A stretch of 50,825 nt of DNA. Source: Chiloscyllium plagiosum (lineage: Eukaryota). Both the position numbers and the translations under genes were made by a program. Below, piece by piece: positions 1-50,825 of this stretch; the stretch's first letter is position 1; each line of letters opens with the position of its first letter. The notes beneath the pieces are model-generated. The model ran no database searches, was not told the DNA's origin, and was given only the letters and a program-made list of their open reading frames with translations. The stretch lies in contig NC_057749.1 of the NCBI RefSeq assembly GCF_004010195.1, positions 12,561,773-12,612,597 on the forward strand. Direction: 5' to 3'.

Positions 1-787
1 TAACTCTCAATCGCCCCCATTGAACCTTCACGTCTCATCTTGGGATAGGCCGCCCTCTTCCATTTAACAAGGGATTCCAATTCCTTATTAAACCACGGCT
101 CCCTCGCATGACCCTTTCCTCCCTGCCTGACAGGTACATAATTATCAAGGACACTCAATAGTTGCCCCTTGAACAAGTTCCACATATCATTTACACTCTT
201 GCCTTGGAGTCTACTTTTCCAAGCCACACATCCTAAGTCATGCCTCACCGCATCATAATTTCCCTGACCCCAGCTATAACTCTTGCCTTGTAGTACACAC
301 TTATCCCTCTCCATCACGAGAGTAAAAATCACTGAATTATGGTCACTATCCCCAAAGTGCTCACCTACCTCTAATTCTAACACCTGGCCTGGTTCGTTAC
401 CCAGAACCAAATCCAGTATGGCCTCACCTCTTGTTGGCCTGTCTACATATTGTGTCAGGAAACTCTCCTGCACACATTGAACAAACACTGACCCATCTAA
501 CGAACTTGAGCTATAGCTTTCCCAATCAATATCAGGAAAGTTAAAGTCCCCCATAACAACCACCCTATTACTGTCACTCATCTCCTGAATCACCTTCCCT
601 ATCCTTTCTTCAATGATTCTAGGACTATTAGGAGGCCTGTAAAAGACTCCTAACAGGGTGACCTCACATTTCCTATTCCTAACCTCAGCCCAAACTACCT
701 CAGATGGCAAGTCCTCATCCATCGTCCTTTCCACCACTGTAATACTATCTTTGACAAGCAATGCCACACCTCCCCCTCTTTTACCTC
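1..787 (-). mobile_element. 5'-truncated CR1/HER1-like LINE, ORF2 endonuclease region (continues off the left edge)
   Basis: Minus strand encodes decayed APE motifs ([11 protein letters not shown] near 787-750, GDFNFPDIDW, LDLVLGNEPGQV); homologous to the LINE at 43900-44430. Confidence 0.85.
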
Positions 788-798
788 TTGTGTTGCAG

Positions 799-909
799 GA
801 TTGGAACGAAATACTGAGTACAGCTTCCGAGTCTCAGCCACTACAGTGAATGGCACAGGGCCAGCATCTGACTGGGTGTCTGCGGAAACATTTGAAAGTG
901 ACCTGGATG
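799..909 (+). CDS. neo1: Neogenin internal exon, end of FNIII-3 ([37 protein letters not shown])
   Basis: ttgcag|GA...GATG|gtaagg, 111 nt, phase 1-1; matches recalled NEO1 [37 protein letters not shown]. Confidence 0.95.
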
Positions 910-3063
910 GTAAGGATCAAATTATAACTAAAGTAAAATTAGCTAGAGAAACTCAGCGGGTCTGGCAGCTTCTTGGGAGAGAAAGCAGAGTTCATGTTTG
1001 AGGTCCAGTGACTCTTCGGAACAGTAGCTACCATATGTTTTCAGATTAAAACTTTGTTTCTAGTTTAGTCTTAAAATACATGCATCTTAAATAAAGTAAT
1101 TCTTAAGTAGGTAGTAACATCACATATTTATTGTACAAACCAGAAAGCTAGACTTATGTAAAGGATATTGGGAGTAGGAAATGTATGTCTCGGTTTCTCG
1201 CAGCATTTGGATCAAAACACTCCCAAAGCAGTTACAGCACAAGGTTAGAAGCAGAGTAAAGCTCCTGCTACATTGTCCTCATCAAACACTCCCAGAACAA
1301 GGGCAACACAAGGTTAGATATAGCATTTATGTGTAGAAAAAGAGGCACTCTTTGAAATGTATTTCTTATTGCCAACTTTGTTGAACTGCACCACTCGTAT
1401 CTCTCTATATGGCTCCAGGACAGCTTTTATTCTGATATTCTTGTAGTGTGTTCAAGACCAAGATCAACAGATTTTGAGATTTCATGGTGTCAGAGTGTGG
1501 GATTGGTGCAGAGAGGTGGCTTTAGGATGGAGGATTGACCCTGTTTGGGTTGGGAGGCAGAGCGGACTCAAGGGAGCAAATAGTCTACTCCTCTTCCCGA
1601 ACATTACAATAATTATTATGGACAGAGTCAATCGGGAACTACATTTCTGATTGTTGGACTGAGAACCAGAGAGCACAGTTTTAAGGTAGTTTATAAAAGA
1701 AGCAATGGCACTTTGAGGAAAATTCTTCACACATCAAGTGGTTACAATCTGGAAAGTACTGCCTGAGAATGTGGTAGAGGCAGGTTCAATCGAGGCTTTT
1801 AAGAGGCAGTTATACTGCAATTTGAAAAGGAAAAATGTGTAGGGTTATCAGGTGAAGAGCAGAGAGTGACACAATATAAATTGCTGCCAGGGTGAGCTAG
1901 TACAGATATTTATGTAGAGTTTTTCATGACTACCAGATGTCTCAACATTCTTAAAATGTAATCCCTTACAATATACAAACAACATACGAACAGACAAAAT
2001 GGGTGCAGGAGTAGCCATTCGGCCCTTCCACCATTCAATCAGATTGTGGCTGATATCTTTCTATTGTGAATTACACATTCCAATCTACCCTAATAACCTT
2101 AGATTCCTGTTGGGCAAGGGAGTCCACCTACCATTTCTTTAAAAACAGTCAATGACTCAACCCTCACCAGCACCTTCTGTGGCAGAGTACCAAAGTTGTA
2201 TATAACCCTCTGAGAGAAAAGTAATCACTTCATCACTGTCCTAAAAAGGCACGCCCTCATTTTAAAACAGTGCACCTAATTATTGACTCACTGACAGGAG
2301 GAAGCGTCCTTTCCTTTCTGTTCAATTCCTCTCGTCATTAAGGATGGCACTCACTATTTGTCCTAGTCAGGTGCTGTATCTGCACTTTTTGTGACACTTG
2401 TGCTAGAACAATTAAATTCCTGTGCATCTCAGAATTCTGCAATTGTCATTTGTGTAAGTTATACACTACTTTTCTTCATTTTTCCTGCCGAGCTTTATTT
2501 GGGGTCTTGGTTTAAAGTTTTGTCTGAGAGGTTGCACTTTCATCATTGTATCTCTCCATTGAAATGTCAGCTTGATTTTTTTTTTAAACTCATGTCCTCT
2601 CGTGAGACTTGAATCAAGACGCCCGTGAATTGGACAGTGCTACCCACTAACCCACAGCTAATAGGAATGTAGCTGGTTAGGCCATTGCTACCTAGACCCA
2701 TGTCCCATTGGTCCCTGGTCAGAATGAGAGTGTTGTACGCTCTGATTTCATAGACTGAGCAGGTCAACAATGCTCCTTACCTTTCTGCTCTCTCATATTC
2801 GTAAACATTCGGTATTAATCAGAGAGATTTTTTTCTTGCTTTCCTCAACATTTGTCTTGCATTCTGTGTCTTGCTGTAAGAGAATGTATTTGTTTCTTTT
2901 TTCCTGTCTTTCTCAGTCCTCGTATTTGTCTGTCTGTCTGTCTATCTCTATCTCCAGTGCTTGCAGTTTCTATTTGTCTCACATATACTTAAATCACTTA
3001 ATGGTTAGTTCTCAACTGACCGATTACAGTGCAGTATTGATTTAGTTGTTTTGTACTTTACAG

Positions 3064-3258
3064 AATCCCGGGTCCCAGACAAACCCAGCTCTCTACACGT
3101 TCGACCTTTGATTAATAACATTGTTGTAAGCTGGACTCCACCTGAAAACCAGAACATTGTTGTACGAGGTTACACCATTGGCTATGGCATTGGCAGTCCT
3201 CATGCAGAAACTATTCGTGTTGACTATAAGCAACGTTATTATACCATTGGGAATCTGG
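3064..3258 (+). CDS. neo1: Neogenin exon, FNIII-4 first part ([15 protein letters not shown]...YYTIGNL)
   Basis: ttacag|AA...CTGG|gtgagt, 195 nt; near-identical to NEO1 PSSLHVRPL...[25 protein letters not shown]. Confidence 0.97.
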
Positions 3259-3610
3259 GTGAGTGAGAGGACACTATGACCAGAGCAATCAGGGTAATTC
3301 CTGGGGCATTGTGTGTGGGGTTGTCCTGTTCAAGCAAAGGATTCTCACTGGGAAGTTACAGAATGACTGCAGAACATGTTCAAGTCTGTTTAATCCATCT
3401 CAAATTGTTTGGTAATAATGCTGTTTTTATGTTTAATGTTGAATTCAAATCCATATTCTTGATCTAGATCACTGTATAAAAGCCAAAATAAATTAGGAGG
3501 TGCATTTTCTTGAGCATATGTTGAGCAGCAGGTGGTGGTAGGTACAAAGTGGACAATGACCTTGTATCACCTGTTGTGAGGACTCTTCACGGTGCTTTGT
3601 GGTCACTATT

Positions 3611-3941
3611 GGGGCGGCACGGTGGCTCAGTGGTTAGCACTGCTGCCTCACAGCGTGAGGGACTCGGGTTCAATTTTACCCTCAGGTTACTCTGTGTGGA
3701 GTTTGCACATTCTCCTCATGTCTGCGTGGGTTTCCTCCCACAGTCCAAAGATGTGCAGGTCAGGAGAATTGGCCAGGCTAAATTGCCTATAGTGTTCGGG
3801 GATGTTTAGGTTAGGGCTATTTGTTAGGGCTAAAGTAGGATATTCGGGTAGGGGAGTGGGTCTGGGTGAGTTACCCTTCGGAGGGTTGGTGTGGACTTGT
3901 GGGGCCGAAGGGCCTATTTCCACACTGTAGGGAAACTAATC
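3611..3941 (+). mobile_element. tRNA-derived SINE, HE1/V-SINE-like
   Basis: A box tggctcagtgg, B box gggttcaat, central tgtgtggagtttgcacattctcc...gtgggtttcc, LINE-like 3' tail; second copy at 28677. Confidence 0.85.
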
Positions 3942-5565
3942 CTTTTACTCTGTGGGAGAAGCTGCTGGTGAGGGCAGGGTATCAGGTCATGTATTGGGTT
4001 GGTTGAATGTTGGGAAGGGAGGTGAAGGTGATCAGAGTGTGGAGGCAAATGGTGTAAGGGTGATGCCAACATTGAAAACTGTGCTGCTGATTGAGCAAAG
4101 TTAGAATGGAGGATGTAGAGGCTGGGATGTCAGGGTGCATGTAGCTGCAGAGTGTCAGTGAGCCCATGTATGGATTTGTAGGCTGCAGTAAGAATTCTGA
4201 AAGCATTACACTGGAACAGCTAGTGAAGGATGGTCCAGGCAGGGTCTTCCCAAACATAGAAACATAGCTAGGTGTAGGAGGAGGCCATTCAGCTCTTCGA
4301 GTCTGCTGTCATTCATCCTGATCATGGCTAATTGTCCAACTCAATAGCCTAATCCTACTTTCTCCCATAACCTTTGACCCCATTTGCCCAAGTGCTATAT
4401 CTAACCACCTCTTGAATACATTCAATTTTCTCAGTACAACAAGATGCAGTGCAATGGAATGTGTAGATAGTGAATTGGAGTTTATGTAAGGAGAAATATA
4501 GCTCCATGATGATAAGACTGTGCTCAAAGACATTGGTGGTGATTAAACAGTGATTGTAGCCACTCACTCTTGTTTAGCAGTTAAAATATAGATAATTAAA
4601 TCCAGATAAGGAATAACCTGCTTTTGATTTATCTATTCAATGCAGACCGTCATTGGTGTCCATGGGTAATTTTTACCGAGTGAATGTTCTTCATGTGTGA
4701 GGCTGCTGTATGGTGAAATCCACCACACTCATGCTGATATGTCCTCACCTTCACTTTCAAGGAGGAGTTATTGAGTGATGACCAGGAACAGGAGTTTTAA
4801 AACTTGTTATCTGCAACCCATCCTGATTGATAACTTTCACATGGCGCCCACCATTGAGATTAGTTGACATAGCATTAACTAGATTTGAATCATAGGAAGA
4901 GTTTGTGTCAGATTTAATATCACACAGAGTGTAGAGAGAGTTGATTGTAATAGATTTTTCTTTATTCCTATTGTGGATGTGGGCATTGCTGGAAAAGCCA
5001 GCATTTGTTGCCCATCCCTAACGACTCAAGGAGGTGATGGTGAGCTGTTCCTTTGAACCTTGGGGTAGAGGAACACCAGCAATGTTGTTCGGAAGGGAGT
5101 TCTAGGTTTTTAACCCAGTAACAAGGAGTGGTGATATGGTTCCAAATGGATGAGGATAATTGAGGTAAACGGTCGTGCGGTGACAATATCAATGGGCCAG
5201 AAACCCAAACTAATGCTCTTGCACATGTGTTTAAAACCCACCTGTTGGGATTTGAATTGAATTAATAAAATCTGGAAGGGAAGACTATTCTCAGTCATCG
5301 TGATCATGACAAGTATTATGGATTGTTGTAAAAATCCATCTGGTTCCCTAATGTCCTTTAGGAAGGGAAATCTGCAATCTTTAACTGACCTGGCCTATAT
5401 GTTACTCCAGAGCCACAACAATATGGTATCTCTTAACTACCCTCTGAAATGGCCCAGCAAGCAGTTCTAGGGCAATTATGGACAGCCTTGCCAGAGATAC
5501 CAATGAGAGAATATTTTTAAGACAAAGGTTTGTGAGCTCATAATTATTCTTTTCTCTTGTTCTAG

Positions 5566-5661
5566 AGCCCAACTCACACTATGTGATCGCACTTAAAGCA
5601 TATAACAGGAATGGAGAAGGAATTCCACTGTATGAGAGCACAGCCACCAGGCCTCTAACTG
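5566..5661 (+). CDS. neo1: Neogenin exon, FNIII-4 second part ([32 protein letters not shown])
   Basis: ttctag|AG...ACTG|gtaaga, 96 nt, phase 1-1; absent from the ORF track, read manually. Confidence 0.95.
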
Positions 5662-6100
5662 GTAAGAAGAAAAGATGACAAATGTTTGCTTTTTTTCTGT
5701 GACTTCCAGAGATCTGCTTTTGCTTAGGCTGCCATCACCTTTACAATTAATGATCTAATCCTCATCTAACTACCTGGTCCTAGGTGGAAAAATGATTTTG
5801 ACAGAATTTCCCAGTGACTACTATTAGCTATTGGTCAAAAGGTATCCCTTCTTCCAAGGAGAGAAGGCTCAGTTCCAGTATTGCTGTTTGAATATGCCCT
5901 TCCGGTAGGGAACCTTCTCCACTGAAAAGTAGACTTGAGAATTGCTCTTTGAGTTTTGTCACTCGGGGATTTCTTCATGATCCATGATAAAGGAGAATCC
6001 CAGTTTTCACTGGCTCTTAGGATGTTAATCGCTGCTGTTTCAAGGTTCATGGACAGTTGAGAAATGTGTTACTTCAATGAGCAATAGATTTGATGCTATT

Positions 6101-7030
6101 AACATAGAACTGTACAGCACAGCAATGGGCACTTCGGCCCACATTGTGGTGCTGAACAAGATACCAAATTAAACTAATCCCTTCTGTCCGCCCTTGATCC
6201 ATATCCCACCATTCCTTGCATATTCATGTGCTGATCCAAAAGTCTTTTAAATGCCCCTATCATATCTGCCTCCATCATAACCCCGGCAGCATTTTTCAGA
6301 CTCCTACCATACTTTGTGTAAAAAACATGCCCCTCACATCTCCTTTGAGCTTTCCCCCTCACCTTAAACATATGCTCCCTAGTACTAGACATTTCAACTC
6401 GGGGAAAAAGATTCTGACTGTCAACTCTATCTATGCATCTTATAATTTTATAGACTTCTGTTAAGTTTCCCCTAAGCCTCCGCTGCTCCAGAGAAAATAA
6501 CCCAAGTTTTTCTAGCCTCTCCTTATGGTTCATACCCTCTAATCCAGGCAGCATCCTAGTAAACCTCTTCTGCACCCTCTCCAAAGTCTCCACATCTTTC
6601 CTGTGATGTGGCGACCAGAATTGAACTCAGTACTTAACCAATGTCTTATAAAGCTGTAACATGACATCCTGACTCATGCACCTTAATCTTCTTGAGGAGC
6701 CTACCATGAGGGACCTTGTCGAAAGCCTTACTAAAATCCATGTAGACAACATCCAATGTTCTACCCTCCTTGATCGCTTATGTCATTTCATCGAAAAATT
6801 CAATCAAGTTAGTAAGACAGGATCTGCCCTGCACAAAGCCACGCTGACTGTCCCTATTTAGGCCACGCTTTTCCAAATGCACATAAATCCTATTCCTAAG
6901 AATTCTCTCCAGTAGCTTCCCAACTACCAATGCGAGACCCATTGGTCCATATTTTCCTGGATTATCCCTATTTCCTTACTTGAATAAAGGAACAACATTA
7001 GCTACTCGCCGGTTCTCCAGGACATCTCCA
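6101..7030 (-). mobile_element. CR1/HER1-like LINE 3' part with internal deletion
   Basis: ORF 6174-6593 (LERVQKRFTRMLPGL) is the CR1 ORF2 C-terminus; FSKAFDKVPH RT motif near 6700-6740. Confidence 0.85.
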
Positions 7031-7877
7031 GGAATTAAGTGTCATGAGTCCTGCTACCAAGTCCAGAGTTTATTACCTGTACCATAATTTGAACAAACAT
7101 TTCTGATTTATAAAAACTATTGGATTTTGACTTCAAAGTTAATATTTGTGTCCATTAGTGACTGAATTAATATCTCCTCCCATCTGGAAAAATGGCAGGA
7201 GTCCAGAAGGGAGGAAGTGGGAAGGACACAGTGGGAGAATGGAAAAATTGGTGAAAGATAGAAACTAGGAGCAGGAGTTAGGCTATTCAGCCCTTCGAGT
7301 TTGCTCCACCAGGGACACCACTCTCTGGCTGAAGAAATTTCTCCTCATCTTAGTCCTTAATGTTTACCAACATCCTTAGACTGTGACCTCTTGTTCTGGA
7401 ACTCTTCGGGAACATTCTTCCTGCATCTATCCTGTCTGGTCCTGAAAGGCAAGCAGAGTCACTGAAGAACAGACACCATTGTAGCTCAGACAATCAATTC
7501 TGAGCAGGAGCAAAGCTCCCCCTTCCATTCAGCGTCACATGTTGGGGAATATCCACGGGAATCTACTACCTCCTCATGCTCAGTGTGTAACTGCTTGCAG
7601 TCAGTATAATGACCTGTTTATGTGTGTGACTTGTCACTTGGCTATTAAATTAAGGCAGGGCTTTCTTGCGAGTTTCACAAATTAATTCATTTTAAATAGT
7701 TAACACCTGGACTACTTGCTCTAATCTTGGTTTCTTTGTCTCTTTCTCCTCCATTTCATGCCTTCCTGCTGTTTGGATCTTGTGGAATCAATATCTGTGG
7801 CTGCTTTCCCTTTTCCTTACATGATTCATTATTTACCTTTTTTTACGGACATTACTCTTATTTAATTTATCCCTTAG

Positions 7878-8113
7878 ATCCTTTTGACCCTTCCGAAGTT
7901 TATATATTTGATCTTTTCAATAATCCATACACTCCAGTACCAGACCCTAGTCCCATGCTGCCTCCGGTCGGAGTTCAAGCTACTGTCCTTACCCACGACA
8001 CCATCCGGGTCACCTGGGCCGATAGCTCGCTACCCAAGAACCAAAAGATCATCGATGCTCGATTCTACACAGTACGTTGGAAAACCAACTACCCTGCCAA
8101 CACTAAATACAAG
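7878..8113 (+). CDS. neo1: Neogenin exon, FN4-FN5 linker plus FNIII-5 first part; second in-frame acceptor at 7938
   Basis: ccttag|AT...AAG|gtgagt, 236 nt; [35 protein letters not shown]...[16 protein letters not shown]; internal ctccag|TA 60 nt downstream. Confidence 0.93.
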
Positions 8114-8512
8114 GTGAGTACACTGTCTGCCAGTCTCGGTACACATTCACTCTGCCCCTTTGCAAGCCTGCCTGGAACTCTGCGATAATTACAGCATCAC
8201 AGATGTGTTCCTGCATGTTAACACCATACTCTCACTTGTTATAAGGTGTAGTAGGGAGGCAGGGATCTGTAGTTCATTCCCTGGGACATGAGGATGTTAA
8301 TTCCCTGTGGTTTATGGGAAGGGAGCTAGTTTCCTGTATTATAGAGAGAAGATTAATTCCCTGTTTTCTATGGGGGTTAATTCTCCATATTATTTAGGAT
8401 CATTTCCCTGTATTATTTGGGGTTAATTCTCCATATCAGTGAATGATGGATGACCTTAACTCTGTGCATCTTTATCTGATACTGGTAGTATATAAATCTG
8501 ATTCTGTTTTAG

Positions 8513-8651
8513 ACTGCAGACACCACCACGCTGAGTTATATCGTCTCAGGATTGAAACCACACACACTATATGAGTTTTCTGTGAAGGTAACAAAGGGTC
8601 GGAGGTCAAGTACCTGGAGCATGACAGCACATGGAACTACCTTTGAAACAG
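8513..8651 (+). CDS. neo1: Neogenin exon, FNIII-5 second part ([46 protein letters not shown])
   Basis: ttttag|ACT...ACAG|gtatgg, 139 nt, phase 0-1. Confidence 0.96.
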
Positions 8652-9059
8652 GTATGGCTCTGGTTCGAAAGTTAAAAATGGAATGAATTAATCAATGAAA
8701 TTCCTAATTCTCTGTTACTTTCCTGAGCTGGGCTGTGGAGCTGTTTGTAAATACGCTATCATGGTTCAGGGTGTAAAGTGCTGGTAGGTCCAAGCTAAGT
8801 CCTGCATCTGGGATGAGTCACAAAAACTCAATCACAGTGTTAATTGCCTAGGGTTCCTGCCCTGACTGGTATCCAGTCACCCCTGCTGAATGACTGTACA
8901 TCGAACATCCTGCAGACACATCACCAGACAGATGCAGTAACACCCTTGAGGGTGCACTATTATTACAATTTCTTGTGTAATTCATCAGTTAAAAGATGTG
9001 GTGTAACAATTGCATCATTTAAGATCAGTGATGTAATTGGTCATGTATTGTTTGTGTAA

Positions 9060-9498
9060 AGATTTGTAGCTCGGGTGCCAGTTGTAGGTACGTTTGCCAA
9101 GTTTGGAAGTTGATTTGCAGGCATTTCATCCCCTGTCTCGGTGACATCTTCAATACTTTGGAGCCTCCCTGTGAAGTGCTGCTGTGCTGTCTCTTCTGGA
9201 ATTTATTTGGTTCCATCCCTGCTGCTTCTGGTTGTTTGTTGTAGTGGCCGGTGTATTGGGTCCCAGTCTATGTGCTTGTTAATGGAGTCCGTGTATGAGT
9301 GCCATATTTCTAGGGGATCTCTGGCTGTCCTCTGTTTAGCTTGTCCTATGATCATTGTGTTGTCCCACTCAAATCTGTGGTCCTTGTCACCTGTGTATAT
9401 GAATACTCAGGACAGCTGATCGTGGTGTTTAGTGGCGAGTTGCTGTTCATGGATGTGGATTGCTAGTTGTCTGCCTGTTTGCCCTATATAATGTTTCA
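9060..9498 (-). mobile_element. Penelope-like element 3' fragment with decayed GIY-YIG endonuclease
   Basis: Minus strand from 9498 reads KHYIGQTGRQLAIHIHEQ...HRFEWDNT.IIGQ...LEIWHS...SINKHID, with an internal stop. Confidence 0.75.
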
Positions 9499-9547
9499 TA
9501 GACCTTCTTAATCAATACAACAGAACCAGTAAGTATCCCTTAGGGAA

Positions 9548-10015
9548 GGTGATGGCCTAGTGATATTATCTCTAGACTGTTAATCCGGAGACCTGGTAAT
9601 GTTCTGGGAACCCAGGTTTAAATACTGCCATAGCAGATGGTAGAATTTGAATTCAATAATTAATGAGAACCATTGCCAATTATAGAGTCATAGAGATGTA
9701 CAGCATGGAAACAGACCCGTCGGTCCAACCCGTCCATGCCGACCAGATATCCCAACCCAATCTAGTCCCACCTGCCAGCACCCGGCCCATATCCCTTCAA
9801 ACCCTTCCTATCCATATACCCATCCAAGTGCCTCTTAAACCCATCTAATTGACAAATGTCATTTAGGGAAGGAAACTGCCATCCTTACCTGGTCTGGCCC
9901 ACATATGACTCCAGACCCACAGCAATTGGTTGACTCTTAACTGTCCTCCGGCCAATTAGGGTTGGTTAATAAATACTGGCCTGACCAGTGATGCCCATAT
10001 TCTGTGAATGAATTA
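9548..10015 (+). mobile_element. Old SINE-like repeat interrupted by an antisense CR1 3'-end fragment (~9683-9840)
   Basis: tRNA-like head gatggcctagtg...ggtttaaat; body similar to 5170-5500; nested tagagtcatagagatgtacagc CR1 tail. Confidence 0.5.
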
Positions 10016-10384
10016 AAAAATGAATCCAGGTTTATTTGTTAAAATTTAGTTCTGATTCTTGGGCCATGATGACTTGTTTGCATCTATTGTCTGTTCTTCA
10101 ATACAAGTGTTTGAATTATTAAGCCACTTCAAAAGGCAGTTAAGAGATGGATTACATTGGTGTGTGACTGGAGTCCTGTTAGATCCAGACAGATTTCCAT
10201 TAGTGACCCAGCTGCCAATCTGCCATCATGACCACTTCTTAACTAGCTGCTTACTTCCAAATTTTCTAAAGCTGATTTCAAACGCTGTCAGTACCAGTTT
10301 GGGATCAGAACTACTGTACTTACAATTATTAGTTCAGCAACATAACCACTACACCAACTTACCCCATAGATACTAAGTCTAATT

Positions 10385-10413
10385 TCTCTCTCGCTCTCTC
10401 TCTCTCTCTCTCT
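10385..10413 (+). repeat. (CT)n microsatellite forming the polypyrimidine tract of the 10421 acceptor
   Basis: tctctctcgctctctctctctctctctct directly before atttcag. Confidence 0.9.
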
Positions 10414-10420
10414 ATTTCAG

Positions 10421-10528
10421 TACCAACATCACCTCCCAAGGATCTAACAGTGGTGAGCAAGGAAGGAAAACCCAGGACCATTATTGTCAACTGGCAACCT
10501 CCATCAGAGGCCAATGGAAAAATAACAG
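10421..10528 (+). CDS. neo1: Neogenin exon, FNIII-6 first part ([36 protein letters not shown])
   Basis: tttcag|TA...ACAG|gtatat, 108 nt. Confidence 0.96.
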
Positions 10529-10959
10529 GTATATGGGCCTGGATCACTGCCGTCGCAGACCCAAGGAGACTGCGAGAGCAGTGGGGCAGTAGGGGTGCCA
10601 CAGGAAGTAGGTACAGAAGATAGTTGGTGGGTGAGTGTGCAATCTTACCAGAACTGTCTTTGTTGAGAAAATTACTGACCCATAGGGACTAGTTAGAAAA
10701 GGAAGGAGTGGCAGATTGAGATGGAGTTTCACTCATCAGCTCTGAGCCTTTTGATTGTGGCCAGTTGGTATCCCAGCTGAGAACCTCTGTATCTCTATAC
10801 AACACAACTCATTTACATTTGACTGTGATGTTATTTGAATGGCGATACCTCAGACCTGGTTTTGTGCTGCTCATACAGTCAGGTTTTCAATTTGAAATGC
10901 CAACTTTCCTTTCACATAGAAATGAAAAATCAGATACTCTTGACCCAGCAATATATTTC

Positions 10960-11368
10960 CAAGTCAGGATGGTGAGTGCCTTGGAGGGAAACGTGCAAGA
11001 GTGGTGTATCTGTTTCCCTTGTACTTCTAAGTGGAAGTGGTCATGGGTTTAGAAGGTGCTGTCTCAGGATCTTTGATGAATTTCTGCAGTGCATCTTGTA
11101 AATAGTACACACTGCTGTTACTGAGTGTCAGTGCTGGATTGAGTGGATGTGTTGCCAATCAAGTGGGCTGTTTTACCTTGAATGGTGTCAAGCTTCTTGA
11201 GTGTTAGAGCTGCACTCATGGGGAGTGGCAAATGGGGGGTATTCCATCACATTGCTGTGACTTGTGCCTTGTAGATGGTGGACAGGCTTTAGGGAGTTAG
11301 GAGATGATTTACTCGCTGCAGGATTCCTATTCTCTGACCAGCTCTTGTAACCACAGTATTTATGTGGT
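10960..11368 (-). mobile_element. Old CR1/L2-clade LINE 3' fragment (second family)
   Basis: Similar to 15430-15900 (-) and 24720-25210 (+); shared gtattccatcaca..tgacttgtgccttgtagatggtggacagg. Confidence 0.6.
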
Positions 11369-11369
11369 G

Positions 11370-11588
11370 ACAAAAACAGAAGTTGCTGGAAAAACTCAGC
11401 AGGTCTGCAGCATCCGTGAAGAGAAATCAGTTAATGTTTTGGGGCCGGTGACCCTTTCCCCGAACTGAGGAAGAGTCACTGGACCTGAAACATTAACACT
11501 GGTTTCTCTTCACAGATTCTGCCAGATCAGTTAACCTTTTCCAGCAATTTCTGTTTTTGCTTCTGATTTATGGCATCTGCAGTTCTTT
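11370..11588. mobile_element. Short palindromic non-autonomous element, probably Penelope-terminal-repeat derived
   Basis: Arms caaaaacagaagttgctggaaaa... and ...ttttccagcaatttctgtttttg invert around ~11465; relics also at ~935-1050, ~29570-29650 and ~37095-37200. Confidence 0.65.
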
Positions 11589-12208
11589 CAATTTTTATTT
11601 ATATTGTCAGTCCAATTGAATTTCTCATAAACTGTAGTACCCAGAATGCTGATATGGGATCTGAAAGGTGGAATGCTTGCTAAGAAAGCTTTGGAACAGT
11701 GCAATCCGGAGGTAAAATAGAAGATAGTTTCAGTAGCAATTTGTCTCAGGTACAAGCGAAAGTAGATGTGGGTGTCACTATGACAGTGGGGGTCACTATG
11801 ATGGAGAGGATGTAGATTTGGAAGCAGAATCATATGGAATGACAAACCATTCGATTCAGCCATAGCAGCGACTAAGGAATGGATTGAATGATGAGGGAAT
11901 AGAGTTTTTTTGCAGCAATTGAGGATCATGTCTCCACATTTCATGATGGATATTGGAGATCATCAATGACTGAGTTTCAATCTCTAATACTTCTTCACTT
12001 AGCATTGTATTTAATCCACAAAAGAAACAACATTAAATAGATGGTGAGGGAAGTATAGAAATTAGTGAAGAAGGTGTTTGATATTCAGCTAATCTATCAG
12101 AGTAGTCAATATCTCCAGTGTATGCAAAGGTTTGTTCACAGAGAGAATGGAACTTTGTGAATTACAAATGTAATTCTGTGTAAAATTTTCCTTCCTTCCT
12201 GGATCCAG

Positions 12209-12403
12209 GATATATCATATATTACAGCACAGATATCAGTGCAGAGATCCATGACTGGGTGATTGAGCCGGTGGTGGGAGACAGACTGACACACCAGATC
12301 CAAGATCTCACTCTCGATACTAGTTATTTCTTCAAAATCCAAGCCCGGAATTCCAAAGGCATGGGGCCCTTGTCTGAGTTCGTCCAGTTCCGCACACCCA
12401 AAG
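12209..12403 (+). CDS. neo1: Neogenin exon, FNIII-6 second part ([65 protein letters not shown])
   Basis: atccag|GA...AAAG|gtaagg, 195 nt. Confidence 0.97.
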
Positions 12404-12789
12404 GTAAGGGATGAGTCTTAGCTTTTCCATCATTACCGAAGTTCCACAGGGTCATCCCTCAGTCACAGAGGCTGCATTCTACTACCAATATCAAGTGATT
12501 CAGTAACTTCAAGGAGAAATAAACAATTTCACTAAAATTCTGTCAGGTTTTGATTTACCGTATAAGATTGATACTCATGAATTTTTAAAATAAAAATGAT
12601 CAATACACAAAGCATAGAGAGACTGGAGTTTAGGGTAATTAATTTACAAATTAAAAGATGCCATTGTGGTGGCAGAATGGCTGACGGGTTACTGCTGCAG
12701 CATGTGGAAGCTGCTGGACACCAAGGTGATTCAGAGTGAACATATCTGAAGCAGTTCCAGGTACTTTGGATCTGAGTTGAGGACGGAGG

Positions 12790-13870
12790 TTGTATTTGAG
12801 GAACCTCAGGTTTTTGTAGGCTGTGGGAAGAGCATGGGGACTGCAGGGAGGATGAATGAACTGACCATGACACCATGGTACAGGGAGTATTCATGTGGGG
12901 GGTGGCAATGGGAATGCAGTAGTGATAGGGTCATTATCATTAGGGGGATAGGTACTATTCTTGGAAACCATAAGCAGGAGTCCTGAAGGCACAAAATAGA
13001 TGGGAAAGCAAGTGATGAGGATGACAGAGTCTGCAGAGGGGTATAGACAAATTAAGTGGGAGGACAGAAACTTAGCTGAAGGAGTATGATGTGGGAAAAT
13101 GAGACTTCATGCGCGTTGGCAAGGAGAATAGAGGAGTTGAGTTTTATTTAAATGGAGAAAAACTGCAGAAAACTGCAGCACAGAGAGATTTGGGACGCCT
13201 TATGCTTAAATCACAAAAAGATAGTATCCAAATTCAGCAAGTAACAAGGAAGGCAAGCAGAATGTTGGGCCTTCATTTCAATGACAGTGGAGTATAAGAA
13301 TAGGGAAGTATTGCTAAAACTCTACTAGGTGCTACTTTGAACATAGCAAGAATACTATGAATACTAGTTTTGATCCCCTTATCTAAGGAAAGATATACCA
13401 GCATTGGAGGCAGTCCAGAGAAGGTTCACTTGAATGACCCTGGGTATGGAGGTATTTTCTCATGAGATATTGAGTATGTTGGACCTGTACTTGCTGGAGT
13501 TCAAAAGAATGAGAGGAGACCTTACTGAAACACACAAGGTTCTTCAAGGATTTGACAGGATCAATGAGGAAAGGATCTTGTAGGAGAGTGTAGGACCAGA
13601 GGCCATAATCTCAGAATAAGGGGTCACGCATTTAAAACAGATGAGGAATTTCTTCTTGCAGAGATTGGTGAATCTATGGAATTCGTTACCACAAAGGGCT
13701 GTCAAGGATGGGTCATTAAGTATGTTCAAGGCTGAGAGAGAGAGATTTTTAATCTGTCAAGGACAATAGGGATAAAGCAGGAAAGTGGAGCTGAGGATTA
13801 TCAGATCAGCAATGATCTCATTGAATGGGGGAGCAGACTTGATGGGACTGAATGTTCTACTTCTGCTCCC
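12790..13870 (+). mobile_element. Decayed CR1-like LINE (3' ORF2 and tail, with deletions)
   Basis: QRDLG...QQV.RKA.RMLG remnants (ORF 13109-13297); tail gatcagcaatgatctcattgaatgg. Confidence 0.75.
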
Positions 13871-14561
13871 ATTCTGCTTGCCTTCCTTGTTACTTGTTTG
13901 ATGTTATTATACTGTGTTATGAAGAGATTTCAGAACAACTGGGAAATGCACAGAATGGGGAGATTGGTCAAATGCACAAACAGTAATCAGAGAAGTGTTC
14001 ACATAACTGTTAACGGTGTATAGTTATTGGATGTGTGTGTGTGATAATGGTGTGGGATTAGAGACCTCTTCTGTGTATATATGGAAAAAAGCCTTTATAT
14101 TCAAATTTGTATAATCTGTGCAGAAATACTCTGGCAGTTTTGGTTATTTGCACTTTGGAGATTGTGCTGCGGATGGGTGTCTGGAATAATGAATTGTCTT
14201 GCAATGTTTAATTTTCGTCTTGATCTAATTTCTGTCTCAGTTTTGCTGTGACTAAAGTTCACTGGCTTGAGATGGGTAGGAGGGGCAAGGGTTATCATGA
14301 GTCCATTTCTACATTGAGTGGTTGAGTGAGAGGTTTAGTCACCTGTCTGCATATCTTATTATTTGGGAATGGAATTGAAGCTACTGACCACTGCCTGTGG
14401 CTTTGCATGTGGTTAAACTGCTCTCTACCTCAGCCAATGACCGTCCATGTTTTTTGCTGCTGTGATATGTTTGTGTCTGGTTGAATTTTTGATTAACCTC
14501 ATCTTTCTCTTGTTGGATTGAATCGCTTTTGATGTTCTCTCTTGTATCCCTGACCTGTTAG

Positions 14562-14594
14562 CTGAGTCATCAGACAAAATGGCTAATGACCAAG
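14562..14594 (+). CDS. neo1: Neogenin 33-nt cassette exon (AESSDKMANDQ)
   Basis: tgttag|CT...CAAG|gtaact, phase 1-1; matches recalled mammalian 11-aa alternative segment ADSSDKMPNDQ. Confidence 0.92.
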
Positions 14595-15429
14595 GTAACT
14601 GCACTCAGCCTTGTTCATTCTGGTTCATCCCTGTGCTTGTTGGTAGTTTATCACTTGCTTATCATTTGCCGTTTCCTGCCATTTAACCCTTTGATATTTT
14701 TTGGTCCTCAGTTAAGTATGAGTCAGGTCAGTGTTGCAGGTTTAATTCCCCACAGCATCATGTGTCTCTCTGCTGCAGCTATCCACGAGGTCCTGAGTAC
14801 AATTGGACCAATACAGCATACTGGTCAAAGTCAAACCACTCCCCAGAGGATGACTAACTCAACGCATTCCTAGAAAAGACAAAATGGAAATCGCATAAGA
14901 ATCATATATTTATATTTTTACATTTATAGGAAAACGAAGTATTAAATTTTTCACTTTGCATGTGGAGCATTTTCATCTTAACCTAAGCTGTTTCAACAGC
15001 TCACAATATAATAAGGGCTGTATATATCTGGATTGAATAAATGTGTGTCTAGTTTAGTCAAAGTGTGTCGTCTATGTTCTTTGAAGACATTTTTTGTGCA
15101 GACTCCAACTCCTCCAAGTGTGGATTCTTGGCTGGGAACAAGTTCATGATCACCAGATCCCTTCCATTACCTCAGCTTATTGGTCAGTGAGGGCCAATCA
15201 AAGTGAGTCAAATGTAACCCTGTGGGAGGATTCCTTTCTGTACCAGTGGCCTGACCAGTAGTGAACCTCTTCGCTGTCAGTTTTTGCAGAAGGTGTATCT
15301 GTGTTGAAGAACCCCTTGTGCTTGTCTTTCTGCGTCAGCAGCACCTCTCTTGACCTGTGCTGTAGGGAGAACTTAAGGTGGTAGTATCTCCATGTGTCTG
15401 ATGTCGTTATCTTATGAGATAATGGATAG

Positions 15430-16445
15430 GACATGTTTAGAAGGTGCTCTTGAAGTGCGTTGGGAGTTACTACAGTGAATCTTGTAGGCGGTGCTCATTG
15501 CTGCCACTGTGCATCAGTGAAAGAAGTGAAAGAAGTGAATGGTGAAGGTTTTGGATGGAGTGCCAATTAAACAGGCTGCTGTCTTGAATAATGTTGAACT
15601 TCTTGAGTGTTGTTGGAGCTATACCCATCCATGTGAGTGGTGATCATTCCATCATACTACTGACTTTGTGCCTTATAGGTTGGGGAGGAGCTGTTCAAGT
15701 TATTCACTGCAGAATTTCTAGCCTTTGACCTTGCAGAGCATTTCTATAGCTAGTCTAGTTCTGTCTCTCATCAATGGTAACCTCCAGAATGATGCCAATG
15801 GGGCATTTAAGGATGGTAATGCCATTGAACATTATGGGGCCGTAGTTAGATTCTGACTCTGTTTGGAGATGGCCATTGCCAAGGCTGAATGTTGTGAGTG
15901 TGCATTGTTTTTTCATCTGAGGAACTACACATTAACCCCCATACTGACCATTGGAGTTTTGGTCCCCTTACCTCACTGGCATTTGGAGGCAGTTGGCTGA
16001 TACCAGGTATGGAGAGACTGTCTTATAAGGAGATGTTGAGTAGGTTGGACCTATACTCACTGGAATTTAGAAGAATGAGAGATGACTTTATTGAAATGTG
16101 CAGCATTCTTAGGGATCCTGACAGAGTAGATGCAGATAAGATACTTCCCCTTGTTAGAGTGTGTAGAAGGGCATCATTTCAGAATAAGGGGTCACCCATT
16201 TAAGACAGAGATAAAGGTAGAATTTCTCTAGAGGCTAATAAATCTTTGGAGCTCCTTTGTGTAGAGGCTGTGTCATTAACTATATTTAAGGCTGAGATGA
16301 AAAGATTTTTAATCAGTAAATAATTAAAAGTGGTAGACATAAGGCAAGAAAATGGATTTGCAGATTATCAGATAAGCCATGAGCTCATAGTCTGATAGAA
16401 TAGACCTGATGGGCTGAATGATCTCATACTGCCCCTGCATCTTAA
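15430..16445. mobile_element. Adjacent decayed LINE fragments (15430-15900 minus; ~15995-16445 plus CR1 3' end)
   Basis: IPGMERLSYKEMLSRLDLYSLEFRRMRDD in ORF 15898-16203; similarity to other copies in the window. Confidence 0.65.
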
Positions 16446-18270
16446 CACTGTATAACATTCTGACCTTATTTTGGAGGGAACAGCTAAAGATGATTTGACC
16501 TTAGATACCATTCAGAAGGATTCTTCGAGCAATGATTAATCTCTAACAGCCACAACAATCTTCCTTCGTATTAGGTATGACTCCAGGTTCTCCAATGTTT
16601 CTGCCATATTTCCACTGACTCTGATATTGCTTTCCTGTCACCCTCCGCCATTTGTTTCATCTTAGTCATTCTCCCTTTTACCTCAGCACTTCAACACTTA
16701 TGCACATTCTGGGATCAAAGCTACAGTGATGTCTGATGTCACACAATCTTGGTGAATTCTAATGAGTATCAGTGAGCATTTTATTGGTGAATAGATATAA
16801 CCTTATATAAGGAGATGTTGAGTATGTCCAGTGGACCTATACTTACTGGAGTCATCTGTAGATGTCTCCAGCACTTTGTCCTCCTTTGGGACCAAGGTTG
16901 GTGTGAAGTTACAAAGGTACCAGCTGTTACAGTGTGGACTGCTGCCATTCCAGGTCAGAGTGTGTTGGTTTCACAGCCCCACACTGTGTGTCAGCTGTGA
17001 ACACCATTAACCAGGCCTAGGGACTGCAGTTCTTCATGTTAAGTGGTCAGTTGCAATCTGTAGCCAGTCAGCGACAGCTAGACCTGAAAAGGAATCTACT
17101 GATTGGATCCTGGCAATCTAGGAACTTGTTAAAGATCTCTTTTGATTAGTCACTGTGTGATTTGGGTGCTACTGATCTGAAATTCTCTTCATCTTGAAGC
17201 AAGACTGACTTTTCCTTTGTATTTCCAAGTGAAAGGGAAGACAGCAGTTTTGTTCTGATCCCACTCTTTGACTTTGCCTTTCTCAATGCTGATTTTTGAG
17301 ACTTGTTTGCTCTTCCGCGGCAGCTTCTCCTTTGAACAGTCCCAAGCTGCGTCCAGCACTTAATGAAGATTAAATATTTCCCTTCAGATTACAGGGGGGC
17401 TTACATAAAGGGGGGGGGGGGATGGAATTAGTCTGAAATCCCCCCACATCACTACTTGCCTTGAAGCTGCTGTCTTTTAGTAGACCTCAGTTTCCGACAC
17501 ACCACCTGCCCAATGAGTGGGAGCTGGAGGCTGAGTGTGAGCTGAGTGTTGTGGATGTGAATGCTGGCTGACTGTGAGTGGGCAGTGTGGATGAGAGCTG
17601 CGTGCTGTGCAAGATCCAGTTTATGCTCCTTTATACCATCTCCCAAACCATTTGAACATAATTGAGTTGAATGTATAAACTCCCCTGCACCCAACCTCCA
17701 GTTCCCACAGCTGAGATTAGTTATTTCAATACTGACCGGGTACAAGGGAGACCTTGAGCTGCTTGTATCGCTGTCTCAAATATGACAGTGGCAATTCCAC
17801 CAAGGCACTGGTAATTGGTTGGCTGGGACTGTGCCATCACCAGTATCCTGAACCTTTGTGTAAAAAATAATTAAAAGAATTGAGGAAATGATTGAACTGT
17901 TTAAATATTCGTGCTTGAATACAGCTTGGTGTTAGTTCAAAGGCTGTTACTTTAATACGGGAGGTGGCTTAGCTGATGTTTTCTAACATTGTCCAAACAG
18001 TTATTACAGTGTCTTTTCTGTCTGTAACTTTCTTGTGCTCCAACCAAACATGGAAAGGGGCTGTTGTCTGTTTATACCTGTTGATCTGTTTTGGTGTTCT
18101 GTTTGCTTGTAATTCTTTAATTATTCTTATTAATAGTTGTTCCTACTGCACAGTTTTTTTTTCTCTTGTTCATTTTGATCTGTCTGTAAATTCATCCCTA
18201 ACATCCTGCTATTTGCCAATATTTTCTTTAAATCTTTCATGCAATGTAGACATCGCTGGCTGGGCTGGCA

Positions 18271-20500
18271 TGTAGAAACCACAGACAGGATACAGCACAG
18301 AAGGGGATCATTCAGCCCATGTTGTCCATGCCAACCCAAAGACACCCAGATACCTTTTGAAAGAATTTAGAATCTCCGCCTCCACCACCAACTCAGGCAG
18401 CGAACTCCAGACACTCAGCACCCTCTGCATTTAAAAAAAAGTCTTTCCTCACTTCCCCCTCAAATACTTCTAACATAGAATCATAGAGATGTGCAGCATG
18501 GAAACGGACCCTTCCGTCACCCCTCAGCTTCCGACGCTCCAGGGAAAACAGCCCCAGCTTATTCAACCTCTCCCTGTAGCTCAAATCCTCCAACCCTGGC
18601 AACATCCTTGTAAATCTTTTCTGAACCCTTTCAAGTTTCTCAACATCCTTCTGATAGGAAGTAAACCAGAATTGCACGCAATATTCCAAAAGTGGCCTAA
18701 CCAATGTCCTGTATAGCTGCAACATGACCTCCCAACTCCTGTACTCAATACTCTGACCAATAAAGGAAAGCATACCAAACACCTTCTTCACTAACCTATC
18801 TACCTGCAACTCCACTTTCAAGGAGCTATGAAGCTGCACTCCAAGGCCTCACTGTTCAACAACACTCCCTAGGACCTTACTATTAAGTGTATAAGTGCTG
18901 CTAAGAATTGCTTTCCCAAATGTAGCACCTCGCATTTATTTGAATTAAACTCCATCTGCCACTTTTAACCCATTGGCCCATCTGGTCCAGATCCTGTTGT
19001 AATTTGAGATAATCTTCTTCGCTGTCCACTACACCTCCAATTTTGGTGTCATCTGCAAACTTACTAACTGTACCTCTTATGCTCGCATCCAAATCATTTA
19101 TATAAATGACGAAAATAAGTGGCCCCAGCCCCGATCCTTGTGGCACTCCACTGGTCACAGGCCTCTAGTCTTAAAAGCAACCCTCCACCATCACCCTCTG
19201 TCTTCTACCTTTGAATCAGTTCTGTATCCAAATGGCTAGTTCTCCCTGTATTCCATGAGATCAAACCTTGCTAACCAGTCTCCCATGGGGAACCTTGTTG
19301 AATGCCTTACTGAAGTCCATATAGATCGTGTCCACCACTCTGCCCTCATCAATCCTCATTGTTACTTCTTCAAAAAAACTCAATCAACTTTGTGAGACAT
19401 GATTTCCCACGCTCAAAGCCATGTTGACTATCCCTAATCAGTCAATGCCTTTCCAAATACAAGTACATCCTGTCCCTCAGGGTTCCATCCAACAACTGTC
19501 AGGCTCTCTGGTCTATATTTTCCTGGCTGTCCTTACCATCCTTCTTAAACAGTCGCACCACGTTAGCCAACCTCCAGTCTTCCAGCACCTCAGCTGTGAC
19601 TATCGATGATACAAATATCTCAGCAAGGGGCCCAGCAATTACTTCTCATGCTTCCCACAGAGTTCTAGGGTACACCTGATCAGGTCCTGGGGATTTATCC
19701 ACTTTTGTGTGTTTCAAGACATCCAGCACTTCTTCCTCTATACTATGGATATTTTTCACTTAGCTTGAATCTATGACCCCTGGTTTTTGAACTCTCTACC
19801 AAGAGAAACAGGTTCCTCCTGTCGACTCTACCCTTCACAAATGTGTATACATCAGTGCTTCACATGTGTAATGAACTTCCTGAGGAAGTGGTTGATGTGG
19901 GCACATTACAACGCTTAAAAAAACATTTGGATAAGTGCATCATTAGGAAAGGTTTGGGGAGATTTGGGCCAGGAGCAGGCAGATGGGATTAATGTAGTTT
20001 GGGATTATGTTTGGTATGAACTGGTTGGGCCAAAGAGTCTGTTTCCTTGCTGTATGACTCTGTCACCCCTCAGCCTTTTCTTTTCCAAGGAAAACACCCA
20101 ATCTCTCCTCATAGCTACAATTCTCCAGCCATGGCAACATACTGTAAATCATCTCTGCATTCTCTCCAGATCAATTATGCCCTTCCTATAATGTGGTGAC
20201 CATCACTGTCCCCATCATTCGAACTGTGGCCTCACCAGTGTCTTATAATGTCAACATTATATCCCTACTTGTGGCTCCAATTTGACAGATTACTCTGTTT
20301 TCCAAGGACTTTTACTATTTTGACCAGTCTGCCATGTGGGACCTTGTCAAATGCATTCGTAAAATTCTTGTAAAATGCTGGACGTTATTCACTGTTTTAC
20401 CTTCATCAATCCTCCTTTTCACTTCCTCAAACAATTCAATCAACCTTGTAAGGTATGAGCTTCCCATAACAAAGCCATGCTCACTATCCTGACTATTCCA
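18271..20500 (-). mobile_element. Nested CR1-like LINE cluster; younger copy ~18470-19755 inside an older copy; plus-strand tail fragment ~19855-20020
   Basis: RT motifs SGVPQGS.LGP..F.IYINDL, KFADDTK and LVRPLLEYCVQFW (ORFs 18901-19158, 18393-18839). Confidence 0.85.
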
Positions 20501-21008
20501 TTGTCGCCTGTCCTTTGTTACCCTTGAAGTGAGGCTTGCTATACCTGTGAGAGGGATGTTAAGAGTCAGCCATCTTGTTGTGGGTCTGGAGTCACATGCA
20601 ATTTAGACTGGGTAAGGAAGTAGAATTCCATCCCTAAAGGAGGTGAATTTAAATTAGTGAACGATCATGCTGGCATTGTCAGCATTTTACTGAGATTCGC
20701 TTCATTTTCCAAATTCAAAATTAGTTGAAAACTGCTGTGTTGGAATTTGACCCATGTCTATTACCATCACTCTTCTTGTAACACCCAACCCTTCCTCCAA
20801 AAACAGTATACAACAATTCATTGATTTGGAAATGTTCCCAAGTCTCTTGGGGTGAAAAGGTGCTTTATAGAATTGAATAGTTTATTCTTGTGTGTGCTTT
20901 TACAGAAAAAATATAGTAAAACATTGTATAAGTCACCTTACCTCGGCAAATCCCTGTGGTCCATGAATCCCAGAACCTAGTACACAGCTCCCAACCCCAG
21001 CTTGGAGT

Positions 21009-21105
21009 GTCAGTGCTGAGGGAGCGCCGCACTGTCGGAGGGTCAGTGCTGAGGGAGCGCCGCACTGTCGGAGGGTCAGTGCTGAGGGAGGGCCGCACTG
21101 TTGGA
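21009..21105 (+). repeat. 33-bp tandem repeat (~3 units) within a Deu-domain SINE relic
   Basis: gtcagtgctgagggagcgccgcactgtcggagg at 21009, 21042 and 21075, followed by degenerate Deu-like gatgggatgctaaaac. Confidence 0.8.
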
Positions 21106-21938
21106 AATGCTGTGTTTTAGATGGGATGCTAAAACAAGTGTGCTTCTCAGAAGGATATCCTGAACAATATTTATCCAATTAATGTGGCCATTATCTTATT
21201 GTGAGACTTGAAATACCTAATTGATCACAATCCTTCCCTGTAATTCTGAGATGGGATGATGAGATTTGACACAGCTTTAAATTACTCAGTCTAATCAAAC
21301 TGAAAACAATGACTCTCACAACAAAATGCAGCATGTATTGCTCAGACCCCTATTGTCACGACGATTCTTTTAGAGATGCTTATTGGCTGGCTAAAGCAAA
21401 TGTTCTGGTTGGTTGTGCTGACGGCCATTTTACCAAGCAGTAACCAGGAAAATATCCATGCAGAAAAGTCAAAAATCATTCTCGCTAACTGCTTTCCATC
21501 TTATCAGTGGCCCAATTAAATGATCCAACCGGTAATGGAGTTTGTTTCTCCATTGACCAATGAAAAATACAATTGGTCATTTCTGGATTCTCAAAAAACC
21601 ACACACATGACCTGTTTAATTCTTGTTTCCTCCTGACAAGTCACTGTATAATGAACAGAAATGTCTGTGTTAATAAACTACTTTAACAATGCACCAGACA
21701 GCAGCCAATGATTAATAAGAAATAGTATAATGTCTTGTTCATCAAAGGGTTAAGGTGCACTTTCCATTTCAGCATTTTCACTGTGTTCTTCTTGCTGAAA
21801 GTGTTGCCATTGTTCCTCACACTGTGCCTTCCCTGTGTGTTTGTCGGGGTCAGTGGTAGTTGGTGTACAGTCTCAATGTTGGCTTTCTTGAACGGATTGT
21901 TTGAATCAACTGGATTAATAACTCTTGTGTCTCCACAG

Positions 21939-22016
21939 CACTTGGATCATCTGGAAAATTTGGGAAAATCCCTCCAATGATGGACTCTGGTTCGGATACA
22001 AGACACTCCATCAGTG
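21939..22016 (+). CDS. neo1: Neogenin juxtamembrane exon (ALGSSGKFGKIPPMMDSGSDTRHSIS)
   Basis: ccacag|CA...AGTG|gtaatt, 78 nt, phase 1-1; aligns to A(S/L)GS.GKGSRLPDLGSDYKPPMS. Confidence 0.85.
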
Positions 22017-22094
22017 GTAATTACTTCGTGTTTCTATTTCTTTCACTGTGTTATTAAGAAACGTTCAGAAGTAGCATAAATATCAAATGGAACT

Positions 22095-22395
22095 ACCTCC
22101 CCTGACTCCTCCCTTTACCAACATGATCCCATGGCCTCCCCCTCTACCTACGTGACCCTGTGAACCCTCTTTCTACCCTGACGACCCCCAGGTGAGCCCT
22201 CCGTAACCGACATTACTAATACGACTAAACCTCACACCCTAATACCACAATCCCCAGTGACCTCATACCCCATGTCTTCCAGTGACCTCTCGCCTACCCA
22301 CATGATTCCCAGTGACCCATCCTGCAATCTCCATGACTCCTTGTGAGTCCTCCCCTATTCACATGACCTGGTAACCCTTCTTGTCTCCTTGACAC
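22095..22395. repeat. Degenerate C-rich tandem/low-complexity region
   Basis: Recurring catgac/gtgaccc/ccctctacc motifs at roughly 30-nt spacing. Confidence 0.55.
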
Positions 22396-22721
22396 GTGCA
22401 CACACCCAGTCTTCTCTCACGTGGGTTTAGTAGCCAGGTAGAAATGAGCCCCTCGATGTATGTTCCACAGAAAACAACATTCTTGCTCTATTCTTGGGTT
22501 TGGGGATAAGTGATCAAGATCCTGACCAGAAACAATTTCTGTCTGTGCATCCATCATCTCTGGGTATCAAGTCTTGCTGGGACTGACAGCCTTGATTTTG
22601 GGGCCCAGGGAGTGACCCTGACATTGAATCCCTTGGTTTATTTGGGTCCTGACCCTACTCCCATCAACTTATGTCATTTTATTGACTGTTTGGAGAACTG
22701 GATTTGGTGATTTGTCCACAG

Positions 22722-22869
22722 GTCACAACAGTCCCCATGGCAGCCCTACCTCGAGCCTGGATAGCAACATGATGCTGATTATCATCATCTCGGCAGGAGT
22801 CTTCACAATTATCATTGTGGTCATCATTGCATTGATCTGCACTCGAAGGACTAACTACCAGCAGAAAAA
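22722..22869 (+). CDS. neo1: Neogenin transmembrane exon ([49 protein letters not shown])
   Basis: ccacag|GT...AAAAA|gtgaga, 148 nt, phase 1-2; long hydrophobic stretch followed by basic residues. Confidence 0.96.
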
Positions 22870-23273
22870 GTGAGAATTTATTTGATAGACTGAATGTTAT
22901 GGTTTGGACAGTGAATGTTCCACTCTATAATTAGATTCACATCAAAGCCAAATCGAGCTTTACCTACATTTGTCTTGATCCAGTATTCAACAGACATGTG
23001 ACAACACAAAACTGTCCTTATTTTGGCATTGACAGTAAGCTCACCAAAGCAAGAGAACAATTGCAACGTCATAGTGGAAAAGTAAATGGTTCTTTTTTGA
23101 ATTGAAGCAATGTTATTGGACTGTGTACAGTGAGCTTTACTATGTATCTAATACTGTTGTACCTATCCTGGTTGTGTTTGATGGGGATAGTGGAGAGGAG
23201 CTATACTTTCAATTTAAGAGAGTAAAGGCAGTTTTACTCTCCAGTTAAAGAGTAGAGGGAGCTTTACTCTGTA

Positions 23274-23893
23274 TCTTGTGGTAATACTATGGCTTTAAGA
23301 GGTGTCTTTTGTCCTTCTTTTTTAATGAAGAAAGCTTGAGAATGGGGTGATGAGCAGTCTGCTTAAGCCAATGAAGTAAACAGCTTGTGGGGCCTTAGGC
23401 ATTTTTTTTAACCTTGGAAAAATAGAAGCAGCCTGAATGGGTGGAGCAAACTCCCACTGAAGCAGGATTTTTAGTTTTTACTAGCAATTGCTTGAAGCTG
23501 GATGTGGAAGCTGTTTTTCCTCTGCTACAGTTAAAAATTAGGTTCTCCTCCTGCTGCTAGAATTGCGTGAGAGACAGTCTATTTTATAAAAAAAGACTTT
23601 GCCTTTGCCAACGGTGTGTTCATGGGATGTTACTATATTGGAACAGTTACCATTTAGTAATTAAATAATCTATTATTCTTTTAAGTTTGCCAATACAGTT
23701 AAATTATTCTAATTCTTTATTATTTTAACTATAATCTGTGAATACAATGTGTTTTGCTTCAAGCCTGGTAGATTGACCCATTGAATCGCATCTGGAATGC
23801 AACGCCTGACACTTGCTTGTAAAATAAGAAAAAAAAATTAGGATCTAGGATACTACTACTTATATTTTATGGGGATTTGGTCTGGTCCATAAT
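23274..23893 (+). mobile_element. Probable old solo LTR inserted in a gagctttactctgtat-type repeat
   Basis: Ends resemble those of 48502-49223 (ggctttaagag near the start; ggggatttggtc..ccataata at the end); host repeat resumes on both sides (23130-23273, 23894-23970). Confidence 0.45.
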
Positions 23894-24110
23894 AATATAC
23901 CACTGTACTGTCCCTGTCCTTGAAGTGTTTGATTGGACAATGTGGAAGGAGCTTTACTGTGTATTTAATGTTGCCACTTTGTGCTTCTCTGGAGAGAATA
24001 TCCCTTTACTTTAGACATACAATAACAATATTAAAGGAAATTAAATGTGCAAAATCTTCAACTTCCTCCCCCTTCTCAAGGCCTGTCCCATTTGGTATTT
24101 CTCCATGTAG

Positions 24111-24346
24111 GAAGCGTGCAGCCTGTAAATCCGCTAATGGGTCTCACAAATACAAAGGGAATTCAAAGGATGTGAAACCCCCAGATCTCTGGATTCACCA
24201 TGAACGCCTGGAGCTGAAACCGATTGACAAGTCTCCAGATCCCAATCCAGTTATGACTGATACTCCCATTCCCCGTAATTCCCAGGACATTACTCCAGTG
24301 GAGAACGCCATGGACAAAGACCATCAACGTAGGAATTCCTACCTGG
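24111..24346 (+). CDS. neo1: Neogenin cytoplasmic exon with P1 motif ([15 protein letters not shown])
   Basis: atgtag|G...CTGG|gtgagt, 236 nt, phase 2-1; near-identical to recalled NEO1. Confidence 0.97.
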
Positions 24347-24719
24347 GTGAGTGAATTCCAGATGAATTAAGGAGAAGCAGTTGACTGCTGTGAGGCTTTA
24401 GAACCTGGCTCCTAGGGGATTGCATATGTCAGTGTCAACATCCCATTCTGTCTGATGGAAATGAGCTCAATAATTCAAAACATGTAATACTATCCACATT
24501 CAGTGATTTTGTACAAATAAACAAAAAGAGAAAGTAAAAGGTGAACACATGCTCACTGTGCGACATATAAGATGTATTATTGCTCCCTCCTCAGCTAACA
24601 ATGGTGATCATCAGTGGGCAATGTTGCAGGATGAACCAGAAAATTACTTCCCAATCCCTCATGTAGTTAAACCCCATGAAAATAAGAGCAGGAAATGGTA
24701 AAAATTTTCCAAGTCCTCC

Positions 24720-25210
24720 CCCTTAACCATCTTCAGCTGCTTCATCCATGGCCTTCTTCCATCATAAGTTGATTGAACAATGGTCAGCACCATTCACAAC
24801 TCCTCAGCTACTGAAGTAGTCCATGTTCAAATGGAATAAGACCTGGACAATATCCAGATTTGGGCTGACAAGTGACAAGTAATATTCACACCACACAAAT
24901 GCAAAGCAAAGACCATCCACCCACTGCCCCTTGACATTCAATGGTGGTACCATCAGTGAATCCCCCACTATCAACATCCTGGGGATATCATTGACCAGAA
25001 AGTAACTGGACTAGTCATTATCTACTATGTCTACAAGAGCAGCTCAGACAGTAGGAATACCGCAGTGATTAACTCACTTCCTGACTCCAAATCCTGCCTA
25101 TCATATATAGTAACAAGTCAGGAGTATGATGGAATACTCCCATCTTCGTAGATGAGGGCAGCTCCAACAACGCTCAAGAAACTTGACAACATCCAGGTCA
25201 AAACAGTCCA
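24720..25210 (+). mobile_element. Old CR1/L2-clade LINE RT fragment
   Basis: DLDNIQIWADK remnant (gacctggacaatatccagatttgggctgacaagtg). Confidence 0.6.
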
Positions 25211-25432
25211 CTTTATTTGGTACACTGCAGTAACTCACTGTTTAGTAAGACTGTTTAGTATCTTCCAAACCATAACTGCTGCCAATGCAAAGGGCAGCAC
25301 TATCTGCAATTTTCTCATTAAGTCACAGACCATCCTTCAGTGTCACTATATCAAGAACCTGGAACTGACAGCAGGGAGACAAGTGCGAGGCTTGAAGGAG
25401 ATACAGTAATCAGAAATAGTAAACTGAAGAGA

Positions 25433-25993
25433 TAGGAGAAAGTGAGGACTGCAGATGCTGGAGATCAGAGCTGAAAGTGTGTTGCTGGAAAAGCGCAGCA
25501 GGTCAGGCAGCATCCAAGGAGCAGGAGAATCAACGTTTCGGGCATGAGCCCTTCTTCAGGAATGAGGAAAGTGTGCCAAGCAGGCTAAGATAAAAGGTAG
25601 GGAGGAAGGACTTGGGGGAGCCACAGCAACATCTCCTTCCTCAGCACCTGCCTACGGAACTGACGGACCCCGCACGGACACCGGACTCCTCATTTCCCCT
25701 CCCCCACCTTGTCTCAGTCCCAACCGTCGAACTCAGCACCGCCTTACTAACTTGCAATCTTCTTCCTGACCTCTCCACCCCCACACCCACTCCGGCCTAT
25801 CACCCTCACCTTAACCTCCTTCCACCTATCGCAGTTCCAACCCCCCTCCCCCAAGTCCCTCCTCCCTACCTTTTATCTTAGCCTGCTTGGCACACTTTCC
25901 TCATTCCTGAAGAAGGGCTCATGCCCGAAACGTCAATTCTCTTGCTCCTTGGATGCTGCCTGACCTGCTGCGCTTTTCCAGCAACACCTTTTC
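25433..25993. mobile_element. Internally deleted Penelope-type element with ~150-bp inverted terminal repeats
   Basis: Arms ~25470-25620 and 25846-25997 are reverse complements; flanked by direct repeat aactgaagaga (25422-25432, 25994-26004); hammerhead-like core in each arm. Confidence 0.75.
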
Positions 25994-28676
25994 AACTGAA
26001 GAGACGGGTCAGGCTGGAATATGACAGGGAGCAAGGAATACCTGTTGGATTAAACTGCATTTATTTCAATGCAAGAGAGCTGACGGGTAAGGCCAGTGAA
26101 CTCAGGGCGTGGTTAGGTACGTGGGACTGTATATTTATAGCCATTACACAAACCTGTCTAAGGGAGAGACAGGATGGCAGAATTGTGTACCAGGGTACAG
26201 GTGCTTTAGGCCGGTTAGAGGTGTGGAAGCAGGGTAGGGGGAGTTCTATTTTTGATTAAGATGAGTATCACAGCAGTAATCAGAGATGAAATAACTGAAG
26301 GATCATCCAGTGAGGCTTTGTGGGTGGAGCTAAGAAATAAGGGGATGGCGACTTTATTGGGATTGTACTATAGGCCCCCAAATAGTCAACGGGAATTAGA
26401 GGAATAATATGCAGGGAGACTGAGGAGACCTGCAGGAGCAATAGAGTTGTCATAGTAGGAGATTTTAATTTTCCTAACATAGGCTGGGACTGCCAGAGCA
26501 TTAAGGGCTTAGATGTGGTGGACTTTGCTAAATGTGTCCAGGGAAGTTTCCTCAAGCAGAGGGGAAGGGGCAAAACTCAACCTATTCTTGGCAAATAGGG
26601 CAGGACAGGTGATGGAGGTGACAGTGAGGGAGCACTTTGGGACCAGTGACCATAGTTCTACTAATTTTTAAATTGTTATGGAGAGTGACAAAACTGGTTC
26701 ACAGGCTCAAGTTCTAAATTGGGACAAGGTGAATTTTGATGGAATTGGACAGGAGCTTACAGGGGTTGATTGGATCAGTTTTTTTGCAGGCAAAGGGACC
26801 TCTGGCAACTGGGAGGCCTTTAAAAGTGAGATAGCTGGAGTTCAAGCTCTGTACATTCCTGTGAGGGTGAAGGGAAAGATAGGCAGAAGCAGGGAACCCT
26901 GGATGACAAGAGATCTTGAGGCTTTGACCAAAAAAAAGGAGACATAGCTCAGGTACAGGCAGCTGGGATCAAGAGAATCCTTGGAGGCACGTAAGGAATA
27001 CAGGAGTTTACTGAAGAAGGAAATCATGACGGCAAAAAGTGGGCATGAGATAGCCTTGGAAAATTAGGGTGAATCCAAAAGGTTCTTTAAATATATTAAA
27101 GGAAAAAGAATAACTAGAGAGAGAATAGGGTCCCTGAAGGTTCAATGTATGTGTAGAACCGCAAGAAACGAGGGAGGCCCTCAATGAATTATTTCTCTTC
27201 TGTGTTTACCGTGGAGATAGATATGAAGACTTGAGAACTTGGGGAATTAGTAGTGACATCTTGGGGGACAGTCTGTGTCACAGTAGATGAGGTGTTGGAT
27301 GTATTAGAATATATGAAGGTGGATAAATCTCCTGGTCCTGATCAGATATATCCAAGAACACTACAAGGGACAAGAGAAGAAATTGTGGGAATCTGGCTAT
27401 TTTTGCATCATTGATAGCCATGGGTGAGGTCCCAGAAGACTGGACGGTAGCAAATGTTGTGTCCTTATTCAGGAAGAGCTGCAAAGAAAAGCCTGGGAAT
27501 TATATACCAGTAAGCCGAACATCTGTGGTAACTAAATTATTTGAGAAGTTTCTGTGGGTTAAAATATGCATGCATTTCGAAAGACAGGAGTAGTCAGCAT
27601 GGTTTTGTGAGTGGGAAATCGTGCCTCACAAATTTAAGAGTTCTTTGATGAAGTGACCAGGGCGGTAGATATAATCTGTATGGATTTCAGTAAGGCCTTT
27701 GATAAGGTTCCACATGGTAGGCTGCTCTGGAAGGTTAAGTTGCATGGAATCCAGGTGGAGCTGGCAAATTGGATACACAACTGGCTTGATGGTAGGAAGT
27801 AGAGGGTAATAGTGGGAGGATGCTTGTCAGATTGGAAACTTGTGACTAGTGGAATGCCTCAGGGATTGGTGTTGGGCCCATTACTGTTTGTTATCTATAT
27901 CAATGATTTGGATGAGAATGTACAAGGCATGATTAGTAAGTTTGGGGATGACACTGAAATAGGCGGGATCATGGACAGTGAGGAAGGTTATCAGAGATTG
28001 CAGAAGGACCTGGGGAAGTGGGCTGAGAAATGGCAAATGGAGTTTAATATCAATAAGTGTGAGGTCTTACATTTTGGAAAGTTAAATCAAGGTAGGAGTT
28101 TCATGGTGAATGGTAGGACCTTAAGGAGTGTAGTGAGGCAGAGGGACCTTGAAGTTCAGGTTCATAGTTCTCTGAAAGTGGAGTCACAAGTAGACAGGGC
28201 AGTGAAGAAGGCTTTTGGAACACTGGCCTCCATCAGTCAGGGCACTGAGTTTGGAAGTTGGGGAGTTATGTTACACTTATACAGGACGTTGGTGAGGCCT
28301 CATTCGAGTATTGTGTTCACTTTGGTCACCTTGTTATAGCAAGCACGTTATTAAACTGGGAAGAGTGCAGAAGAAATTTACATGGATGTTGCCTGGACTC
28401 AATGATCTGAGTTATATAGGGAGAGGTTGGATTTTTTTTTCTTTGGAGCATAGGAAGGTGAGGGGGGTATTTTAGAAGTGTATAAGATCATGAGAGGTAT
28501 GGATAGGGTGATTACACTCGATCTTTTTCCCAGGATTGGGGAATCGAAGACTAGAGGGCATCAGTTTAAGGTTAAAGGGGAAAGAATAAAAGGGAACTTG
28601 AGGGGCAACTTTTATACACAGACGGTGGAATAAGCTGTCAGCTGAAGTAGTTTGAGTGGGTACATTAACGACATTT

Positions 28677-29009
28677 GTGGCAGCACGGTGGCTCAGTGGA
28701 TAGCACTGCTGCCTCGCAGCACCAGGGACCCGGGTTCAATTCCAGCCTCGAGCGACTGTCTGTGTGGAGTTTGCACATTCTCCTCGTCTGCGTGGGTTTC
28801 CTCCGGGTGCTCTGGTTTCCTCCCACAATCCAAAAGATGTGCAGGTCAGATGAATTGGTCATGCTAAATTGTCCATAGTGATATGTGCATTAGTCAAGGG
28901 TAAATATAGGGTAGGGGAATGGGTCTGGCTGGGTTACTCTTCGGAGGGTCAGTGTGGACTTGTTGGGACGAAGGGCCTGTTTCCATACTGTTGGGAATCT
29001 AATCTAATC
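28677..29009 (+). mobile_element. tRNA-derived SINE, HE1/V-SINE-like, nested in the LINE 3' region
   Basis: A box tggctcagtgg, B box gggttcaattcc, tail tctaatctaatc; LINE sequence resumes after it. Confidence 0.85.
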
Positions 29010-29245
29010 CAGAAAGGCATTTGGACAAATACATGGATAGGAAAGGATTAGAAGGATATCAACCAAATGCAGGGAAATGGGGTTAGCATGGACGGACATT
29101 TTGGTCAGTTTGGCCCAAAGAGCCTGTCTCCGTGCTGTAAGACTCTGACTCTGAGTGCACTTATAACTCACAGATTGCAGCAGGTTCCAGAGGCAGCTCA
29201 CACCACCACCACCTCCAGGGCATTAAGGGATAATCACTAAATCCA

Positions 29246-29530
29246 GATGACACTAAAATAGGCGGTATCATGGACAGTGAGGAAGGTTCTCAGAAATTGC
29301 AGCAAGACCTTGATCAGCTGGGCAAATGGGCTGAGATATGACAAGTAGAGTTTAATATAGATAAGTGTGAGGTCTTGCATTTGGAAAGTCAAATAAAGGT
29401 AGGAATTTCATGGTGAATGGTAGGACATTAAGGAGTGTAATGGAGCAGAAGGATCTTGGAGTTCAGGCTCTCAGTTCTCTGAAAGTGGAATCACAGGTAG
29501 ACAGAACGGTGAAGAAAGCTTTTGCACACT
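29246..29530 (+). mobile_element. CR1 RT fragment, same family as 27947-28230
   Basis: DDTKIGGIMDSEEG...LQQDLDQLGKWA. Confidence 0.75.
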
Positions 29531-30075
29531 TATTCTGCCATGTTCCCTCATTGAATAGGAAAATAAAGTTCATGTTTTGAGTTGATCCTTTTCATCAGAA
29601 CAGTTCTGCTATTTTGTTTCAGTTTCCCACATCTCTTTATTTCCTGCAATTTGTAGGTCGCCTGGTATGAATGTACAGGGTGAGCTCTAATAAATGATAG
29701 GAGATAGCACTGAGTGGAAGTTAAAAGGTTGGAAATAAATAAGTTGAGAGAAAGAAATTGGAGAATGCTGATTGGCTGAATTTCTTCAGCTGAGTTTGGG
29801 GAAAGAGTAGATTGTGGGATTCAGGGATTGTCAGGGCAGGAATAAGAATCTTGACTTGTTTTGATTGTCCAATGTTAGAGAGGAGTTAGGGATATTGTAT
29901 TGATCTGGGCCATCATTTTATGGCTCCTGTTAAGGGGATGGCATGGTTTTTTGATGTGAGGGAGTGAGTGTGAGACCAGAGTTCTATCATTATTCGTTCA
30001 GATTGATGGCTGGTGTGTGGTTGTGAAATGATGCTCCAGCAGCCAGTGATAGTTCTTGGCTGTTTGTGTTTGCAG

Positions 30076-30168
30076 GCCGTGAACTTGAAGATGGCATGTC
30101 TACGTTGAGTGGGCGACGAGGTTTACGACCAAAGATGATGATGCCTTTTGATACTCAGCCTCCTCAGC
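30076..30168 (+). CDS. neo1: Neogenin cytoplasmic exon ([31 protein letters not shown])
   Basis: ttgcag|GC...CAGC|gtatgt, 93 nt. Confidence 0.95.
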
Positions 30169-31626
30169 GTATGTGATAACGTTTCTTACTTCACCTTTCG
30201 ACAGTCATTTGTATTTTATAAACATGAGCAGATACTAAAAGATGCAACAGTGTCTGAGTTGCTGAGATGTGAATTGTCCTTTCTGAACAGCTCATTGGTG
30301 AAAATAGTTTATCACTGATTCTCTCAGACTCTGTCCCTTCTCTGGTGTCCAGGTACATCTTGTGTGTCTGCATATAGAGAATTGCAAGATTGAAAAATCA
30401 TTATTCAGGCATTTCTGCTGGAAACTTCATTTCATCTGAGAGCAGGCAGGACCAGGGACAATGTTCTTTGAAACTGATTGTTGACGATGCGCTTAGCTGG
30501 ACATCTTGTGTGATAAATGGACTTATACCAGAAAATTGGACAAATTCTGGAAAGTGCAGAGTTGTGCCCCCACGTTATAGATCAGTGACATCACTGTGTT
30601 GTACCTATGAATGATTCAGTGGATCTTTGTGAAATTACATCTCATTTTGCTAGGGACTTAAAATCCTCAAGTAATACTCAACTTTGCAACACTATGCAGA
30701 TGTAAATAAGTGTTTAACAACATCAGCAAAGCACTTGTAATGTTGTTGGCAACCTAAATCACTGAATTTCCTTTTAAATATTTGACGCATGTTTCCACAG
30801 ATGATAGAGCTGCCTGTAATGTGTGTGGTACAGGTTTTATTCAATAGCTGTTAGCAACTAATTGCAACCTTCATTTCAGGTGTGTGTGTGTGTCTGCAAT
30901 TCAAAAAGAGCCAAAAGTAAAGCATTAGAGACCAAAATGAATACCATTAATTTCAGCGAGGAATATGTGTGATCCAACTTTGTAACAACAGTCAGAAGTC
31001 CAGTGGTTCCCTTATTCATCAGTGGAGTTTTCAGTCAACCTATAAGATCTCAGACACAATTTGCTCACAGTAAGATTTCATAAACAGCAATGTGATAATG
31101 ATCACATAATCAGCTTCAGCTACTGGTTGAAGTAGTAGAATTGGCCAAGTCACTGCTGAGAACTCGCTTGCTCTTCCTCAGTAGTGCCACACAACATTCC
31201 TTCAAAACAAATTTGTTGACATGCATGACCACTTCTTTCAGTATGTTGTTTTTTAAAAATTATTTCTCAATAATGTACCTTACTATACAAAGGTGACTAC
31301 ACAGTAGCTGCAAACCTGCTGTGTTTGGCCACACAGTCAGCTTAGTATGAGCCTGATACTGAGGTATCCTTTATGCCTATCTGAGAATAGATATGGCCTT
31401 GGTTTAATATCTGTCTTGAAAGGTGAGGTGTGAAGCAGAGTATCTAGAGTTCTGTGTTTGTGCAGCTCCTGACAAAAAGTGTAGAGAAGTTCTGAATTGA
31501 TGATGAGTTTGGGGAAAGAGAGCCCTGAAAGTGATCCATTTGTCTGGGTGCAGGCAGTAACATTTCTCTAGATCAATGTAGTTGGTTCTGTGTGTGAAGT
31601 GCTCTCTGTGTTATATTCATTCACAG

Positions 31627-31776
31627 CTGTGATTAGTGCTCATCCCATCCATTCACTCGACAACCCTCATCATCATCACCTTTGTGACGGACCTTCATCC
31701 CCAACTCGCAGCTACCTTCGACATCAGATCAGCAGCCGGCCGCTTGGCCCATCAGTAGACAGGGCCAATTCTACAG
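31627..31776 (+). CDS. neo1: Neogenin His-rich cytoplasmic cassette exon, 50 codons ([18 protein letters not shown]...DRANST)
   Basis: tcacag|CT...ACAG|gtgaga, 150 nt, phase 1-1; corresponds to the recalled 53-aa mammalian alternative exon. Confidence 0.93.
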
Positions 31777-33005
31777 GTGAGACCTCAGCCCTGCCGTCTC
31801 GGAACCACAAGAGGGGAGGTTTATCTGCTGCCATTAGCTTTATTTCTACTTTATTCTTTCCTCAGGAAGATGGGCAGCAGCATTTTTATCCACCAGCGTC
31901 TTCCCCATGAGCTTTTCTTGGCTCATTAATGAAGGGGACTTCTGATTAATATTTCAGCTGTTGGCAAATATTGTGGTTTTGTATTTACCAATCTCTGTAC
32001 CACTTGGGGCTGTGTTTCTGAGAGATCCAGTAGTTCTATTTGGATGAATGGTAATGTGAAGATTGGAAATAGCACCAAGAGATTTATCTGGGCAGTGAGC
32101 TTAAGACCAGAGAGGACAAAAGCATCATTTGTAAACCTCCAGAAATTGGAAACACGAAGATTCTAGGGAAAGCAATTCAGAACCTTAAGAATGATCCATT
32201 TGTTTGCAAGAGCTGAACTATCATCAAAGAATGATGATGATTAAGAAACAAATTGCTGAAAAGTTGGGCCTTTTTCTGATTAGTACAACACAATTTAGCT
32301 GGCAACACCGTAGTTTTCTCAAGCTATGGAAGCATGGGAGAAGACAGACAGATGCATACTGTTTCATGAAGTTGAGGGATCATGATCAAAGACCCATAAA
32401 CAAAAAAAAGTCAAAAATTAAAATAGAAGCGCAATGTGAAGTCTGTTCATAGAGAGAATTCTGAAGGTATGAAATTCATTTGCATGAATAATAGAAATGT
32501 GGATACTATTTCAGCATAAAAGAATTGATTAGAAAAGTGAGTGAAGGAAAGGGTACAGAACAAAATGTTCATGTGAATATGCAGGGTTACGTTAACTGGT
32601 TGGCTGTCTTGTCATGTAATTTATACATATTTCAATGTTCTAATTTTGTGTGTACTGGATTACGCTTTGCTTTTGTTCTCATTTGCTTAGCTGTAATCCC
32701 ATCCTAAATACTCAAGCCAAATTTAGACCTCTTTGCTTAAACAATTTCCTTCATGCTGCAGGCTGATCTAGGAACATTTTTATCAAAATGTCTTCTGTAA
32801 ATCTCATCTTTACAAAGAAAATATTTATTGACCATTCAATTTAGAATGAGAATTACTTCTCTACACAGTAATTCTGCGTTAATTTATGAAGGAATTTTGT
32901 TTTACAAAGGTTAAGCATATCTATATGAGGTTATGTAGATTTTTTAGCCACAAAGTTTGGTAACACTTGAGTGTTGACTGTTCTTTATGATGATTCTTGT
33001 TTCAG

Positions 33006-33263
33006 AATCTGTACGGAATACACCAAATAGCGACATGTCACCAGCGCCAACTTCCCAGGCTCACCCTGTGGAGAGTATAGAGGCTGATGTTCCTGCAGTT
33101 TCATATTTGCCTGGATCTCAGGAGGAGGAGTCCAATCGCAGTGTTCCAACCGCCCATGTGCGTCCATCCCACCCACTGAAAAGTTTTGCTGTGATCACCA
33201 TCCCTCCTGTCAGTACCAACTATGAAACAGCATCATCGAGTACACCTTTACTGTCTCAGACAG
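33006..33263 (+). CDS. neo1: Neogenin cytoplasmic exon with P2 motif ([16 protein letters not shown])
   Basis: tttcag|AA...ACAG|gtgagt, 258 nt. Confidence 0.95.
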
Positions 33264-33438
33264 GTGAGTGAGCTGGGACTTACTTACCAAGTGAACAAAG
33301 GGGGCAGCTTCCAGTCAGGAAGTAACTTTAAAACTCTTGAGTCTATTTTGCTTTCTGTTGTTGATGTAAAATTTTGTTTAACGCCGAAAGATGGGTATGA
33401 TAGTTCTAAAAATCTAATGAGTCTTGTTTCACTTATAG

Positions 33439-33575
33439 GACCAAACCCGCAAGTACACTCTGTGAAGACAGCATCTATAGGAACCCTGGGTAGGAGCAGA
33501 TCCCCTATGGCAGTAACTGTACCCAGTGCACCGGATGTTGCAGAATCCACTAAAATGTTGGAAGACTCTGATAGT
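33439..33575 (+). CDS. neo1: Neogenin penultimate exon ([21 protein letters not shown]...MLEDSDS)
   Basis: ttatag|GA...AGT|gtaagt, 137 nt, phase 1-0. Confidence 0.95.
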
Positions 33576-33634
33576 GTAAGTTTGAACTAATTTTATCCAA
33601 GTGCTGGGTTATCATTACAAGCATTCATATGAAT

Positions 33635-34200
33635 TGAGAGCAGTCAACCATTCAGCCCCTTGAACCTGTTCTACCATTCGATAAAATAATGGCTGATCTG
33701 ATTTCTTCATATTAACACCTACCCTGATAACTTTTAACCTCACTTGCCTATCAAGACTATCCATCTCTAAATTACATTAAAATATTGTTTCTTCTGTCTT
33801 GAAGAAGAGTTCGAAAGAATCATGACCCACTTTGATAAATAAATTTCTCATTATCTGTTTTAAATGGGTGACTCTTTATTTAAAAATGATGACCTCTAGT
33901 TCTAGCCTCCCCACCTAGAGGAGACATCCTCTCCACAACCATCCTACCAAAACCTCTCAGGATTTTGTATGATTCAATCAAGTCATCCCTCACTGTTTTA
34001 AACTCCAGTGGATACAAACCCAGTCTATCCAACCTACTCATTCCAGTTATTAGCCAGGTAAATATTCTGTGAATTGCATTTACAGCCTTCCTTAAATGAG
34101 GAAACTAACACTGTACACAGTAATCTAAACGTGATCTCATCAATTCCCCGTATAAATGATGCACAACCTCCCGCCTTGTGACTTCAAATCCTCCCCCACC
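33635..34200 (-). mobile_element. Old CR1-like LINE 3' end
   Basis: ccattcagccccttgaacctg...atggctgatctg tail, similar to 2005-2320 and to the reverse complement of 13600-13870. Confidence 0.65.
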
Positions 34201-34337
34201 ATAAATAGTAATATTTTAACATTATCTTACATATCCCTTGCAGTCACACTGTCTGTCATGGATTTTCCTTTTTCTTCCTTTAGCCACTAGCCAGTTGGAT
34301 ACCTCACTTTTACAGTATTTGGCAAAGGTTCCAAACC

Positions 34338-34379
34338 CTGCCACCCCTTTACTGCCACCCCTTTACTGCCACCTTTTAC
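34338..34379. repeat. 14-bp tandem repeat x3 (ctgccaccccttta)
   Basis: Read directly from the sequence. Confidence 0.85.
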
Positions 34380-35009
34380 ACAGATAACAGGAAGTGTGAG
34401 ATTTTCAAAAGTTAATAAAACATTGTATTAGGGTTTTTGGAATTGACTAATTTTTTTTCTCATCCCACCATTTCCCATCTTGTGTTTGTTGCTCTTTTTC
34501 CAGTGCAGTTGGCTATGCTTCCTCTGAGTAACCTCATTTTTTTTAATACTGACCAAACAAAGTCAGTGATCAACTCTCCCTTATCATCAAGTCCATTAGA
34601 ACAATGATTACTATCTCCTCTTCACTATTGATCTGCATAGCTGGGTCTCTACATCCTATTCAGATGCATTGGTGATGAATCTAGAATTTAATCAAATTCT
34701 TTCCTACTTTTGGTGATCTCCAAACAACACAGCAAGGGTATAGGGCTAGACCACCCCTTGTCCACACAACAAGTGAAAGCCTTCATGAAAACAGAAGTAC
34801 TGATCTAAGGTTTGTTTTTTTTTGTGGAGGAATGCTTGACCACTCCTCCTAATATCATTGGCTCACTCTGTGAGAAACTGCAGAGGGGTACAGTGTTGTT
34901 AAAAGTGATTCTTAGGCAAGACCTGAGTACCTTAAGAAATATTGCTTTGTTATCAACCAACACCTTCATATTAACACCTACCCGGATAACTTTTAACCTC
35001 TCTCTACAG

Positions 35010-35093
35010 AATTATGGCCCAGATGAACTTACGGAAGAGATGACACATCTCACAGGTTTAATGAAGGATCTGAATGTTATCACTACGGCATAG
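35010..35093 (+). CDS. neo1: Neogenin last coding exon with P3 motif (NYGPDELTEEMTHLTGLMKDLNVITTA*)
   Basis: ctacag|AAT...GCA TAG; the C-terminal ITTA is neogenin-type, not DCC-type (ITGSAF). Confidence 0.96.
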   Translation, partial: NYGPDELTEEMTHLTGLMKDLNVITTA

Positions 35094-35810
35094 ATACAGA
35101 CAAACTGAAAATAGAGCAGGTCTGAAAGGAGTATGTACAAGACACCCAGAAGGGTCAGATACAAAACATAATGTGATGTGTTAAGTCTCGTGGAAATTGC
35201 CTTTGTGACGATCTCAGTCCAGTGGATCCAGACTTTTGGATAATCATAAAATCCAGTTAATGCCATGGAACCTGACAACTCTCAGCTCTGACAGACCTGG
35301 AAATGTACTGGAAACACCAGTATAGTGTTCGACATTCGATATCGTCTATTTACTGCGTGTTTACGTTTTCTGGTGTTATAAAAAGAATGTTGAATTGTTA
35401 CTTTGGTATGCAGATGTGATGTTTGACTGCCTCACCGTAAGTTGGCGTGAGATGCATCAATTACTAATGTGGCCATTTCTTGCTTCCTCTGCATCACACA
35501 GTGCCGTGGCATACAGACTCTAATCTACATCCTTCTGATCAAACTGCCAAGCTATCTGCGTTCATCACTGTGATCTCTTAGCAACCTTCAGAATATTACT
35601 GCTAGACTTGGCAAGTTAGCTGATTAAAGCACAATTAGGAAGAAGGAACTGGCAAGCCCGATCCACAAATAACTCGAGGCTTAGCATGACTCAAAGCACA
35701 TCGATTTAAACAAGTGTGCAGCAGTTGACATTTTATATGAAGAATAATATCTTCATGTGTTCTATTGGAAATCATTTAGCCATAAGAAAAAAAGCTAAAT
35801 ACACCCTACC

Positions 35811-36005
35811 AAATGGGTTTAGATTACAAATTCTTTCTTAAAGTGTATCAAAGGGGTTCCAAATACACAGCCAGCATTAAACCCTATTGAATGGGTTCCA
35901 ATTACATGGTCTTTATTAAACCTGATCAAATGGGCTCCCATTATGTAACCAGCATTAAACCCTAGAGATGGGGTCCAATGATTAAAAATTTCAGTAAGCA
36001 GGTTC
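35811..36005. repeat. Degenerate 39-bp minisatellite in the probable neo1 3' UTR
   Basis: aaatgggtt..attac..attaaacc units start at 35811, 35850, 35889, 35928 and ~35966. Confidence 0.75.
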
Positions 36006-38858
36006 AATTTCTCAGCCCCTCACTGAATCTTGTGGAGTGGTTCATTTTGGTTACTGGATCCATAGGGAACCCAGAAAATGGGTGAGTTTACTGTATGTTC
36101 AATGGACCTGGTTGAATGGGTGCCAATTATGTGACGCTTGGATCAACCCAATACATTGGGCTCAGATTAGATGACCTTGTTAATTAATGTAGTGAGTTTC
36201 AGTTACAAACAATTTTTTTTACCTTACCCACACCATCATTGTAATTGCTTCTACAAGTATAGGTTTTACTTTGTTTGTGAATATTGCTTCCCTATGTACA
36301 TCACCATGAATGTTAATATAACTGTTTAAGGAAATTTATTGTAATGAATATAACTGAACAAAGCTATTGTGAAGGTTTAGATTCTTCCCCCAGTTGTAGG
36401 CAGTAAAATCATTTTTGCACTTTTTTTTCATTCTTTTACAAAGGACTGTTTTCCTATGGCCTGTTTAGACTTAGAAAAACCTATAGTGTAACTGTAGTGT
36501 CCTCATTAGCAAAAGCAGCTTTTTGTTTTCCAAGGATGATGTAGGTGCAAATTGTTTATTAATCATGATGTAGAAATGATGCAAACTACTGTAGTTTATG
36601 TACAAAGACCTTTGCTAGTAGCATTATTCTGTGGCTTTTTTAAATTTCATGTTCTAATGTAATAACGGAATTCCAATACATTTTGTATTCAACCAGTAGG
36701 AGTGTGAACATAGACTTTTATTCATGGTCTACACGGCCTGTGTAATGGATGAATATATCGTGATGTATGCTGTTATGTAGCTGAAAGCTGCATAGGCTAG
36801 CTCTGCAGAAAGGAACTGATGGTCTCAGATAGGGAACTAAAACTGATCAGAGTTCCCCTAGATTATCATGAAAAATCAGCCCGAGTGCCCCCCACCTCAT
36901 TGCTATTATCCAAAGCTTGTTTGCTGAAAAATGTATGGGGAATATCTTGCCAATATTTATGTCGGCACCTTTGTGCCCTAATAAAGGGGATATTGGGAAT
37001 CAGCTGGGATTTGCTGTAGAGGGATCAGGGCAAAAGAAAAATTGAATGCAAATTTTGTGCTGCAGACCAGCATTTCCCCTCTCAATTTTGGAATTCTGAA
37101 GGAGAGTCATACTGCTCTCGCAACATGAGCTCTTGTTCTCTCACCATAGACTCTGCCAGACCTGCTGAGTTTCACCAGTATTCTCACTTTGTTTTAGATA
37201 TTGAATTGAGTTTTCACCAATTCCTTTTGGATACTAAGACAGCAACGAGTTGTTGTTCATCATACCCCCAACCATCATTACAGGTTTTCAAGAACAGAGC
37301 TTTGAAACTCCAGCCTTATTCCAGTTTAACAGCAGTAAATAATGATCCTCAGTATTTCTGGCGATAATGCAGAGGCTACGGCAATGCACCAAACAACTTA
37401 GCTTACCTGTTCAGACTTGATTTACACACTAAAGATAAGAATAATGCAATTAAATTGAAATTACTCTATTAGACTGAGACTAATATGATTTCTGTTCTGT
37501 AGTGACAGTTGCAAACTGCTCAGAAGGCTGTTCCATTTTAAAGATTCATTTTGTATTTGCAAACAGACAAGATTGGGAATTCAATTCTATACATTTTCAT
37601 TCATTTGATCAGAAGTACACTTCACAACCCATGCAGAGAAGCTGCCCTTAGAGATTCATGTTTTCTCAGAGTGAGGAGAATATGTAACATGAGAAGAAAC
37701 AGATTTAGTTGTGTAACATTGTAGCCACACTATAATCCATTACTCAGAAGGCTGTTCCATTTTAAAGATTCATTTTGTATTTGCAATACCTTGTTCAGGT
37801 GATAACACAATTTGTAATAGATGATGAGCATGTAATAGTCTGCTGAGGAGAACAATTGGAGAAAAATAACGAGTTCACAGTTTTGGTTTTAGTCTAGCTT
37901 TATAAAAAAATGTATATGTTATAACAGGTCTAAAATGTCTAATAAGTAGCTCATTCTTTGAAAACAAACTGACATTACAAAGCATTAGATTATAACTGAT
38001 CAGATGGGATTGAATTAAGCACTGTAATCACATTACACACTGCCATAACTGACCCTCTATCCACAGTCTCTACAGTAATAATCACTGCGCACACAATGGA
38101 TACTTGTATTAGCGAGTGGGTGGATAATACAGCCTTTGTATAAATGTACTTCAGTTGATGGAGGTGTTTTTATGGTTTGATGATGAATAGAACTTCTTGC
38201 TTCTGCAACATTCAATGAAATAGATAATGAAATCTATCAATATACTAACTACGCAGCTGGTTAACAAATATTTTAAATAGTTGTTTGGTAATACAGAACT
38301 TATTAACTGGAGTGTTCTGCATGGCAATGCCTCTAACAAATAGCATCTTCTTGTCAACCAATCTTAGATATAAATACTGCTTTCCTTCTACTTTAGTATT
38401 TCTAGTGAATAATCCTGATGAGTGCAAGACTAAGTATATCAAAAAAACCTCTTCTTTCTCACATATTTAAGTATTTCCAGAGAAAGAAATGTCAGGGCAA
38501 TAAACAGCCTCAGCAATCCTTCGCCAGTTAGACCAAAATTCGTGGTTTCCATTCCAGTTTGGTCCACCTGCAATAGATTCTCATGGGTTATCCCAACCAG
38601 AACTAATCTCTCTTTTTCAAATCCTGTATGACATGTATTGTTAAGAGTTCCAGCATGTGTTTTTTTTTCACAAACCAAACCTGCTGATGACCAGAACATT
38701 GGAAAGAATCGCCCTACTGCAGTGTTTCCAATGACCTCACACACTCGCACAGACTGCATCCATTACACAGCTGAGTTTAGAATGGTAATGGGTATTTTGT
38801 TGACTTTAGGGATCTGGCCAGCAATAATCCAAACACAGTAAACCCAAGTCCTGATTGT

Positions 38859-38965
38859 CTACATCAGTTCTCGCTTTTTGTTCAGGTCATCAGTGCCCGC
38901 ATCTACAGTGGACTCTGGTTCCAAGGGTAATGATGGAGGTTTCTGCGTTCGGATTGGGCATCCAC
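38859..38965 (-). CDS. bbs4: BBS4 last coding exon (GGCPIRTQKPPSLPLEPESTVDAGTDDLNKKRELM*)
   Basis: ctgcag|GT...ATG TAG on the minus strand; KPPSLPLEPE matches the recalled human BBS4 C-terminus. Confidence 0.88.
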
Positions 38966-39854
38966 CTGCAGTGAGGAAAATTCAGTCAGGGCACCAGCAT
39001 GTACAATATACAAACCACTTTTGTTAGAAAGCTTGGCAGGTTATCACAGGTAAATCAAACAGGTTTACTGACAAATATAAAATGTGGAGGCGGGGGGGGG
39101 GGGGGAAAGCCATGTTTAAAACACTGTGAAAAAGCAGTTTGGCCAATTAAAGAGAAACTGCATTGGAAATTCTAGAGATATACAATTATGTACGTGTCAA
39201 AAAGATTTGGATGAACATAAAGATCAAGGATTCAAATGGATGATTTCCTGAAAAAGTGTAATAGAACACAAAACACCAACAATATTTTTGGGTTCACTAA
39301 ATGTCAAAAAAGAGTAATGATAATTTTCTTTAAAAAATTCATAAAAAATTATGAGGAAGGGGATCCATGTTCCAGAGTCAAAAGACATCCAACTCCAAAC
39401 CACAGTAGCTTCAGGCCATTCTCACTGCTGCTCCACTAATCTACACATTTTTAAAGAGATTATAGAAGCTTCACTCATTGTCCAATTTTCCCTTTCCCTG
39501 GTGAAGATATGGAATCTTGCTAAGGTACAGCGCTACAGACAATTCTCCAGTCGCCATTCTTATAAAGTCCAGATGATGGACACTGATAGGCTATTTGACA
39601 GTAGAAAGCATCACATCCACCTTGCAGAAAGCAGCAAGTAAAACAAGAAATCCCTTACCAAATTTCCCTTTTCCTAGTCCCAAGATTCTGCAGTTGCAGT
39701 AAACATCAAGATTCAGAATTCCTCACTATTCATTTGTCTAAACTGGAATCATCTCTCAAACATTTACATAAACACTTCAATATTTATCTGAATTAACAGA
39801 TCTATAAATATGTAAGACCTCTGTGTCCAAAAAAAAGATTAAGTTGAGATATGT

Positions 39855-40402
39855 TGGACGGAGAGACCTAGAGATTCAGGTACATAGTTCCTTGAAAGCG
39901 GTGTCACAAGTTTAGTATGCTCGCCATCATTAGTCAGTACAGGAGTTGAGAGGTCATGTTATGGCTGTACAGGACACTGGTTAGGCCACTTTCAGAATAC
40001 TGCGTTCAATTCTGACCAGGATTGATGAAGACTGGATAGGCTGGGACTTTTTTTCCCTGGAGTATAGGCGGTTGAAGGGTCATCTTATAGAGATTTATCA
40101 AATCATGAGGGGCACAGATAAGGTCAATAGCAAAGGTCTTTTCCCTAGGGCATGGGAGTTCAAAACTAGAGGGCACAGGTTTAAGGCGAGAGGTAAAAAA
40201 TTTAAAAGAAACATGATGGATAACATTTTCACTGAAAGTGTGATGTGCATATGGAATGAGTTACAACATTTTAAAAGAAATTTGGACAGGTTTAGAAGGC
40301 TATGGACCAAATGCAGGCAAGTGGGACTGTTTTAGTGTGGGAAACCTGGTTGGCATGGATGAGTTGGACTGAAGGGTCTGTTTCAGTGCTATATGACTCT
40401 GT
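39855..40402 (+). mobile_element. Decayed CR1-like LINE 3' end
   Basis: ORF 40072-40335 (LIEIYQIMRG.DKVN...FPR...KTRGHRFK); tail atatgactct. Confidence 0.8.
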
Positions 40403-40492
40403 AAAAGAGACAATGACTATTTTCCCCAAATAGCGCTAACTTTAAGTGCTAACAAGTTCCCAGAATTTAGAGTTCGATGAGCTGCTCCTTAC

Positions 40493-40703
40493 CTGCAGAG
40501 AGCTGCATTGTTTTGCTATACCCTGCAGCTGATGACATAGCCTGACCTAGGGCCTGGTTAGAGCCCAGCGGTTGTTGGTTGGTGGTGGATTTACTGGATG
40601 GTGCTGGACGCTCTCTTGATTTGGAATCCTTTGCTGGTTTTGTCCAGACCAGATTCTCCCCGACCTGAAGAGCAGCTCCAATCTTCTGAGCCATGTCTAC
40701 CAG
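40493..40703 (-). CDS. bbs4: BBS4 penultimate exon ([23 protein letters not shown]...[20 protein letters not shown]...LSA)
   Basis: ttccag|CTG...GCAG|gtaagg, 211 nt, phase 0-1; matches human [23 protein letters not shown]...[20 protein letters not shown]. Confidence 0.95.
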
Positions 40704-40940
40704 CTGGAAAGTATTAATTTCTTGGCATCAGTCAACAAATATTCTCATCTCCATGTCAACCCTAAAACATTCAATCCTAGATCAGAGGAATAATTCAATA
40801 AAATTAAAGAAAAATATTTAGTTCCGTTGCAAAGGTGAAGCTTTGAAATGGGAAAACAAGTTTGTAAAATCGCCTGTGCATCTTGTAAAAATAAAGCCTC
40901 AAGTCAATTGTAGCAATGCATGAATGCAGTAAAGTCAATA

Positions 40941-41151
40941 CAGGTTGTTCTGCTAAAACACGAGAGTTGTGTTCCTCTGCAACCGTGTGCTGTAGAAAAT
41001 CACACTATGGAAAACTGCTATAGGAAATCAGATATAGAAAATTGCTATACTCATTCACTAGAAAATTTGTGTTATCCAAACAATGCCCACAATTAGTCAA
41101 TTGTGTTATAGCCAATTCGCACTGATGAAATACACGTTATAGCAGAACCTG
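40941..41151. mobile_element. MITE, Tc1/mariner-pogo-like
   Basis: Imperfect TIRs caggttgttctgctaaaac / gttatagcagaacctg, TA on the left flank, internal ctat(a/g)gaaaa repeats. Confidence 0.6.
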
Positions 41152-41655
41152 TGAACTAACTACTAGTGGATCTCCAGTAGAGAGGTGTGTTTTCTGACAA
41201 TCTGTATAGTGTTTTACAAACTCTGTGCCCTTTGAAGTAAGGAACACATTGATTTTTGCATCTTATCAAATCTTTAGGTAAAACCAAAAGCCAGTTTGCA
41301 CACAGCAAGCCCCAATGAGCAGCACCAAGATAGTGTTCAATTAATCTAGTTCTGATGCTGTTGTTTGATGGCAACCCCTTACTCAGGACGCCTGAAGAAC
41401 AAATAGATCTCAAGTAGTACCATTGGATTTTTAATACTTACAGAACTTCAGTTTGACATCCTACTTGAAGCGCTGAAGTTCCAATAGGAACAGGATCACT
41501 CAGTCCTGAAAGCCTACACCTGCCTCCCACCTCCATTTACCCAACTCTACTCCATATCCCTTACTAATGTACTATCAATGCAATATACATTTTCAAAATA
41601 CAAATCTCAACAGGAACATCCACAATGCAGTCTTTAAACTGTAGTACGCCCAAGT

Positions 41656-44600
41656 TAGAACATAGAACAGTACAGCACAGAACAGGCCCTTGAGCCCACG
41701 ATGTTGTGCCGACCACTGATCCTCATGTATGCACCCTCAAATTTCTGTGACCATATGCATGTCCAGTAGTCTCTTAAATGTCCCCAATGACCTTGCTTCC
41801 ACAACTGCTGCTGGCAACGCATTCCATGCTCTCACAACTCTCTGGGTAAAGAACCCGCCTCTGACATCCCCTCTATACTTTCCTCCAACCAGCTTAAAAC
41901 TATGACCCCTCGTGTTAGTCATTTCTGCCCTGGGAAATAGTCTCTGGCTATCGACTCTATCTATGCCTCTCATTAACTTGTATACCTCAATTGGGGAAAA
42001 TAGCCATTGTCTCTTTTACAGAGTCATATAGCATTGAAACAGACCCTTCAGTCCAACTCGTCCATGCCAACCAGGTTTCCCACACTAAAACAGTCCCACT
42101 TGCCTGCATTTGGTCCATAGCCTTCTAAACCTGTCCAAATTTTTTTTTAAATGTTGTAACTCATTCCATATGCACATCACACTTTCAGTGAAAATGTTAT
42201 TCATCATGTTTCTTTTAAATTTTTCACCTCTCGCCTTAAACCTGTGCCCTCAATTAGGTCCCCTCTCCTCCTCCTTTTTCCAATGAAAAAAGTACGAGCT
42301 CAGTCAACCTCTCTTCATAAGATAAGCCCTCCAGTCCAGGCAGCATCCTGGTAAACCTCCTCTGAACTCTCTCCAAAGCATCCACATCTTTCCTATAATA
42401 GGGCGACCAGAACTGGACGCAGTATTCAAAGTGTGGTCTAACCAAAGTTTTATAGAACTGCAACAAGATCTCACGACTCTCAAACTCAATCCCCCTGTTA
42501 ATGAAAGCCAAAACACCATATGCTTTCTTAACAACCCTATCCACTTGGGTGACCATTTTAAGGGATCTATGTACCTGCACACCAAGATCCCTCTGTTCCT
42601 CCACACTGCCATATCCTATCCTTAATCCTGTACTCAGCTTTCAAATTCAACCTTCCAAAATGCATCACCTCGCATTTATCCAGGTTGAACTCTATCTGCC
42701 ATCTCTCAGTCTATCTCTGCATCCTGTCAATGTCTCGCTGCAGCCTACAACAGCCCTCTATACTGTCAACGACACCTCCAACCTTTGTGTCGTCTGCAAA
42801 CTTGCTGACCCATCCTTCAATCCCCTCATCCAAGTCATTAATAAAAATTACAAACAGTAGAGGCCCAAGAACAGAGCCCTGTGGAACACCACTCACCACA
42901 GACTTCCAAGCAGAATATGTTCCTTCTACTACCACTCGCTGTCTTCTGTTGGCCAGCTAATTCTGTATCCAGACAGATAAGTTCCCCTGTATCCCATTCC
43001 TCCTGACCTTCTGAATGAGCCTACCATGGGGAACCTTATCAAATGCCTTGCTAAAGTCCATATACACCACATCCACAGCTCGTCCCTCATCAACTTTTCT
43101 AGTCACATCCTCAAAGAACTCGATAAGGTTTGTGAGGCATGACCTGCCCCTCACAAAGCTGTGTTGACTGCATTTAATCAAGCCATGCTCTTTCAGATGG
43201 TCATAAATTCTATCCCTCAGAATCCTTTCTAACACCTTGCAGACGACAGACGTGAGACTTACTGGTCTGTCATTGCCCAGGATTTCCCTATTTCCTTTCT
43301 TGAAGAGAGGAATTACATTTGCCTCTCTCCAGTCCTCAGGTACGACTCCAGTGGAGAGCTAGGATGAAAGATCTTCGCAAGTGGCGAAACAATTGCATTT
43401 CTCGTTTCCCAAAGCAGCCGAGGACAAATCTGGTCCGGGCCTGGCAACTTGTCAATCTTAATGTTTGACAAAATTTTCAGCACATCAGCTTCCTCTATCT
43501 CTATCCATTCCAGCATGCACGCCTGCTCTTCAAAGGTTTCATTCACTACAAAGTTCATTTCTTTCGTAAGGACAGAAGCAAAAACTCCCTAATCCGTTCT
43601 GCCAAGCCTTTCTCGTGCCCCTTCCTGGCTCTCCTCAGACCATTTTTAACCTCCTTCCTCCTGTAGAGCTCAGCTTGACCTTAGCTTCCTCCACCTTATG
43701 TAAGCTGCCTTCTTCCTTTTGACGAGAAACTCCACCGCTCTCATCATCCAAGGTTCCTTTATCTTACCACTTCTTGCCTGTCTCAGAGGGACATATTTAT
43801 TCATCACTTGCAACAACTGTTCCTTAAACAGTCTCCACATGTATATAGTGCCTTTACCATGGAGCAATTGCTCCCAATCCATGCTTCCTAACTCATGTCT
43901 AATCATAGTTTCTTCTTCCCCAATTAAATATCCGCCCATTTTGCCTAATCCTCTCCTTCTCTATAGCTATGTAGAATGTGAGGCAGTTGTGGTCACTATC
44001 ACCAAAATGCTGTCCCACCACAAGATCTCATACCTCCCCGGCTCGTTTCCGAGCACCAAGTCTAGAATGGCCTCTCCCCTCGTCGGCCTGTCAACGTACT
44101 GAGTTAGGAAACCCTCCTGAACACACCTTACAAAAACAGCTCCATTCAAATCTTCTGCGTGAAGGAGGTTCCAATCAATATTGGGAAAGTTAAAGTCACC
44201 CATTACAACAACCCTACTACGTCCACACTTTTCCAAAATCTGCCGACCTATGCTTTCTTCCATCTCCCTGCTGCTATTGGGGGGCCCTAACGAGGTGACT
44301 GCTCCCTTGCTGTTCCTAATTTCCACTCATACTGACTCGGTAGGCAGATCTTCCTCGACAATGGAAGCTTCTGTAGCTGTGATACCCTCTCTGATTAGTA
44401 GTGCTACACCCCCTCCTCTTTATCCCCCCCTCCCTATTCTTTTTTTTTATTCCTGATACTCCTTGTGTTAAAGCAAACACACTTTAACTGATCCCTTGAT
44501 TCTTTCCCAGGAAATTCCTTCCCACTGGCTGGTCTACCTCTTGCTATTGCCTCATCTACATCAACTCTCACCACCGGTATATAGCTCAGGTTCCCACCCC

Positions 44601-44950
44601 CCTGCCATACTAGTTTAAACCCTCTTGAACTACTCGAGCAAACCTTCCACCCAGGACATTGGTCCCCTTCCAGTTTAGGTGCAACCAGTCCTTCATGTAC
44701 AGGTCCCACCTTCCCCAGAAGGCATCCCAATTATCTACATATCTGAAGCCCTCCCTCCTACACCAGCTGCGCAGCCACGTGTTAAGCTGTGCCCGCTCCC
44801 TGTTCCTTGCCTCGCTATCTCGTGGCACCAGTAGTAAACTAGAGAACACTACTCTGTTCGTCCTGCTTTGCAGCTTCCATCCTAACTCCCTGAAATCACT
44901 TTTTATATCCTCGATCCTTTTCCTGGCTATATCATTAGTGCCAATATGTA
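41656..44950 (-). mobile_element. CR1/HER1-like LINE: end of ORF1 (SGNH esterase-like) plus frameshifted ORF2
   Basis: ORF 44610-44849 (LNTWLRSWCRREGFR...DLY..D.LHL); APE and RT motifs in ORFs 43967-44326, 42957-43235, 42711-42935 and 42254-42604; ttctatgttcta tail. Confidence 0.92.
41991..42251 (-). repeat. 261-bp inverted copy of 40169-40429 inserted into the LINE
   Basis: Manual alignment gives 7 mismatches and no gaps; host 8-mer cctcaatt on both sides. Confidence 0.92.
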
Positions 44951-45203
44951 ATATGTGCTATTTCAGAACTCAGACTGCTGAACAGGTTAGGCTGAAAAGT
45001 AAGACAGATGTTAAGGGAAAAGACAAAGCAGTATCAAAAGTATTTAATTTAAAATCAATTGTTTAGATGGTATCTGATGATATCGCCTCACAGTGTTACA
45101 TCTCTAGTTGAGATCTGGGAAATGAAATTGAATCTTGAATTCAAGATTATTGGACTTGCAATAAGTTGACAATGATTACATTGATGAGATATTGTGACAG
45201 TAC

Positions 45204-45348
45204 CTCTGGATCAAACTCTGGCATGTTACTACTGGCTTTCAGTTTATTGATCTTCTGCTCCATTTCCTGATATTGGTGAAGGGCTCCCTTTTTATCCCCT
45301 TGATTGTACAGTAAAATGGAATAGTTTAAGTTCACCAGTGGGTTTGAC
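45204..45348 (-). CDS. bbs4: BBS4 TPR exon ([48 protein letters not shown])
   Basis: gtatag|G...GAG|gtactg, 145 nt, phase 2-0; matches human [32 protein letters not shown]. Confidence 0.95.
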
Positions 45349-47553
45349 CTATACGCGAAAGAGAGAAAGATTTTCACAGCAAAAGATGAGCCTGCTTTCC
45401 ATCAGAATCCACATGACATTTCACACAACATCAGTGTTAAACAGAAAGCATATTAAATTGTGTTGGGAACGCAGTTATTATGAGAACTGGCAACAGACAT
45501 TCCCGAGTTGCCAGGGATTTATCATGTGATTGCCTGGAAATGGAAAATCAGGAGGTTAAAAGGAGACTGGTCTATTTGCTGTTCACAAAAAGAAAACCAA
45601 ATGACTTTTGAAAGCAGTGTCCAACAAAGGTTTGAGAGAGAGAGTGTTAAAAGAGTTGCTTTAATTGTTAAAAATTATGGATCTATACTGTCATTGCCTA
45701 GCAACAGCACCTGACTGAGGTAATAGGTCATGTGTGTTAACATCCTTGGACAGGATAATGAGAATACAAACAGGTGTTTTCTGAATACACACCTAGAAAC
45801 TGCAGGTAGTTACTGGAAAGATTGGACAAGTAGTATTGTTTATCAGTCTGTATGGATCAGAACTCAGAACAAAAGCACTACTTGTATATCTCTTAGTGAA
45901 ATAGTTTGAAAACCCCAGGTAAAATTCCAATTATCTAGACTGCTAAGTGTTTCACAGCAAAGTCTGAAAACTGGTCTGAAGGTTTCCCAACATTCCGTGA
46001 CTACTCCTAACCACTTAATTACTATTTTATGTTCAAACTGCTTTAACTGTAACTCACCAAAATTCAGTTGCATTACTCACTAAAAGGCTTTAGCTGTTTC
46101 CAAAGATACCTTCAACTTAACAGGATAAACCTGGTTTTTGCCCTTTTATCACATACCAATTACCATTGCTCCACATCCTAAATACTGAGCTCCCAAATTC
46201 CCAGGAGGAATGCACTGAGATTGAGGCCCGCTACTTCACGAGCCGTAACCAGAGAAGAAACATCTTATTCAATCAATCTGATTCTCTTTATTACTGTTAA
46301 GCAGAATTTTTTAAAAGTTTCAATAATCCCAAAAATAACATTTATTACAGGCTCGCCAACAAGAAACTAAATGAACTGTGAGAAAGTCACCTCATTCTAC
46401 CATTTTACTTTTGATCAATGGGTTTCCTCTATTTTTCCACTCATAATTGCTCCACAAAGGTGGGTTCTTGTGACCAGTGATAGTATCGCCATCTCTGAGC
46501 CAGGAGGCTCGGGGTCAAGTCCCATCTGCTTCAGAAGTGTGCAATAATATGTCTGAACAGGGTGATTAGAAATTATCTTTCTCTGCAGAGTTGTGCATAT
46601 GATGTATGGTCTGTGTATGAGTGTGCATGTTTGGGATTACAGAATAGCTTAGTTGATAGCTAGTTTGCTACTTGCTTAAAGATGTTTACCTGTAAGAAGT
46701 GTTATTTTTAAGTTTACTGAAAACCTGGTGATATTCTCTTTTGTTCTAGTTAACAGTAATAAAGAGAAACAAACTGGCTACTTTAGGTGATGGAATAAAA
46801 CATTTCCACTTTTTGGACGGATTTCTGGGAGTAGTGGAGCTCAATTTCCAGCCTATTCCGCCTGCCAGAACTGTAATAAGTAACAAATGCAAGACATTAA
46901 AATCTGGCTCAGCTCCATGGGCGTGGCTGTGGTTATGAGGCAAAGACTCCCTCTCTATAAATCCCATAAAGAGTGCAGATAGGGTCAGACTCAGCTGTGA
47001 TGTCCAACAGTTATGCAGTCTGCCAACATTCATTGTAGAGATAGCCCAAGGGTGTGGTCCTGGAAGGTATTTAATGCATCAGAAAACAGTACTTTTGTAT
47101 GAATTTGGTATGAAGAGTGTAGAAGATAGTGTTTTTGTCCCACCTCAATCTATCAATTTCACATTCTCCCATATTGGTAACAATGCACTTGAGAAACTAG
47201 CTGAAGTAACATGGAGGGAAACTGTTTCTTTCATTTCAATTGATGAATGACAGAACAATATCAGAGTGGGCCAGGTGGAATGAGTTGATCAGGGAAAGGT
47301 GCCCTTGCCCAGGATAACAAGATAATCTCAGACAGAGACAGCAAGATTGCGACAGGGAGGGGCAAGAGGGAAGAGAGGGGGTAGAAGAGATCAGAGAGTC
47401 AATACTGTAATAAAAAGGTGTATCAGTAAGATACTGCTGCAATAACATGGAGAAAAATCAAAGCTTTATCATCAGCAATTTGATAGAATCTTTCCCAGAG
47501 ATCATCTAATTGAATCTTTAACATTCGTCAGCTCAGGTCCTACTGATACTCAC

Positions 47554-47623
47554 TGATCCAAACTCACAGCTTGGTTGTAGGCTCTCTTTGCATTGTCAGG
47601 ATCTGCCAGGTTGGTTAATGTCA
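47554..47623 (-). CDS. bbs4: BBS4 TPR exon (VTLTNLADPDNAKRAYNQAVSLDQ)
   Basis: ttacag|TG...CA|gtgagt, 70 nt, phase 1-2; matches human [24 protein letters not shown]. Confidence 0.92.
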
Positions 47624-48011
47624 CTGTAACAAGAAACAAACATAAGAAAATTTACATTTACTGGGATGTCTCAATACATCCATAGTTTCCTCACAAGTTT
47701 GTACCACTCAAAGTCCTGACCTTTGAGCTCATCCATCTTCTCATCTGCCCATAGCTTTTCATTCCTCTAACTTTGAGTTCATGTAAATAAATCCACTGTT
47801 GAGGGGCACATGCCCAGTTACCTTGGCATGACTTCCTCCCTAAACACTCAGTCTTCACTACTAACTTGTTCATGCAAGTTATCTCCATATCATCCCACAG
47901 TCGATGTTCATTTTAGTTCCTCTATAAAAATGCTGCTGTATAGTTTTATTTGTTAAAAGGGGCTGTTTAACTGTAGGTTACTATAAGCACACAGTTATTG
48001 AGTTAACATCA

Positions 48012-50640
48012 AACATCATGGAAGCAGACCCTTCAATTCAACTCATCCAAGCAGACCAGACATACCAATCAGATATAGTGCCATTTCTCTATAAACCCTT
48101 CCTATTCATTTATCCATCCAGCTGCTGTAATTATACCCACTCCCTTTGTCAGATCGTTCCATACACATGTCATCCTCTGCCTGAAAACATTATCACCCTG
48201 GTCCTTCTTAAATCTTTCCCCTCTCACCCTAAACCTATGACCTCTAGTTTTAGACTCCCTCACCTAGGAAAAAGACCCTATCCAAGCCTCTCATCATTTC
48301 ATAAATGTCCATAATGTCACCCCTCTGACACTCCAGGCAAAAGGTCCCAGCCTATTCAACCACTCCCTCCAGTCAAACCCTCCAGTCCCAGTAAAATCCT
48401 TGTAAATCGTTTCTGTACCCCCTCAAGCTCAACAACATATTTCCAATAGAAGGGTGACCGGAATTGAACGCAGTCTTCTAAAAGTGGCCTCATCAATGTC
48501 CTTTTGTGAAGGTGCAGAGGTGTACTGTAGCTTTAAGAGAGTTGAAAAGCTAGCAAGAACTAACAAAGCACAGAGAGTCCTGAACAAGATAACAATGTAA
48601 CACTTGGTCAAAACATATAGCAGCAGATGGGTTCCCATGAAACAAAAACAAATTCAATTCGGCCAGTTTAAATTATGCCCCAAGATACCAAAATCCAATC
48701 GCATTTGAATTTAGTATTTTGATAATATTAAAACCAATCAAATGATCTGATGTTTTTGGATATAAAACTGGACATTTTGAACAGTTAGGGGGAGAACTGC
48801 CAAAGACCAACAAAGTGTAGACTGCTAGCTGAAGCGCTCTCTGAAAGGTACCTGTCAGCGGGGAGTTTGCGCAGAAGAACATCAAAGCTGACCTGGCAAG
48901 AACCTACAGAGAAAAATCTACAAAGGAGAATCGGCAAAGCTGACTGGTTTTGAAACAGAGTTTTTTTTTAGTAAATCTTAATCAGGACTTTTTTCTAAAA
49001 ATCGGAATAGCATTGTAGAGTGGGGGGTAAAAGATAGGTTTTAACAGAAAGGAGTTGTAAATAGTTGGTGGTTTTAATATTCTCTGTAGGACTTAAAGAA
49101 TAAATTTTAAGTGACCTCTGGGATAGTTTTTCGCCTCTCGAATTTTAACAGATTACAGCACGGGGTGAATCTTTTCTGTGTGGCTGGTTTACTTAGCAGA
49201 GGGGTTTATCCCATGTCGTAACAGTCCTGTACACTGCAACATGATATCCCAACTTCTATACAATGTTCTGACCAATGAAGGCAAGCGTGCCAAATGCCTT
49301 ACTCACCACCATCTCCCATGACTCCACTTTGAATGAACTGTGCACCCACACCTTTAGGTTTCTATGTTCGGTAACCATTACCATTAACTGTATAAGTCCT
49401 GTCCTGATTTGCCTTTACAAAATGCAACACCTCACATTTATCTAAAGTAAATTCCATCCACCACTCGTTGGCCTATCTGATCAATCTCCCGTTGTACTCA
49501 AAACAATCTTCTTCACTGGGCACTGCGTCACCTATTTTGGTGTCAGCTGCAAACGTACTAACCATACCTCCTATATTCACATCCAAAACATTTATATAAA
49601 TGAGGAAAAGCAGTGGACTCAACACTGATGCCTGTGGCACACCGCTGGTCACAAGTGTCCAGAAGAAAAGCAACTCTCTATCACCATCTTCTGCCTCCTT
49701 TATTCCAGCCAATTAAAATTGTCCCAAAAGGCTAGCTCCCCCTGGATTCCATGTGATTTAACCTTACTAACCAGTCTACCATGCAGTACCTTTTCCAATC
49801 ACTTTGCTGAAGTTCATTTATACAACATCTATCACTCTGTTTTCAATCTTCTTTGTCATCATTCAAAAAACTCAGTCAAGTTAGTGAGACACAATTTCCC
49901 ACATACAAAGCTATGCTGGCTATCCTAATGCAGTCCTTGCCTTTCCATATGCATGTAATCCTGTCCCTCAGAATCTCCTCCAACAACTGACTAAGAAGTC
50001 AGGCTAACCAGTTCTGGGGACTTTATCTACCTTTACATATTTTAAGAACTCTAGCACCTCTTTTGTATTATGAACTATTTTCAAAACATCACTATTTATT
50101 TCCCCAAAAACCATAGCTTCCATGTCCTTCTCCACAGTAAATACTACCTTGAAATATTTAGTATCTCCTGTGATTCCACACATAGGTGGCCACGTTGATC
50201 TCTGAAGGACCCTATTCATACCCTAATTAGTCACTTGCCCATAATTTGTGGAATGTCTTTGGATTCTCCTTAGCCCTATTTGCCAAAGCTATCGCAAGTC
50301 TGCTTTTTGCCCTCCTGATTTCCCTCTTAAGTATACTGCCCCTCAACTCCTCCAAGGATTCACTCAATCCCAGCTATAACTGACATATGCCTCCACCTTT
50401 TTCTTGACTAAACTCTCAATTTCTCTTGTCATCCAGCATTCCGTATATCTACCAGCCTTGTCCTTCATACTAATAGGAACATACTGTCTCTGAAATCTCG
50501 TTTGGAAAGTTAAAATCCCCAATCATTACAACCCTATTATTCTTACAGGTATTTGAGATCTCCTTACATATTTACTTCTCAATTTCCCGCTTACTATTGA
50601 GAAGGGCCTATACAGAGGAACCTCAATTATCTGAAGGACC
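48012..50640 (-). mobile_element. Decayed CR1-like LINE interrupted by a solo LTR
   Basis: SGVPQASVLSPLLFLIYIN and FAADTKIG (ORF 49473-49712); host reads aatgtcc|tgtacactgcaacatga across the insertion. Confidence 0.8.
48502..49223 (+). mobile_element. Solo LTR, 722 bp, with 4-bp target-site duplication GTCC
   Basis: gtcc at 48498-48501 and 49224-49227; ends tcgtaaCA with a degenerate left terminus; CCAAT motifs, tataaaa at 48761, aataaa near 49099. Confidence 0.7.
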
Positions 50641-50654
50641 ACCCCACGCTGATT

Positions 50655-50825
50655 GATGATGCCACTTCCGCCCCCATCATGGCCACTCCCACAGCCACTT
50701 CCGGCCCTCACATCATCGCTGATGCCACACGCTCAGTGACTTCCGCCACCCCTACTGCCGTGTCTGCCACCACTTCCGACCCCACCAGCGCCACTCACCT
50801 GCATTCTGCTGACACGCCCCCCCAC
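50655..50825. repeat. C-rich degenerate repeat (ccacttcc.gcccc units) running off the right edge
   Basis: Repeated ccacttccg/gatgccac motifs. Confidence 0.5.

Follow-up and report, generated by a model that had tools for sequence, protein, structure and literature searches.

The 3′ ends of neo1 and bbs4

In the window, by which we mean the whole 50,825-nucleotide stretch of Chiloscyllium plagiosum DNA that was analysed, neogenin (neo1) on the forward strand and bbs4 on the reverse strand converge, and the 3′ end of each gene lies within the stretch (Table 1). The last coding exon of neo1 ends near position 35093, as located by tblastn of P0148. The BBS4 C-terminus encoded in the window matches the C. 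plagiosum RefSeq protein (EMEQK..., ending KKRELM). The 211-nt bbs4 exon at the centre of this study had been called the penultimate exon in an earlier note on this DNA; this position agrees with the C. plagiosum RefSeq model, which ends KKRELM, but not with the C. punctatum and Hemiscyllium models, which continue further. The exon is conserved. Its donor, CAG/GTAAGG, is near consensus, and its acceptor tract has 10 pyrimidines in 20 positions, fewer than any other bbs4 acceptor that we scored (13−15), where splice-site strength was judged by pyrimidine count alone.

This exon sits between two arms, A and B, which a repeat finder and a direct comparison both identified as reverse complements of each other over 261 nt with 7 mismatches (6 transitions and 1 transversion; BLASTN E value within the window, 1e-123), just as the earlier note had described them. 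The arms are separated by 1561 nt. The distance to the exon is 63 nt for arm A, on the donor side, and 1287 nt for arm B, on the acceptor side, in agreement with the previous estimates of 63 nt and about 1.3 kb. The pair is the highest-identity non-self match longer than 200 nt in the window, at 97% versus 65−84% for the other LINE-LINE matches. The window also holds other short near-identical local copies.

Table 1 Features of the bbs4 inverted repeat and its surroundings (window coordinates)
Feature	Position	Strand	Remarks
bbs4 next exon, coding part to RELM and stop	38859..38965	-	carries the skip-frame stop, 38905-38903
Donor LINE fragment, C-terminal ORF2 end and tail	39820..40402 (approximate)	+	two internal deletions (~30 and ~17 nt) against the paralogs in the window
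Arm A (donor)	40169..40429	+	3′ end of a decayed LINE (to ~40402), then 27 flanking nt; within the intron that follows the exon
27-nt flank outside the LINE, also present in the copy	40403..40429	+	missing in 8 other aligned LINE-tail stretches
bbs4 exon, 211 nt, residues ~414-484	40493..40703	-	AG/GT; in mRNA contig of run X17
Host LINE, broken, high-copy, interrupted by arm B	41656..44957	-	Pfam PF13472, PF14529, PF00078
Target-site duplication, left copy (CCTCAATT)	41985..41992	+	multi-copy contigs/reads join 41984>42248
Arm B (inverted copy)	41991..42251	-	255 nt net; a further 2 nt and 4 nt are microhomologies with the target repeats
Target-site duplication, right copy (CCTCAATT)	42248..42255	+	same paralogous joint, 41984>42248
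bbs4 upstream exon, 145 nt	45204..45348	-	depth accounting

Arm B is a copy of the arm A donor within a different LINE

Arm A runs leftward into more of its own LINE and rightward into the intron; arm B interrupts a different LINE. The donor LINE, which we take to be a CR1 element, gave no Pfam match in the frame of its own fragment. The host LINE retains remnants of a GDSL-esterase ORF1, an endonuclease and a reverse transcriptase detected with Pfam, a layout typical of the CR1/L2 group, and in reads and contigs it stands at multi-copy depth with loose ends at 41656. When the two arms were compared with eight other LINE tails in the window, the two deletions (~30 and ~17 nt) proved to be confined to the arms, as did the 27-nt flank, and the flank matched nothing in the window except both arms, even when up to 8 mismatches were allowed. 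The other LINE-tail copies in the window share 54−65% identity, versus 97% between the arms. The private deletions and the flank indicate that arm B was copied from the donor of arm A, so that the previously claimed non-independence of the copy, with about 27 nt of carried flank, is borne out.

The insertion has left a distinct scar. The copy overlaps the target repeats by TT at its left end and CCTC at its right end (2 nt and 4 nt, respectively), the 2-nt junction microhomology being weak on its own. The 3′ end of the copy reads ...TTTTCCCCAA, 27 nt past the LINE tail, and has neither poly(A) nor a family repeat tail. A joint, 41984>42248, which skips 263 nt with 8 ambiguous letters, was present in all four of the runs compared (4 of the 24 runs listed). 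Its depth, 164−438 in three contig sets versus ~2.5−12 for single-copy sequence, indicates that the joint comes from other copies of the host family; for the same reason, we rejected it as an empty allele of the locus itself. The pre-insertion (empty) state is therefore seen in paralogous LINE copies, which have one CCTCAATT, indicating that the 8-nt duplication arose with the insertion. The earlier observation of a duplicated 8-mer in another LINE is thereby confirmed.

Origin of the inverted copy

We consider it likely that arm B is an old, near-neutral local templated insertion, a repair scar without harmful effect. Two features of the sequence speak for local templating: the donor lies close by, and the copy has no tail of poly(A) or repeats. 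In the proposed course of events, a staggered break in the LINE copy within the bbs4 intron would have left 8-nt 3′ overhangs, one of which would have annealed through a 2−4-nt microhomology to a site 1.6 kb away and primed synthesis there; 261 nt would then have been copied in inverted orientation, the other end rejoined through microhomology, and CCTCAATT duplicated by fill-in synthesis. DNA template switching is likelier than an RNA-templated route, and both leave the same scar, since the copied piece contains neither an intron nor poly(A) by which the two could be distinguished.

Pol-theta-type templated insertions are one close known class, and a literature search on templated sequence insertion returned no match. 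Microhomology-mediated templated insertion (MMB-TI) is another: its signature is an inverted nearby copy with junction microhomology, and germline variants occur (PMC8421209). The present insertion resembles MMB-TI/MMBIR in its inverted orientation, in the local origin of its sequence and in the microhomology at each junction, but it differs in its length of 261 nt, in its 8-nt target duplication and in its template 1.6 kb away, since the events of the cited tool, MMBSearch, are defined as lying at most 100 bp from the template (PMC8421209). This difference in template distance speaks against our preferred explanation, as does the target duplication, which at 8 nt is also typical of retrotransposition.

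Alternatively, a LINE enzyme or an RNA-templated repair polymerase could have reverse-transcribed the donor together with the 27 nt, leaving a 5′-truncated, 3′-transduced copy nearby with the same consequences for the RNA. 3′ transduction by LINE insertions is well known. The 8-nt target duplication, the LINE-internal truncation, the short carried 3′ flank and the microhomology at both ends all fit such a route, and short duplications with microhomology accompany 5′-truncated L1 copies made by target-primed reverse transcription (PMC2912911). The template could have been neo1 read-through RNA on the forward strand or nascent bbs4 RNA on the reverse strand; both strands are plausibly transcribed, and on the forward strand neo1 ends with an AATAAA that precedes arm A by 1670 nt. 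However, the 3′ end of the copy carries no poly(A) and no family repeat tail, the donor LINE is decayed, and the insertion lies beside its donor, where a free retrocopy, at less than 2 kb in a multi-gigabase genome, would be very unlikely. We thus regard reverse transcription as an unlikely source of arm B. The earlier reading of the scar as a template-switch signature goes too far: the 8-nt target duplication, the 5′ truncation, the 3′ flank and the microhomology are not exclusive marks of template switching, because target-primed reverse transcription also leaves short duplications and microhomology (PMC2912911). It is the proximity of the donor that speaks for local templating.

A predicted RNA duplex around the exon

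In the bbs4 pre-mRNA, the arms left by the templated insertion are predicted to form a very stable, near-perfect duplex around the exon. The MFE fold of 39800−42400 contains 256 pairs between the arms (duplex energy, -468 kcal/mol), with the exon in the loop, and the fold of the exon with arm A alone is unremarkable (z=+1.49). The best inverted match between flanking introns reaches 440 bits at this exon versus at most 38.3 bits at the other 14 exons, the baseline being the 15 internal exons of the window (13 of neo1 and 2 of bbs4), in which the neo1 exon limits are approximate (tblastn, with one exon added by eye). With the insert masked, the match at the bbs4 exon drops to 36.5 bits, indicating that the duplex owes its existence to the insertion alone. 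When a loop of 1561 nt is placed with both arms in introns, it encloses an exon at 1879 of 3565 window positions (53%); hence, no selection is needed to account for the straddling of the exon.

Inverted pairs are enriched around skipped exons, and when one arm was removed from reporters, 7 of 8 showed less skipping, by ~1 to >40% (PMC13019944). Reverse complementary matches (RCMs) promote skipping and back-splicing alike (PMC8330042; PMC13019944). In human, the inverted pairs around skipped exons are of nearly the same stability as those around constitutive exons (d=-0.12), numerous constitutive exons are flanked by such pairs, and stability predicts skipping only in combination with a weak acceptor and a strong donor (PMC13019027). 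The pyrimidine-poor acceptor and the near-consensus donor of the bbs4 exon make some effect of the duplex plausible. By extension from this known RCM biology, the duplex would probably cause some low-level back-splicing, skipping and A-to-I editing.

By analogy with the RCMs and inverted Alu pairs that flank skipped or circularised exons, reportedly including the TBXT case, the arms could in principle work like an inverted Alu pair. In both settings, a single exon lies between complementary intronic arms that are roughly as long as an Alu, with one arm near a splice site, and a lineage-restricted gain is likely. The bbs4 arms differ in that they stem from one local copying event (97% identical) rather than from two independent insertions, and in that they consist of shark LINE sequence and surround an exon whose skipping would shift the frame.

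The exon is included in one assembled RNA set

Run X17 consists of contigs, of which the whole set was examined, and is identified as RNA by its spliced contig; its tissue and library type are unrecorded. Record 9 of this run is an unbroken 1200-nt contig with a depth of 11.8, in which the pieces 38538−38963 and 40491−40703 are both present and the exon is included. Since normal splice joints were missing from the joints listed (15 of 401), we used depth accounting: record 9 and two low intron contigs explain the four checked exon-containing bins within 0.01, with the upstream exon included, and a separate skip or back-splice contig would have added ~0.25 to the depth. The skip junction, 45204>38965, was absent from the X17 contigs at their mean word depth of 11.8. 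For the back-splice, 40493>40703, no such contig fits the X17 depth, a result that would miss circles if the library was poly(A)-selected. If a junction is assumed to need 2 counts, a rough Poisson estimate at this depth puts the detection chance at 90% for a 25% isoform and 38% for a 10% isoform; the latter would be missed about 6 times in 10, and contigs also drop rare variants.

Run X21 (raw single-cell, poly(A), ~2% read) placed 225 bases, or ~1−2 reads, on the exon bin, and paralogous LINE reads dominate both arms in the RNA data, where they would mask any A-to-G clusters left by editing. Among the seven Chiloscyllium and Hemiscyllium RefSeq BBS4 isoforms, a biased set clustered on the exon-containing protein, none lacks the exon. 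Taken together, the exon is normally included, and inclusion is the only form assembled in one RNA sample. The X17 result rules out no more than major skipping, in that one sample. We judge the chances of a detectable low-level circle or of editing to be about evenly balanced, and those of major or regulated skipping to be well below even. In C. plagiosum, a circRNA study lists 4,558 circles, among them liver circles of 170−273 nt in its Table 3; the portion of the paper covered here does not mention BBS4, and none of the 8 circles tabulated there has a length of 211 nt (PMC7759564).

Consequences of skipping and the case for a regulatory element

Skipping of the exon would shift the reading frame to VDAQSERRNLHHYPWNQSPL followed by a stop at 38905−38903. 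The earlier note had anticipated this product (...FDPE-VDAQSERRNLHHYPWNQSPL and stop, in the last exon), and its prediction is correct for the form in the window; in the longer form, the stop lies 40 nt before the next donor. By the 50-nt rule for escape from NMD, the skip stop would escape in either gene model. In an AlphaFold model of BBS4 (30 sequences; mean pLDDT, 76), the exon holds the helix 413−425, which follows the last TPR helices (block pLDDT ~64−72), and a low-confidence helix, 463−474, the residues of which are largely invariant in the alignment; skipping removes invariant residues within 458−473. According to the model, skipping would deprive the protein of both the last solenoid helix and the conserved helix, so that loss of function is a likelier outcome than a useful isoform. 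BBSome structures have 386−391 of the 519 BBS4 residues built. A literature search on skipping of BBS4 exon 15, as we presume the exon to be numbered from human, gave no paper on the subject as judged by title and the start of the abstract.

Could the duplex have been kept as a cis-element for a regulated circRNA, or for an NMD-escaping truncated BBS4 in some tissue? The exon has by far the strongest flanking match among the 15 exons (440 versus ≤38.3 bits), the skip stop is suitably placed in both gene models, circles of a comparable size (170−273 nt) have been reported in C. plagiosum liver (PMC7759564), and the repeat has persisted for about one species split's worth of divergence. However, the arms have diverged at the intronic rate, and on the bbs4 strand only 2 of their 7 differences can still pair, as G-U, X17 has inclusion only, the RefSeq isoforms (a biased sample) all contain the exon, and skipping would remove the helix 413−425 and the invariant residues 458−473. 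We therefore consider a functional element improbable; nothing points to selection on, or regulation by, the duplex.

A wider proposal would be that repair-made local inverted copies, and not independent insertions, supply the near-perfect flanking duplexes in sharks, where neighbouring LINEs are mostly too diverged for good pairing, and that in some bamboo sharks this particular copy has given rise to a 211-nt bbs4 circle specific to the lineage, along with a truncated BBS4 that escapes NMD, is confined to certain tissues and changes BBSome function. We give this proposal little credence. The locus would gain greater importance only if the regulated truncated BBS4 or an abundant circle were true. 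As a probable repair scar, it offers a clean, dated example of a repair-type insertion that creates a flanking RNA duplex from scratch, and a natural test: a conserved exon of a ciliopathy gene, the skipping of which would shift the frame, apparently tolerates around it a 261-bp duplex that is 97% perfect and has an arm 63 nt from the donor. Should close relatives differ in arm B, their comparison would provide a direct measure of the skipping, circularisation and editing caused by one duplex outside mammals.

Age of the copy

The two arms differ at 7 of 261 positions (2.7%; 95% interval, 1.1−5.4%). Between the window and the single-copy contigs of a second individual, 3 of 3489 positions differ (0.09%; Fisher p=7e-7 versus the arms), and for those of a related bamboo-shark species (species B) the figure is 78 of 3199 (2.4%; Fisher p=0.83 versus the arms), the latter tally including a cluster of 8 listed differences at 38706−38724, and both omitting three LINE-only, paralogous-looking pieces (records 4 and 5 of run X12 and record 20 of run X2). 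An arm divergence close to that of the species split and far above that between individuals indicates that the copy is old and is no assembly echo. From the sequence divergence, arm B would be about as old as the split of the two bamboo-shark species.

An artefact of assembly or library preparation (a chimera in inverted orientation) is very improbable, as is an allele private to a single animal. No arm-B junction contig of either species was found among the 24 of 158,875 pieces listed for two DNA runs, where the listings at 90% likeness are crowded by paralogous LINEs (15 of 401 joints, 40 of 493 letter differences and 24 of 158,875 pieces listed), but the arms differ from each other far more than individuals do, a chimera would reproduce its template almost without error, and the host LINE resumes exactly after the 8-nt duplication confirmed by the paralogs. 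In species B, LINE sequence is present at both the donor and the host positions, and unique contigs run into both.

Convergent 3' ends of neo1 and bbs4

The neogenin gene neo1 (forward strand) and bbs4 (reverse strand) lie tail to tail, and less than 4 kb separates their stop codons (35093-38860). Since neither AATAAA nor ATTAAA was found on the bbs4 strand from 38900 to 36722, and a signal of this type is present on the neo1 strand at 38499, the 3' UTRs of the two genes may overlap.

The bbs4 3' end is not the same from species to species. The C. punctatum BBS4 X1 protein has an additional final exon, RSYRLTENSTDE, which maps to 31053-31015, antisense within a neo1 intron. The donor near 38863 reads AG/GT in organism B, a related species whose single-copy contigs were compared with the window, whereas the window has AT/GT at this point and the bbs4 frame runs directly into a stop. 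Eight of the substitutions listed between organism B and the window are tightly clustered at 38706-38724, possibly reflecting a micro-inversion or a template switch.

Other repeats in the window

Several further repeats were found. The downstream member of the 40-nt pair is the tract immediately upstream of the last neo1 acceptor, with its copy on the upstream side, and the pair may be a further local templated copy. The perfect 27-nt inverted repeat may have arisen as a short templated copy, or it may be the scar of an inversion. The 152-nt inverted repeat looks like a repeat-element structure, and the 39-nt tandem repeat probably lies within the neo1 3' UTR.

Positions of repeats and palindrome in the window
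Feature	Position	Location
Imperfect palindrome, ~190 nt, 77%	11371-11559	neo1 intron
Perfect 27-nt inverted repeat	13238-13264 / 13870-13896	flanks LINE-like piece
152-nt inverted repeat, 95%, 225-nt spacer	25469-25620 / 25846-25997	within single neo1 intron
40-nt direct copy, 95%	33705-33744 / 34964-35003	same neo1 intron, 1.26 kb apart
Degenerate 39-nt tandem repeat	35800-35979	downstream of neo1 stop
Perfect 44-nt direct repeat, 180-nt spacer	37519-37562 / 37743-37786	between neo1 and bbs4 stops
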